DNA of 64,000 nucleotides from Nitrospirota bacterium (GTDB taxonomy: Bacteria > Nitrospirota > UBA9217), in NCBI GenBank assembly GCA_963790205.1, contig CAWBNQ010000003.1:64001-128000 (forward strand), written 5' to 3'. The translations under genes were made by a program, and so were the position numbers. Numbering within the stretch: position 1 is the first letter of the stretch; each line of letters starts with the position of its first letter. This document shows positions 1 to 64,000 of this stretch, one piece after another. The notes beneath the pieces were generated by a model. That model ran no database searches, was not told the DNA's origin, and saw only the letters and a list, made by a program, of their open reading frames with translations.

Positions 1-795
1 TCGGAGTTCCCCCGATACAAGCATTCGAGGGCAGGCTCCGTTCGGAGTTCAAGGAAAACCAAGGGCAGGAGACAGGGGTCAAAAGGCAGGATAATTTTTT
101 TCCCGGGATGCGCTGTCGAGAACTTCCAGCCGGACCTTGGAAGGGCGGTGGTAGCGGTCCTGGACCGGCTCGGGTACGAGGTGATCGTGCCAGAGGGCCT
201 GAAGTGCTGCGGCAGACCGCTGCTTTCCCTCGGCGACCGAAAAGGGGCCGAAGAGCTTGCGGCGCACAACAGCGCGCTCCTGGCCGGGTTTGAAGCGGAC
301 GCACTGGTCACGGCATGCGCTTCATGCGGCTTGACTTTTAAAAGGGAATATCCTAAACTGCACCCTTCCGGAGTGAAGCGACCGGCCATGCTCGACATCC
401 ATGAATTCCTCGTTGACAAGCTCGACGATATTCAGTTTACGCCGCTCAATAAAAGCATTACCGTGCACGACCCCTGTCACCTCGGACGGGGACAGGGATT
501 ATCGAACACGGTGAGGGACCTGCTGGGCAGGGTCCCCGGGATCACGCTCCTGGAGATGCAGAATGCCGACCGCTGCTGCGGGTTCGGCGGGGTGATGCGT
601 CTGACCCATCGGAGGCTTTCCGACGGGATCGCGGAGGAAAAGGCCAAAAACATCATTGCCACGAGCGCGCCTGTAGTCGCGACCGGGTGCCCCGGCTGCC
701 GCATGCAGATAGCCGATGCGCTCCAACGGGCGGGATCGGACGTTAGCGTGCTGCATCCGGTGCAGATTCTGGAACTCGCAATGAGTGACGAGTGA
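1..795 (+). CDS. CCG-domain Fe-S oxidoreductase (GlcF/HdrB-like), 5' end outside window
   Basis: Frame is open from base 1. Two cysteine-rich domains: FFPGC...CCG...TACASC and HDPCH...CCGFGG...TGCPGC. Confidence 0.85.
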   Translation, partial: SEFPRYKHSRAGSVRSSRKTKGRRQGSKGRIIFFPGCAVENFQPDLGRAVVAVLDRLGYEVIVPEGLKCCGRPLLSLGDRKGAEELAAHNSALLAGFEADALVTACASCGLTFKREYPKLHPSGVKRPAMLDIHEFLVDKLDDIQFTPLNKSITVHDPCHLGRGQGLSNTVRDLLGRVPGITLLEMQNADRCCGFGGVMRLTHRRLSDGIAEEKAKNIIATSAPVVATGCPGCRMQIADALQRAGSDVSVLHPVQILELAMSDE

Positions 796-1059
796 AAAGT
801 AAGAAGTAAGAAGCATGACAGTTAGCATCTGCTTATGAAAACCAGAGACAGGTAAACCACAGAGGGCGCAGAGAAAACTGAGGATCAATCTCTGTGTTCT
901 CAAGTAGTTTTGAAAAAACTCAAGATGACTAACTGAAGAGCCTAGAGAGGACGCAGAGGGGAGGGAAGAAATACTCCCGAGCTTATTAAGATCAAATGCA
1001 TTTCTCTGAGTTCTCTGTGGTGGATTTTGACAATACTTTTAAGCTAAAAAGGAGAAAGC

Positions 1060-1707
1060 ATGAAATTTTTTATCGACACAGCGAACGTGAAAGAGATCCG
1101 CGAGGCGGCGAGCCTCGGGGTGGTTGACGGCGTGACCACTAACCCCTCGCTTATCGCCAAGGAGGGCAGGGACTTCAAGCAGGTGATCGCCGAGATCTGC
1201 TCCATCGTGGACGGGCCGATCAGCGCGGAGGCGGTGAGCCTCAAAGCCGATGAGATGGTTGCCGAGGGCGAGGCCCTGGCAAAGCTCCATAAGAATATTG
1301 TGGTGAAACTCCCGATGACCAGGGACGGCCTCAAGGCCACGAAGGTGCTCGCCGGGAAAGGCATCAAGGTGAACATGACCCTGGTGTTTTCGGCCTCGCA
1401 GGCCCTGCTCGCCGCCAAGGTGGGAGCCGCCTATGTGAGCCCCTTTGTGGGCAGGCTTGACGACATCAGCCACTACGGCATGGACCTTGTGAACCAGATC
1501 ATAACGATCTACGATAACTACGGCTATGACACCGAGGTGATCGTCGCCAGCGTGCGGAACCCGCTCCACGTGGTGGACGCGGCCCTTGCCGGCGCGCACA
1601 TCGCCACGATCCCCTTCAGCGTCATCGACCAGCTCGTACAGCACCCGCTCACGGACATCGGGATCGAGAAGTTTTTGGCGGACTGGAAGAAACTGGAAAA
1701 GAAATAA
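1060..1707 (+). CDS. tal: Transaldolase / fructose-6-phosphate aldolase family protein
   Basis: [39 protein letters not shown] motifs. SD AAGGAG upstream. Confidence 0.93.
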
Positions 1708-1822
1708 TCGCATTATGGAGCATAACGCAGGGTGAGGCCGGGGTTTAGGCTGGCATTACTCAACCTCAGCTTTACCCTTATGCCGGCGGGCTATTTGCGC
1801 TCGCCTGCGGAACTATTAATCC

Positions 1823-2047
1823 ATGCCTATCTACGAATATCACTGCAAAGCCTGCAACGCCGTGTTCGAGAAACTGGTCTTCGGATCGAACCCCGAGGTC
1901 GCCTGCGAGAAGTGCGGGTCGAAGAAAACCGAGAAGCTCATGTCGCGCTTCGGCATGGGCAAGTCTTCGAGCGCGCCTTCGTCGGGCTCCTCAAGCGGCT
2001 CAAGCTGCGGCGGCTGCGCGTCCTCGTCCTGCGCGGGATGCCATTAA
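1823..2047 (+). CDS. FmdB-family zinc-ribbon protein
   Basis: MPIYEYHCKAC...FE...CEKCGS with Cys/Ser-rich tail. Confidence 0.88.
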   Translation: MPIYEYHCKACNAVFEKLVFGSNPEVACEKCGSKKTEKLMSRFGMGKSSSAPSSGSSSGSSCGGCASSSCAGCH

Positions 2048-2076
2048 CAGGTTGTTGCAGAACACCGATTACGTCA

Positions 2077-2119
2077 TTTTGAGGAGCGCTTTCCGCATTG
2101 TGTAAAGCGCTCCTCAAAA
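2077..2119. terminator. Perfect 16-bp hairpin, probable bidirectional terminator
   Basis: TTTTGAGGAGCGCTTT / AAAGCGCTCCTCAAAA with an 11-nt loop. Confidence 0.6.
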
Positions 2120-2219
2120 AGCATCCCTCAAAAATACCCCATCAATTTTCTTGACAAGCGGACATACTTTCCTGAATAATCATCGTAACCATCAACGAGA
2201 ATAATTTCTCCCTACGACG

Positions 2220-2544
2220 TCGGGGCAGCGAGGAACTAAAAGCCTCGTAACAAAGTACGGCGGTGCTCTGCTATATGTTCGTTTCCGAATATGATGCGAA
2301 GTCGCGTCAACGGTTGAAGACGGTCGAACTGATCGTCGAAAGGACGGAATGGACTCCACCTTCGCCACGCTATGCTCCGGACACTTTTGTTCCTCCGCAC
2401 GTTAAAGCTACCAGCATGCCTTCGCGGGTGCAAGCCAAAGCGGCAGGGGGGAGATGGAATCCTGAGAAGCAGCTCTGGTTCGTGAAGTATGGTAAAATCG
2501 CGGGAACACCTTTGGGAAAGCATATTGGTAGAGCAAGCGTCTAA
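2220..2544 (+). pseudogene. 5'-truncated, frameshifted conserved hypothetical gene (GQRGTK...VRFRYD...LKTVELIVE type)
   Basis: Frame from 2220 reads SGQRGTKSLVTKYGGALLYVRFR. An extra A at 2288/2289 shifts it to YDAKSRQRLKTVELIVE...AGGRWNPEKQLW. No start codon seen for the first part. Confidence 0.65.
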
Positions 2545-2575
2545 CTGCTCAATAATCTGGTTGTAGAATGAACAT

Positions 2576-3016
2576 ATGCCCATCATCATTGCCATGGTTC
2601 TCGGATTAGCTGTTCTTCTCATCTATGCATTTACCAACATTGACAAGCTTGTGCAGATTGAATATAAGAAGTTCAAGGAGGAATGGACCAAGGACGGTAA
2701 ACCACGAGGTTTTTTCTGGCGATCACCGGAGTGCTCCTGGTTTGCCAGTTCGATAGCTATGCAGAAATTATCATTCACATGGATTTTCAAAACACCCCAA
2801 TGGATGCGAACCGACTTTGAAGCAAATAACCATTTAAGAAGACTTCGACTATTTGTTTTGCTGTTTAATAACGGTATAGTTGTTTGGTTTATGATCGCTA
2901 TGATAATAATAAAAAATCCAACTTTGCCTGGCCACAGACATCAGAAAATAAATCCGCAGCAGATATCGTTTGGCATGAGACTGACCAAGATAAAGCAGAA
3001 CGAGCCATTTTTTTGA
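2576..3016 (+). CDS. Hypothetical two-TM membrane protein, cassette-like, C-terminus possibly extended by decay
   Basis: AT-rich ORF with hydrophobic N-terminal and near-C-terminal segments. Confidence 0.55.
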   Translation: MPIIIAMVLGLAVLLIYAFTNIDKLVQIEYKKFKEEWTKDGKPRGFFWRSPECSWFASSIAMQKLSFTWIFKTPQWMRTDFEANNHLRRLRLFVLLFNNGIVVWFMIAMIIIKNPTLPGHRHQKINPQQISFGMRLTKIKQNEPFF

Positions 3017-3406
3017 AACAACTGTTGACGGGAATATGATCACAAGCGTTCGTTTCCCGGTAAGCCAAGGGGTTCGATCAGATATAAAACCAGAAAAAAG
3101 CAAAAGATATTTGCATATTCGCTTACTCTCAATAAGAAAGATGGTCGCAGCTTTAGAGGCGTCTCCAGTGGCGATATCCAAGGCAATATTTGGATGGTCG
3201 GACTGGAACCGAATGGTGTTATCTTCGGGATCTCTTGGGCCACGGGTAATAAAATCCTACTGAACACGCTGCATATTGCCACTATTGATAAGACGGAAAC
3301 TTCAGAAATCGCTCCAGGGGGGTTTTTAAAAACGTATTGGACCTCAAAGAAATGATACAACGCGGCTTACCCGCGTTAGCCGGACCAACAACACAGGAGG
3401 TGACAG

Positions 3407-3853
3407 ATGCTGAAAGACTTCAAAGAGTTTGCGATGCGTGGCAACGTTGTCGACATGGCAGTCGGAATCATCATTGGAGGAGCCTTCGGTACTATCGTCA
3501 AGAGTCTAGTCGACGACGTTCTCATGCCGCCCATCGGGCTTCTTCTGGGCGGTGTCGATTTCTCGAATTTGTTCTTGGTCCTGAAGGAGGGAGCAAGGCC
3601 TGGCCCCTACGCGGCGTTGGCCGATGCCAAGGCTGCGGGAGCGGTAAGCATCAACTTCGGTGTGTTCCTGAATGTTGTCATCAGTTTTCTGATTGTGGCC
3701 TTCGCGGTCTTTCTCCTGATCCGAGGCATCAGTGCTTTGCGTCGACAGGAAGAGGCCGCTACTCCGCCCAGTACCAAGGAATGTCAGTTTTGCGCGTCAT
3801 CCATCCCCATAAGGGCGAGCCGATGCCCCCATTGCACCTCTCAAGTTGGATAA
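3407..3853 (+). CDS. mscL: Large-conductance mechanosensitive channel with C-terminal zinc ribbon
   Basis: [29 protein letters not shown]-terminal CQFC...CPHC; SD AGGAGG at 3395. Confidence 0.95.
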
Positions 3854-3864
3854 GTGGAAGCGCG

Positions 3865-3926
3865 GCCTAACAACGGCATTCAGCTGACGGCGCTTCGCGC
3901 CGCGGCTGATGCCGGAGGAGTTGGCA
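3865..3926 (+). mobile_element. Integron attC-type recombination site
   Basis: R'' GCCTAAC (3865) and R' GTTGGCA (3920), 62 bp overall. Arms CGGCAT-t-CAGCTG-a-CGGCGC / GCGCCG-CGGCTG-ATGCCG with two extra left-arm bases. Lies 11 nt after the mscL stop. Confidence 0.75.
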
Positions 3927-4005
3927 CCGGATAAATTCTCCTTTGCCAGCCACAAGTCCGAGGCGGTCAGGCCGTTCAACGACTGAAAGGAAAAATGGAG
4001 GAAAC

Positions 4006-4506
4006 ACGAAAAAGAATCTCTTGATCTGTATCATTGTTGTGCTGTTCCTTGGCATCGGTTGCGCCAATACGTATCTCAAACCGACATCTGCCTGTCAACC
4101 GCTATCAGCTTTTGACACTCTCGTGGTCGCCCCGCTCAGCGGCGCCGCGGTTTTTATCGAAGAAGAGCGATACGGGAGCATTCCTCATGACATTGTCGTT
4201 GAGACCACCGAGGATTTAAAAGACGAGGTAGCAGAAAATAGCCGCTTGTTCAGTAAAGTAATTCAATCTCCAGATTGCCCAAAGCATGCCATAAAAATTG
4301 ACGGCAAAATTTACCGTTTAATCCACCACAGAGGTTTTCATCCCCGCGTTCGAGGGTAAAGCATTGATTGCCAAACCGGCAAAAGCCTGTATAAATTCAG
4401 CAACGATGACGAACAAGATGATGACAGCTATAAATTGCCCGGACAAATTGCAGCGAAGCCTACCGACGGCATCAAAGCAAACATGACCTGTGTGAAACTC
4501 AAATAA
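4006..4506 (+). pseudogene. Degraded lipoprotein gene (ACG in place of start, internal TAA)
   Basis: SD GGAGG (3997) then ACG-KKNLLICIIVVLFLGIG-C lipobox. In-frame TAA at 4357 is followed by 48 more sense codons (SIDCQTGKSLYKF...) to TAA 4504. Confidence 0.6.
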
Positions 4507-4926
4507 CAAAAGAACGACCAAGGAGATGAACACCCACGGTTGCTGCGAACGCGATGCGGATTTTACACGAAGCCCTGGAAGCGCATGGCGGGATGGATTA
4601 CGGAACAGCATCGGGGCGCTCGAGATGGAACTTTCGGCCCGCAGATTCCTGTTCACGGCAAAGAGGCGGCTCGTTTTGCGCCGCGTCCGCATGCGGGCCT
4701 ATACCAGCGAGCCGAGGTTTGCGTCTTTGATTTCCCGAAGCCCGGCCAGACTGCCGAACTCATCGGGAACGAAGAGGTCCGCAAAGACGGCAAAAAGACT
4801 TTTTTAACGGCCTTTAATGCCTCGAAGATTGTTGAAGAAGCGCGATACCATGAAGCAAACCAATCACCCCCTGGTCATGTCGCAGACCACTCCTTCGACA
4901 CGCACTTCGATCACCCGCAGTCTTCA

Positions 4927-5958
4927 TTAAAAATCATTGATCGCGTCGATCAGGCCCCTGAGCCTGCCGAAATCGTGTCGGTTAAAGTCCATAACGAGCC
5001 TCGGCAGGTCGATGACATCGGCATCCTCCTGTTCAGCCGGGAGCGCCCCGGACGGCGCAATGTCGCCCTGGGGCAGCAGGATGTCCTGAAACGTTTCCTT
5101 CAGGACCCGAATGTTGTTCGTACTGAGCGGTGAAGTGAGCCTGAAGACGAGCTGTCCGTTCACATAGCGCATGCTGTGATACCGGCTGTAGAAGCGGTTG
5201 ATCTTCGCGACCGCCGCTTCCGCCGATTCGACGCGCTCGAAAAGAGCAAGGTCCGAGGGGCTTATCAGGTTCCGGGACAGCAGCTCGTTTTCCATGAACT
5301 CGATGAATTCCGTCCAGTACGAGCGGTCCGGGTCATCGATGAGCACCAGGGGCAGTGGATTGCGTTTGCCGGTCTGGACGAGGGTGAGCGTTTCCATGGC
5401 CTCATCGAGGGTGCCGAAGCCGCCGGGAAAGAGCGCGACCGCGTCCGCCTCCTTGAGAAAGGCCACTTTTCGGTTGAAGAAATATTTGTACGTGATGAGG
5501 CGCGGGTTCCCTTCAAGCACGGGGTTGGGGTGCTGTTCGAAGGGGAGGCGGATGTTTACGCCGAAGGAATGCTCGGGCCCGGCCCCTTCGTTCGCGGCCT
5601 GCATAATGCCGCCCCCGCCGCCGGTGATGACCATGTAGCCCGCCTGGGCGAGCTTCTGCCCGAAGAGCTTTGCCATCTCATAGCTCGGCTCGCGGGGCTG
5701 GGTCCGGGCCGACCCGAAAACCGTGACCTTCCGCTTGTTGCGGTAGGGGCCGAAGACCTTGGAGGTGAAGCGCATTTCCTTGAGCGTCGTGTTCATGAGC
5801 TTGAGGTCCGCGCTGTCGTCGTCCTCCTGGCCGGCCTTGAGGGCGGCCAGGATCATCTCGCGCACGTATTCCGGCCTGCGGATGCCGTCCGACAGCTCGA
5901 TCAGTTTGTCGATGGCCTCGTCTACGCGGCCGTTCGTCCTGGTGAAGTGAAGTTGCAT
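4927..5958 (-). CDS. LOG-family nucleotide phosphoribohydrolase (TIGR00730-like)
   Basis: VTVFGSAR, ITGGGGGIM, YFFNRK, PGGFGTLDE motifs. Confidence 0.92.
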   Translation of the reverse strand: MQLHFTRTNGRVDEAIDKLIELSDGIRRPEYVREMILAALKAGQEDDDSADLKLMNTTLKEMRFTSKVFGPYRNKRKVTVFGSARTQPREPSYEMAKLFGQKLAQAGYMVITGGGGGIMQAANEGAGPEHSFGVNIRLPFEQHPNPVLEGNPRLITYKYFFNRKVAFLKEADAVALFPGGFGTLDEAMETLTLVQTGKRNPLPLVLIDDPDRSYWTEFIEFMENELLSRNLISPSDLALFERVESAEAAVAKINRFYSRYHSMRYVNGQLVFRLTSPLSTNNIRVLKETFQDILLPQGDIAPSGALPAEQEDADVIDLPRLVMDFNRHDFGRLRGLIDAINDF

Positions 5959-6236
5959 GGATTTTGCTTGCTCCTGTCGCGCTGATTTTGACGCATGGAT
6001 ACGTATAATAAGGCATTTGCTGATTTTTGTCGAGGGAAAGAAATTCAGGGCTCTTCTCCTCCTTTTGCTTTTTCAGAGACCCCCGCATCCCGTGAGCGGC
6101 GGTGCAGAACAAAAAAGGTTTTCTTCGTATCTTGGCGCCTTCGTGGCTGGACGCGGGGTTGGGAAAGGTTGCATTTGCTCCCCCTCTCTGCTACCATTGA
6201 GCATATGTACGTATAAATCGAAAGGGAGGTACGGGT

Positions 6237-6800
6237 ATGAGAAAAAGCTTGATCAGTATATTTTTCGGCATTATCTTTGTCGCGACTGCGGTCTTGAACG
6301 CGCAGGCGCAACAGATGTGCGGTTGCATGGGCGAAAAGGGCGGGGGCATGCAAGAGGGCATGGGCATGATGCACGGCATGGGCGGCATGCCGGGCGGCGG
6401 AATGATGATGGATGGTGGCCACCCCCTGTGGAAGCATCTCATGAGCCTCGGCCTCGATGATAAGCAGCTGGATGCGCTCAAGGCGCTTCGCAGCAAGACG
6501 ATGAAGGACATGATAAAAAAGAGGGCGGACAAGCAGATCGCCGGCATCGAGCTGAAAGACCTTCTCGACAAGGACCCGGTGGACATGAAGGCCGTTGAGG
6601 CATCGGTGAAAAAGAACGAGTCGCTCAAAACGGAGATGTTCCTTGCTCATATCAGGGCGCGCGAAGAGATGAAGGCCCTGCTGACGCCCGATCAGAGGAA
6701 ACGGCTGAAGGAGATGATGGAAGCGGGCTGCGGCGCGGGCTGCGGCATGATGGGCGATGCGGAACACAAGGACATGCCGATGCACCAGCACATGCCCTAA
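6237..6800 (+). CDS. Spy/CpxP-family periplasmic protein, Met/Gly-rich
   Basis: Signal peptide (AQA), LGLDDKQ and LTPDQR (LTxxQ) motifs, SD GGAGG. Confidence 0.85.
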   Translation: MRKSLISIFFGIIFVATAVLNAQAQQMCGCMGEKGGGMQEGMGMMHGMGGMPGGGMMMDGGHPLWKHLMSLGLDDKQLDALKALRSKTMKDMIKKRADKQIAGIELKDLLDKDPVDMKAVEASVKKNESLKTEMFLAHIRAREEMKALLTPDQRKRLKEMMEAGCGAGCGMMGDAEHKDMPMHQHMP

Positions 6801-6854
6801 AGAAACCAGGGATGCCCGCGCGACGGGAACGATATCCCCGGAGAGAGTGACATT

Positions 6855-6886
6855 ACCCCGCCCGCTGCCGGGAGGCGGGGTTTTTT
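6855..6886 (+). terminator. Rho-independent terminator
   Basis: ACCCCGCC/GGCGGGGT stem followed by T-tract. Confidence 0.7.
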
Positions 6887-6990
6887 AATGGTTTTTTTCG
6901 GGGTCCGGGTCTATCCCGGCCCCGGTCTTTCTCCTCTGCCATGGTATCCCCGGAATCTCCTGAAAGGAACCGTCATGATCTCTTCCGCAA

Positions 6991-7770
6991 ATGAGCGATA
7001 TGAGATATAGCCGTATTGTTCATATGATAAAATCTATATGGTCAGTGAACACCGGATCAGGACAAAAGATGTTGTTCATCGGTGTTGTTGTCATTGCCTT
7101 GTGGCTTGTCGCCGCCTTCGTCCCTGCTGGCCTGCTGCAAGCGGGTGCGCCGGACGGCTTGTTGCCCGTCCGAAAACCTGTTGCGCCCGCGTTGCCCGGA
7201 CCGGACCCCTTCACTGTTTCTTTGCCGGACAAGGGGAGTTTTCTCGTTGCCAGCCGCAGGCTCGTTGATCCCCGCTTCCAAGAGACCGTCGTCCTGCTCA
7301 TCAGCTATGGCGCTGACGGTGCGACCGGCGTCATCATCAACCAACCCACCGAGGTGCGTCTTGTTGATCTACTCCCGTCCGTGCAGGGCCTGAAGGGCCG
7401 CGCCGACGTCGTGTACTACGGCGGGCCCGTCGAGGGCAACCGGATACTGATGCTCATCCGGTCCGGAGAAAAACCGGAAGACTCACGCCGCGTGTTCGGA
7501 GACGTATACTTCAGTTCGAGCAAGAACACGCTGGAGAGCCTGCTCAATGCGCACAAGACGGCAAAGCAGCTGCGGTTGTATGCCGGGTATGCGGGGTGGA
7601 TGCCGCAGCAACTTGACGGAGAGGTGTCGCGCGGCGACTGGCTCATCGTTCACGCCGATGCGCGCTCGATCTTTGAAAAGAAGCCGTCCGAAATATGGCC
7701 CGAGCTCATTCGCCGGGGCGCAGAAATCCAGGTACGGGACGACAACAAACCGGATTTCGCGAAACGCTGA
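6991..7770 (+). CDS. YqgE/AlgH (DUF179) family protein with hydrophobic N-terminal extension; start uncertain
   Basis: LVA...DPRFQETVVLL...GVIINQP, YYGGPV, LYAGYAGW...QLDGEV..GDW. Confidence 0.88.
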   Translation: MSDMRYSRIVHMIKSIWSVNTGSGQKMLFIGVVVIALWLVAAFVPAGLLQAGAPDGLLPVRKPVAPALPGPDPFTVSLPDKGSFLVASRRLVDPRFQETVVLLISYGADGATGVIINQPTEVRLVDLLPSVQGLKGRADVVYYGGPVEGNRILMLIRSGEKPEDSRRVFGDVYFSSSKNTLESLLNAHKTAKQLRLYAGYAGWMPQQLDGEVSRGDWLIVHADARSIFEKKPSEIWPELIRRGAEIQVRDDNKPDFAKR

Positions 7771-7859
7771 CCATCATTTGCATCGGCTTTCCCCTTGGAG
7801 AAAGGCTTATGATTTCCACCGTTACAAAAGAATTGAAAATGAAGGTCTTTTAATCCCTG

Positions 7860-8387
7860 ATGAATGGAAAACCCTCCAATATCGTTCTTATCGGCATGCC
7901 CGGCTCGGGAAAGAGCACCGTGGGCGTCATCCTGGCCAAGCTGAGCGGACGGGACTTCGTCGATACGGACGTCCTCCTCCAGAAAGAACAGGGCCGCTCC
8001 CTGCAGGACATCGTCGATCGGGACGGGTACCTTAAGCTGCGCGAGATCGAGGAAAAGACCATCTTAAAGCTCGAACGCCGCCGCCACGTTATCGCCACCG
8101 GCGGCAGCGCCGTGTACAGCCATGCGGCCATGATGCACTTAAAGTCCAGCGGCATCGTTGTTCTTCTCGAGGTGGACCTGCAGACCCTGGAAAAGAGAGT
8201 TCATGATTATGAGACCCGAGGTCTTGCAAAACATCCGGACCAGAGTTTCGCTGATCTGTTTACGGAACGCCGCGTGCTGTACAGGAAGTATGCTGACATG
8301 ACCATTGCCGCCGGGAGCCTTACCCACGAAGAAATCTGCGCGAGGATCATCGAGGAGCTGAACGCAGGAAGACCGGTTGGGAAGTAG
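7860..8387 (+). CDS. aroK: Shikimate kinase
   Basis: IVLIGMPGSGKSTVG, FVDTD, VIATGGS. Confidence 0.9.
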   Translation: MNGKPSNIVLIGMPGSGKSTVGVILAKLSGRDFVDTDVLLQKEQGRSLQDIVDRDGYLKLREIEEKTILKLERRRHVIATGGSAVYSHAAMMHLKSSGIVVLLEVDLQTLEKRVHDYETRGLAKHPDQSFADLFTERRVLYRKYADMTIAAGSLTHEEICARIIEELNAGRPVGK

Positions 8388-8445
8388 CAGGAATCCCGCC
8401 CCTGCAGCCCAGGCTTCAGCCTGCGCCGAGTGCGTTATTTATGCT

Positions 8446-8820
8446 ATGGGGAAACTCAGGAAGGAAATGCTCTCCTCTTGTGGTTTAGTCTGCCATACCT
8501 GCCCCATCTACCTGGCAACAAGGGAAAAGGACAAGGAAGAGCAGTTGCGAATGAGGGCCGACATCGCCCGGTTGTGCAATGAGCGGTATGGCATGAAGTA
8601 TGAGGCGAAAAATATCACTGACTGCGACGGTTGCCGGGCAGAAGGGAAAAGGCTCTTCATCGGATCTCAAAGCTGCGCTATTAGGAAGTGTGTGAGACAG
8701 AAGGGGCTTGTAACGTGCGCACAATGTGCTGATTACGTTTGCGAAAAGCTTGCGGCCTTTTATGCCACAGACCCGGAAGCAAAGGCCCGCCTAAATGAGA
8801 GGAGAGGCAGGTCTTCTTAG
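8446..8820 (+). CDS. DUF3795-like Cys-rich protein
   Basis: CGLVCHTCPIY, CDGC, CAIRKC, CAQCADYVC; start uncertain (8446 or 8467). Confidence 0.8.
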   Translation: MGKLRKEMLSSCGLVCHTCPIYLATREKDKEEQLRMRADIARLCNERYGMKYEAKNITDCDGCRAEGKRLFIGSQSCAIRKCVRQKGLVTCAQCADYVCEKLAAFYATDPEAKARLNERRGRSS

Positions 8821-8945
8821 CGTCCACGTTCGAATCGCTCAGGTACCGACCACGTCAAGAAAAACCTGCCGCCGCGAAACTGATCGCCTGAGAATTCATC
8901 ACTGATTGCCCTTGCCATAGCTTCCCGCATCCGGCATAATGTCTC

Positions 8946-10532
8946 ATGCTCCTCATCTTTCCTCCTGTTGCGAAACCCTGCGAACCGCCTGCCGGCATAG
9001 CAAAACTTGCAGGCGCGCTCAAAGCCCACGGGATATCCTGCCGCGTCCTTGATGCGAATCTGGAGGGGCTTCTGTATCTCCTGGGGCAGCCGCAGGCAGT
9101 GAACGATACCTGGACCCGCAGGGCCGTCAAAAATATCTCAAAAAATATCGCCGCGCTGAAGGACCCCGGGACCTATCGGTCTCTTGATCGCTACAGCCGG
9201 GCTGTCAAGGACATTAACCGGGTGCTCGAAGCCCCTGCCGGGGCGCGCGGCGCGCTCCTGGGGCTTTCGGACTATCAGGACCAGCGGCTCTCTCCCGTGC
9301 GGAGCGCCGATTTGCTCCTTGCGGCGGAGCATCCGGAGCGAAACCCGTTCTATCCCTGGTTCAGAAAACGTTTGTCGGAACTGATTGAAAAAACATTTTC
9401 TTCGCGAAGGCGCCAAGGACGCGAAGGAAAGCGTGAAGACGAGGGAAGGGATAACACGACAGCGGAACATTTAATTGGCTTTTCTCTGAACTATCTGAGC
9501 CAGGCGCTGTGCGCGTTCGCCATGATCGGATTCGTCAGGAAAGAGTTCCCCGGGATGAAGATCATTCTCGGCGGCGGACTCGTGGGCTCATGGATGAAGA
9601 GGCCGGGATGGAAAAACCCGTTTATCGGACTCGTTGATCACCTTATCGCGGGTCCGGGAGAAGGGCCTCTTCTCGACCTTCTCGGCGCCGAAGAGGTGCA
9701 GCAGAAACGCACTTTGCCGGATTACGAAGCTCTGCCCATTCATGATTATCTCTCACCCGGCTTCATTCTTCCCTACAGCGGGTCGAGCGGATGCTATTGG
9801 AACAAATGTTCCTTTTGTCCCGAAACAGCCGAAGAGAACCCCTATGTCGCTGTTCCCGCCGAGAGGGCAATGGATGATCTGTACGCCCTTGTCGCAGAGC
9901 ACAGGCCGGTCATGCTCCATTTGCTGGACAATTCCATAAGTCCCGCGCTCATGCGCGCGCTCTCGGAAAAGCCGCTCGAAATCCCCTGGTACGGTTTCGC
10001 GCGCATCGGCAAAGAGCTGATGGACATCGATCATTGTATGCGGCTCAAACGCTCGGGATGCGTGATGCTGAAGCTCGGGCTGGAGTCGGGAGACCAGAGC
10101 GTCCTTGATGCGATGCAGAAAGGGATCGACCTTGAGACCGCGTCGCAGGTCTTGAAGAACCTGCACCAGGCGGGCATCGCCGCTTATGCATACCTTCTTT
10201 TCGGCACGCCGGCTGAAACAATAGCCGAAGCCCGGAAGACGCTCGAGTTTGTCGTCAGGCACCGGGAGGCGATCACGTTCCTGAATCTTGCGATCTTCAA
10301 TATGCCCCTCTGTGGAAAAGAGGCGGGGGAGTACGAGACCGAAGAGTTCTATGACGGTGACCTTTCGCTCTATACCGGCTTCAGGCATCCCCGAGGATGG
10401 GACCGGAAACTTGTAAGGCAGTTCCTGGACAGCGAGTTCAAGCGGCACAGCGCCGTATCCTTGATCCTGAAAAACGACCCCCCGGTGTTCACTTCCAACC
10501 ACGCCGCGTTCTTTTTATCCCGTTCGGCATGA
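8946..10532 (+). CDS. B12-binding-domain radical SAM protein
   Basis: N-terminal LLIFPP...PPAGIAKLAGAL; CYWNKCSFC cluster motif; LGLESG...M.KG; GTPAET. Confidence 0.88.
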   Translation: MLLIFPPVAKPCEPPAGIAKLAGALKAHGISCRVLDANLEGLLYLLGQPQAVNDTWTRRAVKNISKNIAALKDPGTYRSLDRYSRAVKDINRVLEAPAGARGALLGLSDYQDQRLSPVRSADLLLAAEHPERNPFYPWFRKRLSELIEKTFSSRRRQGREGKREDEGRDNTTAEHLIGFSLNYLSQALCAFAMIGFVRKEFPGMKIILGGGLVGSWMKRPGWKNPFIGLVDHLIAGPGEGPLLDLLGAEEVQQKRTLPDYEALPIHDYLSPGFILPYSGSSGCYWNKCSFCPETAEENPYVAVPAERAMDDLYALVAEHRPVMLHLLDNSISPALMRALSEKPLEIPWYGFARIGKELMDIDHCMRLKRSGCVMLKLGLESGDQSVLDAMQKGIDLETASQVLKNLHQAGIAAYAYLLFGTPAETIAEARKTLEFVVRHREAITFLNLAIFNMPLCGKEAGEYETEEFYDGDLSLYTGFRHPRGWDRKLVRQFLDSEFKRHSAVSLILKNDPPVFTSNHAAFFLSRSA

Positions 10533-10721
10533 AAAACGCTGACGCAGAGCGTTATTTTCCGGAGCTCCGTTTCCAGCCATGAAGTGAAGCCGGGTTTTAT
10601 TTTAATTGCCAATGTGGTATATTTGGATAAGTACGAACAGTCGAAATCCGGGAGATGGGGGGCTGAGGAGGTCTCGTTCGGGATTTAGGCAGACTTTTTC
10701 CCGGAGGTCCGGAAGGTATTT

Positions 10722-11324
10722 ATGGATGTCAAGCCGATCAGCGTGCTGCTCATCGAGGATAGTCCCGATGACGCCGTTCTCATTCAATGGTACTTGTCCA
10801 ATGCCATGAAGGTCCCGCATGAAGTGAAACATGCGGACCGGCTGAGCAAGGGCCTCGGGTTCCTGGGAAGCGGCGGCTTCGATGTGGTGCTCCTGGACCT
10901 CGGGCTGCCGGACGGACAGGGCCTCAGCACCTTTGAAAAGGTTCATGCGCACGCGCCCGGGGTCCCGATCATCGTGCTGACCGGTCACGACGATGACGAT
11001 CTTGCCGTGGAGGCCGTTCAGAAAGGCGCGCAGGATTATCTCGTCAAGGGCAAGGTCGACGGCAGCCTCGTCGGCCGCTCCATACGCTACGCCATCGAAC
11101 GCCAGAAACTGCTCACCCAGATCGAGCATTCCACGAGGGAAATTAAAACCCTCAGGGGGTTCCTGCCCATCTGCGCGGGCTGCAAAAAGATCCGCGACGA
11201 CCAGGGCTATTGGACCCAGATCGAGACGTATATCAGCCAGCACTCGGACGCGGAATTCAGCCATGGCCTGTGCCCGGAGTGCGCATTGAGGCTCTACGGT
11301 CATGTCCTCGGGAAAAAAGCATGA
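10722..11324 (+). CDS. Response regulator (REC domain plus C-terminal Cys-rich tail)
   Basis: LLIEDSPDD, VLLDLGLPD, VLTG, DYLVK; tail LPICAGCKKIRD...FSHGLCPEC. Confidence 0.9.
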   Translation: MDVKPISVLLIEDSPDDAVLIQWYLSNAMKVPHEVKHADRLSKGLGFLGSGGFDVVLLDLGLPDGQGLSTFEKVHAHAPGVPIIVLTGHDDDDLAVEAVQKGAQDYLVKGKVDGSLVGRSIRYAIERQKLLTQIEHSTREIKTLRGFLPICAGCKKIRDDQGYWTQIETYISQHSDAEFSHGLCPECALRLYGHVLGKKA

Positions 11325-11404
11325 TGTTGCAGCGCTTCCGCCGCTTCCTCTCCTCACATAACGAGCCTTTGCTTTTTGCCCGCCATAAATCTCTTTCATA
11401 GGTG

Positions 11405-11558
11405 GTCATTCTGAGCGCAGCGAAGAATCTCGCATTTCCGGACCGTCGCAAGACCCTTCAGGGAGCCTACCCTGAGCAAGATTCTCCACTTCGCCGCGCT
11501 TCGTTCAGAATGACCGCGAAGGGTTCAGAGCTTGCCCTGAGCTTGTCGAAGGGGTGAC
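11405..11558. repeat. Cluster of nested REP-like palindromic elements
   Basis: GTCATTCTGAGCGCAGCGAAGAATCT ... TTCAGAATGAC, plus GAGCCTACCCTGAGC and GAGCTTGCCCTGAGCTTGTCGAAGGG units. Confidence 0.7.
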
Positions 11559-11713
11559 CATTTAAGTAAAGAAGCGTTGGCAATGCAGAAAAAGAACAAG
11601 GACCCCGAACCTTCAGGAGAAGCTTTTTCGCAAGTTTTAAGTCCCTCGATCTTCTCCGTTCAATACCATTTTTTCACGTCTGTTATACTTTAAACAGCCT
11701 CTCCTCAGGGAAT

Positions 11714-12781
11714 ATGCATATGAAGAAATTATCGATCCTGTCCTTCGGGTTCCTGCTCCTGCTTTCCTTGCCTGCATTCGGCTCAGAGTGGCGCGATGTC
11801 TTGCCCGGAGACAGGGTGAACTTGCCGGAGGACCTGTACTTTCGGAAAGATTACCGGATACAATGGTGGTATTTCACCGGCCATCTCTTTGACGCCAACG
11901 GGAGGGAGTTCGGCTATGAGGTCACGTTCTTTGCCGCGGGCGTCCAGAAAAAAGCGTACCGGTCGAAATTCGGCGTGAATACCATATACCTTGCTCACAT
12001 TGCGGTCACCGATGTTCAGGGGAAGCGCTATTATCATTTCAGCATTGCCGATGCGGGCGCATACGGTTTCGCGGGCGCTGATAGTAAGCGCCTGCATGTC
12101 TGGGTGGACAAAGACTTCGTGGAGGGGACGCCTAGGAAGATGCATGTCAGGGCCGTTGCAGAGGATATCGAGCTCGACCTGGTTCTCATCCCGGCAAAGC
12201 CGGCGGTCCTGAACGGCGAGCGGGGATATTCGCGCAAGTCCGAAGCATCGTCCCTGATCGCGTCCCGGTATTTTTCCTTTACCGACCTGGAAACACGAGG
12301 GACGATGAAAGTGGGCCCCTCTGTTTTTCCGGTAAACGGGAAGAGCTGGTTCGACCGCGAGATCTCGTCCCGGGGTTTGTCGAAGGACGAAGCGGGATGG
12401 GACTGGTTCGCCCTGCAGCTCGAGGACGGCCGGGAGATCATGCTCTATGACATACGAAAAAAAAACGGCTCCATCGGGGCCTACTCCTCGGGGACGCTTG
12501 TGTATAAAGACGGCAGATACCGGCGCCTTTCAAAGGGTGATTTTACGGTGAACGTGCTCGATCACTATACGTCGGAGCACACCGGAACGCGGTATCCATC
12601 GAAGTGGGAGGTGGACCTTCCATCGGAAAAGCTGAGACTCCTCGTGACCCCTCTCTTGCCAGACCAGGAATTCACGGCCGCGGACGCGATGGGGAACTCC
12701 TACTGGGAAGGAACGTGCGGCATCGAAGGCAGCGCGCGGGGAAGGGCATACGTGGAAATGACGGGATATCAGGCGGATTGA
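11714..12781 (+). CDS. Secreted lipocalin-like / AttH-CrtC family protein
   Basis: Signal peptide; QWWYFTGHL, SWFDREISS, GWDWFAL, YWEG, YVEMTGY. Confidence 0.88.
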   Translation: MHMKKLSILSFGFLLLLSLPAFGSEWRDVLPGDRVNLPEDLYFRKDYRIQWWYFTGHLFDANGREFGYEVTFFAAGVQKKAYRSKFGVNTIYLAHIAVTDVQGKRYYHFSIADAGAYGFAGADSKRLHVWVDKDFVEGTPRKMHVRAVAEDIELDLVLIPAKPAVLNGERGYSRKSEASSLIASRYFSFTDLETRGTMKVGPSVFPVNGKSWFDREISSRGLSKDEAGWDWFALQLEDGREIMLYDIRKKNGSIGAYSSGTLVYKDGRYRRLSKGDFTVNVLDHYTSEHTGTRYPSKWEVDLPSEKLRLLVTPLLPDQEFTAADAMGNSYWEGTCGIEGSARGRAYVEMTGYQAD

Positions 12782-12832
12782 GCGGCGGCGCGGGAAGCGC
12801 CGCCCGGTGCGCGTTTGCTGGAAAGAGGATTT

Positions 12833-13480
12833 ATGATTCAACTTCAGAACGTTGAAAAAAATTACGGGGCAAGGTCCGTTTTCCGCGGGATCAATCTTGT
12901 CGTCGGGAGCGGAGAATTTCTCGCGATCATGGGCAGCTCGGGGTCCGGCAAGTCCACGCTTTTAAACCTCATCGGCGGCATGGACGTCCCCGACCGGGGA
13001 AGGATCGTCGTGGATAAGGACGTCATCTCGTCCTTTGCCGAAGAGGAGCTTACCGCTTTTCGCCGGAAAAAGGTGGGCTTCATATTCCAGTTTTTCAACC
13101 TCCTGCCGAACATTACGGTCTATGAAAATATCGAGATGCCGCTGCTTTTGAACGGCCAGGAGGGATATGAAAAGAAAGTTTCCCAATATATACAAATGGT
13201 CGGTCTGCAGGGAAGGGAGAACGACTACCCCGCATCTCTTTCGGGCGGGGAACAGCAGCGGGTCGCCATTGTTCGCGCGCTTATTCACGACCCCGGGATC
13301 ATCCTTGCCGACGAACCCACGGGGAACCTGGACAGCCGTACCGGCATGTCCATCGTTGAACTGATAAGGTCCGTGGCCGGAAGAAACGGGAAGACGGTGG
13401 TCCTGGTCACCCATAACCAGGCGGTCGCGGAACACGCGGACAGGACCATCAGGATCAAGGACGGGGCGCTTTTGCCATGA
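12833..13480 (+). CDS. ABC transporter ATP-binding protein (LolD/MacB-like)
   Basis: GSSGSGKST, GFIFQFFNL, LSGGEQQRV, LADEPTGNLD. Confidence 0.93.
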   Translation: MIQLQNVEKNYGARSVFRGINLVVGSGEFLAIMGSSGSGKSTLLNLIGGMDVPDRGRIVVDKDVISSFAEEELTAFRRKKVGFIFQFFNLLPNITVYENIEMPLLLNGQEGYEKKVSQYIQMVGLQGRENDYPASLSGGEQQRVAIVRALIHDPGIILADEPTGNLDSRTGMSIVELIRSVAGRNGKTVVLVTHNQAVAEHADRTIRIKDGALLP

Positions 13481-16002
13481 AATTTGCGAAACTCGTACAA
13501 CGTATTGTGCTGAGGTCCGTGAAGGAGGAACGGTTCCTGACGCTGCTCTCCATGCTCGGGGTGGCCCTGGGCATCGGCCTGTTCATGGGAGTGAACGTTG
13601 CCGCGAACAGGGCGCAGCAATCCTTCGAAACGAACATGAGGGGCCTTGACCCGGCCTTTAATTACGAGGTCGTGGACTCCTCGGGCAGCGATTTCCCGGA
13701 ACAGGTGTACGAGCCCGTCAAGGCCATCGCGGGAAAGGTGCTTCCGGTTTTGACCGTCAACGCGTATGTCCCTGATGCCGATGAGACAATAGAGATCAAC
13801 GGGATCTACACGGTAAAGGCCCTCGCCTTCATCGACGCAACGCCGGGCGGAAGGACCGACATTGAAGATTTTTTCAAGGACCGAAACGGCGTTCTCATAA
13901 CCAGGAGGTTTGCCCAGGCGCATCATATCAAACAAGGGGACACCCTGCGCGCGATCGCCTACAGCAAAGGGTATCGCCTCAAGATCGCTGGCGTCCTTGA
14001 TGCGCCACTCCTCCCGGGGAACCGGGTATTCATGGACCTTGGAAACTTTCAGGATTATTTCGGAAAGACCGGCTCTCTCACCAGGATCGATATCGCCGCC
14101 GATGAGAAGACCGCGGAAGAGATCGGTCGAATACTTCCTCCAGGCCTTGAGATCGAACAGAAACAAAAGATGATCGAGAGCCAGAAGTCCCTGGTCGGCT
14201 CCTTCCGGTCCAACCTCAGGTTCGTTACCTTCCTTGCCGTTCTGGTCGGGGTCTTTCTCCTGTACAACACGGTATTCATCTCCGTGGTCAAGCGGAGGAA
14301 GGAGATTGGGATCCTCCGCGGGCTCGGCATGGACCGGAAGACCGCTGTGGCCCTTTTTTCGGCCCAGGGCATGGTCCTCGGTTTCGCCGGCACCCTCCTC
14401 GGCATTGTGTTCGGCCAGGTCTGCGCCTGGTTTTCCATCATGGCAATGGAAAAGACGATCACCCGTTTCTACGGCGCGTTAAACGTATCGGGTTTCCTGA
14501 TAACCTGGCAGGAGGCCCTCAGGACCGTGATGCTGGGCCTCGGCGTCTCGCTGCTTGCTTCGATCGTGCCCGCGCTCGAGTCCGCACATATCAGGCCGAA
14601 CGAAAGCTCGCAGGAAGGCACCGCTGAAAGGGCATACCAGGGCCGGCAGTGGATTTTTTCCGTCATCGGCATCCTCTTTATTCTTTGCGGGGGCATGATC
14701 AGTTATATCGACTTTCGCTTTGTGCCTTTTGATTTTCCCTGGCTGTCCTACGGAGGGATCGTGCTTCTGATCCTGGGATGCACGTTCAATGCGCCCGTTT
14801 ACCTGGGAGCGTGCCTGAAGGCATTGAAGCGGCCGCTCTCTGCCCTGTTCAAGACCGGAGCGCGGATCGCCGTGGGTGACACCCGGGGAAACCGCTATCG
14901 CTTTTCCCTGGCGCTGATGAGCGTTGCGGTAAGCTCTGCCCTGATCGTGGCCACGGTCGCGTCGGTTCATTCCTTCAAAACCTCGTTCATCGACTGGATC
15001 GATACCTATATCACGGCCGATATGTACATAAAGCCGGCCTCCTGCACGTCGAACTTCTGCTTCCATCCCCTGCCGGGAGAGGTCGTACGGTCCATCGAGG
15101 GCCTTCCCGGAGTGGAAACTATAGGAAGGTTCCGGGCGCTCCTGGTCGATTTTCACGGGCAGAAGGTCGTTGCCGGGTTCGGGAATTCGTCATCCTTGTG
15201 GCAATACCGTCCCCGTATCAGCCGCAGCGAGAAGGAGCGGCTGCAGCGGCTTGCGCGATATCCCGAGCTTTCGATCTCGGATTACCTCGCGGTGAAGTAT
15301 GGGCTGAAAAAGGGGGACATCGTCGAGCTCGCGACCCCGAAGGGCAAGGTTGCTTTCACCGTCAACAATACGTCCATCAGCTATTCGACGATGTCGGGTT
15401 TCCTGTACATGGACCGGCGATGGTTAAAGGAATACTGGGGGCTTGACGACGCGACCCAGCTGAGCGTGTACCTGGCGAAAGGGTGGGACACCGGGCAATT
15501 CAAAAAGGAGATCGAAAAATCGCTTGGCGGAAAATACGCGCTCGAGATAACGGACAACGCCGAGCTTCGCCGCGACGTACTCGGGATATTCGACAAGAGC
15601 TTCGCCCTCACCTACACCATAGAGCTTATTGCGATCGTCATCTCTCTCATCGGCGTGGTGAACGCTCTCCTGATCCTCGTCTTCGAAAGAAAACGCGAGA
15701 TCGCAGTCCTGCGCTATCTCGGAGCGTCGTGGCGTCAGATCCGAAGCGTCATGGCCCTGACCGCGGGCATTCTCGGATCGGCCGGGACCGTGCTGGGCGC
15801 TGTCATGGGGTGGGCCATCAGTATCGTGATAACTCACGTGATCAATAAGATTTCTTTCGGATGGGAAGTGGCCCTCAGGGCGCCGCTGCTCACCCTTGCC
15901 GCGCTCATGGCGCTTCTCATCGTTGCCACGACTGCGGCGGGACTCGTACCCGCCTATCTTGCCCGGAAGATCGATCCAAAAGCGTTCATCAGCTTTGAAT
16001 GA
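13477..16002 (+). CDS. FtsX/MacB-type ABC permease with duplicated architecture
   Basis: Two repeats of TM-periplasmic-TM with RRKEIGILRGLG and RKREIAVLRYLGA; ATGA overlap with the ATPase gene. Confidence 0.9.
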   Translation: MKFAKLVQRIVLRSVKEERFLTLLSMLGVALGIGLFMGVNVAANRAQQSFETNMRGLDPAFNYEVVDSSGSDFPEQVYEPVKAIAGKVLPVLTVNAYVPDADETIEINGIYTVKALAFIDATPGGRTDIEDFFKDRNGVLITRRFAQAHHIKQGDTLRAIAYSKGYRLKIAGVLDAPLLPGNRVFMDLGNFQDYFGKTGSLTRIDIAADEKTAEEIGRILPPGLEIEQKQKMIESQKSLVGSFRSNLRFVTFLAVLVGVFLLYNTVFISVVKRRKEIGILRGLGMDRKTAVALFSAQGMVLGFAGTLLGIVFGQVCAWFSIMAMEKTITRFYGALNVSGFLITWQEALRTVMLGLGVSLLASIVPALESAHIRPNESSQEGTAERAYQGRQWIFSVIGILFILCGGMISYIDFRFVPFDFPWLSYGGIVLLILGCTFNAPVYLGACLKALKRPLSALFKTGARIAVGDTRGNRYRFSLALMSVAVSSALIVATVASVHSFKTSFIDWIDTYITADMYIKPASCTSNFCFHPLPGEVVRSIEGLPGVETIGRFRALLVDFHGQKVVAGFGNSSSLWQYRPRISRSEKERLQRLARYPELSISDYLAVKYGLKKGDIVELATPKGKVAFTVNNTSISYSTMSGFLYMDRRWLKEYWGLDDATQLSVYLAKGWDTGQFKKEIEKSLGGKYALEITDNAELRRDVLGIFDKSFALTYTIELIAIVISLIGVVNALLILVFERKREIAVLRYLGASWRQIRSVMALTAGILGSAGTVLGAVMGWAISIVITHVINKISFGWEVALRAPLLTLAALMALLIVATTAAGLVPAYLARKIDPKAFISFE

Positions 16003-16068
16003 CCGCCGCGGGCCGGTTGGCAGGTTGTTTACACCTGAGAATATCAAAGATGGATTTTTCAACAAACG

Positions 16069-16245
16069 CTAGGCTGGTTGCCGGGCCGCTTGCCGTACCT
16101 AGCCGCGCTCCCCGGCGATATCGTCAAGAGGGAGCGTGGCCAGGTCTTCAATGGCGAGCATATCGGCAGGGGTGGGGGAAAAGGAAGAAATGCCCTTGAG
16201 ATAGCCCCTGCACTTGTCGCATGCCTCGATCCGCGTCTTCTCCCG
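16069..16245 (-). pseudogene. C-terminal remnant of a second FdhE
   Basis: EKTRIEACDKCRGYLKGI...EDLATLPLDDIAGERG* then 9 codons to another TAG. No start and no N-terminal part. Confidence 0.75.
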
Positions 16246-16564
16246 GTTCCGTTCATCCGGCCGGCATCCGATATCGGCTCGCGCGACGACGCAGTCCACG
16301 GCAAAGGGATCCTCTGCGGCCGGCGCATTCCGGCGCCAGCAGCTATCATCAGCGCCGCCTACTGTATTGCATGTCAATATTGTGGCAAGGGTGAAGACTT
16401 CAGGTTGAAACATGCATATGAACCATTAGCAGAGATTCAATAAATTTATTGTATGTATTTCTCGAACGCTTTATCATTTACATCGTGAATTTTTGCCGCT
16501 GTCAGATACTGCAGCAGCAAAACAGTATCCGTTTATACGCTCAGAGTTTAACACCACGCACAGG

Positions 16565-17629
16565 CTATCCCAACTTCCCGAATGGACATACCGGATACCT
16601 GCACACGTCGCATTTCAGGCAGAGTCCGCCATGTCCAAGGGCCGCCACTTCTTTGCGTCCTATCCGATCTCCGGCAAGCACGCGGGGAAGGATGAGATCG
16701 AATATCGTGGTCTTTGCGTACATGCCGCAAGCGGGAATGCCGATAATGGGAACCGTTCCGAGATATGCGATGAGAAACATAGCACCGGGAAGGACCGCGG
16801 AGCCATAGATGATGTCTCCCGCGCCCAGTTCCCGAATCGCAAACCGCGTTACGTCATCGGGGTCCACAGACATGCCGCCCGTGGTGATCAGCAGGTCCGC
16901 CCCGGCTTTCAGCAGTTCCCGCAGCCTGTCCACGATGAACGCCTTATCATCCGGCGCATAGTAGACTCCGACAAGTTCCCCGCCGATATCCTCAATTTTC
17001 TTCGTAATGACCGGCGCGAAGGCGTCCTTGATTTTGCCGCTGTAGACTTCCTTCCCCGTGATCACAACGCCGACTTTCGGCTTTCTGATTTCCCGTACCC
17101 GGATGATCTTTCCAGCCCTTTCGCCGATAGTGACCGCCGTGTCCACGATAGTTTTCTTGATCACAAGAGGAATGGCCCTCGTCCCTGCGACTGTCTGCCC
17201 TTTCTTAACAAGCGTATTTGTGTGGAGCGTTGCAGCCATGACCTCGCCCAGCATATTGAATGCAAGCAGCGCGTCACGATCTATTGTGAGGAGGCCGTCG
17301 CGCTCGGCAACAATGCTGATCTTGCCCTCCTTGGGTTCGCCTTTTATCGCGACCCCTTCTCCCATGAGCGCAGTGGCAAGCGCATATGCCGCATCATTCT
17401 CGTGCATCTCGTCCTCGGCGACCTGGAGCACATAGAGATGCTCCTTGCCGAGCCGCTGGAGATGGCAGACATCTTCTTCTCGGATAAGGTGGCCTTTCTT
17501 GAAGGCGCGGCCCTTGAATTCGCCCGGCCTGATCTCGGTTATATCATGAGCCAGGACCGTGCCGACTGCCCGTGTCACCGGAATAGCTTTCATTGTCGGA
17601 CCCTGGGATTCATGCATATCGTCACACAT
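16565..17629 (-). CDS. Molybdopterin-binding (MoeA/MogA-like) protein
   Basis: AVGTVLAHDITEI...FKKGH, VVITGKEV, TGGMSVDPDD, PGAMFL, C-terminal CLKCDVCRYPVCPFGK. Confidence 0.88.
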   Translation of the reverse strand: MCDDMHESQGPTMKAIPVTRAVGTVLAHDITEIRPGEFKGRAFKKGHLIREEDVCHLQRLGKEHLYVLQVAEDEMHENDAAYALATALMGEGVAIKGEPKEGKISIVAERDGLLTIDRDALLAFNMLGEVMAATLHTNTLVKKGQTVAGTRAIPLVIKKTIVDTAVTIGERAGKIIRVREIRKPKVGVVITGKEVYSGKIKDAFAPVITKKIEDIGGELVGVYYAPDDKAFIVDRLRELLKAGADLLITTGGMSVDPDDVTRFAIRELGAGDIIYGSAVLPGAMFLIAYLGTVPIIGIPACGMYAKTTIFDLILPRVLAGDRIGRKEVAALGHGGLCLKCDVCRYPVCPFGKLG

Positions 17630-17987
17630 GGGAGGCTCCCCCGAATATTGACCTGAATCTCTTATCAACAATCGCTTGTACGCCTTTTTCAAGCGCTTCG
17701 TATTTCTTCAGGAACTTCCGGGCATCATCTGTCAATGTAGCGCCGCCGCCGTTCCTGCCGCCGGTTTGCCGCTTGACCAGCTGCACGTCCAGGCGTGCTT
17801 CCATGACCTTGATGTGGCCCCACGCTTTCCGGAAGGATATATCGACGCTTTTCGCCGCCCTGTTGATCGATCCGTGAGTGTCAATCGCTTCGAGCAGGAA
17901 GCGCCGTCCGCGTCCGAATACGGGTTCGCCGTCTACTTCGATCCATATTTTCGACCTGATGTCCAGCCCGTTATGACCTTTCTGCAT
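17622..17987 (-). CDS. ModE-type winged-helix regulator (DNA-binding domain only)
   Basis: KIWIE...FGRGR..LLEAI..GSINRAA...SFRKAW...GGRNGGGATLT. Confidence 0.88.
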   Translation of the reverse strand: MQKGHNGLDIRSKIWIEVDGEPVFGRGRRFLLEAIDTHGSINRAAKSVDISFRKAWGHIKVMEARLDVQLVKRQTGGRNGGGATLTDDARKFLKKYEALEKGVQAIVDKRFRSIFGGASHV

Positions 17988-18615
17988 AACGCACCCCCGA
18001 AAAAAAATCTTTCACTGCGTAATAGCCGCCCTGTGCGCAGGTTGCACACAATATCTTCCCCTCTTGGCAGACTTCTCTCTTGTCCTGAACATGCTCGCCG
18101 CAGGAATCACACTGCACTCTTTGCAGGGGCCTGCCCGGCATGTCCTCGGGACGCACGGTGACAGAAACCTCCATCACGTCGAAAAGCTCTGCGTCGGCCA
18201 TGACCTTGTACGCCTCAAGTTGTCCCGCGTATTTGTTCTCAATGCCGGGGAAATATTCCTTCGCTTTCTCCCGCGATTCTTCCCTGGCGACGATCCTGAC
18301 CGCCCTCCCTGTTTTGAGGTTCATGTAGGTCGCCGCCATCTTACCGTAGTCCATGAATTTCATCGTCCGGCGGCCGAGACTGCAACCGGTGACCGACTGG
18401 ATGGCGTCCGTAGCGCACCGGTCCATCTCGACAAAAACAATGATGTTCTTCCGGTCCTTTTTTTTCGGGTCAAGAATGCCGATCTCCCGAAGGCCGAGCA
18501 TGGACATGCGGACGCCCAGTACCTGGCCCGCGCAGAGGTGTCCGTGTATTTCGACGGCCTCTGAGAGAATCCGTTCAAAATCAAAAATGTCTATCTGCAC
18601 GGGCTTTGTCCGCAT
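17971..18615 (-). CDS. FmdE/FwdE family protein with C-terminal zinc finger
   Basis: HGHLCAGQVLGVRM, EMDRCATDAIQSVTGCSLG, CDSCGE...CATC. Confidence 0.9.
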   Translation of the reverse strand: MRTKPVQIDIFDFERILSEAVEIHGHLCAGQVLGVRMSMLGLREIGILDPKKKDRKNIIVFVEMDRCATDAIQSVTGCSLGRRTMKFMDYGKMAATYMNLKTGRAVRIVAREESREKAKEYFPGIENKYAGQLEAYKVMADAELFDVMEVSVTVRPEDMPGRPLQRVQCDSCGEHVQDKREVCQEGKILCATCAQGGYYAVKDFFSGVRYAERS

Positions 18616-18826
18616 TAGTAATCTCCTCTTACACAGTTTGCAGCTATCGATAATAATCGCAGCGTCGCGAAAAATGCAAATTCATAATAGTCATACCGTA
18701 TGTGAATTCACTGCATGGGTAAATAGTGCCCGTCAGCAAGCGCAGCCTCACCAACCTGATTGCCTGGCAGCCCTGTCGAAGGTCCCCGTTCGGGGTGGAA
18801 ACAGCCGGGGACCTGTGAAGCAAGGA

Positions 18827-19753
18827 TCAGTGCGGCCTCCCGGGGTGAAACAACAGGTTCGGACCGCTTCGTGTCTTGCCCGCTTCGTTCATCAGCATGT
18901 CCAGGCCAAGAGCGGCCAGGTCGTCCGCCGTCGCTTCCATTTGCGGGTCTTTTCCCAGGTACAACAGTTTCAGGTAGGAGTTGCAGTCGTCGCAACTCTC
19001 GGCCTTGATCGCGCCGTTCGAGCCTTCCAGGATATGGTAGTCGATCCCCTGGGTGGATTCGCAGGTACTGCACTTGACCCGCACCATGTGCCACTGTGAG
19101 GAGCAGAGGGAGCAGGAAAGGTAACGCAGGCCCTGCTCTGCCCCGCCGCTCTTCACGATACCCACCGTCGGAGAGGAACCGCACACCGGGCATATCCCGC
19201 CCTGCTCCGATCTGCCGAACGTCTCTTCTCCCAAAGAGGACGTCATGTGCACCCAGTAGACCTGCAGGGCTGCGGCGACAAAGGGCAGCTCCTGAGGAGG
19301 AATATCGGCAAAATCTCCCGCTAATATGCTGTCTGCCGTCTCATCCAACCTGGTTTCACTCGCCTGCATCAAGCCGGCTACGGCCGCATTTGCGGCTGGT
19401 GGAAGAGCAACCTCTCTCATCTGCTGAAGAATCATTTTCAGCCCCGCCCGCCAGGCCGGGTTTCGGGGCCAGGACCGGGCGGCCAAAAGCGGCGTGCCAT
19501 ATTTGCGGCATGATGCCTGCTCCTTGGTATCGGGCAGGGGTATGGAGGGGAATCGGTTCAAGGCATCTTGCTGCGCGTTTGCAAGTTGCGCCAAAAAAGC
19601 CAGGTAATCTCCCAGGGGATGACCTTTGGACAGGAACCGCAGACGCTCGGCGCGGCATGCAAAAGTATTCCGTGAAGGGAGGAAGAGAAAACGGATCTCG
19701 CCCAGGGGTGTTTCCAACTGACCGGGCTCAAGGATGCGGACCTCTGTGTTCAT
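18827..19753 (-). CDS. fdhE: Formate dehydrogenase accessory protein FdhE
   Basis: Starts MNTEV (19753); CPVCGS, LRYLSCSLC..W..VRVKC..C, AESCDDCNSYLK, ADDLAALGLD. Confidence 0.92.
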   Translation of the reverse strand: MNTEVRILEPGQLETPLGEIRFLFLPSRNTFACRAERLRFLSKGHPLGDYLAFLAQLANAQQDALNRFPSIPLPDTKEQASCRKYGTPLLAARSWPRNPAWRAGLKMILQQMREVALPPAANAAVAGLMQASETRLDETADSILAGDFADIPPQELPFVAAALQVYWVHMTSSLGEETFGRSEQGGICPVCGSSPTVGIVKSGGAEQGLRYLSCSLCSSQWHMVRVKCSTCESTQGIDYHILEGSNGAIKAESCDDCNSYLKLLYLGKDPQMEATADDLAALGLDMLMNEAGKTRSGPNLLFHPGRPH

Positions 19754-20382
19754 TTGCCTCCTCCGGTCATCTCCCGGTACCATGCGGGGTGATGCTGTTT
19801 CGCCCAGGCGCGCCTGACCCGGCCGTACAGCATGGCCCCGATGCTCTCCTTCATCCAGATGGCGGCATAGATATGAAAGATGATCAGGGCGATCATGATC
19901 GCTGCTGCTGCGGCATGAACGACTGAGGCGAAGCGGATCAACCCAACCGGGAAGAGGAACGAGAAATAGGCGCGCCAGATGACGATGCCGGACAGGATGA
20001 GCAACGCCATGCATATGGCCAGCAGCCAGAACAGGAGTTTCTGACCGCCGTTGAACTTGCCCGCTTCCGGCATGTTCCGGTCATCGCCGCCGACCAATTG
20101 GCGGACACGGCTTAGCCATTCCCAGTCAGTCGGCGTCATGACATTCAGCTCCCGGTAATTGAAAAACTCTATGCCGAAAGAAACGGCCATCACCACCCCG
20201 AAGAAGGGATGAAGGATGCGGGTCCAGACGCCGCCGCCGAACAGCAGGGTCAGTGGGTAGTAGAGGGGCTGAAAGAAACTGAGCCCGGACAGCGCTGCCA
20301 GGAAAAAGAGTAATGCCGTCAGCCAGTGTTTGGCGCGCTCGAATGGTGTATATCGGAGTATTTTTTTCGGGTCATTTTTCAT
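19750..20382 (-). CDS. fdnI: Formate dehydrogenase gamma subunit (cytochrome b556)
   Basis: [30 protein letters not shown]; four TM segments. Confidence 0.92.
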
Positions 20383-21253
20383 CTTTAAACTCCTTTTCGA
20401 TCTCGTCTGAGACCTCATTGGGACCCTTGGTTACATAATGGAGAGCAGCACCGAGGACGCCAAGGCCAAGGGCCAGAGAGGCAAGCGGCTTGGCGCCGTC
20501 TTTCCATAGGGATACCATCGCACTGATAGAGGGGTCCTTGGGAAGGCCGCTGTAGATTTCCGGCTTGTCGGCATGCTGAAGCACATACATCACATGCGTG
20601 CCGCCGACCCCTTGAGGGTTATAGATCCCTGCCTCGGCAAACCCCCGGCTCTTTAGGTCAGCGACCCGTCCGTCTGCGTGGTGGAGCATATCATCCTTGG
20701 TGCCGAACACGATCGCCCCGGTGGGGCAGGTCTTGACACAGGCCGGCTCCAGGCCCACGGCCACCCGGTCGGAGCAGAGGGTGCACTTGTAGACCTTGCT
20801 GTCCTTCTTCGACAGCCGGGGTATGTTGAACGGGCATCCGGTGATGCAGTAGCCGCAGCCGATGCAGTTCTCCTCGTGGAAATCCACGATGCCGTTGCTG
20901 TACTGCACGATGGCGCCGGGCGCCGGGCAGGCCTTGAGGCAGCCCGGTTCTGCGCAGTGCATGCAGCCGTCCTTGCGGATCAACCATTCCAGGCCCCGGT
21001 CGGTTTGCACTTCGGCATAGCGCATCACGGTCCAGGAGTTTTCGGTCAGGTCCATCGGGTTGTCGAGAACGCCATGGTTGGTGCCGATTGCGTCGCGGGT
21101 GTCGTTCCACTCCATGCACGCCGCCTGGCAGGCCTTGCAGCCGATGCATTTCGATACGTCGATCAGCTTCACCACCTCCGGGTCTTTGCGCTGGCTGGGC
21201 GAAGGGGTGGTAGTGGCCGAACGTCGGGTGATGTCAAGTGATTGCAGTGCCAT
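20372..21253 (-). CDS. fdnH: Formate dehydrogenase beta (4x[4Fe-4S]) subunit
   Basis: [46 protein letters not shown]-terminal TM. Confidence 0.94.
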
Positions 21254-21263
21254 GATCCACCTC

Positions 21264-24200
21264 CTATGCCTTCTCAATGTTGACGAGGAAAGACTTGAAC
21301 TCCGGTGTCTGGGTATTCGCATCGCCCACGAAAGGCGTCAGGGTGTTGGCCAGGTAACCGTTCTTGGCAATGCCCTTAAAACCCCAGTGGATCGGGATGC
21401 CCACGTGGTGCACGGTCTTGCCGTTCACCTGGAGCGGCTTGATGCGCTTGGTCACTACCGCCTTTGCCTTGATGAAGCCCCGGTTGGACCACACCTTGAC
21501 CATGTCGCCTGCCTTGATGCCCTTCTCTTTGGCTAGTTCCTCGCCGAGCTCCACGAATTGCTCCGGCTGCAGGACGGAGGCGATGCGGGTGTGCTTGGTC
21601 CAGAAGTGGAAGTGCTCCGTCACGCGGTAGGAGGTGCCGGCGTAGGGAAAGTCCTTGCTCTTGCCGAAGGCCGACCGATCGTCCGGGAACACGCGCGCCG
21701 CCGGGTTGCTGATCACCTTCGGGTGCAGCGGGTTGGTGTCGATCGGCGTCTCGAAAGGCTCGTAGTGCTCGGGGAAAGGACCTTCCGCCATTTTGTCCAG
21801 GGCGAACAGCCGCCCCACGCCTTCCGGCTGCATGATGAAGGGGTTCATGCCTTCACTCGGAGCGGAATCGGGTTTGAAGTCCGGCACGTCCACGCCGGTC
21901 CACGCGGTCCCGTTCCAGCTGATCAGCTTTCGTTTCGGGTCCCAAGGCTTCCCCGACGGATCGCAGGACGCGCGGTTGTAGAGGATGCGCCGGTTGGCAG
22001 GCCAGGAGAACGCCCAGTTGAGCGTGTTGCCGAGGCCCGACGGATCGTAATTGTCCCGCCGCGCCATCATGTTGCCCTTTTCCGTCCACGAGCCCGAGAA
22101 GATCCAGCAGCCGCAGCTCGTGGAGCCGTCGTCCTTGAGCTGGGCAAAGCCGTCGAGCTGCTGGCCTTTTTTCAGGATGACCTTGGTCTTCTCCTTGGGG
22201 TCATGCAGGTCCGCAAGGGCCTTGCCGTTGTACTCCATCGCCAGTTCCTCGGGCGAAGGCGCATGGGGAATCTTGTAATCCCACGTAAGGTTCAGGATCG
22301 GGTCGGGGAAAGCGCCTTTCTCCTTCTGGTACAGCTCCCGCAGCTTGAGGAAGATGCCGGCGATGATGTCCGCGTCGGGCTTTGCGTCCCCGGGCGGATT
22401 GGCGCCCTTGTAGTGCCACTGCAGCCAGCGGCCGCTGTTCGTGAGCGACCCGTTCTCCTCGGCGAAGCAGGTCGAGGGGAGGCGGAAAACTTCGGTCTGG
22501 ATCTTCGAGGGGTCCACGTCGTTGTATTCGCCGTGGTTCTCCCAGAAGCAGGAAGTTTCCGTTGCGAGAGGATCGATCACAACCAGATATTTGAGTTTGG
22601 ACAGACCGTCTATCAGCTTGGCCTTGTTCGGGATCGAGGCCAGGGGGTTGAAGCCCTGGCAGAAGTAGCCGTTCAGCTTGCCCTGGTGCATCAGTTCGAA
22701 CACCTGGAGCACGTCATATATCTTGTCCAGCTTGGGCAGCCAGTCAAAGCACCAGTTGTTCTCCTTCGTGGCGGCCTTGCCGAACCAGGCCTTCATCAGG
22801 CTGACATGGAACTTGGCGTAGTTCTGCCAATAGTCCAACTGGCCGGGCCGCAGGGGTTTGAGTGCCCGCGAGCCGATGTACGCCTTGTAGTCGGTCTCCT
22901 TGTCGCCCGGCAGGGTCATGTAGCCGGGCAGGAGGTTGGACAAAAGCCCCAGGTCGGTGAGCCCCTGGATGTTCGAGTGGCCCCGCAGGGCATTCACGCC
23001 GCCCCCTGCCATGCCCACGTTGCCCAGGAGAAGCTGCACCATGGCAGCGGTACGGATCATCTGCGATCCCACCGAATGCTGGGTCCAGCCCAGGGCGTAC
23101 ATGAAGGTGGTGGTGCGGTCAGGTACCGAGGTCGTCGCAATGATCTCGCACACCTTGAGGAATGTCTCCTTAGGAGTGCCGCAGATGTTGCTCACCACCT
23201 CAGGAGTGTAACGAGAGTAGTGCTTTTTGAGAAGCTGCAGCACAGAGCGGGGGTGTTGCATGGTCGCGTCGATCTTGGCGTATCCGTCCGATCCGAGCTC
23301 ATAGCCCCAGGTCGATTTGTCGTACGTGCGCTTGGCATCATCGTAGCCCGAGAACAGGCCGTCCTCGAATTTATAGCCTTCCTTGATGATGAAGGGCGCG
23401 TTGGTGTAGGCCTTGACGTATTCGTGCTGGATTTTGTCGTGGGAGAGCAGGTAATTGATCACCCCGCCCAGGAAGGCGATGTCCGTGCCGGTGCGCAGGG
23501 GCGCATAAAGGTCCGCCACCGATGCCGAGCGGGTGAAGCGGGGATCGATCACGATGAACGTCGCTTTATTATGCGCTTTTGCCTCGGTAACCCATTTGAA
23601 CCCGCAGGGGTGGGCCTCGGCGGCGTTCCCACCCATGACGATGATGACGTTGGCGTTCTTGATGTCAACCCAGTGGTTGGTCATCGCGCCGCGGCCGAAC
23701 GTAGGGGCCAGACTGGCCACCGTGGGGCCGTGTCAGACGCGCGCCTGATTGTCGAAGGCCAGGATGCCGGTGCTGCGGACCGCCTTGTGGGTGATGTAGC
23801 CTGATTCGTTGCTGGACGCGGAGGCTGCCAAAAAGCCGGTGCTCAGCCAGCGGTTGACCGTGGCGCCGGCCGCGTTCTTTTTTATGAAGTTCTTGTCCCG
23901 GTCGTCCTTCATCAGCCGGGCGATCTTTGTAAACGCCTCGTCCCAGGAAATGCGCTTCCATTCATTGGAGCCCGGCGCTCGATACTCCGGGTACTTGAGC
24001 CGGTTGGGGCTGTGGATGAAGTCCACCAGGGAGGCGCCTTTCGGGCAGAGGGTGCCGCGGTTCACCGGATGGTCCGGGTCGCCCTCAATGTGGAAGATGG
24101 ACAGCTCTGCGTTTTTCGCCTTGTCGCCCAGGCTGTGCATGATCAAGCCGCAGCTCACCGAGCAGTAAGGGCAGGTATTGCGGGTCTCGGTGCTGCCAAT

Positions 24201-24320
24201 CAGCTTGAACTCGCGCACCTCTGCCAGCGCCTCGCCGGGCGAAAAGCCGAGGGCCGCGACGCTGGAAGCCCCCAGTCCGCCGACGGAAATCTTGAAAAAC
24301 TGTCTCCGTGTCACGCGCAT
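21264..24320 (-). CDS. fdnG: Selenocysteine-containing formate dehydrogenase alpha subunit, Tat-exported
   Basis: Tat signal [15 protein letters not shown]; in-frame TGA at 23733-23735 in [26 protein letters not shown] joins the two listed ORFs; LRGHSNIQG. Confidence 0.95.
23704..23721 (-). promoter_or_regulatory. Bacterial SECIS hairpin
   Basis: Begins 11 nt after UGA: GG-(bulged U)-GGCCAG-U-CUGGCC-CC, same layout as the E. coli fdhF-type SECIS. Confidence 0.85.
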
Positions 24321-24864
24321 TTTTATACCTCCATGGTTTGCACAGGCATAGATGGCAATGTAATGCAGACTTTCGGCGACTGCTTACCGGTCTTGAGCGG
24401 GTTTTGCCCGCGCCGCAACCAGGGTCCGCGCCCAGGCTTACGGCCTCAGCGACAACACCGTGCTGAACGGACCCATTAATAAAAAAGGCTGATGCGGAAA
24501 GTCTAGCGCGACTGTTATGCCTTGTCAAATACTGCGATCTATTTATATCTTACTAAAGTGTTAATTATATGCGTTGGACTTTTTTTGATGGGGGCGATGG
24601 GCAGAGGTTGCCAGCTTATTGAATACGTTAAAAAAACCTGCGCTCCATCCCGTGTTCGGGATGACCTCCGGCCGCACGTCCCAGGTCGAAGAAAGACTGT
24701 GGAGGCTGTGTGTGTCTTTCTGTATTGAGAAGCCTTTTGATCTCTGCGAGGTCGCGTACAGGATCTTCAAATAACATCATCTTGCCGGGTTGCTTACTGC
24801 GCGGACAGGTTTGAGCAATTTTCTCTGATGGAGTAAAGTCCGGGCAGGTCAAGGGGCGCGGGAG

Positions 24865-24900
24865 AAAAGAAAAGCAGGCCCTGGTAAAGCAGGGCCTGCT
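24865..24900 (-). terminator. Rho-independent terminator after csp
   Basis: 11-bp stem AGCAGGCCCTG/CAGGGCCTGCT followed by a T-rich tract on the minus strand. Confidence 0.8.
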
Positions 24901-24924
24901 CATGAGGTTTAGGCTTAGATACGT

Positions 24925-25125
24925 TTAGAGCTTTACGACGTTGGCTGCCTTGGGGCCCTTGGGCGAGTCGACAACGTCGAACTGCACTTGCTGGCCTTCG
25001 GCCAATGACTTGAAGCCGCTGTCCTGTATGTCGCCGAAATGGACGAATACATCTCCGCCATTTTCACGGGTAATGAATCCAAAACCTTTGGAATCATTGA
25101 ACCATTTCACAGTGCCTGTTTCCAT
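24925..25125 (-). CDS. Cold-shock protein (CspA family)
   Basis: [42 protein letters not shown]. Confidence 0.96.
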
Positions 25126-25445
25126 GATGAGCTACCTCCTTCTTGTGAATTGAAGCTGACGGAAAGGACAAAAAAAATCCGCAAAGCCTAACATGTCTTT
25201 GCGGTCACCCTACAAATACATCCGGAACTTCTGGAAAACATAATCGCACGTTGGCGCCGGGAAGTCAAGCATTATTTTTTAAAAAAGCGGCAGGTTCACG
25301 GACCTGTACGCGCGCCTCGGACCCGGGGCGGCGAAAAAGACTGTGCGCTCTTGTCCGCTCCGGTCATTTAGGCGTATACATCGTACGGACATCCCGGTAT
25401 AATGGAGTTGCTGAACAAATATCTTCGCTTGAGAGGAGCAACCCG

Positions 25446-25601
25446 TTGGGAAAACCGAATTTCAGTTTCCAAAAGCACCAGAAAGAAATGGCAAAGAAAA
25501 AAAAGAACGAGGAAAAAAAACAGCGCAAGCTGGAAAAGAATACGGTCCAGACCGCGGAGGGACCGGCCCGGCCAGCTGACGACGGGGGAGAGGCCAAATA
25601 A
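25446..25601 (+). CDS. Small Lys-rich hypothetical protein (51 aa)
   Basis: SD GAGGAG, TTG start, MGKPNFSFQKHQKEMAKKKKNEEKKQRK; TATAAT at 25398. Confidence 0.7.
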   Translation: MGKPNFSFQKHQKEMAKKKKNEEKKQRKLEKNTVQTAEGPARPADDGGEAK

Positions 25602-25861
25602 ATACCCCTGCCCGGCGCGCCTTCTGTCCTGTCCCAAGCCCGCAAAAAAAACAAAGGGAGCGGACCCGACCCCGTTGTTATTCTCCGCCGTTGCATGGAC
25701 CGCCCCTGGCCGGACGGGTTTCGGGTAAATATCATCCTTCCTCCTAAAGTATTTGTCTTGGCAAACCGTAACCGGACGCCCCTTGATTTACGGGGCTTTC
25801 AGTTGTAAAATATGGATAGAAGAGAAAGAAAAAAAAGAAGGAGTATATGAAGGAGTATATT

Positions 25862-27160
25862 ATGAGAAAGAGGCTGTCCATAATGCTGGCGGCCGGCTTA
25901 CTCCTCTATCCTTTCGCGGCCTTTGCTGCAGACTACGGATCGCAACCATCGCAAACCCAACAAACTCCTCCGGTAGCCCAACCACTGGTACGTGAAGGCG
26001 ATTTTGCAGTCAAGCTGGCAGCCACACTTGATTTAGGCACTCCGACCGACGAAGCGGTTGCCGAGGACATGCTGACCAGGGCAGGGGTCGCCCCGCTGAA
26101 CGGGTGGCTCTCGGACTACCCGATGACGCCCGAGATCGCGGGACAGCTTCATGACTCGATTGCTAAGGCCGCAGGAAAGGGCAAGCTGCCGATGACCTCG
26201 GAAGAGGCGATACGGGGGCTTGATTATCTGACCGCGAAGATGAACCTGCCGACACCGGCGGGCCCGGGGACCGAGGCGGCTGAAGGGACGACGCCCCAGG
26301 CCGATCAATCCAACCCGACGGTCATCAACAACTACTACTATGACGAGGGCGCCCCGGTCATCACCTACTATCCGCCTCCCTATGATTATTTTTACCTCTA
26401 TGACTGGGTGCCCTATCCGGTCTGGTGGTTCGGCTTCTGGTTCCCGGGCTTCTACATTTGCCACGATTTCACCACCACGGTGGTCGTGAGCAACCCCGTC
26501 TTCGTGAACAGGACGTTCGTGAACAGAACTGCCGTCGTGAGCAACCACGTGATCGATCCGGTCACGAGGACCGTTGTACGGGTCGACCCGGTCGGAAGAA
26601 CGGGCGCGCGTAACGGGAAGCCCGTGACCATGCTCCGGACCGAGGGCGGAAGGACTTTCACGACCCTTAGGGAGTTGAGAAGGGTCGCCGCCGTTACCGG
26701 CCTGAACGCCGGGAGGCCGGGAAGTTTCGCGAGGGGCACGCTCCGGACCGAAGGATTCAATTCTCCTGCCGCCAGGAAGAGCGCGGAAGCCATCTACTCA
26801 AGGAGCATTGCCGGCGCGAGGTACGGCCGAAGGACCGAAGGGAGCTCATACCGCGGAGGAGGTCGTCGGACCGCCATCTCCGGCAGGCCGTACGGATCTC
26901 CGGCAACAACGAGGAGAAACAATGGATCCTTCAAGCCGTACGAAGGCCAAGGCAGGCCCGGAAGAACATATAATTATAACGGATATAACGGACCGGTCAG
27001 GGGCAATGAAAGACGGTATGCCGCGCCAGGCCCATCGGCAAGGCAGTACAGCGGCCCCCTGATGAGGGGCGGTTTTCAATCCATGAGGCCGATGTCCGGC
27101 AGCGGACGGCAAGGGGGCGGAAGTTACGGTCGAACCTACGCCTATCCGAGGCGGCAGTGA
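25862..27160 (+). CDS. Secreted hypothetical protein: SLH-like N-domain, aromatic YPPPY/WWFGFWF segment, Arg/Gly-rich tail
   Basis: Signal peptide ending AFA; SD AAGGAG; long ORF. Confidence 0.75.
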   Translation: MRKRLSIMLAAGLLLYPFAAFAADYGSQPSQTQQTPPVAQPLVREGDFAVKLAATLDLGTPTDEAVAEDMLTRAGVAPLNGWLSDYPMTPEIAGQLHDSIAKAAGKGKLPMTSEEAIRGLDYLTAKMNLPTPAGPGTEAAEGTTPQADQSNPTVINNYYYDEGAPVITYYPPPYDYFYLYDWVPYPVWWFGFWFPGFYICHDFTTTVVVSNPVFVNRTFVNRTAVVSNHVIDPVTRTVVRVDPVGRTGARNGKPVTMLRTEGGRTFTTLRELRRVAAVTGLNAGRPGSFARGTLRTEGFNSPAARKSAEAIYSRSIAGARYGRRTEGSSYRGGGRRTAISGRPYGSPATTRRNNGSFKPYEGQGRPGRTYNYNGYNGPVRGNERRYAAPGPSARQYSGPLMRGGFQSMRPMSGSGRQGGGSYGRTYAYPRRQ

Positions 27161-27408
27161 GAGAGGTAATTGCGGCCGCAGCGTAAGGTTGGCGCCATAC
27201 AAGGCCACGGAGCATCGCGGGCGGAGCAAAGCAGTCGTTATTTTTTCGAGCGGAAAAGAACGATCGCTCGGCCGCTCCGCTCCTCGCGATGTGTTTATCG
27301 CGTTTTCAGGCATCGTTGCATTTCGCCGGTTTTCGGCAAAGGGACCCTTCCGGGCGTTGATTAAATTCTCCTACTACACCCTCTATCATATATCCGTAAT
27401 GTCAAGAA

Positions 27409-27547
27409 TTAACGGGCTGTTGCCCAAACTATTTTTTGTCACCCTGAGCAAAGTGAAGGGTCTGCAATCATATTGTAAATGCGAGATTCTTCGCTGCGCT
27501 CAGAATGACATTTTGGGCGCAAAGTGATTTGGGCAACAGCCCGTTAA
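27409..27547. mobile_element. MITE with perfect terminal inverted repeats and TTAA ends
   Basis: TTAACGGGCTGTTGCCCAAA (27409-27428) and TTTGGGCAACAGCCCGTTAA (27528-27547) are exact reverse complements; interior is a REP-like palindrome. Confidence 0.8.
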
Positions 27548-27992
27548 CCACAGACCACAGAGAAGGTCCTGAATGTATGGGGGTAACTTCCTCTGTGTCC
27601 TCCCTCCCCCTCAGCGTTTATTACCAGCTCCGTTTGTTTTGTCTTGTCAGTTAAACCATGAGAACACAGAGCATCTTATTGATAAATAAATTCAAAGTGC
27701 TTGGGCTTTACCCAGGCGTTACTCGGTGCCCTCTGTGGTTTGATGCTTTGCCTCTCTTCTTTCATGAAACTTTTGACAGTACCCACATATCACAACAGAC
27801 CACACCACGAAGAGAGGGAAATTCGCGGCCGGCCCTTAACTCGAAGAATACAATAATGCGCGTTGTACGTTATAATTATAGGCAGGAGCGACCTTTGGAA
27901 GCGGCGCCGGCGTTTAAGCTCCTGCCGCGCACGCCCAGGCGCATGCGACGTGAGGCGGCGTAAGCTCAGGAGCCGTAGTGCGGGGAAGCGTC

Positions 27993-28943
27993 ATGGGACA
28001 GACGGAAACCTATGAAGTAATCATTGCGGGAGGAGGGCCTGCAGGGCTCACCGCGGGACTGTATTGCAAAAGGGCCGGCTTGAAAACAATCCTCTTTGAG
28101 AAAGGATTGATCGGCGGCCAGATCGCCATTTCAAAAGAGGTGGAGAACTACCCGGGTGTTGAGGGCATTACCGGCTTCGACCTGGCTGAGAAACTGATCC
28201 ATCATGCCCGGTCCTTCAACCTGCACGTTGTCCCGCGGGGCGTTTCGAAGATAACCGTGGGGTCCGATCTTCACTCGGTCCTGCTTGCCGACGGCGAGCT
28301 GCTCCAGACCGTTGCCCTGATCCTCGCCGTCGGCGGGACCGCGCGAAAGCTCGGCGTCCCCGGGGAAGCGGAATACCTCGGCATGGGCGTTTCCTACTGC
28401 GGCACCTGCGACGGGTTCTTCTTCAGGGACAAGACCGTCGTTGTCGTCGGAGGGGGAGACACGGCCGTGGAGGAGGCGCTCTATCTCTCGCGGCTGGCTG
28501 GCAAGGTCACTCTCGTGCACAGAAGGGATGCCTTGCGGGCAAGCAAAATACTCCAAAGCCGTCTTATGAACGAGCCGCGGATCAACGTGGTCTGGAACAG
28601 CGTTATTACGGAGATCAAGGGAGACGCGAGAGCGGTCCGCGCCGTTTCCGTGGAAAATACCGGGACCGGGAAACGGGGAGAAATACCGACGGACGGCGTT
28701 TTTATTTTTCTCGGCTATGTTCCCGATAACCGATTGGTCCCTCCCGCGGTGCGGACGAACGAACTGGGCTTCGTCATCACCAACGAGATGTGCGAGACGA
28801 GCGTTCCGGGCATCTTCGCGGCCGGCGATCTGCGGCAAAAGTTTGCCAACCAGATCGTGGTGGCGGCCGCGGACGGTTGTATCGCCGCACTGGGCGCCGC
28901 GCGGTACGTCGAGGTGCAGAAAGCCGGGGCCCGCGTGGTGTGA
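27993..28943 (+). CDS. trxB: Thioredoxin-disulfide reductase
   Basis: GGGPAGLTAG, VENYPG, GVSYCGTCDG, VGGGDTAVEEA, HRRD, GIFAAGD. Confidence 0.94.
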   Translation: MGQTETYEVIIAGGGPAGLTAGLYCKRAGLKTILFEKGLIGGQIAISKEVENYPGVEGITGFDLAEKLIHHARSFNLHVVPRGVSKITVGSDLHSVLLADGELLQTVALILAVGGTARKLGVPGEAEYLGMGVSYCGTCDGFFFRDKTVVVVGGGDTAVEEALYLSRLAGKVTLVHRRDALRASKILQSRLMNEPRINVVWNSVITEIKGDARAVRAVSVENTGTGKRGEIPTDGVFIFLGYVPDNRLVPPAVRTNELGFVITNEMCETSVPGIFAAGDLRQKFANQIVVAAADGCIAALGAARYVEVQKAGARVV

Positions 28944-29184
28944 TGAGGAGAACGCCCGGAGTGAGGCGTGATATGACGAAAGATGACTATCCGCATTGAT
29001 GCAGGATACCGTGTAAATCCAAGCCCTCTCCCTCGTTTTAGATCCCCTTGATCAAACGGCTGAACCTAGAAACGGCATTTGACACATATCAATTCATTGT
29101 GACATTTATCGACAAGAAGCCGGGAAAAAAGCGAGGACGACACCAGGGCATCTGGTGCAGGGCTCGCGATATCCACTATTGCTA

Positions 29185-29224
29185 TTGATAATTGCCAATT
29201 GGAATGATATAATGGCAATTATCA
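29185..29224 (+). promoter_or_regulatory. Sigma70 promoter overlapped by a 12-bp inverted-repeat operator
   Basis: TTGATA-17-TATAAT; TGATAATTGCCA (29186) / TGGCAATTATCA (29213). Confidence 0.8.
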
Positions 29225-29234
29225 GGAGGTTGGC

Positions 29235-29498
29235 ATGAAAACAACGCTGGACCGTTTCGGAAGAGTAGTGGTACCCAAGGACATCAGGGACCGGCTGGGA
29301 CTGCGTCCGGGGGTAGAGATCGAGATAGACGAAAAAGAGAATGAAGTCGTACTGAAGCTCGTTGATCACGAACCCTCGCTCATGGTGAAAGGGGGCCTCC
29401 TTGTTTATTCCGGGAAAGCGATCGGAGACTTAAGGGGGGCTGTCAGCGCTCATCGTGACGAGCGGCTTCGCAAAGTCGCGTCCGGGAAGAAATCATGA
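29235..29498 (+). CDS. vapB: AbrB/MazE-type antitoxin (VapB)
   Basis: LDRFGRVVVPKDIRDRLGLRPG; SD AGGAGG; ATGA overlap with the PIN gene. Confidence 0.9.
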   Translation: MKTTLDRFGRVVVPKDIRDRLGLRPGVEIEIDEKENEVVLKLVDHEPSLMVKGGLLVYSGKAIGDLRGAVSAHRDERLRKVASGKKS

Positions 29499-29929
29499 AA
29501 GCGCTGCTCGACACATCGGTGCTCGTCGCCGCGCTCGTGGAACCGCACCCTGAACATCAGCGCGCCCTTCCCTGGCTCACAAAAGGGAAGTCTCGTACAA
29601 ATGAGTTGGTGATATCGTCGCACAGCATCGCAGAGCTCTATGCCGTGCTCTCGACGCTGCCGGTCAGTCCACGGATATCTCCGGGCCTCGCATGGCGGCT
29701 TATCCACGAGAGTGTTGAGCCGAGGGTGTCCATTGTCCCGCTTTCCTCCTCCGATTATCTTGCAACGATCAAACACATGAGCGATATAGGGCTTTCCGGG
29801 GGAGCTGTGTACGACGCCCTTATCGTGAAGGCTGCACAGAAGAGCGGGGCCGACCGCATTGTGACCTTTAACTCGAACGATTTTAAGCGCGTATGGCCTG
29901 AAGGGGCGGACCGTATCGTCGCGCCGTGA
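29495..29929 (+). CDS. vapC: PIN-domain toxin (VapC)
   Basis: LLDTSVLVA, SIAELY, YDALI, IVTFNSNDF. Confidence 0.9.
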   Translation: MKALLDTSVLVAALVEPHPEHQRALPWLTKGKSRTNELVISSHSIAELYAVLSTLPVSPRISPGLAWRLIHESVEPRVSIVPLSSSDYLATIKHMSDIGLSGGAVYDALIVKAAQKSGADRIVTFNSNDFKRVWPEGADRIVAP

Positions 29930-30044
29930 AACCTGTTTTAAGGCAGCCGGTCATCTTTAGCCGTGGATTCTTTTACCCGCGAGTGCCGGACCCGGGAGAT
30001 TGTCCGCTTGAATTTTCCCGCTCATCCGTGGTAAAGTGCCCCCT

Positions 30045-31667
30045 GTGACCGCCGCGCTTGTCATCTTCATCATCACCTATCTCTTCATCGGGCTCAGGCA
30101 GATCCCGCGGGTGCATATCGACCGGACCGCGGGCGCGCTCGTGGGCGCGGTGCTCATGATCGTCTTCGGCGTGCTGACCCTCGACCAGGCCTTTGCCGCC
30201 ATCGACATGAACACCCTGCTTCTGCTGCTCGGCATGATGATCATCACCGTCTACCTCCGGACCGCGGGGTTCTTCGAGCTTATGGCAGACAAGATTCTTT
30301 CACTCTCGAAGACGCCGACTCAGCTCCTTATCTTCATTACACTCTCGTCGGGCCTGCTCTCCGCCCTGTTCGTGAACGACACGATCTGCCTGCTCTATAC
30401 GCCGATCATTCTCGAAGTGACCGTCCAACTCGGCGTGAACCCCATGCCGTACCTGCTCGCGCTCGCCACGTCGTCGAATATCGGGAGCGTCATGACCGTC
30501 ACGGGCAACCCGCAGAACATGCTCATCGGCATCTACTCGAAGATCCCCTATCTTTCTTTTTTCGGCGCGCTCTTTCCGGTGGCGCTCCTCGGGTTTGTCG
30601 TGATTGTCCTGGTGATCCGGTTCCTGTACCGCAAGGACATGAAGAAGGAGTGCTTTCTGAAGAGGCCGGCGGTGCCTGTCTACGAGGTCAACAAACCGCT
30701 GCTCACAAAGGCGCTCGTGATCTGCGCGGGGGTGCTCGTCGCGTTCTCGGCGGGATATCCCTATTCCCTGACCGCGGCAACGGGAGCGGTGGTCCTGATG
30801 CTCGTGGGCGGGGTACGCACGGAGCGGGTCCTCGAAGGCGTGGACTGGACGCTCCTGCTTTTCTTCTCCGGCCTCTTTGTGGTCATGCACGGCGTCGAGG
30901 CGTCGGGCCTTGCCCGCACGATGATCGGCTGGACCGGCGGAGTTACGGAAACGACGAGCGCGGGCAGGATCGCCGGGCTGTCGTTCATCTCCGCCCTGCT
31001 GTCCAATGTCGTCAGCAATGTGCCTGCGGTGATGCTGCTCAAACCCTTTGTAGAATCCCTCGGCGGAGACAGGACCGCATGGCTCGCGCTCGCTATGAGC
31101 AGCACCCTCGCGGGAAACCTCACTCTCATCGGTTCGGTCGCGAACCTGATCGTGGTACAGCAGGCGAGGCGGAAGGTGGAGATCGGGTTCATGGAATATT
31201 TCCGCGCGGGCGCCGTGATCACGGCCGCGACCATCGCCATCGGCATCCTGGTGCTCGCCCTGGAAGTGCGCGCGGCGCACGGCGCCGAGGCGGGGGTCCT
31301 GGAAAAGCAGATGACGGTGACCGTCGCCTCTCCCGGTACTGCCGCAGGAGCGCGGACCTTCCGGGTCGTGCTTGTGTGCGATACCATCCAAAAACGGGAA
31401 CAAGGACTGCAGGGATTCCGGCCCTTGATGCCCGGCGAGGCCGCGCTCTTTGCGTTCGACAGGCCCGAGGCCGTTTCCTTCTGGATGGGCAGCGTCGCGT
31501 TTCCCATCGACATCATCTTCGTCTCTTCCGGGAAAGAGGTCGAGCGAGTTTATCCCTCCCTCAGGCCCGGAAGTTCTGGCCTGTATCCCTCGGGCGGGCC
31601 GGTCACCTGGGTGCTCGAGACCGCGGCAGGCTCGGGGGTCAGGGTGGGGGACAGGGTTGTTTTTTGA
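30045..31667 (+). CDS. ArsB/NhaD (YbiR/Lsi2-like) anion permease fused to a C-terminal DUF192 domain
   Basis: LSALFVNDTICL, SNIGSVMTVTGNPQN, SNVVSNVPAV, STLAGNLTLIGSVAN; then REQGLQG...ALF.F...SFWM..VAFPIDIIFV...VLE..AG...GDRV. Confidence 0.87.
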   Translation: MTAALVIFIITYLFIGLRQIPRVHIDRTAGALVGAVLMIVFGVLTLDQAFAAIDMNTLLLLLGMMIITVYLRTAGFFELMADKILSLSKTPTQLLIFITLSSGLLSALFVNDTICLLYTPIILEVTVQLGVNPMPYLLALATSSNIGSVMTVTGNPQNMLIGIYSKIPYLSFFGALFPVALLGFVVIVLVIRFLYRKDMKKECFLKRPAVPVYEVNKPLLTKALVICAGVLVAFSAGYPYSLTAATGAVVLMLVGGVRTERVLEGVDWTLLLFFSGLFVVMHGVEASGLARTMIGWTGGVTETTSAGRIAGLSFISALLSNVVSNVPAVMLLKPFVESLGGDRTAWLALAMSSTLAGNLTLIGSVANLIVVQQARRKVEIGFMEYFRAGAVITAATIAIGILVLALEVRAAHGAEAGVLEKQMTVTVASPGTAAGARTFRVVLVCDTIQKREQGLQGFRPLMPGEAALFAFDRPEAVSFWMGSVAFPIDIIFVSSGKEVERVYPSLRPGSSGLYPSGGPVTWVLETAAGSGVRVGDRVVF

Positions 31668-31767
31668 TTGCGGATTGCCGATCTCGGATTGCGGACCGTG
31701 CAAATGCGGAATGAGAGGAGCGTTAATTGCGTTTTTAAATCCGAAATTCGTAATCCGTAATCCGAAA
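31666..31767. repeat. Opposed arrays of degenerate 7-mers
   Basis: GATTGCG GATTGCC GATCTCG GATTGCG ... AATCCGA AATTCGT AATCCGT AATCCGA. Confidence 0.65.
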
Positions 31768-32513
31768 TGGAGTCTATGGAACTGGGTTATCGAATAATCA
31801 GGCCTGACGATGTGGGAAAGTACCCCTTGCCTTTTGCTCAGATATCGCTCTGGCGCGAGGCGAACTGGGGTGTGGCCGCCGGAGAAGAGGCCGTTCGGCA
31901 GGCAATCGCTATCGCGCAGAGGTGCAAAACGCGCGGTATTCGGACGGTTTTTCATCCCCTCGAATATCCCCTGTCCAACGCGCACAATCCTCAAACCCTG
32001 GGCGTCATGCGGCGGCTGGCGGCGGCAAGCGACCTCGGCATCATCGTCCACGACGAGGGCAATGCGGACGGGAAGAGGCTTTCGGCGGGCGAGGCGGATC
32101 AGTATGAACGGGGAGTGAGAGAGACCGGCGCACTCTGCGCTGTTTCGATCGAAAACTCGTACAATTCCCGCGATATCATCCGGTTCTGGGAGCAATTCGT
32201 CGCTCCTGCCCCGGAGACCGTTTCCATAACCCTGGACATCGGCCATCTTGAGCTGGCGGGAGTCGATTCCATCGCCTTCGTACGGGACGTGCCGCAACAC
32301 CTTATCGAACGAATGCAGTTCGTGCATATGCATCATTATGATGAAGGGTCACCCCACAGCGTGAAGGACCACAAACCGCTTGTGCCCGGCTGCCGGGAGA
32401 TCGAGGCCCTGAAGCTGCTGCTGCGGCGAAAGAGCGGCCTCCGCGTTATCCTCGAGCTGGACGCGGCGGAAGACGGCATGGCGCGGAGCATCGAGCTGAT
32501 AAGAAACTTATAA
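31767..32513 (+). CDS. Xylose-isomerase-like TIM-barrel protein (AP endonuclease 2 family)
   Basis: VFHP, SIEN, TLDIGH, VHMH, DH, ILE metal-ligand pattern. Confidence 0.75.
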   Translation: MESMELGYRIIRPDDVGKYPLPFAQISLWREANWGVAAGEEAVRQAIAIAQRCKTRGIRTVFHPLEYPLSNAHNPQTLGVMRRLAAASDLGIIVHDEGNADGKRLSAGEADQYERGVRETGALCAVSIENSYNSRDIIRFWEQFVAPAPETVSITLDIGHLELAGVDSIAFVRDVPQHLIERMQFVHMHHYDEGSPHSVKDHKPLVPGCREIEALKLLLRRKSGLRVILELDAAEDGMARSIELIRNL

Positions 32514-33117
32514 AAAAGTTTTCTCCTCCCTGAACAAACAAGTAAAACTCTTCCGAATATAAAGAGTCAGCTTTCTGTTCGATCATGATCGTAGTTTTCC
32601 GCGGCGATGCAAAAAATGAAAATGATCTCGAATATTATAGAAAATCACGATGCTTTTTTTGCACATCCCCTTCGCGTCCTGAGCGGAATTTTTGACCCGT
32701 TTAAGGCTACGTCCGCTTGCCGCGCAAACTCGGCCTGCGGCCTCGGACATGCGTGGTCGCCCTTGGGGACGCTTCCTTAGGCCAAGATGGGTGCCCAAAA
32801 ATTTCGCTTGCACCCGGCGTTTACGAGTGGACCCGAGAGTGCAGGGTGGAGGGCCGCTCCGGAGACGTGCGGGGTTGGGTAAAGACTCAAGCTTTTCCAG
32901 AGGCCCCTGCATCCCGCGAACAAGGAAGCGTTTTACATGACCGGAGCAGCGCCGGTGAACCACAGATCATGCATGCGCGTGCGCAGCGTAAGCGATCACG
33001 GGCTGCCGTATTGTCCGGTAAAAGAGAAGACACCCTGTCATGTCTGCGCGGCGTTGTGAGTGGGGTGCAGAAAAAGAAAAGGATCGTGAGCTTCCTGAAA
33101 AGGAGTTTCTATAAACC

Positions 33118-34053
33118 ATGATCATCACTCCTCTTGCAGCCGAATCGCTTGGCGTCCGGAGCGCGGCCTGTTTCGTCGAGACCGCGGACGTCAGGATCCT
33201 CATCGACCCCGGGGTGTCGCTTGCGCCGCGGCGTTTCGGCCTGCCGCCCCACCCGCTCGAGATCAAGGCCATGAACGAGAGCTGGCGTTCGATCAGGGAA
33301 TTCGCGGCGCGCGCCGAGGTCCTTGTCATCACCCACTATCACTTCGATCACTTCGACCCCACCGAGCCGCTCGTGTTCAACGGGAAGACGCTCCTCGTAA
33401 AACACCCGAAGGAGAACATCAACGCGAGCCAGCGCGCCCGCGCGAGGGACCTGGTCCGGAACTTCAGGACCCTGCCGCGGAGGGTCGAATTCGCCGACAA
33501 CGGCGAGTTCCGGTTCGGCAATACGGTGATACGTTTTTCACCGGCCGTGCCGCACGGCCCGGGAACCAAGGTCGGGTGGGTCGTCGAGGTCTCCATCCGG
33601 GAAGGGGAGTCCTGTTTTCTCCATACCTCGGACATCCAGGGCGCGAGCCTGCCGCAGCAGGTCGCGTTCATTCGCGCGGAAAGTCCCGATACGCTGTATC
33701 TCGACGGGCCTCTTACCTACATGATCGGGCAGGAGTTCAGCCCCGGCGATCTTCGCGCGTCGATCAGGAACATCTGCGATATTATCGAGACGACGAGAGT
33801 GCAGACCCTCATCATCGACCATCATCTGCTGAGAGACCAGAAATGGAAAGAGGAGATCAAAGAGGTCCTCGCAAGAGCGAAGAAGACCGGCAAGAAGGTG
33901 GTGACCGCAGCGGGATTCCTGGGAAAAGAAGAAGAAATTCTCGAAGCGCACCGCCGGCAGCTCTATGCCTGGAACCCCGACACCCCGGAGGAGCCGATCC
34001 GGCGGAGCGGGAATTTCCAACTCGTGAAAGAGCTGGAGAAGCAGGCCCGCTGA
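33118..34053 (+). CDS. Metallo-beta-lactamase-fold hydrolase, UPF0282-like
   Basis: AAESLGVRS, ILIDPGVSLAPRRFGLPPHPLE, THYHFDH, VPHG, SDIQG, DHHLLRD. Confidence 0.85.
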   Translation: MIITPLAAESLGVRSAACFVETADVRILIDPGVSLAPRRFGLPPHPLEIKAMNESWRSIREFAARAEVLVITHYHFDHFDPTEPLVFNGKTLLVKHPKENINASQRARARDLVRNFRTLPRRVEFADNGEFRFGNTVIRFSPAVPHGPGTKVGWVVEVSIREGESCFLHTSDIQGASLPQQVAFIRAESPDTLYLDGPLTYMIGQEFSPGDLRASIRNICDIIETTRVQTLIIDHHLLRDQKWKEEIKEVLARAKKTGKKVVTAAGFLGKEEEILEAHRRQLYAWNPDTPEEPIRRSGNFQLVKELEKQAR

Positions 34054-34307
34054 AAGATCTCATCCGGTCACGCCGCCGAAAGGACGCTGTGGCCTGTTCC
34101 ATGCTGCGGACGATTTCTGCAAGTTCTCGCGCACGACCTGTCCCGGGCTTTCGGCGCCTTGTCTGCCCGGAATCATGGGCGCGCCACACGATTTTCGCGT
34201 TTCGATCACTGCGATGCGGAAAGTTCCGGCATTGGCATGGCTCTGTCCGCAGGGTGTCTGCTCCCGGCCAAATCCGGCTTTCTGTTCTTTGTTGCCCCAT
34301 AAAACGC

Positions 34308-34336
34308 TTGTTTTTATTCTTTTCATTGTTTATAAT
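34308..34336 (+). promoter_or_regulatory. Sigma70-type promoter
   Basis: TTGTTT-17-TATAAT in an AT-rich patch. Confidence 0.55.
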
Positions 34337-34392
34337 GAAGTCCCTGAATTTATAACGATGCGCACGGGGGAGAATGTTCGGAGGTTGATGAT

Positions 34393-34683
34393 ATGCCGGT
34401 GTACGAATACGAGTGCGGCAGCTGCGGCGGTCGCTTTGAAATGATCAGGAAATTCAGCGATCCGGCGGTAACCGCCTGTACGCTCTGTAAAGCGGAAACC
34501 GTGCGGAAGGTGCTCTCGCCCACGGCATTCGTGCTCAAAGGCTCCGGGTGGTATGCCACGGACTACCCGTCGAACGAACGGAAAAAGGCGGGAGAGCCCG
34601 ATAAACCCTGCAACGAGCCAAAACCGGAATCCGGGTGTCCCGCGGGCTCGTGCGCCCCGGGCGCCTGTGCGTCAAAAGGCTGA
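34393..34683 (+). CDS. FmdB-family zinc-ribbon protein
   Basis: MPVYEYECGSC...CTLC...FVLKGSGWYATDY. Confidence 0.9.
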   Translation: MPVYEYECGSCGGRFEMIRKFSDPAVTACTLCKAETVRKVLSPTAFVLKGSGWYATDYPSNERKKAGEPDKPCNEPKPESGCPAGSCAPGACASKG

Positions 34684-34688
34684 GCTTG

Positions 34689-35462
34689 ATGGAGCCCGTC
34701 CATGTTCACATCCCCTATCCCAAGCTGAAAGATTTTTTCGAGATGATCCGGCTTCGCCGTTACGATCTCGAGATTTATTTTTCCGCCGCCGTCCTCGACC
34801 AGATCGAGCGTGAAGACCTGGAGAAGCTCAAGGCAAGCCTGGACTGGGCCCCCGCGCTTACGCTTCATGCGCCTTTCATGGACATGAACCCCGGAGCCGT
34901 GGACCCGATGATACGGTCAGTGACCCAGATGCGGTTCCGCCAGCTTTTGAACGTCGCGGCCATTCTCAGGCCCCGCGTTGCCGTGTTTCACGCCGCCTAT
35001 GACAAGTGGCGCTACAGCGGCAGGAAGGACGTATGGCTCAACAACAGCGTCGAGACCTGGCACGCGGTCATGGACGCGGCCTCGAATATCGGCATGCGGG
35101 TGGCGGTCGAGAACGTGTTCGACGAGGACCCCGAGGCGCTCCGGTTGCTCATCGAGAAGATCGCCCGCCCGGGCTTCGGTTTCTGCTTCGACACGGGCCA
35201 TTTTAATCTTTTCTCGGCCGTTCCCATGGAACAATGGTTCGAGGGCCTCGGGCGGCACCTTGTCGAGGTGCATTTGCACGACAACGACGGCACCGCGGAC
35301 TCTCACTGGGCCATCGGGCGGGGGAGCGTGGATTTCGAAAAATTTTTCGGGCTCATGCGCAAGCATTCCGCCGCTCCCGTCTTCACCGTCGAGGCGCACG
35401 ATAAGGAAGATATCGAGACAAGCCTTGGGCGCTTGAAGTCGCTTTTGAAGGAACGCGAATAA
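34689..35462 (+). CDS. Sugar-phosphate isomerase/epimerase-like TIM-barrel protein
   Basis: TLHAPFMDMNPG, VFH, VENV, CFDTGH, VHLHDN.G..DSH. Confidence 0.85.
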   Translation: MEPVHVHIPYPKLKDFFEMIRLRRYDLEIYFSAAVLDQIEREDLEKLKASLDWAPALTLHAPFMDMNPGAVDPMIRSVTQMRFRQLLNVAAILRPRVAVFHAAYDKWRYSGRKDVWLNNSVETWHAVMDAASNIGMRVAVENVFDEDPEALRLLIEKIARPGFGFCFDTGHFNLFSAVPMEQWFEGLGRHLVEVHLHDNDGTADSHWAIGRGSVDFEKFFGLMRKHSAAPVFTVEAHDKEDIETSLGRLKSLLKERE

Positions 35463-35623
35463 CGGCCCTCGATTCGAGACTCGATTCGAGAGGCGTCCGC
35501 GTCCGCTCTCACCCGTTCAAGAAAGCCGCCGACCACCGCCGGCCGTGGAGATCTTTCCCGGGGAGCGCGGTATAACGCCGATATAAATAATCGAGAGAAC
35601 GCGGTTCTCTCAGGGAGTTTGCC

Positions 35624-35652
35624 TTGACACTCCCCTGGGGTTGACTTAGACT
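35624..35652 (+). promoter_or_regulatory. Sigma70 promoter placed for a leaderless transcript
   Basis: TTGACA-17-TAGACT, then 7 nt to ATG 35660; no SD. Confidence 0.65.
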
Positions 35653-35659
35653 AATACCT

Positions 35660-37411
35660 ATGAAGAAAATCCTGATTGTATTCTTACTGATGCTTACTGT
35701 TGTTTCCTGCGCCACCTCGCCCGTCAAGATGCCTCAAGTGCAGGCCGAACGCATGGATTCCAAAGCGCGTGCGAAGGCCGACGCCTATTACCATTTTATA
35801 GTCGCCAATCTCCACGAGCAGGACGGGGAGTTTGACGCGGCCTTGGAGGAATACCGGGCCGCCTATCGCCTTGACCCCGGTTCCGCCGAGATCGCGCTGT
35901 CGCTCTCGTCCCTCTATCTTCGCAAGGGGCAGACGGAGCAGGCGGCGGCCCTCGCAAAAAGGGCCGCGGAACTTGCCCCGGACAAGACCGGAGCGCTCCT
36001 GCTCCTGGCCAATGTTTATACGAGCAGGAAGAAATACGACGAAGCGGCGGACCTCTACCGCAAAGTCATCGCGCTCAGCCCCAAAAAAGAAGACACCTAT
36101 ATATATCTCGGGTCGCTCTACGCCGCGTTGAAACGCTATGACGAGGCACTCGTGACGTTCAAGGCGCTCGAGAAGGTGAACCCGTCCTCCCTCATGTCGC
36201 CGTACTATCAGGGCAAGATCCAGATGGAGAGACAGCGGTACCCCGAGGCCCTGGCCGAATTCAGGCGTGCGATCGCGATCCGCGACGATTTCGAGCCCGC
36301 GTATACGAGCATGGGCATGGTGTACGAGCTTATGAACAGGCCCGGCGACGCCATCGAGTCGTATAAGAAGGCCCTTGCCGTCAACCCGCACGATCTCGAG
36401 ATCATGGGGCACCTGGCGCAGCTCTACATCCAGCAGAACGCGCTCGATGACGCGCTGGAACAGTTCGAGCGGATCGTGGCCAATGATCCGGATAACTTTG
36501 ATGCGTACGTCAAGATGGGGCTTATTCATGCCGAGAAAAAACAGTACGAGAAGGCCATGGAGTCTTTCCGTATCGTTGCGCGCGCCGAGCCGAACGACCT
36601 CCGGGTGAGGCGGTACCTGGCTTCGACACTGGTGGCCCTGGAACGCTATGATGAGGCGCTTAAGGAATACAAATCAATCCTTGCAGCTGCACCCGATGAT
36701 ACCGATGCCCTTCTCCAGATTTCCTATATCTATGCGCAGCAGAAGAAGGCGGAAGAAGCGGTCCCCCTGCTGGAAAAGGCGCTCAAGGAGCAGCCGGGCA
36801 AACCCGAGATCTACCTCTATCTCGCCAGCGCCTACATGGACGTGGAAAAGTACTCGGAGGCCAGGGACATTCTGAAGCGGGGCATCGAGCTTGCCCCGGA
36901 CCGCGATGATCTTCAGTTCAGCCTTGCGATCGCCTACGAGAAGCTGGGCCGCCGCGACGAAATGATCGGGGCGCTCAAGAAGACGATCGAGCTCAAGCCC
37001 GACAATGCCGATGCGCTCAACTATCTCGGATACAGCTACGCGGAAAAAGGGGAGCACCTCGACGAGGCGATCCAGCTCATCAAGCGGGCGCTCCTCATCA
37101 AGCAGGACAACGGATATATTCTCGACAGCCTTGCCTGGGCCTATTACCAGAAGGGATTGCTGAACGAGTCCCTCGAGGTCATGAAAAAGGCGATGGCCAG
37201 TACCCCGGAGGACGACCCGGTCATGCGCGAGCACTTCGGCGACATCTATCTGAAGCTGTCCGACAAGGAGAATGCCCGCGAGCAGTGGCTGAAATCGCTC
37301 GAACTCGACCCGAAGAACCAGAAGCTCAGGGAAAAGTTCAAGGAAGCGGGATTCGGCAATCCCGACGTGCTGTTGAAAGACGTGAAACCGAGGAAGAAGA
37401 ACAAGAAGTGA
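35660..37411 (+). CDS. TPR-repeat lipoprotein
   Basis: Lipobox VVSC; many TPRs; ALNYLGYSYA...YILDSLAWAYY...EHFGDIY. Confidence 0.9.
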   Translation: MKKILIVFLLMLTVVSCATSPVKMPQVQAERMDSKARAKADAYYHFIVANLHEQDGEFDAALEEYRAAYRLDPGSAEIALSLSSLYLRKGQTEQAAALAKRAAELAPDKTGALLLLANVYTSRKKYDEAADLYRKVIALSPKKEDTYIYLGSLYAALKRYDEALVTFKALEKVNPSSLMSPYYQGKIQMERQRYPEALAEFRRAIAIRDDFEPAYTSMGMVYELMNRPGDAIESYKKALAVNPHDLEIMGHLAQLYIQQNALDDALEQFERIVANDPDNFDAYVKMGLIHAEKKQYEKAMESFRIVARAEPNDLRVRRYLASTLVALERYDEALKEYKSILAAAPDDTDALLQISYIYAQQKKAEEAVPLLEKALKEQPGKPEIYLYLASAYMDVEKYSEARDILKRGIELAPDRDDLQFSLAIAYEKLGRRDEMIGALKKTIELKPDNADALNYLGYSYAEKGEHLDEAIQLIKRALLIKQDNGYILDSLAWAYYQKGLLNESLEVMKKAMASTPEDDPVMREHFGDIYLKLSDKENAREQWLKSLELDPKNQKLREKFKEAGFGNPDVLLKDVKPRKKNKK

Positions 37412-38184
37412 AGACGGCAAGCCTCGTTTGTCTCGCCATCATCCCGCTCCTGTTCGCGTGTTTCCCCAAAAAACCGGAAATTTCACTGCCCGAAGTCCCG
37501 GCTCTTCCGCTGATGCAGGCGCTTGAGCAGCGCCGGCAGATGTTCGCCGGGCTCAAGGCCGTGGCGAGCGTAGAAACAGTCAGGGCCGGCCGCAAACGCT
37601 CTTATGACACGGTCGGCATCGTGGTCGAGGACCAGCAACGGCTGCGCGTGGAAGCCTACGGGCCTTTGGGCCAGTCCCTGGTAACGCTCGTCTGGGACGG
37701 CACCGAGGTGCTGCTCCGTCTGGAGGACGGCAGGGTGCTCACGCCGGGTCCCGCGGGCCTGGAAAGGATGCTCGGCGTGGCCATGGACGCGGGAGAGCTT
37801 TGCGCCGTTCTGGCCGGCAACATTCCGGCAGCCGTTTCTTCGCAGGAAGCCAGGGCATTTCAGGAGCCGGATGGAAGCTTTGTGATCGAGCTCCGCGCGG
37901 GGGACCTTCTGCGGCGCTGGTACGTTTTGCTTTCCGACCCGGGCCCCGAACAGAGCATCCGGATCACCTCGAGTGAATTGTACCGGTCAGACAAGCTTGT
38001 ATACCGGGCCCGGTACGAACAGACAGGGCCGATCTCGAAGTACCTGATGGCGAAGATCGTGCGTATCGAAAACCCCGGCAAAAAGGTATCGCTCACGGTC
38101 GAATACAATGAGATGGATGTGAACGTGCCTCTCGGCGATGATGCTTTCAAGCTGTCGGACGGCGCCGAGGCGGGCTCTCGATAA
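37408..38184 (+). CDS. Lipoprotein with LolA/LolB-like (DUF4292-like) character
   Basis: GTG start overlapping the TPR stop; lipobox LFAC; RLRVEAYGPLG; lies between the TPR gene and ispE. Confidence 0.65.
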   Translation: MKTASLVCLAIIPLLFACFPKKPEISLPEVPALPLMQALEQRRQMFAGLKAVASVETVRAGRKRSYDTVGIVVEDQQRLRVEAYGPLGQSLVTLVWDGTEVLLRLEDGRVLTPGPAGLERMLGVAMDAGELCAVLAGNIPAAVSSQEARAFQEPDGSFVIELRAGDLLRRWYVLLSDPGPEQSIRITSSELYRSDKLVYRARYEQTGPISKYLMAKIVRIENPGKKVSLTVEYNEMDVNVPLGDDAFKLSDGAEAGSR

Positions 38185-38211
38185 ACAGACCGCGGAAAAG
38201 GCAAGGACCCG

Positions 38212-39102
38212 ATGAAAGAGCTTACGATCCAGGCCCCGGCTAAGATCAACCTCTGTTTGTCCGTACTCGGCCGCAGGCCGGACGGCTACCATGAGGTCTC
38301 CATGCTGATGCAGATGGTGGGTCTCTACGACGAGGTGAGGGTCTCCCTGGGAGAAAAGGGTGTCAGCGTTACCTGCGATGACGATACAATACCCCCGGGA
38401 GAGGAGAACATCGCCTGGAAGGCGGCCGCAGCCATACTCAACCATGCCCGTCTCGATACCGGGCTTTGCGTAACGATCAAGAAGGCCATACCCGTGGCCG
38501 CCGGGCTCGGCGGAGGGAGCAGCGATGCCGCGGCAGTGCTCGCTGCGGCCAATATACTGCTCAAGACCGGGCTCGATCGCGGACAACTCTCCGAACGAGG
38601 CGCCGGGCTCGGCATGGACGTGCCCTTCTTTTTTCACGGGCCGCTGGCCCTGGCGCGGGGCAGGGGCGAGCTTCTCACGCGCATGGCGCCGCTGCCCGGG
38701 TTCTGGGTTTTGCTCGTCAATCCGGGCTTCGAGACCTCCACGGCCTGGGTGTATAAAAACCTAAATTTGAGGTTGACAAAAAATGTTGACTGTAATAAAA
38801 TCGCAAGGCTTACGGTCCGAAACATGGCAGAGGGGCTCCACAATGACCTCGAGACCGTTACCGCGGCCGCGCACCCGGTGATCCGCAGGATCGAAGCAGC
38901 GCTCCTGGCCCACGGGGCCATGGGCGCGCGCATGAGCGGAAGCGGCCCCACGGTATTCGGCATTTTCGAGAACAAAGAAGGCTGCCGGGCTGCCGCGGCA
39001 AGCCTTTCCGGAGAAGGTTGGAAGCTCTATCCCGCTGAGGCATTGACGGCATCGCCTCTTGAGGTGTACCATACCAGTAGTATTTCGGGCAGCGCAAGCT
39101 GA
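38212..39102 (+). CDS. ispE: 4-diphosphocytidyl-2-C-methyl-D-erythritol kinase
   Basis: APAKINLCL...DGYH, IPVAAGLGGGSSDAA, DVPFF, NDLE, MSGSG. Confidence 0.96.
   Translation: MKELTIQAPAKINLCLSVLGRRPDGYHEVSMLMQMVGLYDEVRVSLGEKGVSVTCDDDTIPPGEENIAWKAAAAILNHARLDTGLCVTIKKAIPVAAGLGGGSSDAAAVLAAANILLKTGLDRGQLSERGAGLGMDVPFFFHGPLALARGRGELLTRMAPLPGFWVLLVNPGFETSTAWVYKNLNLRLTKNVDCNKIARLTVRNMAEGLHNDLETVTAAAHPVIRRIEAALLAHGAMGARMSGSGPTVFGIFENKEGCRAAAASLSGEGWKLYPAEALTASPLEVYHTSSISGSAS
38773..38801 (+). promoter_or_regulatory. Internal sigma70 promoter within ispE
   Basis: TTGACA-17-TAAAAT in an AT-rich patch of a GC-rich CDS. Confidence 0.65.
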
Positions 39103-39149
39103 TTTCGACGCCGCCCCGAAAACCCGCGATTTGTACAACATGAGGGGGT

Positions 39150-39458
39150 ATGAGTATGGAAATCACAGAGGTCAGGGTATTTCCGGTCAGCAATGAAGAG
39201 AGGCTCAAGGCCTACGCCACGATAACCATCGACAACGTGTTCCTCATCAGGGACCTCCGCGTGATCAACGGCAACGCCGGGCTGTTTGTGGCCATGCCGA
39301 GCAGGAAGATGAAGGACGGGACCTTCAAGGACATCGCCCATCCGCTGAACAGCGAGACCCGGCAGATGATCGAATCGAAAGTCCTCTCCGAGTACGAGCG
39401 GGAGCTGGCCAATCCCACGAAACGGGAACAGCCCTTGAAAGAGAAGGAATCCACATAG
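39150..39458 (+). CDS. spoVG: SpoVG
   Basis: MEITEVRVF...LKAYATIT.D..F.I.DLRVI.G..GLFVAMPSRK..DG.FKDIAHPLN. Confidence 0.95.
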   Translation: MSMEITEVRVFPVSNEERLKAYATITIDNVFLIRDLRVINGNAGLFVAMPSRKMKDGTFKDIAHPLNSETRQMIESKVLSEYERELANPTKREQPLKEKEST

Positions 39459-39697
39459 CGGGGCCGCCGCGCTGCTTTTAAGTTCTGCCGATTCTGCATC
39501 TGATGCGAGAGGATAGGCGTGCCAGCCTATCCTTTTCATGTTTACCCCGGCAGAACACGCCGCCGATTCCCCGGCGGCGGTTGACAAGCTGCATACACGG
39601 GTGGTCTTCGCCGGTACAGGGACGTTCGGTCTTATACGCTGTTCTCGAACAGGGTTTATCCGGCCGGCAGCCCGGTCCATTCAAATACGGCCGTTGC

Positions 39698-39771
39698 TCG
39701 GGGATCGTCTAATGGTAGGACAGAGGCCTTTGAAGCCTTTAATCGGGGTCCGACTCCCTGTCCCCGAACCA
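39698..39771 (+). tRNA. tRNA-Gln (TTG)
   Basis: Acceptor TCGGGGA/TCCCCGA, anticodon arm GAGGC-CTTTGAA-GCCTT, T arm CGGGG-TCCGACT-CCCTG, encoded CCA; usual position before prs. Confidence 0.93.
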
Positions 39772-39791
39772 GTCAGTGAAACGAGGAATCG

Positions 39792-40745
39792 ATGGTCATG
39801 GTGAGGAAACGGGAACTCAAGATATTCTCGGGAAATGCGAACCTCGGGCTGGCCAAGGACATCTGCGCGAAGATGGGCATCCAGCTCGGCAACGCGGTCG
39901 TCGGCAGGTTCTCCGACGGCGAGATCAACGTGCAGATCGTGGACAACGTGCGCGGCATGGATGTCTTCGTGGTGCAGCCCACGGCGAGCCCGGTGAACCG
40001 GCACCTCATGGAGCTGCTCATCATGATCGATGCGCTCAAGCGCGCCTCGGCAACCAGGATCACGGCCGTGCTGCCCTACTACGGGTACAGCAGGCAGGAC
40101 CGCAAGGTGCAGCCCCGGGTGCCGATCACGTCCAAGCTGGTGGCGGACCTGATCACGGCCGCCGGGGCCAGCCGGGTGCTTACCGTGGACCTTCACGCGG
40201 GCCAGATCCAGGGGTTCTTCAACATCCCCGTGGACAATCTCTTCGCGTCGCCGGTGCTGCTCGATTATATCCGGGGGAAAAAGTTCAAGAACCTGACGGT
40301 GGTCTCGCCCGACGCCGGCGGCGTGGAGCGCGCGCGCGCGTTCGCGAAGCGGCTCGACGCGGCGCTCGCCATCATCGACAAGCGGCGGGACAAACCGAAC
40401 GAGGCCCAGGTCATGCACATCATCGGCGATGTCAAGGGGCACGACTGCCTGCTTCTCGACGATATGGTGGACACCGCCGGCACCCTGACCGAAGGCGCGG
40501 CGGCGCTCAAGGCGAACGGAGCGGGAAAGATCTGCGCGGCCTGCACGCACGCGGTGCTCTCCGGCCCGGCCATCCAGCGTATCAATGAGTCCGCGCTCGA
40601 CGAGCTGATCACGACGAACACCATCGCGCTCGACAGCAAGCAGCAGGAATGCAAAAAACTGACGGTCCTCTCCGTGGCGCCGCTTCTGGCAGAGGCGATC
40701 ACGAGGATCCACGAGGAGACGTCGCTCAGTTCGCTCTTCGTATAA
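39792..40745 (+). CDS. prs: Ribose-phosphate pyrophosphokinase
   Basis: [44 protein letters not shown]. Confidence 0.97.
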
Positions 40746-40754
40746 AAATTTGGC

Positions 40755-40799
40755 GGTTTAAACCGCTTAAACCGTTTGAACAGTTTAAACGGCTTCATC
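40755..40799. repeat. Five degenerate 9-bp tandem repeats
   Basis: GGTTTAAAC CGCTTAAAC CGTTTGAAC AGTTTAAAC GGCTTCATC. Confidence 0.7.
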
Positions 40800-40808
40800 G
40801 GAGGAGAA

Positions 40809-41576
40809 ATGGAAAAGATAGCATTATCAGCACAAGTAAGGGAAAAGGCGGGCAAGGGCGTTGCCCGGGGCCTGCGTCGGAACCAGATGGTGCCGGCGGT
40901 CCTGTACAGCCACGGCAAATCCACGCCGCTCGCCATGGGTGATAAAGAGGTCACCAAGGTGCTTAATACCGAAGGCGGCGAGCACGCGCTCATCAATCTC
41001 AAGCTCGAAGGGGCAAAGGGTGCGGCCGACCGCCTGGCCCTGATCAAGGACTACCAGGTGGACCCCATCAGCGGCAAGCTCATCCACGTGGACCTCATGG
41101 AAGTCGCGATGAATGAGAAGGTGAAGATCCAGGTGGCCGTGCATGTTACGGGCAGTTCTATCGGCGTCAAGGAAGGCGGCATCTTCCAGTACGGCCAGCG
41201 CCATCTCGAAGTCGAATGCCTGCCGGGCCAGATCCCCGATTTCATCGAGGTCGACATCTCGGCGCTCAAGATCAACGAGTCGCTCCACGTCCGGCACATC
41301 AAGGCCGGCGAAGGCATCAAGATCCTGACCGATCCGGATGCGACGGTCGCGACCATCCAGCCGCCGATGTCGGAGGCCAAGCTTGAGGAAATGCTGACCG
41401 CGACACCGGCAGCGGCAGCGGAGGGCGGCGAGCCCGAGCTCGTTAAGAAGCCCAAGAAAGAGGGCGAGGCTGAGGCGGCACCGGCTGCCGAAGCCAAGGG
41501 CGCGGGCGCTGGGAAAGAGGCGGCCGCTGCTCCCAAAGCCGCTGCTCCCAAGAAGGAAGCCGCACCGAAGAAGTAA
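40809..41576 (+). CDS. rplY: 50S ribosomal protein L25/CTC
   Basis: R...GKG.AR.LRR...VPAVLY, Q.DP....IHVDL, GVKEGG, CLP..IP; Ala/Lys tail; SD GGAGGAG. Confidence 0.95.
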   Translation: MEKIALSAQVREKAGKGVARGLRRNQMVPAVLYSHGKSTPLAMGDKEVTKVLNTEGGEHALINLKLEGAKGAADRLALIKDYQVDPISGKLIHVDLMEVAMNEKVKIQVAVHVTGSSIGVKEGGIFQYGQRHLEVECLPGQIPDFIEVDISALKINESLHVRHIKAGEGIKILTDPDATVATIQPPMSEAKLEEMLTATPAAAAEGGEPELVKKPKKEGEAEAAPAAEAKGAGAGKEAAAAPKAAAPKKEAAPKK

Positions 41577-41708
41577 CAGTGAATACAAGCATCAAATAAC
41601 AAATAAATCTCAAGCACCAAGGACCAGTTTTCAAACGTTTCGGAAATTTAAATTTCATACTTGGATATTATTTGAGATTTGTGATTTGAAATTTGGAGCT
41701 TGCATTTC

Positions 41709-42272
41709 GTGAAGATCATCGTCGGTCTCGGCAACCCGGGCAGAAAGTACGAACGCACGCGTCACAACGCGGGCTTCATGGCAGTTGACGAGCTTGCCGG
41801 CATCCTGCGCGCGGAGATTACGCAGGAAAAACACCACGCCCTGATCGGCCGGGCACGGATGGGTTCCGAAGAGGCCGTCCTGGTCAAGCCGCAGACGTAT
41901 ATGAACGAGAGCGGCAGGGCCGTGGCGGCGCTCCTCCGGTCCGCGTACGCGGAAGCGTCGGACCTTATCGTGCTCCATGACGAGCTGGACCTGGCGCTGG
42001 GAACCGTCCGCGTAAAGACCGGCGGGGGGCACGGCGGGCACAACGGGCTCCGCTCCATCATCGAACATATCGGGACCGCCGACTTTGTCCGTATTCGCAT
42101 CGGGATCGGCAGGCCGGGGCCCGGCATCGATCCTGCCGATTATGTCTTGAGTCCCTTTCTCGTCGAGGAGCGGCGGGCAGTGCCGGAGATCATGGCGCGC
42201 GCAGCTGAAGCGGCCAGGGCGATCGTTGTGGAAGGCCCGGCGCGGGCCATGAATAGCATTAACAAGAAGTAA
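41709..42272 (+). CDS. pth: Peptidyl-tRNA hydrolase
   Basis: IVGLGNPG..Y..TRHNAGF, KPQTYMNESG, HDELDL, GGHNGL. Confidence 0.96.
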   Translation: MKIIVGLGNPGRKYERTRHNAGFMAVDELAGILRAEITQEKHHALIGRARMGSEEAVLVKPQTYMNESGRAVAALLRSAYAEASDLIVLHDELDLALGTVRVKTGGGHGGHNGLRSIIEHIGTADFVRIRIGIGRPGPGIDPADYVLSPFLVEERRAVPEIMARAAEAARAIVVEGPARAMNSINKK

Positions 42273-42419
42273 TCGTTCAGAAGCCCGGACCTGAAGGACC
42301 ATTCCGACAGCTCCGGGTTTTTTGTTGTCGAATCCGCGGCAGAGACAGGAGAAAAGACGTTTCTCGCGGAGGCGCGGAGTCCGCGGAGAGAACTCGGTAA
42401 GGCGCCAGATGTCAATCAG

Positions 42420-42610
42420 ATCGGTCCCTTTCGAAAATTTCAGGCAGGCGACCGAGTTTGAGGGTGAAGCATTTCGGATATCTGAGCCCGAAGGGCGAGT
42501 TCCCGAAATGTACCGAGGACGACCGAGCATGCCGTTAAAGAATTTTCGTAGGGTGCCCTTTTTGGGGTCACCTCTTGGGCACGCAAGAAAGGTGACAAAG
42601 AGCGTGACTG
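42420..42610. repeat. Probable non-autonomous dispersed repeat (boundaries approximate)
   Basis: TCTGAGCCCGAAGGGCGAGTT core and GTCACCTCTTG...CAAGAAAGGTGAC hairpin; core resembles 32726-32752 on the opposite strand. Confidence 0.45.
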
Positions 42611-42668
42611 GCGGTGCAGAAAAAGAAAAGCTTTTCTTGGTGTCTTTGTGGTGAACAAGGAGTAGAAA

Positions 42669-43763
42669 ATGGGTTTTAACTGCGGCATCGTCGGCCTGCC
42701 GAACGTGGGCAAGTCGACCATCTTCAACGCGCTTACTTCCGCGGGCGCGCAGGCCTCGAACTATCCCTTTACCACCATCGACCCGAACGTGGGCGTGGTG
42801 GACATGCCGGACGAGCGTCTCGACAAGCTTGCCGAGATCTACGTGCCGAAGAAACTGACGCCAACGAGCATGGAGTTCGTGGACATCGCCGGGCTGGTGA
42901 AGGGCGCTTCCCAGGGCGAGGGGCTCGGGAACAAGTTCCTCGCCAATATCCGCGAGGTGGACGCCATCGCGCACGTGGTGCGCTGCTTCGAAGACCCGAA
43001 CGTTATTCACGTTGCGAACAAGGTTGATCCGAAAGCGGACATCGAAGTGATCGAGGCGGAGCTCATGCTGGCCGACCTCGACGCGATCGAGAAGCGGCTG
43101 TACAAGGCCGAGAAGCTGGTCAGGACCGCGGACAAGAAGACCGTTGATGAAGTGGAGTTCATGCGGCGGCTCAAGGACATGCTCGCGAAGGGCGAGCCCA
43201 TCCGCCGGGCGACCCATTCCGATGAAGAGACGCTGTGGCTCAAGACCTACGCACTTTTGTCCTCCAAGCCCGTGCTCTACGTGGCGAATGTTGCCGAGGA
43301 CATGGTGGACAAGCCGAACCCGTTCGTGGACGCGGTCAAAGCGATCGCCGATATCGAGGGCGCCCGGGTCGTGGTCATCTCGGGCCAGGTTGAGGGCGAG
43401 ATCGCCCAGCTCCCGAAAGAAGAGCGACAGGACTATTTAGCGGGCATGGGGCTCAAGGAATCGGGTCTGGATCGGATGATCCGGGCAGGCTATGAGCTCC
43501 TGGGCCTTATCACGTATTTTACTGCCGGCAAGGACGAAGTGCGCGCCTGGACCATCACAAAAGGGACCAGGGCGCCCCAGGCCGCGGGCAAGATCCACAC
43601 CGACTTCGAGAAAGGCTTCATCCGCGCCGAGGTGTTCCATTACGACGATCTGATGAAGCTCAAGACCGAACAGGCGGTGAAAGCGGCCGGCCTGCTCCGC
43701 TCCGAGGGCAAGGACTACGTGGTCAAGGACGGGGACATCATGCTCTTCCGGTTCAACGTGTAA
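42669..43763 (+). CDS. ychF: Ribosome-binding ATPase YchF
   Basis: [44 protein letters not shown] end. Confidence 0.97.
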
Positions 43764-43989
43764 AACGCGCCGGACAGCTTCCATCCTCAATCATGCCTCC
43801 TGCAGTGCCATTCCTCACGTAATACCAACATTAACCTCAGAGTTCACGGAGAAATCCTCAGGTCTCAAAAGGTTAAAGGCCCGTTACGGCATACTGTGCC
43901 GGGCGGGACTGAAAAAATACTTATGATGATGAAGGATGGTGCCTGTTCAAAAGGGGGGACTGTTGATTCCGGGGGGCCCGCCCGAAGGC

Positions 43990-44475
43990 TTACGCCTTTT
44001 CGGCGTATACGACCTTCTGGAGCGCGTTTTTATTGATATAGCGGATCTTCCCGTCCATTTTGATGCTCAGGAACTGCTGCGGCAGGTTGAGACAGTCGGA
44101 AAGACGGGCCCGCTCCAAGGGCACTTCGGCCAGGAGCGCGCCGCTGACCGCGGCATCGTTCACAAGGACCACCGTGACCTCTACACTGTACATAAGGCTG
44201 AGGGCCAGGCTGTCTTTTTCCGCATCAGCGGAATAGGCAAGTTCGACGATCCTGACATTCTTCTTATTGATGAACTCGGTCGCGCCGCCCTTGTTCAGGC
44301 GCAATGGGAAAAAAGTGTTTCCAGTCTCGAGAAAGGCGGTGACTTTCTGGAGCAGTGTCAGCTCCGGCTGAGAGTATTCCAGAAAGATGGTCCCATCGAG
44401 CACGCCGCCGCCGCTCAGATGCACCGTCACGTCCTGCCTGTCTTTCGGTACCGCCAGCGCAGCTTGGTCGCTCAT
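43990..44475 (-). CDS. Hypothetical protein with two similar small beta-domains
   Basis: Halves V.V.L..G..L.G...FINKKNV and V.V.L.....SG...YINKNAL; directly after pilT with an SD. Confidence 0.7.
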   Translation of the reverse strand: MSDQAALAVPKDRQDVTVHLSGGGVLDGTIFLEYSQPELTLLQKVTAFLETGNTFFPLRLNKGGATEFINKKNVRIVELAYSADAEKDSLALSLMYSVEVTVVLVNDAAVSGALLAEVPLERARLSDCLNLPQQFLSIKMDGKIRYINKNALQKVVYAEKA

Positions 44476-44487
44476 AAACCGTCCTGC

Positions 44488-46023
44488 CTATAGTTCGTTG
44501 ATATTGCCCGTCAGATTCAACGCTATGTTCTTGCTCTTGAGCATGGTGACGAAGCCGGACTTATCAATGGCCTTGATGTAGGCTTCCTCCGGGGCCACCT
44601 GCTTGTCCGCGACGAGCTTGAACAGGGCATCGTTCAAGAGGCTCATTCCCTGCCCCTTCGCGGTCTGCATGATCGAGGGAATCTGGAAGATCTTTCCTTC
44701 CCGGATGAGGTTCGAAACCGCGCTGTTCACGAAGAGGATCTCCATGGCGGCCACCCTGCCTTTGGTGGTTTTTTTACACAGTGTCTGGGCGATGACCCCC
44801 TTGAGCGAGCTGGCGAGCATGGTCCGGATCTGGGCCTGCCGGTCCGCGGGGAACTGGTCGATGATGCGGTCCACGGTCGAGGCCGCCGTGGAAGTATGGA
44901 GCGTGCCGAACACGAGGTGTCCTGTTTCCGCCGTCTCGATGGCGATGGAGATCGTCTCGAGATCGCGCATCTCGCCCACGAGCACGATGTCCGGGTCTTC
45001 GCGGAGCGCGGCGCGGAGGGCATTGCTGAACGACTCGGTGTGGACGTGCACTTCGCGCTGGTTGATGAGACAGTTTTTCCTGTCATGCACGAACTCGATC
45101 GGGTCCTCGATCGTAATGATATGGTCCTTGCGGTGGCGGTTGATGTAATCTATGAGGGCGCAGAGGGTCGTGGACTTGCCCGAGCCGGTGGGGCCGGTGA
45201 CGAGGACGAGGCCCTTGCTCAGGAAACAAAGGTCGAGCACTTCCTTGGAGAGGCCGAGTTTTTCCGCCGTCACGATCTCCATGGGTATCTGGCGGAAGAC
45301 GGCGCCCATGCCGAAGCGGTCCATGAAAAAGTTCACCCGGAACCGGGCCAGGCCCTCGATCTCGTGCGCGAAGTCGGTGTCGTGGAGCTCTGCGAACTGG
45401 GTTGAGTTGTGTTCGGGCGTAATGGCGGCTAAAAGTTTTTTTATCCGCTCGGCTGTGATGACCGAATGGTCGGCGGACAGCTCCATCATGTCGCCATGGA
45501 GCCTGATCAGCGGTTTGTGGTTGGAGGTGAGGTGAAGATCGGAGGCGCCCATCTCGAACATTTTTCGGAGAAGGCCGTTGATCTCCGGCTCCTTCCCGAG
45601 CGCAGGTCTTGATTTGGCCGCAGCAGGGGATGCGGCAGCTGCTGAGGGGGCCGTTGGCCTTGCCTCTCCGACGGGGTCGGCATCCTGACCGGCCTTGATG
45701 GTATCTTCGAGAGCAACCTTATTTCCCGCATCAGTGATGGAGATTACGCTCCGCACCTGCTCGCCCTGGGTCATGAACGTGACCGTATGGCTCCTGCCGT
45801 TGTGGGTATATTCAAAGTTCGTCTGGCGCTTGGCCGCGATGTTTTCCTTGTGGACGCCGGCCGCTATTTCCGCGAGAAGACCGATGACCTGCGGGCTCGA
45901 CAGCTTCTGGTTTACCATGACCCTGGTGCCCGCGTCCGTCCGCATCATGGGCTCTTTTCCGGTCTCGAGGAGAAGCTCCTGCTGGGGCTGTAGTCGTTCG
46001 ATCAACTTGTCGAGCTGGCTCAT
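44488..46023 (-). CDS. pilT: PilT-family type IV pilus ATPase with extra N-terminal domain
   Basis: ASDLHL, RFRVN, GPTGSGKSTT, TIEDPIE, ALREDPD, VGEMRD, TLHT, AVSNLIRE. Confidence 0.88.
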   Translation of the reverse strand: MSQLDKLIERLQPQQELLLETGKEPMMRTDAGTRVMVNQKLSSPQVIGLLAEIAAGVHKENIAAKRQTNFEYTHNGRSHTVTFMTQGEQVRSVISITDAGNKVALEDTIKAGQDADPVGEARPTAPSAAAASPAAAKSRPALGKEPEINGLLRKMFEMGASDLHLTSNHKPLIRLHGDMMELSADHSVITAERIKKLLAAITPEHNSTQFAELHDTDFAHEIEGLARFRVNFFMDRFGMGAVFRQIPMEIVTAEKLGLSKEVLDLCFLSKGLVLVTGPTGSGKSTTLCALIDYINRHRKDHIITIEDPIEFVHDRKNCLINQREVHVHTESFSNALRAALREDPDIVLVGEMRDLETISIAIETAETGHLVFGTLHTSTAASTVDRIIDQFPADRQAQIRTMLASSLKGVIAQTLCKKTTKGRVAAMEILFVNSAVSNLIREGKIFQIPSIMQTAKGQGMSLLNDALFKLVADKQVAPEEAYIKAIDKSGFVTMLKSKNIALNLTGNINEL

Positions 46024-46143
46024 CAGAACCGGTCCTTAATCGTGAGATTGATGTACGTGTAGGTACCCATGAAAAGGGAATAATGGGTAAGAGTTTTCCG
46101 GAGCGCCGCAACCCGGAGGAAGGTCAAGGCTGACCGGGCGTCG

Positions 46144-46578
46144 TCAGTCCTTCTGCTGGGTTTCGTGGAGGATCTTGGATATCTCCGCCTTCAGGTTAGT
46201 CGCAATTACTTCGCCATAGAACAGGCGGGCGGTTTTTTCCACGTCATCGAGGTGCTCCCAACAGTGTTCACCATACTTGGCGTGAAGGTCGTCGATTTTC
46301 TTGATCAAGGTCGTGGCCTTGGCCCCGAGCATCTGCTGCGCCAGCGCCGTGATGAGGTCCTTGCACTCGTGTGATACCTGGATGAAATTGCCGGCAAAGA
46401 GCCGCTGGAGAGCTTCTTCGAGGCCCTTGAGTCCCCGGAACATGGTCCGGATATCTTCTAGCGATTTTTTCCCGTCTATCTGCACAAGGATGTTTCTACA
46501 GATCGGGGTCAGATCCTTCGGCGCGTTCTCGACCGCGGAACGTCCCTTTTGCGTCAATACGGGAATTCCCGATTCCAT
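46144..46578 (-). CDS. Hypothetical protein (winged-helix-like N-terminus)
   Basis: LT.KG...L....R.IL..IDG..S; SD GGAGG. Confidence 0.65.
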   Translation of the reverse strand: MESGIPVLTQKGRSAVENAPKDLTPICRNILVQIDGKKSLEDIRTMFRGLKGLEEALQRLFAGNFIQVSHECKDLITALAQQMLGAKATTLIKKIDDLHAKYGEHCWEHLDDVEKTARLFYGEVIATNLKAEISKILHETQQKD

Positions 46579-46618
46579 GGTGCCCTCCGAGCTTCAGCAT
46601 AACCATCGTGTCGTCGCG

Positions 46619-47239
46619 CTATACGAACAGTGTGACCGTGGCACCCATCCCGTATTCAAGGAACGTCGCCAGACCGCCGAATTCGATGCCGTCGATCAGG
46701 TCCTGCTTCTTCATGCCGAGCACATCCAAAGTCATCTGGCAGGCGACGAGTTTGACGCCGGAGTCCCGGGACATGTCCAGGAGCTCTTTGATGGTGGGCA
46801 CGGCCTGCTTCTTAAACATACCCTTCATCATCATCGATGCCATGGAGGTCATCCCCGGCAGGGCACCGACCAGGTTCGGCACCGGCATCGGCATGGCGGG
46901 GTTGGCAAGGGGGGCGACCTTGAGGTTCGCGTTTTTCTTCAGGATGTTGACGCCGTACAGGGTGAAAAAGATCGAGGCTTCGATACCCATGCTCCGCGCG
47001 CCGGTAGCGAGCAGAAGCGGAGGGTATGCCATGTCGAGCGTCCCTTTCGACGCGATGATGGCCGCGCGGTTCTTGCGGGCTTTCAACTCCACTTCGTGGA
47101 CCTTGCCCTCGACGGCCTTGATTTTCTTCGTTAACGAGTCATACACCTGGCGCGAGGCCTCAACGATGCGCTGGTCGATATATGCGTTCACCTGCGCCCG
47201 CAGCTTCGGATCAAACTCTTTATCCAGCTCTATCGCCAT
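46619..47239 (-). CDS. DsrE2-like (DsrE/DsrF/DrsH family) sulfur-relay protein
   Basis: IIASKGTLDMAYPPL, IFFTLYG, KLVACQMT.D, G.ATFL. Confidence 0.85.
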   Translation of the reverse strand: MAIELDKEFDPKLRAQVNAYIDQRIVEASRQVYDSLTKKIKAVEGKVHEVELKARKNRAAIIASKGTLDMAYPPLLLATGARSMGIEASIFFTLYGVNILKKNANLKVAPLANPAMPMPVPNLVGALPGMTSMASMMMKGMFKKQAVPTIKELLDMSRDSGVKLVACQMTLDVLGMKKQDLIDGIEFGGLATFLEYGMGATVTLFV

Positions 47240-47240
47240 A

Positions 47241-48344
47241 TCAGCCTCCCGCGCCGGTCAGTTCGTTCATAAGAATTTTGACTGAAATGATCTTGTCGAC
47301 CCGCGAAGCGTTCGTGCCGACGGTGTAGAGAGCTTCTTCCTCGTTCGCGTTATATCCGCTGGAGCTCAACAGCCCGTTGCAGATACAGAAGTAGTTCTCA
47401 TTGCTTTCCTTGGCCGGGCAAACGGAATATTTGCCCTCGGAATCCTTCATGAGCACGTAGCCCTTGTCGCACTTCGGCTTCCGCAGGCGCTGCAGCGCGG
47501 AGACGTACATGGGAGACTGCTTGATCACCCTGAAGGGCAGACCGCAGGGCGATCCCGGCCGATGGGCAACGACGATGTCCTCTTCCTTTGCCTGAAGTAC
47601 GGCCTCTTTGTAGGCCGGGGTGGCGCTGCTTTCCTCGGTGGCGAGAAACCGCGTTCCCATCTGCACGCCGTCGGCGCCCATGCCCATGAATTTGACGATA
47701 TCGGCATGCGTGTAGATCCCGCCGGCGACGATAACGGGGAAATCGCCGCACTTCATGGCCATCTCCTTGACCGGCGGCAGGAGGTTCTCGAGCCTGTTGG
47801 CCTCGAGTTCCACCTGGTCGATCCTGAAGCCCAGGTGCCCGCCGGCAAGCGGGCCTTCCAGAACAACGGCATCAGGCCGGTATCCCAGCTTCTCCCATTT
47901 TTTGCAGATGATATCGAGCGCCCGGGCCGATGAAACGATCGGGACCAGGGCCGTGTCCTTCGGCGGCTGAATGGCAGGCAGACCGATCGGCAGACCGGCG
48001 CCGGAGATGATCGCATCCGCCCCGGCGTCAAGCGCCCCTTTTACCGAATCGCTATAATCCCTGACGAGGGCGGCCATAATATTGATGCCGGCGAAGCCGG
48101 TTTCTCTTTTTGAGAGAGAGACCTCCTGATACGCCGCTTCGTAAGTGTTTACTTTTTTTCCGGTCCTTTTTGAAACAAGACGGTCAAGGCAGGCGCTCGA
48201 TATGATCCCCAGACCGCCCTCGCGCGCAACCGCCTGCGCAAGGGGATGGAGCGACACCCCGACGCCCATGCCGCCCTGGATAATGGGCACCCGGATTTTT
48301 TTCCCTTTGATGACGAGCGGCTTCAATGCCGTGAGAGACTTCAA
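47241..48344 (-). CDS. Nitronate monooxygenase / FabK-like flavoprotein
   Basis: PIIQGGMGVGVS, SGAGLP, EGPLAGGH, VAGGI, VQMGTRF; TTG start after AGAGGGG. Confidence 0.88.
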   Translation of the reverse strand: MKSLTALKPLVIKGKKIRVPIIQGGMGVGVSLHPLAQAVAREGGLGIISSACLDRLVSKRTGKKVNTYEAAYQEVSLSKRETGFAGINIMAALVRDYSDSVKGALDAGADAIISGAGLPIGLPAIQPPKDTALVPIVSSARALDIICKKWEKLGYRPDAVVLEGPLAGGHLGFRIDQVELEANRLENLLPPVKEMAMKCGDFPVIVAGGIYTHADIVKFMGMGADGVQMGTRFLATEESSATPAYKEAVLQAKEEDIVVAHRPGSPCGLPFRVIKQSPMYVSALQRLRKPKCDKGYVLMKDSEGKYSVCPAKESNENYFCICNGLLSSSGYNANEEEALYTVGTNASRVDKIISVKILMNELTGAGG

Positions 48345-48767
48345 ATGGCCCCCTCTAAAATTATTAAACGCAGACCGATGTTGAAAAATGTACCCTGGTT
48401 TTCGGCCTGCGCTTCCCAATGAAATCAACACCTAAAAACACGCAAAATTATACCATAACCCATGAGTTTATACAACCAAAGATTTTATGGCGAAGGTAAG
48501 ATTAAACATATTGGATAAACTGCTCCCTCTACGAGATGCAGAACAAAAAAATGCGCCGTTTTTTCAGATAGCTGGAGGATTCCAGCTTTTTTCTCACGCG
48601 TTTATCGGCGAATATTTATCCGGCCTTCCGTTGTTTTTTGTTATTGACGTAAAGACGAATGAGAGTTATCATACCACCTGTTTGCATGTGCTGTTTGCAT
48701 GTGCGCTTATTTCAACTGCCGCAGAGGGCTTGCGCCTCTGTGGAGAAGCGATCATTTCATAACTATC

Positions 48768-49454
48768 ATGTTTTTTTCTTTCCTATTAGCAGCCGGGTTC
48801 CTATTGGTGCCGTCCGTGGTCTTTGCCTGGGGGCCGATGACCCATATGTATCTCGGCAATGAACTTCTGTCATGCGCGCCGATGATCCCCGCCGGCATCC
48901 TCGCTCTTCTCAAAAAGCATAAGCAGGACTATCTCTACGGCAATCTCATGGCTGACATCATTATCGGCAAGAAGTATCTCCCCGGCGATAAAAGTTCTCA
49001 CTCGTGGGACGTGGGGTTGAAGCTCCTGGACCAGGCCAAATCGTGGCCCGAACGGGCCTTTGCCTACGGGTATCTGGGCCATCTTGCCGCCGATACCGTG
49101 GCCCATGAAACACTGACCGATGAAATGGGGAACATGGGGCACACCTGGGCCGAGCTGAAAGCCGACAGCCTGATAGACAAGGCTTACTGGCTCCAGACCG
49201 TCACGATCAGCAAGGCTGTTCGCAAGCGCAGCGACCTGCTTCTGGAGAACTCCCTTGACCGCTATGTCTTCTCCTTCAAGACCAACCGGCGGATATATAA
49301 AAGCATCGTTTTTCTCTCGTTCCTGAACAAGAAGAGAAGGCGCGGGGTGGACCGGATGCTTATCCACGAGCTTCACGAAGAGTCCCTGGCGCGCATGGTC
49401 GATCTGCTCAAGCACGGCACTGAATCTTCCGTACTCACCAAAAACCCGCTCTGA
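48768..49454 (+). CDS. Zinc-dependent phospholipase C family protein
   Basis: Signal peptide, then AWG.MTH, G...AD, H.W, GYLGHLAADT.AH, H..AE. Confidence 0.82.
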   Translation: MFFSFLLAAGFLLVPSVVFAWGPMTHMYLGNELLSCAPMIPAGILALLKKHKQDYLYGNLMADIIIGKKYLPGDKSSHSWDVGLKLLDQAKSWPERAFAYGYLGHLAADTVAHETLTDEMGNMGHTWAELKADSLIDKAYWLQTVTISKAVRKRSDLLLENSLDRYVFSFKTNRRIYKSIVFLSFLNKKRRRGVDRMLIHELHEESLARMVDLLKHGTESSVLTKNPL

Positions 49455-49678
49455 TGTTTGTTCCGGCAAAGAATGCCGCCGGCCGCCGGCGGTGATCATT
49501 ACCTCCTTGACAATCCAGGAGGAATACATTATAGATACTCATTATTTTACACGATACGTGCCGTCTCGCCCGTCCGGCCCCCGATCTGCGGGAACGACGC
49601 TGCAAGAGGAATTCAGCGCGGCCTCGTGATCGTGAGCGACGGCGATCGTGACCGAAGCCGCCTGCAAAGGTATTTGCC

Positions 49679-51112
49679 ATGCTTTTCAACTCACTCGAGT
49701 TTTACCTGTTCTTCCCGGTTGTAACCATCCTCTATTTTTTGCTTCCTCATGCCTGGCGGTGGTTTCTCCTGCTCATCGCGAGCTGCGTTTTCTACATGGC
49801 GTTTATCCCGATATATATTCTCATCCTCTTCGTGACCATTACCGTTGACTTCACGGCGGGTATTCTCATCGAAAAAACACCCCCCGGGAGGCGTAAGCGG
49901 CTCACTCTCGTGAGCAGCCTCGCCGTCACGATCGCTATTCTCGGTTTTTTCAAATATTTCAACTTTGCGAACGAGAACATCGCGAATGTCGCCCGTTTTT
50001 TTCACTGGAACTACGGCATCGAGAGCCTGAGGATACTCCTCCCCATCGGCCTCTCCTTTCACACCTTTCAGAGCATGAGCTACGTCATCGAAGTGTACCG
50101 GGGGAACCAGAAAGCGGAACACCATTACGGCATCTTTGCGCTCTATGTCATGTTCTATCCCCAGCTTGTGGCGGGGCCCATTGAACGTCCGCAGAACCTC
50201 CTCCATCAATTCCGCGAGCCTCACGCCTTCGATTACGAACGGGTGACGGGCGGCCTGAAGCGCATGGCCTTCGGGCTTTTCAAAAAAGTGGTCATTGCCG
50301 ATCAACTGGCGTTGCTGGTCGATCAGGTCTATAACCATCCGCATGACTACGCCGGTTTCCCGCTGATGTTTGCGACGATATGTTTTGCGTACCAGATCTA
50401 TTGCGATTTCTCGGGATATTCCGACATCGCCCTCGGCGCGGCCCAGGTGATGGGCTTCCGGCTCATGGAAAACTTCGACCGTCCCTACACGGCCCGCTCC
50501 ATCGCCGAATTCTGGCGGCGCTGGCACATATCCCTCACCTCGTGGTTCCGGGATTATGTCTATATCCCCCTTGGGGGAAACCGGGTGGCGAGACCCCGAT
50601 GGTATGCGAACATCCTCGTCACCTTTCTCGTCAGCGGCCTCTGGCACGGCGCGAACTGGACCTTTATCCTGTGGGGCGCGCTTAACGGGATGTATCTCCT
50701 GCTGTCGCATTGGACCGCACCTCTGCGCGAGGCCGTTGTCCGGGCAACGCGCCTGGACCAGTCCCCCCGCATTCATCACGCGCTCCAGGTCGGCGCAACC
50801 TTTCTGCTGATCTGCTTCGCATGGATTCTTTTCAGGGCCAACAATATGGACGATGCCGGCTACATCATATCCCACCTGTTTGACGGCTTTACGGGCCTGG
50901 CACGGAGGGGCCGGTTCGCGTTCAACGGGTTCGTCCTGTTTTTCATCCTGTTCGCGGAATATATTCAGCACCTCCACCGGACGAGCGGGACGGACAATCT
51001 CTTCAGCGGGAGGCCCGTTCTGGTCCGCTGGTCCCTGTACTATCTGATGATAACGACCATCGTTATCTTCGGGTCCTACAGTGAGCAGCGGTTCATCTAT
51101 TTTCAGTTTTAG
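49679..51112 (+). CDS. MBOAT O-acyltransferase (AlgI/DltB/PatA-like)
   Basis: MLFNSLEF, LPIGLSFHTFQ, GPIER, DFSGYSD, FWRRWHISL, SGLWHGA, FIYFQF. Confidence 0.93.
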   Translation: MLFNSLEFYLFFPVVTILYFLLPHAWRWFLLLIASCVFYMAFIPIYILILFVTITVDFTAGILIEKTPPGRRKRLTLVSSLAVTIAILGFFKYFNFANENIANVARFFHWNYGIESLRILLPIGLSFHTFQSMSYVIEVYRGNQKAEHHYGIFALYVMFYPQLVAGPIERPQNLLHQFREPHAFDYERVTGGLKRMAFGLFKKVVIADQLALLVDQVYNHPHDYAGFPLMFATICFAYQIYCDFSGYSDIALGAAQVMGFRLMENFDRPYTARSIAEFWRRWHISLTSWFRDYVYIPLGGNRVARPRWYANILVTFLVSGLWHGANWTFILWGALNGMYLLLSHWTAPLREAVVRATRLDQSPRIHHALQVGATFLLICFAWILFRANNMDDAGYIISHLFDGFTGLARRGRFAFNGFVLFFILFAEYIQHLHRTSGTDNLFSGRPVLVRWSLYYLMITTIVIFGSYSEQRFIYFQF

Positions 51113-51118
51113 GACGAC

Positions 51119-52105
51119 ATGAGAACACTGCTGATAAAAGGGTGCGTTCTGGCCGCTCTCGTCGTCGCGACGACCCTGGCGATCTTCCTGCTCCCGGTCC
51201 CCTACAGCCATCAACTCTCCGCCATTCTGAACAAGCTGGACATGGTTAAAGGGGCCGGGCAGGACCGCGTCATTTTTGTCGGGGGGAGCGGCTTGTTCGA
51301 CGGGCTCGACAGCGCGAAGCTGGAGGCGCGCCTGCACCGGCCGGTCGTGAACCTGGGGTTATACGCCGGATTCGGCATCACCGCGCTCCTGCGGGAGATC
51401 AGGCCCTCTCTTCGCCCCGGCGACGTCGTCGTGATCGTTCCGGAATACAGCGTGGTCTTCGATTCCGTCGACGAGCAGGCGCGGAAATGGATTTTTGCTT
51501 TGGCGCCGGCCAGGAACCTTTCCTGGCTGTATGGAACGCTTCAGGACCCCGTGCGGGCGTTGGCCATCGATTTTGTAAGCCTGGTGCGGCTGAAAGTGCA
51601 GGCGCTCCCCAAGGCCGCGCAGGAAGCGCTGCGTGTCCGCCAGTGCCGCGCTTTCTTCGGCAGGGGCTATGTCTATTACCGGAAATATTTCACGCGCAAC
51701 GGTGATTCGCTACGGACCATGCGGGCCGCGACGTCCCCCGAGATGATCGAACAGAGAGGCGAAGAGCTGTTTTCCGACCCGCGCTACCGGGGCCAATCGC
51801 TCGATGCCGTGAACGACTTTTGCCGGAGCGCGCTGCGGCAGGGGGTGCGGACGTACTTCCTGTTCCCGGCCTATCCCGAGGAAGAGTATCGCCGGCAGCA
51901 AGAGGGCATGCGGCGTTATGAGGCAAGGCTCCGGAAGGAACTGGACTGCCGCATTCTCGGCACCCCGGAGGATTTTTTGTATCCCTACGATTTTTTTACC
52001 AACACCGTCAATCACCTGAACGGCGAGGGCAAGCTGGTAAGGACTGAAAAGGTCATCACGCTCCTGCAGAAACCGCTGGCCCGGTCCCATCAGGCGCACG
52101 AATGA
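51119..52105 (+). CDS. Membrane-anchored SGNH-like partner of the MBOAT
   Basis: N-terminal TM; IFVGGS, VNLGLYAG, NTVNHLN; 6 nt after the MBOAT stop. Confidence 0.65.
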   Translation: MRTLLIKGCVLAALVVATTLAIFLLPVPYSHQLSAILNKLDMVKGAGQDRVIFVGGSGLFDGLDSAKLEARLHRPVVNLGLYAGFGITALLREIRPSLRPGDVVVIVPEYSVVFDSVDEQARKWIFALAPARNLSWLYGTLQDPVRALAIDFVSLVRLKVQALPKAAQEALRVRQCRAFFGRGYVYYRKYFTRNGDSLRTMRAATSPEMIEQRGEELFSDPRYRGQSLDAVNDFCRSALRQGVRTYFLFPAYPEEEYRRQQEGMRRYEARLRKELDCRILGTPEDFLYPYDFFTNTVNHLNGEGKLVRTEKVITLLQKPLARSHQAHE

Positions 52106-52199
52106 ACGTCAGCCGGCTCCCGGTGTTTCCCGTCAGCTCCCGCACCTGAGCTCTGGTATACTATAGGCACCATAAAACCCGCAGGACAGGAGGCCTCTT

Positions 52200-52682
52200 A
52201 TGGATACGAATGTCGTGACCGTGGCAATTCCCGAAGGGTGCAACTTCATCCTCGGCCAGACCCACTTCATCAAGACCGCCGAGGACCTTTACGAAATCAT
52301 CGCCACGACGGTGCCGCAGGCAAAGTTCGGCGTCGCCTTCACCGAGGCGTCCGGACCCTGTCTCATACGGACCGAAGGAAATGACGATGGTCTCATCTCC
52401 GCCTGTGTCCAGACCCTCGAAGCGATCGGCGCGGGCCACGTTTTCTGCATCTTTCTGAAAGACGCATTCCCCATCAACATTCTTACCCAGATCAAAAACT
52501 GCCCCGAAGTATGCCGCATCTTCTGCGCCACGGCAAACCCGCTCGAAGTCGTCATCGCGTCCACGGCCCAGGGAAAGGGGGTCCTCGGCGTGATCGACGG
52601 CTTTCCTCCCCGGGGCGTCGAAACGACGGCGGACAGGGCGAAGCGAAAGGACTTTCTCAGGAAGATCGGTTACAAGCTGTGA
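52200..52682 (+). CDS. Adenosine-specific kinase family (DUF355) protein
   Basis: N.ILGQTHFIKT.EDL, F.EASG..L.R..GND, PEVC.IFCATANP, GV.DG; ends IGYKL. Confidence 0.85.
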   Translation: MDTNVVTVAIPEGCNFILGQTHFIKTAEDLYEIIATTVPQAKFGVAFTEASGPCLIRTEGNDDGLISACVQTLEAIGAGHVFCIFLKDAFPINILTQIKNCPEVCRIFCATANPLEVVIASTAQGKGVLGVIDGFPPRGVETTADRAKRKDFLRKIGYKL

Positions 52683-52820
52683 TACGAACAGCGCCATAAA
52701 AAAATCTTGCATATTTTCGGAGAAAGCAGTAAAGTGACGCTTGCGAAAAAAACAAACGCGTGCCGTGTTTCACAGGGGAACCCGACCGTGAACAGCGTCC
52801 GCACGAAGAAGGAGTCGATC

Positions 52821-53585
52821 ATGAAGCGTTTATTGATGGCAGGGGGGGCATTTCTGGCGCTGGCCCTTTTTTGCGCAGGGGCCTTTGCCGCTCCTCAGCC
52901 GGCTGGCGCCGCACCTGGGGCGCGGGTACCGTCTGCTCAGGCCGGTGCAGCAGGGAACCCCGAGCTTTCGGGCAAAGTCGTGGAAACCATGAACGCCGGC
53001 GGCTATTCCTATGTTCTTATCGAGAAGAACGAGAAGAAGACATGGGTCGCCATACCGATGACCCAGGTCAAGGTCGGTCAGGAGCTCAAGTTTCTGCCCG
53101 GCGTGGAGATGGGGAAATTCACGAGCAAGTCCCTTCATCGGACATTCGAGAACATCATTTTCTCCGGCGGTCTCATGACCGAGGCGGGCCCGGGAGGAAG
53201 CGCTATGATGCAGGCGCCGCACCCCAGCGCCACCGCCGGGGACGCGCCGTCGACCGAGAAGATCAAGGTGGAGAAGGCCTCGGGACCCGATGCCTATACC
53301 GTGAGCGAAATTCATGAAAAAAAGGCAACGCTGAACGAAAAGACCGCGGTGGTCAAGGGGAAGGTGGTAAAGGTCTCCAAGGGCATCATGGGCAAGAACT
53401 GGATCCATTTGGAAGACGGCACCGGCAATGCACTCGCGGCCACGAACAAACTGGTCGTGACCTCCCAGGATCTTCCCTCGGTCGGAGACATCGTCACGAT
53501 GAAGGGCACGATCTATAAGGACAAGGACTTCGGCTCCGGGTACAAATACGCTGTGATCATGGAGAAGGCCTCTGTCATAAAATAG
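52821..53585 (+). CDS. Secreted double OB-fold protein (NrfJ-related)
   Basis: Signal peptide; GKVVETMNAGGYSY...WVA; KGKVVK....IMGKNWIHL.DG; DKDFGSGYKY. Confidence 0.75.
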   Translation: MKRLLMAGGAFLALALFCAGAFAAPQPAGAAPGARVPSAQAGAAGNPELSGKVVETMNAGGYSYVLIEKNEKKTWVAIPMTQVKVGQELKFLPGVEMGKFTSKSLHRTFENIIFSGGLMTEAGPGGSAMMQAPHPSATAGDAPSTEKIKVEKASGPDAYTVSEIHEKKATLNEKTAVVKGKVVKVSKGIMGKNWIHLEDGTGNALAATNKLVVTSQDLPSVGDIVTMKGTIYKDKDFGSGYKYAVIMEKASVIK

Positions 53586-53618
53586 TAAAACCTGAGCAAA
53601 CAGGTATCTGAACGAGAG

Positions 53619-53647
53619 GGCCGGCGGGGAACAACCTGCCGGCCTTT
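53619..53647 (+). terminator. Rho-independent terminator
   Basis: GGCCGGCGGG/CCTGCCGGCC stem then TTT. Confidence 0.6.
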
Positions 53648-53744
53648 CTATTGAAACAATGCTTGACAAATCCGGTGTTTTTAGAAATAATCATGCTCCC
53701 ATATCGGAGCGGCGAAAAGCCGTTCGGAAAAAAGGTGCTATTGC

Positions 53745-55202
53745 ATGAGCAAGACGATCCAGAAGCTCTTAATTGCGAACCGCGGTGTTCCCGCGGTGAG
53801 GGTGATGCACACGTGCAGGGACCGGAAGATCCCCACCGTTGCGGTCTACAGCGATCCGGACCGTCTGGCCCACCATGTATTCATGGCGGATGAGGCCGTG
53901 CATATCGGCGCTGCGCCGCCGGCCGAGTCCTACCTCAACATGGACAAGATGATCCAGGCCGCGCTCAAGAGCAAGGCCGACGCCATCCATCCGGGCTGGG
54001 GCTTTCTTGCCGAGAACGCCCAGTTCGCCCGAAAAGTGATCGACGCGGGACTCACCTGGATCGGTCCGTCCCCCGAGGTCATCAGCATGCTGGGGGACAA
54101 GATCGAGGCCAAGGCGTTGGCGAAGAAGGCCAATGTGCCGACCATTCCGGGCATCGATGCGGTCACTGAAGTCGAGCAGATAAAGACCTGGATGAAGCAG
54201 GACGATGTCGCCTACCCCATCATGATCAAGGCCGCATCGGGCGGAGGCGGTAAGGGCATGGTGAAGGTCGAGAGCGACGGGGAGCTCTCGCAGGCCCTGT
54301 CGCGCGCCCGGTCAGAGGCCAAGAAGTCCTTTGGCGACGACACCATCCTGGTCGAGAAATACATCGAGCGGGGACGGCATATCGAGGTCCAGATCGTGGC
54401 GGACAGCCACGGAAACGTGGTCCATCTGTACGAGCGCGAATGCACGCTCCAGAGAAGGAACCAGAAGATCATCGAGGAAGCGCCGTCGCCGAGCCTTGAC
54501 GAGAACCTGCGGAACGAGATCTGCTACACCGCGACCAAGCTGATGCGCGAGATCGGCTATACCACGGCCGGGACGGTCGAGTATATTTTCGATTCAGCGA
54601 CGCGAAAGTTCTATTTCCTCGAGGTGAATACCCGGCTCCAGGTGGAGCACGGCATCACCGAACTGATCACGGGCCTCGACATCGTCGGCATCATGATCGA
54701 TGTGGCGCTCGGCAAGAAGCTGCCGTTCAAACAATCCGCGATCCGGCCGAACCGCTGGGCCCTCGAGGTCCGTCTGAACGCCGAGGACCCGAAGACCTTC
54801 AGCCCGTCCTTCGGCCCGATCACCCGGCTCCAGATCCCCATGGGCCCGAATGTGCGCGTTGCCTCGGGCGTGTACGAGGGCGGCGACATTCCGCCTTACT
54901 ACGATTCGTTGTTCATGCTGCTCATGACCGCGGGCGCGGACCGGAACCATGCCATCAGCGTGATGGACCGGTCGCTCGGCAGGAACCTCCGGGTCGAGGG
55001 CATCAAGACGCTCCAGCCGCTCCTGCTCTCGATCATCCGGCACCCGTCGTTCGCCGCGGGCGAGTTCTCCACCCGGTTCATCGAGGAGCACATGGACGAG
55101 CTCATCTCGATGTTCCAGGAGAAGAACAGCGAGGATGAGGTGCTGAAGATCGCGCGGTATGTTGCCGAGACCTCTGCCCTGGGGCCGCAGAAGTGGATGT
55201 AG
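53745..55202 (+). CDS. pycA: Biotin carboxylase subunit of a pyruvate/2-oxoacid carboxylase
   Basis: LLIANRG, HPGWGFLAEN, KAASGGGGKGM, ERECTLQRRNQK, EVNTRLQVEH, YYDS. Confidence 0.88.
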   Translation: MSKTIQKLLIANRGVPAVRVMHTCRDRKIPTVAVYSDPDRLAHHVFMADEAVHIGAAPPAESYLNMDKMIQAALKSKADAIHPGWGFLAENAQFARKVIDAGLTWIGPSPEVISMLGDKIEAKALAKKANVPTIPGIDAVTEVEQIKTWMKQDDVAYPIMIKAASGGGGKGMVKVESDGELSQALSRARSEAKKSFGDDTILVEKYIERGRHIEVQIVADSHGNVVHLYERECTLQRRNQKIIEEAPSPSLDENLRNEICYTATKLMREIGYTTAGTVEYIFDSATRKFYFLEVNTRLQVEHGITELITGLDIVGIMIDVALGKKLPFKQSAIRPNRWALEVRLNAEDPKTFSPSFGPITRLQIPMGPNVRVASGVYEGGDIPPYYDSLFMLLMTAGADRNHAISVMDRSLGRNLRVEGIKTLQPLLLSIIRHPSFAAGEFSTRFIEEHMDELISMFQEKNSEDEVLKIARYVAETSALGPQKWM

Positions 55203-55391
55203 GTGTAGCGAAGTAAGAAGGCAGAATTAAGAATTAAGAAAACAGGAAAAGATCTTTTACCGCGAGGGCGCTAGGAACGCGAGGAAGTCGTAAATCCTGT
55301 ATTAAAAGAAAGCCGTAAGCTTTTGCTTTCCTGGCGTCCTTCGCGCCTTCGCGGTTCCAAGGTTCTGATGTTGTTCTGATTCAGGAGAATT

Positions 55392-57455
55392 ATGACAGAC
55401 ACTGTTTTCGTAAAACCCGGCATGTCGCCGAAAGAGATCGTAACAGCGGTCCGATCGCTCAAGGGCGTGTGCCTCACGTCCGTGGGCATGCGCGACGCGG
55501 GCCAGTCGGACTTCAAGAACCGCCACCGCATCTACGACCTCAAGACGCTTGCGCCGTACTATAACGGCATGGGTCTGTTCTCCGCAGAGACGCACGGCGG
55601 GGCGCGCTGGCATGTGGGCATCATGAACCGCAGGGAAAGCCCGTTCGAGGAAGTGGCTATCCTTCGGGAGCTGATGCCGAACGTGCTGCAGCAGACGCTG
55701 ATCCGGGAGACGAACCTCTGGGGATACCGTCCGTATCCGAAGAACGTGATCGAGTATGCCGTTGCCCGGGTGGACATCGACGTGTGGCGCTGCTTCTCGT
55801 TCCTGAACGACGTGCGGAACATGCGCACGGTGGCGGAAACGGTCATGAAGCGGGGGCGCTTGTTCGAGCCCACGATCTCTTTCACGGTCGCGGACTGGGC
55901 CACGAACGAGTACTACCTCGGTGTCGTCCGGGAGATGGTGGACCTCTGCGGCGGGATCGACGAGATCGTGCTGTGCATCAAGGACATGGCCGGCGTGGGA
56001 GACGTGACCCGCATCGGGAACCTCATCGACGCCATCAAGCAGAAATATCCGAAGCTCGTGATCAACTACCACCGTCACATTACGGACGGTCTTGCCGTGC
56101 CGGCGTTCCTCTCCGCGGCCAAGGCCGGCGCCGCGATCTTTGACGTGGAAGAGGATTCGCTCGTCCGCTTCTACGGCCATTCTCCGATCCTGGCCATTCA
56201 ATCCATATTCGAGGAGACCGGCATCCCCGTGCATTTGAACAGACCGGATGCCGAGGCCGCTGTCCGGAAGGTGCGCGAATGGATCGGCCATTACGAATGG
56301 GCGGAGTCGCCCTTCAAGGGCCTGGACCACACCGTGACCCGCCACCGCATGCCGGGCGGTGCGTTCCCGAGTTCCTTCGAGCAGGCGGACAAGGGGGACT
56401 TCCTGCATCTCATGCCCGCGATCCTCACGGCCATGTCGCTCTTCAACCGGATCGTCAAGTATTTCGACGTGACGCCCGGGTCCCAGGTCACCTGGGTCAC
56501 GTGCAGCGGCATCGTGAACCGGTACGCAAAGGAGCAGGGCGACCGCGGGGTGAGGCATGTCATCGATCTTTTGACGAAGTTCGTCGAGGAAAAAAAGCAG
56601 GACTTCGAAGCCATGGACAAAGCGGAGCAGGACGAGCTCTTGCAGCTGTTCCGGACCGCGCCGGGCGATTTCAAGAACCTTCTGCTCGGGAACTACGGCA
56701 AACTGCCCGTGGGCTGGCCCGCGGAATGGGTTTACCAGAGCACGTTCGGCGAGGAGTGGGAGGAAAAGATCAGGGAGCGGAAGGAAATATCTCCGCTCGA
56801 CTCCATGCCTCAGGACGACCTCGACAAGCTCCGGAAGGAGCTCCAGGAGAACGTGGGCAGGGACGTGACCGAAGAGGAGTTCATCCTCTATCTCATGCAC
56901 CCCAAGGACGCGCTTGACTATATGGAGTTCCGCGGGAAGTTCGGCGAAGCGCCGCTCGTTCTTCCCACGAACGTCTGGAGAAAAGGCCTTACCCGGCCGG
57001 GAGACAGGGTGGATTTCGAGCACTGGGGCAAGCCCTACTCCATCGAGCTGGTGTCCATCGGGGCGGAGTACGAAGGCGTGATCCACGTGGTCATGCGCGT
57101 GAACAACAAGACCCGGGTCTACTCGGTCGCGACCCCGCGCGCCAAGAAGGCCGAGGTCCGCATGGCAAAGGGCCCGAACAACATCGGCGCGCCGATCAAC
57201 GGCAACCTGTGGCGGATCGGCAACCCCGGCCGCGGACCCGTCAAGGCGGGAGATATCGTGCATAAGGGCGAGGAGATCGCGAACCTCGAAGCCATGAAAA
57301 TGGAAAATGCCATCATCGCGCCTATGGACGGGCAGATCGTCGAGGTCTGCGTCAAGCTCAACGAGACGGTGCAGGAAGGGCAGCTTCTGTTCGTCATTGA
57401 GAAAGCATCGGTCAAGTCCGAGCCGAACGGAACCGGCGGGAGCATCGTGGTGTAA
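55392..57455 (+). CDS. pycB: Carboxyltransferase/biotin-carrier subunit of a pyruvate/2-oxoacid carboxylase
   Basis: RDAGQS, IKDMAG, HRH, MPGG, VTPGSQ, EAMKMEN biotinylation site. Confidence 0.82.
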   Translation: MTDTVFVKPGMSPKEIVTAVRSLKGVCLTSVGMRDAGQSDFKNRHRIYDLKTLAPYYNGMGLFSAETHGGARWHVGIMNRRESPFEEVAILRELMPNVLQQTLIRETNLWGYRPYPKNVIEYAVARVDIDVWRCFSFLNDVRNMRTVAETVMKRGRLFEPTISFTVADWATNEYYLGVVREMVDLCGGIDEIVLCIKDMAGVGDVTRIGNLIDAIKQKYPKLVINYHRHITDGLAVPAFLSAAKAGAAIFDVEEDSLVRFYGHSPILAIQSIFEETGIPVHLNRPDAEAAVRKVREWIGHYEWAESPFKGLDHTVTRHRMPGGAFPSSFEQADKGDFLHLMPAILTAMSLFNRIVKYFDVTPGSQVTWVTCSGIVNRYAKEQGDRGVRHVIDLLTKFVEEKKQDFEAMDKAEQDELLQLFRTAPGDFKNLLLGNYGKLPVGWPAEWVYQSTFGEEWEEKIRERKEISPLDSMPQDDLDKLRKELQENVGRDVTEEEFILYLMHPKDALDYMEFRGKFGEAPLVLPTNVWRKGLTRPGDRVDFEHWGKPYSIELVSIGAEYEGVIHVVMRVNNKTRVYSVATPRAKKAEVRMAKGPNNIGAPINGNLWRIGNPGRGPVKAGDIVHKGEEIANLEAMKMENAIIAPMDGQIVEVCVKLNETVQEGQLLFVIEKASVKSEPNGTGGSIVV

Positions 57456-57478
57456 GAGGGAGTGTATGCGACGTCATC

Positions 57479-57513
57479 AAGGCCCGGCAGGGAGCATCCT
57501 GCCGGGCCTTTTT
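57479..57513 (+). terminator. Rho-independent terminator
   Basis: 13-bp stem AAGGCCCGGCAGG/CCTGCCGGGCCTT plus T-tract. Confidence 0.85.
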
Positions 57514-57519
57514 GTATTA

Positions 57520-57568
57520 TGCATCCTGCATCCTGCATCTTGCATCCTGCATCCTGTGTCTTGCATCG
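57520..57568. repeat. Seven tandem 7-mers (TGCATCY)
   Basis: TGCATCC TGCATCC TGCATCT TGCATCC TGCATCC TGTGTCT TGCATCG. Confidence 0.85.
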
Positions 57569-57657
57569 TCTCACCGCCATACCCTGAAAATACCCCATCG
57601 AACTCCTTGCAATTTCCGAAACTCTGTACTATCCTCGTGACGTTGTAACTTTCTTTT

Positions 57658-58077
57658 ATGCCTATGCAGGAACAGAAAATAGAACGCCAGGTCACAGTCG
57701 GCGTATATACCATGCCCTACGAGGCTGACCTCGTGTGGTCACTTCTCGAAGCTTTCGAAATACCGGTCTTCCCCGCGGACTATAACACCATATATATAGA
57801 TTGGCTGTATTCCAACGCCCTGGGCGGAGTAAAACTTCGGGTCAGCGAACAGGACGCAGCCGATGCGCGAGAAGTCATTGCGGGTGCCCTTGCAGATGGC
57901 GAAAAACTCCATCCGACGTATAGCGAGGGCGCATGCCCGCACTGCGGCAATAGGGATACTGCTCCAGTGGTACGCGGTCGAAAATGGGCAATAATTACCT
58001 GGCTCATCTTTATGCCAATTGTCTGGCCTTGGACACGCCTACGATGCTTGTCATGTGGGCACACTTGGCGGGCATAG
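57658..58077 (+). CDS. DUF2007-like protein with C-terminal zinc ribbon and TM
   Basis: EADL..SLLE...I......GGVKLRV...DA..A; CPHCG; CLSCGHTW. Confidence 0.78.
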   Translation: MPMQEQKIERQVTVGVYTMPYEADLVWSLLEAFEIPVFPADYNTIYIDWLYSNALGGVKLRVSEQDAADAREVIAGALADGEKLHPTYSEGACPHCGNRDTAPVVRGRKWAIITWLIFMPIVWPWTRLRCLSCGHTWRA

Positions 58078-58336
58078 TTCGGCCGAATAATATTCTTGCT
58101 TGACAAAGAGTTAAGATGAGAGTAATTCAGAAGTAGGTGAATCAAGAAGGTAGAAGTCGTCGTGGAGCGTTGCAGCGTGCGGGGGGATTGGTGATGACAG
58201 ATTCCTCGTAGCAACGGGTGCACAACGTCCCCCGCTGGGCTCCTTGACCTCAAATAATCAACGTAAGTAACATCGCAGCACCCGTCCCCAAAGTTCTTTG
58301 CGGGCTTGGGGCCGACTTAAGCGATAGGGACATCTA

Positions 58337-61300
58337 ATGCCAAATAGAAATTGGGGCCTCATCACCTCCGGCGCTACTTTTGAGGCACTTGCAACGACCC
58401 TCATCTTCTTCGAGGATCCGAAAGCAGCACTTTTCGGCCGTCGAGGTAAAGATGGCGGACAGGATGCGCGCTCAGGCGATGGATTACGAGTATTTCAAGC
58501 TAAGCACCATGAAGATGGCTCAGCTACTAAGGCAATTGCAGACGCGAAGAGTGAAGCTGCCAAGATCGCAGAATATCGAAAACCAGGACACTTTCGATAT
58601 CTCCAGTGGAAGGGAGTAACACACTGGCGCCTTGTTACCAATGCAGTATTCAATCCCACGGATAGGCAGAGGTGGGATGTCGAGGTTGTTCCTCTCTTCA
58701 TGGCTCAAGGCTTGAACCCCGACTATTGGGAGCGGGCAAACTTAGATGGACTTCTTGACAAGCACCCTGAAGTAGATCGGTACTTCTTCCAGAATGAAAC
58801 GCGTGTTCTTCTTTCTCTTCCAGAGATTCGCGAGCGCTTGCCACAGGAAGACCCTTTTCTAAGGCGTGAAACTCTCACAACATTCCGCGGCCGAGAGGCC
58901 GAAGCAAAGTATGTTCGTTCTTTCCTGTCATCGGATGCCCTGTTCCTGGTTGTTCACGGTGAAGGGGGTATCGGAAAAACACGTCTGCTTGTTGAGGCTG
59001 GAGATGAAATCGCATCCGAGGGAGAGTGGCAAGTCTTTTGGGCGAACGTTGCAAGTATGTCATCCTCATCCACCTGGTTCGACTCCATCGTCCCCGAACG
59101 CACTACCCTATTACTCGTTGATGAACCTGATGATCCGCAGTTGCTTCGCGTCTTATCGGAGCAATTAGGCTCCCGGTTCGGTCGTACGGCAAAATGGAAG
59201 GTTGCGGTTTCTGTCCGCTCACCCAAAAATCCAGTCCTGCGATATTTATTCTCTCCGAGGGTGAAGGAGCGCGTTCAGGAGCTGCCGATAGGTGAACTGT
59301 CAGATGGGGCAGCAGAAGAAATGTGTTTCGACCTTCTTAGCTCCGGCCCTCTCAACAGCAGTCCCAGTGATTGGCGCAAGGATGCTGCTCACAAACTTGC
59401 TGCGCGTTTTTCGAATCGCCCGATCTGGCTTACGCTTGCAGTTCATGTTCTCGAGGTGCACGGAGATCTTGCAAAAGTTCCGGACACGGCTGCAGATTTA
59501 GCAGACCAATATGTAACTGAAATTATCAAGCTTCAGCAGGATGCCAACGCAGATCAGGTTCTTATGTTGCTTCAGTATATAGCACTCCTCGGGACTATAA
59601 ATCGAGAAGACAAAGCAACAATTGAACTGCTAAGAGGGGTCTGCAAAATTGAAAACGATACTGCACTTCTGAAATTATTAGCTGATCTAGTTAAACGACG
59701 TGGTCTCACGCAGCGCGGGGCGGTGCAACGGTTAGTTGAACTCAAACCCGACGTCTTACGGGATCACATACTTCTAAGCTGGCTGTCTGTCGATATCGGC
59801 TATGGTGCCGCTCCGATCCAGCCATCTGATGACGCAAAAAACATTGTAATTGGTGTTCGCGATGCTGTTCTAAAGGGGAGCATCAGCGCATTAGGGCGGA
59901 CTATTCTCACGTCATTGGCGCGAACAGAGTTTCTCCTTAGATTGTCTGGAAAGACTGTTCCTCTGCTGGATCCTTTGTTTGCCGGTATCCTTGCTGGTCT
60001 TGCAGGAACGACCGCGAGCCAACGGCTTGTGATTGCGGAAGTCCTTCAAGATTTCGCCGCGTATCGCCCTGCCGATACTGTCGAAATTAGCCGTGCTCTT
60101 CGATCTTCAACTGTAACCAGTGAAAAGACTGAAAGTTATTTTGGTAGACGCGAGATAGGCCAGGATGACATCGTTATGGCGCTGGCATGGCCTATATTTC
60201 ATGCTGCGATGGGCGCTCAGTCTCAGAGCGAGTGTGAAGTTGTACTGAAAGAACTTTGTTCTCTTGCTGAATTGGAGTCAGAAGTCGGATCGCATCGCAA
60301 AGGTGGCCTGCCTAACGATGGAAAACGAGCTGGTCAGTTAATAGGTCGTACAATAGGTGGTGGCCCACATTTTTCAGCTGATTTTACTGATGCCGCTAGC
60401 ACACTTTCGTTTCAGCTGCTTGAAGATGTCGCTGCCGTACCCGCAACACCCGCTAAAGGATCAGTTATCAAAGAATTGTTGGAGCCTACACTTTCGATTG
60501 AACGACAGCAAACCTGGAGTGAAGGCTACACAGTTCATATCAGCAGGATCATCATTCATCCAAATCATTCGGCTTGGAAGAAGCGAGAAATGGTATTGAA
60601 TCGAGTGAAAGCTATTTTAGCTTCGGAGCAAACACCACCAGCTTCGCGCAGTTTGTTATGGAGCATATTTGCTGAAGCTCACAGAACTGTTAATGTTGGC
60701 ATTAAACAGATCAACTCAGTAGAAATTCAAAAACAATTACGCAAATTATCGCTTGACGATCTTGAGTGGGCCTACCCGGTGCTTGTTCCTCGTAAGGATG
60801 ATCTGGCCGAACTGATGGCAGCGCGCGATTTATGGCACTGGCATTATCGATTTGACAGTGTTGCTGAATTCAAGGAAATAAGCAGCAAGCTAGAGGCTCT
60901 TTACGAGAGTAATAGCCTGTCAGGCGAATTTGAGCCACTCACAAGCCATGATAGATGGGAACAGCAAAGCGCTGCACATGCAGCTAAAGCAACGGCATTG
61001 GCAGCAGATGCTAGTTCATTGAGTATCGAAGATTTTCTATCTCGTGCCATAAATTATTATCGTGGTAATGAAAATGAACTCTACCACCTGTTTGGTGTCG
61101 CGGCAAACCTTGGTGCGCTTGCGGGCACACACAAAACAGTGCGAGATTTTGTACATAAGTTTCTGTCAGATGCGAACCATACTGCACGAACGGATTTTGC
61201 CATTGATGTTGCCGTAAGCTGGATTGCAACAGTGCGACGACAGGATTCTCCTCGTGCAGCTTATGATCTGATTCTCGAATTAATGAGAACATGCGGCAGT

Positions 61301-62359
61301 AATGATCAGAGAATTCGTCTAATACATCGACACTATAATGGGCTCCGTTTAGATTATAGACAAATTGAGGATGCAGAGCATGATCACCTGCGCTCACTCA
61401 GCACATTGTTCTTGGAACACAAGAAGGGGGCTGCATATATACAGGCAATCGGCTGGACATTGAATTACAAGTGGCCCGATCTCCAGGCACTCATCGAGAG
61501 GGTGTTAGACCATGTTGATCATGACCAGCTTGCAGTTTCTGTACGATGTCTTATTGAGACGGCATATTATGCAATTAGGCAAGACACATCACCCCAGCCA
61601 CCTCCAGATGGTCTAGGGCAATGGCTCCTCGATCAAGTACTGCGCTTATCGAAGTTTGATGATCTCGGCTCCAGTATTGATTGGTACATTGAAGATTTGT
61701 TAAATAGGATTGGCAAGGTTCCTGTATCATGGCTTCCGGGAGCACTTGAAAAGCGGCGCGCTATGGAAGCTGCAGATGAATCACGTGTGGTAAGAGCACT
61801 TAGTTATCATCCAAAATTGAGTAGTTTTGTCCGCCCTATTACAGCAGCCGATAAAGATAACCCTGATGCAGCTAGGGCAGTTAAATCCCTTACCAACATG
61901 CTAATTGATAAAACCGTCTTAGGATATTACCTTCCCGAAATACTGCATGATGTTGATCCAGATGGCCTGCTTGTGCCGGACGAGATTGTTTCGCGTGTTG
62001 CAGCGGCAGCAAATCGTGATGAGGTATGGTCTTATGCTAGAGTTGCTGGAACGTACGAGGTTGGAAGCACAAGCTGGCGAACTATAGCGCGGCCAGTCGT
62101 CATCCGTGCAAATAAATCGGAGAAGGCTGAAGAACGACGTGATCTGTTCGTCATTATATTACATAAAGGCATGCGATCGTGGTCCGGCTCACCGGGCCAG
62201 GTTCCGCAATTGTTTATTGATGAAGTAAACACGGCTCGTAACCTTTTAGACTCTGAAACAGAACAATCATTTCGGCCGTTTTGGGAATGGAATTTGGCCA
62301 TTGCAGAATCGGAACTAAAGGCGCAAGAAGAGCAGGCGAAGGAGATGCGTGGCGAATGA
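58337..62359 (+). CDS. Mrr-like nuclease / STAND NTPase / helical-repeat protein (Avs-like defence candidate)
   Basis: N-terminal FE(16)...DGGQD(39-43)...QAK(54-56)...LVTN; FRGRE; Walker A GEGGIGKT (residue 208); Walker B LLLVDE; long helical C-terminus ending SWSGS; AT-richer than core genes. Confidence 0.8.
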   Translation: MPNRNWGLITSGATFEALATTLIFFEDPKAALFGRRGKDGGQDARSGDGLRVFQAKHHEDGSATKAIADAKSEAAKIAEYRKPGHFRYLQWKGVTHWRLVTNAVFNPTDRQRWDVEVVPLFMAQGLNPDYWERANLDGLLDKHPEVDRYFFQNETRVLLSLPEIRERLPQEDPFLRRETLTTFRGREAEAKYVRSFLSSDALFLVVHGEGGIGKTRLLVEAGDEIASEGEWQVFWANVASMSSSSTWFDSIVPERTTLLLVDEPDDPQLLRVLSEQLGSRFGRTAKWKVAVSVRSPKNPVLRYLFSPRVKERVQELPIGELSDGAAEEMCFDLLSSGPLNSSPSDWRKDAAHKLAARFSNRPIWLTLAVHVLEVHGDLAKVPDTAADLADQYVTEIIKLQQDANADQVLMLLQYIALLGTINREDKATIELLRGVCKIENDTALLKLLADLVKRRGLTQRGAVQRLVELKPDVLRDHILLSWLSVDIGYGAAPIQPSDDAKNIVIGVRDAVLKGSISALGRTILTSLARTEFLLRLSGKTVPLLDPLFAGILAGLAGTTASQRLVIAEVLQDFAAYRPADTVEISRALRSSTVTSEKTESYFGRREIGQDDIVMALAWPIFHAAMGAQSQSECEVVLKELCSLAELESEVGSHRKGGLPNDGKRAGQLIGRTIGGGPHFSADFTDAASTLSFQLLEDVAAVPATPAKGSVIKELLEPTLSIERQQTWSEGYTVHISRIIIHPNHSAWKKREMVLNRVKAILASEQTPPASRSLLWSIFAEAHRTVNVGIKQINSVEIQKQLRKLSLDDLEWAYPVLVPRKDDLAELMAARDLWHWHYRFDSVAEFKEISSKLEALYESNSLSGEFEPLTSHDRWEQQSAAHAAKATALAADASSLSIEDFLSRAINYYRGNENELYHLFGVAANLGALAGTHKTVRDFVHKFLSDANHTARTDFAIDVAVSWIATVRRQDSPRAAYDLILELMRTCGSNDQRIRLIHRHYNGLRLDYRQIEDAEHDHLRSLSTLFLEHKKGAAYIQAIGWTLNYKWPDLQALIERVLDHVDHDQLAVSVRCLIETAYYAIRQDTSPQPPPDGLGQWLLDQVLRLSKFDDLGSSIDWYIEDLLNRIGKVPVSWLPGALEKRRAMEAADESRVVRALSYHPKLSSFVRPITAADKDNPDAARAVKSLTNMLIDKTVLGYYLPEILHDVDPDGLLVPDEIVSRVAAAANRDEVWSYARVAGTYEVGSTSWRTIARPVVIRANKSEKAEERRDLFVIILHKGMRSWSGSPGQVPQLFIDEVNTARNLLDSETEQSFRPFWEWNLAIAESELKAQEEQAKEMRGE

Positions 62360-63165
62360 GCAAATCCCTTGAGCAACGACTGCAAGATTCAATACTCGAG
62401 TTTGATGAAATGCACCAGATGTTAAACCGGAAACCGGGGGAGGTACATGCAGATGTCGAAAATGTATTACGAAGTTTTGCCAATTTACGTGACGAAGTAG
62501 CTGGTTTGATTGAGCTTATTGAAATTCGTAAGTCGGCTTTTCGCTTTCTAGATTCTCTTGAAAAGAAAGTGGATGCAAATGATAATATTTCTCTCAATGA
62601 CTTATCTCTAAAATATCACCATGTAAGATTAATCGGTGTGCAAGCTTATATTAGTACCAACTGGGCAATTGCTGACAGGATTACTGGAGTGGTCGGACGC
62701 TTACTATGCACTCCGGAGTCAGGCTCTAATGCATTGAGTCTGGCAAAAATGCCGACATTTGTTAAGCGGGATATTGCGAAGAAAGCGACCGCAGCCATTC
62801 TCGTCCAATCCGTTCGGCAAACCTTCGGGTGGCCGGTCGGGCTTTCATACGCAATTCGCAATCACTTTATTCATGACGGAGCTCAAAGTGGAGGAAAGGA
62901 TTTTTTTGAAGGCACGTCTGCGGTATCAGCTTTTCGGATATCTGATGCCGGTTGGAAGCGGATCGAGGAAAAAGCGACAACTGAATATGGCGTTAGCGAC
63001 TCCTGTCATCGTGCAGGAGCAAGATGGCCCGTTGCACCGAAAGATGATCTTCGAGTAACGTTGCAAGTTTTCGAGCAAGAAATGGATGATGCCCTAGGAG
63101 TTCTTTGGGGTTCCGCATGCCACTCATTACTTGGACATGTAGGTTTTATTCTGGGCGAGGACTAA
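62356..63165 (+). CDS. Hypothetical protein with HEPN-type RxxxxH motif
   Basis: ATGA overlap with the upstream stop and SD AAGGAG; mostly helical-looking; YAI-RNHFIH-DG at 62857-62874. Confidence 0.7.
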   Translation: MSKSLEQRLQDSILEFDEMHQMLNRKPGEVHADVENVLRSFANLRDEVAGLIELIEIRKSAFRFLDSLEKKVDANDNISLNDLSLKYHHVRLIGVQAYISTNWAIADRITGVVGRLLCTPESGSNALSLAKMPTFVKRDIAKKATAAILVQSVRQTFGWPVGLSYAIRNHFIHDGAQSGGKDFFEGTSAVSAFRISDAGWKRIEEKATTEYGVSDSCHRAGARWPVAPKDDLRVTLQVFEQEMDDALGVLWGSACHSLLGHVGFILGED

Positions 63166-63306
63166 CATGGGGTGTCACTTCCAGGTCAGCTTGGGAGACG
63201 TTGATACTCAGACTACAAAACGATTGATGGAACCGTATAGGGTCGCGTCTTGAATGTTGTTGACAGAGCATAGATGTTGTAAGAACCCTGCACGAGTAAT
63301 TATCTT

Positions 63307-63954
63307 ATGCATGACACTCTTTTCACAATCGGTTATTCAAACCGGTCAAGCGATGATTTAATCGCCCTTCTCAAACAACACAAGATAACCGCGCTTTGTG
63401 ACGTTCGATCCGCGCCCTACAGCAGCCGCAATCCGCAGTTCAACCGTGAGATATTCAAACAATCACTAAAACTTCATAATATCGAGTATGTATTCCTTGG
63501 TGAGGAACTCGGCGCACGGCCAAAAGACCCGTCATGCTACGTCTCGGGGAAGGCAATCTATGAAAAGATTGCAGGAACGACTTTATTTAAAAAAGGCCTG
63601 GAGCGCGTCAAGCTCGGACTTAAGAAAGGCTACACCCTTGCTCTAATGTGTGCAGAGAAAGACCCGATGACGTGTCATCGAACGATATTGGTATGCAGGA
63701 ATCTCCGCGGACAAGGCGTTGATATTCAGCATATCATCGATGATCAAACCATAGAGACGCAAACTGATCTTGAGAAGCGTTTAATTGCACAATTAAAACT
63801 TCATCCCGATATGTTCAAGGACACCGAGCCAAATACGCTCATCGAACGCGCATATGACGTGCAGGGCGACCGGATTGCGTACGTGGAGAAGGGCGAACGG
63901 GAACCGGATGAAATAGCGGCGGATACGGTGAGAGAAGAGAATGAACACTATTAA
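63307..63954 (+). CDS. DUF488 family protein
   Basis: LFTIGYSN, DVRSAPYS..PQFN, ELGARP, LMCAEKDP..CHR. Confidence 0.88.
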   Translation: MHDTLFTIGYSNRSSDDLIALLKQHKITALCDVRSAPYSSRNPQFNREIFKQSLKLHNIEYVFLGEELGARPKDPSCYVSGKAIYEKIAGTTLFKKGLERVKLGLKKGYTLALMCAEKDPMTCHRTILVCRNLRGQGVDIQHIIDDQTIETQTDLEKRLIAQLKLHPDMFKDTEPNTLIERAYDVQGDRIAYVEKGEREPDEIAADTVREENEHY

Positions 63955-64000
63955 GATATATACAATCGGATTCACCAAAAAATCAGCAGAGCAATTCTTC
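63941..64000 (+). CDS. Second DUF488 family protein, runs off the window
   Basis: MNTIKIYTIGFTKKSAEQFF, overlapping the previous stop. Confidence 0.78.
   Translation, partial: MNTIKIYTIGFTKKSAEQFF

Follow-up and report, generated by a model that had tools for sequence, protein, structure and literature searches.

An Mrr-like nuclease-STAND protein and a co-inherited, probably HEPN-type partner: a likely two-enzyme variant of Avs antiviral sensors

The window analysed here, a stretch of 64,000 nucleotides from a contig of a Nitrospirota bacterium, contains two overlapping genes on the forward strand. The first (58337..62359, +) encodes a protein of 1340 aa, in which a nuclease domain is followed by a STAND NTPase and a long C-terminal region; the second (62356..63165, +) encodes a protein of 269 aa, which is all-helical in its predicted model and belongs to an unnamed family, probably of the HEPN type. 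At the putative coupling junction of the two genes (62339..62359, +), a Shine-Dalgarno-like AAGGAG (62339-62344), located within the final codons of the large gene, precedes the sequence ATGA (62356-62359), so that the TGA of the large gene (62357-62359) and the ATG of the small gene, at 62356, form a 4-base overlap. Both reading frames and their ATGA overlap had been noted in a preliminary description of this DNA and are confirmed by our analysis, as is the foreign base composition of the region: the G+C content is 45-52% over positions 57500-64000 and the next 2 kb, compared with 56-62% in the flanks. The low-GC island that holds the gene pair also holds an adjoining second candidate defence set, recognised by PADLOC as PDC-M45B and PDC-M45C. 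The pair cannot be regarded as chance open reading frames, because the large protein has 196 relatives and the small protein 127. Two candidates for a further component were rejected. An upstream ORF of 139 aa, considered as a third conserved gene, lacks relatives in each of 67 other loci, and DUF488 is found in 0 of 21 related loci, bar one weak match on the opposite strand.

The predicted structure of the N-terminal domain of the large protein (residues 1-160; 58337..58816, +) supports its assignment as an Mrr-like PD-(D/E)xK nuclease, nearest to that of Avs4. The core of the model follows the order helix-strand-strand-strand-helix-strand and carries acidic residues as well as a (Q/E)xK strand motif; a Foldseek search with this model gave E 7.8e-4 at a probability of 1.00, and the fold matches include AF1548, MspJI, AspBHI and EcoT38I. 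The Mrr-like catalytic set described earlier as intact (E16, D39-G-G-Q-D43, Q54-A-K56) is fully conserved: E16, D39, G40, G41, Q42, D43, Q54, A55 and K56 are invariant in an alignment of 15 full-length relatives. The Pfam model Mrr_cat does not match the large protein in a Pfam scan. The family relatives of the large protein are ~1320-1340 aa long, and no other architecture was found for the N-terminal domain among the matches listed, the best 120 of 167 all belonging to the same family.

Two systems resemble the large protein in this domain. The first is Avs4 (EcAvs4, PDB 8DGF), whose nuclease domain is the closest to that of the window protein. The likeness does not extend in sequence beyond the nuclease fold: 8DGF gave no PDB-sequence match to the 15-sequence large-protein profile, and the sensor region of the window protein is unrelated to that of Avs4 by sequence. 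Moreover, Avs4 is reportedly functional as a single gene, a finding credited to Gao et al. 2022. The second is the PADLOC candidate PDC-S73, the N-terminal ~70 positions of which match nuclease residues 14-80 in 10 of 15 members of the family (best E 3.5e-5). Unlike the window pair, PDC-S73 is a single-gene candidate, and the alignment to its 752 profile positions is limited to the nuclease core.

The module after the nuclease domain (residues ~183-480; 58883..59776, +) is, as its Pfam matches and Walker motifs support, a STAND-type NTPase with intact motifs. The Pfam models AAA_16 and nSTAND_NTPase5 match 15/15 members, ATPase_2 matches 13/15, nSTAND6 10/15 and NB-ARC 8/15, all under curated cut-offs; together with the Foldseek result, these matches bear out the order proposed in the preliminary description, with an N-terminal Mrr-like nuclease preceding a STAND NTPase. 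The Walker A motif (G208-E-G-G-I-G-K214-T, residues 208-215; 58958-58981, +) and the Walker B motif (LLLVD262E263, residues 258-263; 59108-59125, +) are read in the translation as first described. Residues G208, G210, G211, G213, K214, D262 and E263 are invariant in the 15 full-length relatives, and the corresponding patterns, GxGGxGK[TS] and hhhhDE, are invariant among the large-protein relatives.

By analogy with Avs proteins, we infer that the C-terminal region of ~860 aa (59777..62356, +) is the sensor. A scan of family members found no Pfam repeat or domain in this region, the mean column identity of which is 0.46-0.66, compared with 0.66-0.81 in the N-terminal third. Apart from the nuclease-core alignment to PDC-S73, PADLOC, NCBIfam and PDB sequences gave no above-noise match to the large protein; a match of a helical stretch to SecA2 (E 0.005), obtained with the 15-sequence profile against PDB sequences, was taken as chance.

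The small protein has, in addition to its 127 close relatives, 292 cluster representatives at E<=1e-3, and it has no match in Pfam, PADLOC, NCBIfam or PDB sequences. The farnesyl diphosphate synthase and GCN4 rows returned when the small-family profile was compared with PDB sequences reflect chance only. The RxxxxH motif pointed out earlier proves to be an RNxxxH motif, R168-N169-H170-F171-I172-H173 (62857..62874, +), recognised by its conservation and its position in the model. Across 61 relatives, the most distant of which share 18% identity, R168, N169 and H173 never vary and D107 hardly does; in a set of 29 relatives, H170 is invariant as well. Conservation of R, N and H as strict as this is characteristic of a catalytic site rather than of a scaffold. 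In the AlphaFold2 model (pLDDT 83.2), helices span residues 32-71, 87-117, 145-172 and 232-266; the motif, at residues 168-173, forms the C-terminal end of the third of these, and residues 122-143, modelled at pLDDT <50, form an insert between helices.

The HEPN superfamily survey (PMC3710099) describes HEPN domains as up-down helical bundles in which an insert separates helices 2 and 3, helix 2 bears an acidic residue and helix 3 ends in an Rx4-6H motif whose R is followed by a polar residue. The small protein fits this motif definition, with the polar N169 following R168 in R168-N169-x3-H173, and its predicted model fits the layout, with the motif at a helix end, the 122-143 insert and the acidic D107. 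The most similar HEPN family is HEPN_Cthe2314 (PF18730), with which the small protein shares a length of ~230-290 aa, an invariant R-N-x3-H and a conserved upstream Y and D at equal spacing. When aligned by hhalign with 10 members of this family, Y98, D107, R168, N169 and H173 fall on its conserved Y, D, R, N and H, and 11 of 30 named Atlas matches of the small protein carry HEPN_Cthe2314. The hhalign statistics are nevertheless weak (E 0.046, probability 1.2%; E 0.2 with a narrower alignment), and the Pfam model PF18730 matches no small-protein member tested. More generally, Pfam HEPN models match 0/29 close and 0/37 distant relatives, a Foldseek search of PDB and BFVD with the small-protein model gave no match at E<=0.001, and the HEPN fold matches of the model lie within the noise range for helical bundles. 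Thus, the earlier naming of the partner as HEPN stands as regards the motif, its position in the model and the co-aligned residues, but no Pfam HEPN model matches. With profile and fold similarity to HEPN families as weak as this, the HEPN assignment is considered only probable.

HEPN-MNT toxin-antitoxin pairs would offer a minimal nucleotidyltransferase as neighbour; the sole conserved neighbour of the small gene is a STAND protein, and no Pfam nucleotidyltransferase match was obtained among the window genes scanned. For Cthe_2314, no operon partner is given in Table 1 of the HEPN survey (PMC3710099). At one locus, DUF4145 and an HSDR_N nuclease domain form a single protein with the small-protein domain, and no STAND protein is present.

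The pairing of the two genes is well preserved among homologues, a point that the preliminary description had proposed to check. In 20/21 genome loci, the gene immediately upstream of the small gene is the large gene or a remnant of it. In a sister clade (~22% identical), the large gene is directly upstream in 28/34 metagenome loci, and at five of the six other loci the upstream sequence is no longer than 225 nt. The junction itself recurs: A/GTGA with AAGGAGG or AAAGAGG upstream is present in 15 of the 16 related loci compared, and the stop and start codons overlap by 4 bases in 14. Pairwise distances of the two proteins are correlated (25 pairs, r 0.95); in 999 permutations, no value as high was obtained. 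Comparison of these loci has shown the two genes to be inherited together across two deep clades, and it supports the view that the small gene is an obligate, probably translationally coupled partner of the large gene.

The hosts of the family belong to Myxococcota (many), Bacillota, Planctomycetota, Nitrospirota and Pseudomonadota, and only 1 of 40 relatives of this Nitrospirota genome carries the gene; on these occurrences, the distribution of the family is patchy and horizontal. Members of the family include WP_141620721.1, WP_171418453.1 and WP_395838832.1. In addition to the PDC-M45B and PDC-M45C genes that adjoin the pair in the window, PADLOC matches lie within 5 kb in 10/21 related loci, although two of these 10 have kinase matches only. 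The neighbours identified in this way include DISARM, Lamassu, type IIG restriction, HmaB, SIR2/pAgo-like and PDC-S02. The gene neighbourhoods support the interpretation of the setting as a defence island, in agreement with the preliminary description.

The window pair shares with Avs/AVAST-type sensors a STAND P-loop core, a fused N-terminal effector domain and a location among defence genes. PADLOC 2.0.0 reportedly includes PD-lambda-4 models; among the PADLOC matches at E<=1 to 15 large and 61 small proteins, no model bears the name PD-lambda-4 or Avs. When compared by description and PADLOC models, the nearest described layout is nevertheless that of Avs8 (PD-lambda-4), presented in a preprint as a two-gene operon of Avs8A, an Mrr-nuclease P-loop STAND protein, and the small Avs8B, which belongs to no recognised family and is dispensable for defence against lambda (bioRxiv 10.1101/2025.07.02.662641). 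The preliminary description had treated nuclease-bearing Avs systems as single genes and the layout as having no precedent; this part of it has to be withdrawn in view of Avs8. As in Avs8, the Mrr-STAND gene comes first and the small gene second in the window pair. The accessions of Avs8A and Avs8B are WP_000963924.1 and WP_000443183.1. By description, the window partner is unlike the dispensable Avs8B in being strictly co-inherited, in overlapping the sensor gene and in keeping an RNase-type motif. It should be noted that the name Avs8 is also used in a 2026 survey (PMC13581612), in which structurally distinct STAND families associated with defence number at least 90. Six family accessions are absent from the text supplements of that survey, and the family may well be already catalogued among its 589 STAND clades. 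Among the 15 papers listed of the 114 matched in a literature search, none describes the pair at the level of titles and abstract beginnings.

We consider it likely that the pair represents a two-enzyme variant, as yet without a name, of the Avs antiviral sensors already described. To the specific reading that it forms a conserved two-gene module, likely an Avs-type antiviral sensor with two nucleases, we assign a probability of about 0.45. According to this reading, the C-terminal ~860 residues of the large protein would bind a phage protein, and binding would trigger ATP-dependent oligomerisation, as in Avs3 and Avs4, bringing the nuclease domains together for DNA cleavage. Once assembled, the sensor would in addition recruit the small protein or bring it into pairs; this protein is predicted to be a metal-independent RNase of the HEPN type, and the active site of HEPN enzymes arises where two copies meet. 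Cleavage would thereby extend to RNA, and the phage would lose the support of its host cell. More tentatively, the STAND receptor may command both nucleases at once, a DNase fused in cis and an obligate HEPN-type RNase in trans, the latter encoded by the overlapping gene and licensed only by oligomerisation of the sensor on a phage protein. If true, this arrangement would constitute a two-substrate kill switch, one that a phage could not disarm by inhibiting a single nuclease of the two.

In bacteria, Avs-type sensors are the counterparts of NOD-like receptors, and little is understood of how a STAND sensor relays activation to an unfused protein. Among described Mrr-STAND operons, only that of Avs8 is known to have a second gene. 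The strict co-inheritance, translational coupling and catalytic-looking motif of the window partner make the question testable by a few point mutants. Should the partner be an RNase, the family would show one sensor driving DNA and RNA cleavage together; should it not be, the partner would represent a new kind of accessory subunit for Avs sensors.

The latter outcome corresponds to a possible, if somewhat doubtful, alternative, in which the pair is an Avs-type defence system whose cis nuclease alone kills, the small protein being a cofactor, an assembly or specificity subunit, or a modulator. The dispensability of Avs8B, itself of no known family, implies that a partner gene need not be an effector (bioRxiv 10.1101/2025.07.02.662641); the statistical weakness of the HEPN assignment points in the same direction, and tight translational coupling would suit fixed-ratio subunits of one complex. 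However, the invariance of R, N and H in 61 sequences looks catalytic, the small protein diverges no faster than the large one (mean distance 0.54 for each in clade A), and its domain also occurs fused to another nuclease where no STAND protein is present.

It is improbable, in our judgement, that the small protein acts as an antitoxin- or guard-like restraint, keeping the nuclease-STAND protein inactive as long as no phage factor has removed or modified the small protein. The downstream, overlapping position of the small gene and its co-inheritance do resemble toxin-antitoxin layouts, and in four decayed copies (L019, P0286, P0298 and P0318) the C-terminus of the large protein and the N-terminus of the small protein have been lost together, which hints that these two parts belong together. 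Three of these copies (P0286, P0298 and P0318) were considered as Rosetta-stone fusions and rejected as such, being internal deletions that join part of the large protein to small-protein residues ~60-107 onward. Against a restraint, STAND proteins such as Avs and NLR proteins are normally auto-inhibited with no partner, and a conserved RNase-type motif would be unexpected in a pure inhibitor. At one locus (L009), an intact small gene stands beside a broken large gene, which also speaks against a restraint, as weak evidence from a single locus.

Finally, the notion that the pair is not anti-phage at all, its STAND-regulated nucleases serving instead in plasmid exclusion, in kin discrimination in Myxococcota or in another conflict or housekeeping role, is very unlikely: many hosts are indeed Myxococcota, rich in STAND proteins of unknown role, and a scan of viral contigs found no family relative, but the known defence genes near 10/21 loci, the patchy, horizontal distribution over several phyla and a nuclease domain whose nearest counterpart belongs to a proven antiviral sensor argue against it. 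In a search of plasmids, the sole match was a decayed, distant pair on a plasmid of 'Nostoc azollae'.

Two overlapping genes on the forward strand, as the preliminary description had it, are confirmed from the sequence: a large gene (58337-62359; 1340 aa in translation) is followed by a small one (ATG at 62356, end at 63165; 269 aa), the ATG of which is shared with the large-gene TGA at 62357-62359. AAGGAG lies 11 bases 5' of this ATG, within the final codons of the large gene. The two-gene module is real and conserved. The large gene is found directly upstream, on the same strand, in 20 of the 21 genome loci encoding a relative of the small protein (14 copies full-length, 3 cut by a contig end, and 3 broken, at loci L009, L016 and L019); locus L020 holds a remnant of the small gene only. 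The stop and start overlap in 14 of the 16 loci with an inspected junction, and a Shine-Dalgarno-like sequence, AAGGAGG or AAAGAGG, shows conservation in the DNA itself. The small protein is an obligate partner of the large one, is coupled to it in translation, and carries an RNxxxH motif that is invariant.

Relatives of the small protein that form a sister clade, with about 22% identity, were traced in metagenomes to 34 loci. In 28 of these the open reading frame directly upstream matches the large-protein profile; the two genes are inherited together in both clades. In five of the six misses the upstream DNA amounts to no more than 225 nt. The remaining one, metagenomic locus L051, is the sole evaluable locus lacking the large partner: no STAND gene is present upstream of its 614-aa protein (L051 4861-6705), which combines DUF4145, HSDR_N (the N-terminal nuclease domain of type I restriction R proteins) and the small-protein domain (residues 383-614). 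Pairwise distances of large and small proteins correlate closely (r 0.95, 25 pairs; none of 999 permutations as high), and the two diverge at an equal rate, which shows joint inheritance without partner swapping and is no proof of physical co-evolution.

The large protein carries an Avs4-type nuclease fused to a STAND P-loop. The model of residues 1-175 (17 sequences; pLDDT 86.9) has a helix-strand-strand-strand-helix-strand core, for which Foldseek ranks Avs4 first (8dgf_A; E 7.8e-4, probability 1.00), followed by EcoT38I, AspBHI, Cap4 and MspJI; in a further fold comparison, the entries below the top one include AF1548 (8.8) and MspJI and FokI (both 8.1). The Mrr-like catalytic set, previously described as intact, withstood comparison with 15 full-length relatives, in which E16, D39, G40, G41, Q42, D43, Q54, A55 and K56 are invariant; in 10 sister-clade proteins, about 40% identical in the nuclease part, all of these except G40 and A55 are invariant as well. 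The proposed Walker motifs, A (G208-x-G-G-x-G-K214-T/S) and B (D262-E263), are likewise invariant in the 15 relatives. From residue 183, AAA_16 and nSTAND_NTPase5 match 15/15 members, ATPase_2 13/15, nSTAND6 10/15 and NB-ARC 8/15, all below the curated Pfam cut-offs. In one sister-clade subgroup (L058, L059, L061 and L068) the Walker A lysine is replaced, L058 reading GNHGAGLS, and the nuclease residues are retained. The final ~860 residues, less conserved than the N-terminal third and without a Pfam match, may form a helical sensor.

The small protein is a member of a real family: 127 close relatives, each roughly 269 aa long, were found, and a profile run against 1.84 billion proteins reached 292 cluster representatives at E<=1e-3. 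Among 61 members, the most distant of them 18% identical, the residues W103, Y165, R168, N169, H173 and D244 never vary, and D107 is almost invariant. The model is all-helical (pLDDT 83.2), with long helices at 32-71, 87-117, 145-172 and 232-266 and a poorly modelled segment at 122-143 (pLDDT under 50); RNxxxH falls at the end of helix 145-172. A survey of HEPN domains describes an Rx4-6H motif closing helix 3, in which R is followed by a polar residue (N, D or H in most cases), together with an acidic residue in helix 2 and inserts between helices 2 and 3 (PMC3710099). As modelled, the place of RNxxxH, the N after R, D107 and the 122-143 segment appear to agree with that description.

Direct tests of homology to HEPN are weak but lean towards it. 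Neither the single sequence nor a profile of the small protein matched Pfam, PADLOC, NCBIfam or PDB sequences. In a language-model search, HEPN_Cthe2314 (PF18730) appeared on 11 of 30 named matches. Aligned by hhalign with 10 members of that family (10 of 11 copies, taken from 10 of 401 genomes), the small-protein family gave E 0.046 over 84 columns, and E 0.2 with a narrower alignment; Y98, D107, R168, N169 and H173 were paired with the conserved Y97, D111, R172, N173 and H177. Fold matches of the model to HEPN score level with unrelated helical bundles. The HEPN-type assignment made earlier fits the motif, its helix position and the co-aligned residues, but gained neither a Pfam match nor an hhalign E better than 0.046; we put its probability at about three in four.

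The pair occupies a defence-island setting. Its foreign composition is borne out by an island of 45-52% G+C, which starts near 57500 and extends roughly 2.1 kb past the window's end, against 56-62% in the flanks. A strong terminator-like hairpin (57479-57510; 14-bp stem and T run), just past a carboxylase gene, is the exact point of the G+C drop and marks the left border. At the right edge, a row of DsbA-like (Thioredoxin_5) genes, one of them short and two full, comes next, beyond the window (2289-4756 of L023, the continuing DNA); no tRNA genes were found near the island. At its left end, a 139-aa ORF (57658-58077) has weak DUF2007 and zinc-ribbon matches and no relative in 67 other loci. 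Directly downstream of the pair, two DUF488 genes and a DuOB dual-OB gene (63307-63954, continuing at L023 942-2098, 1 to 2.1 kb past the window's end) share the island and look like a second candidate defence set, the DUF488 genes matching the PADLOC candidates PDC-M45B (E 8.6e-73) and PDC-M45C (E 1.3e-70); this set is not conserved beside the pair at related loci.

Among 124 neighbouring ORFs from 21 related loci, PADLOC matches (E<=1e-5) occur at 10 loci, two of which have kinase matches only. They include DrmA and DrmB; LmuA, LmuB and LmuC, plus Upx; HEC-09 with SIR2, UvrD-type helicases and DarT; a SIR2/pAgo-like gene; type IIG restriction genes (two loci); PDC-S02; and HmaB. Spread is patchy: one of 40 relatives of the source genome has the gene, 50% identical. 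Named hosts are Myxococcota, Bacillota, Planctomycetota, Nitrospirota, Verrucomicrobiota and Pseudomonadota, and scanned viral contigs held no copies. The module is probably antiviral.

If the large protein works like Avs3/Avs4 and other STAND sensors, its C-terminal region would bind a phage protein, ATP-dependent oligomerisation would follow, and the nuclease domains would be activated by proximity in the assembled sensor. The partner, a predicted HEPN RNase, would pair or be released depending on that assembly, and we therefore propose that the system would cleave RNA as well as DNA. In the main rival reading the partner is a subunit without catalytic activity, or a modulator; Avs8 is a precedent in favour of it, because Avs8B was dispensable for lambda defence (bioRxiv 10.1101/2025.07.02.662641).

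By function the large protein is a predicted Avs-type sensor, but by sequence it falls outside the Avs4 family. PADLOC recognised no named system among the 15 members; 10 match PDC-S73 in the nuclease core only (best E 3.5e-5) and 9 match the Argonaute-associated Aga_TIR-PNTD1-PNTD2 (best E 3.6e-6). The combination had been called unrecognised, which is only partly right, since Avs8/PD-lambda-4 (same preprint), going by its description, already has the layout of the present pair, an Mrr-STAND protein accompanied by a small second gene. Within that comparison, the apparent novelty lies in a partner that overlaps the sensor gene, is strictly conserved in two deep clades and has an RNase-type site. 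A 2026 survey, which gives 589 STAND clades, 198 of them defence-associated (PMC13581612), may already list the large protein.

Four independent decayed copies (P0286, P0298, P0318, and L019 5477-8393) have lost the C-terminal part of the large protein and also the N-terminal 60-130 residues of the small one, and in three of them the leftover reads as a single in-frame protein; a recombination-prone junction or assembly error may account for the pattern. A distant, fragmented pair, annotated as three hypothetical proteins, is present on plasmid NC_014249.1 of 'Nostoc azollae' 0708 (record 2-2805), with 25% identity in the C-terminal half of the large protein and 29% in the small protein.
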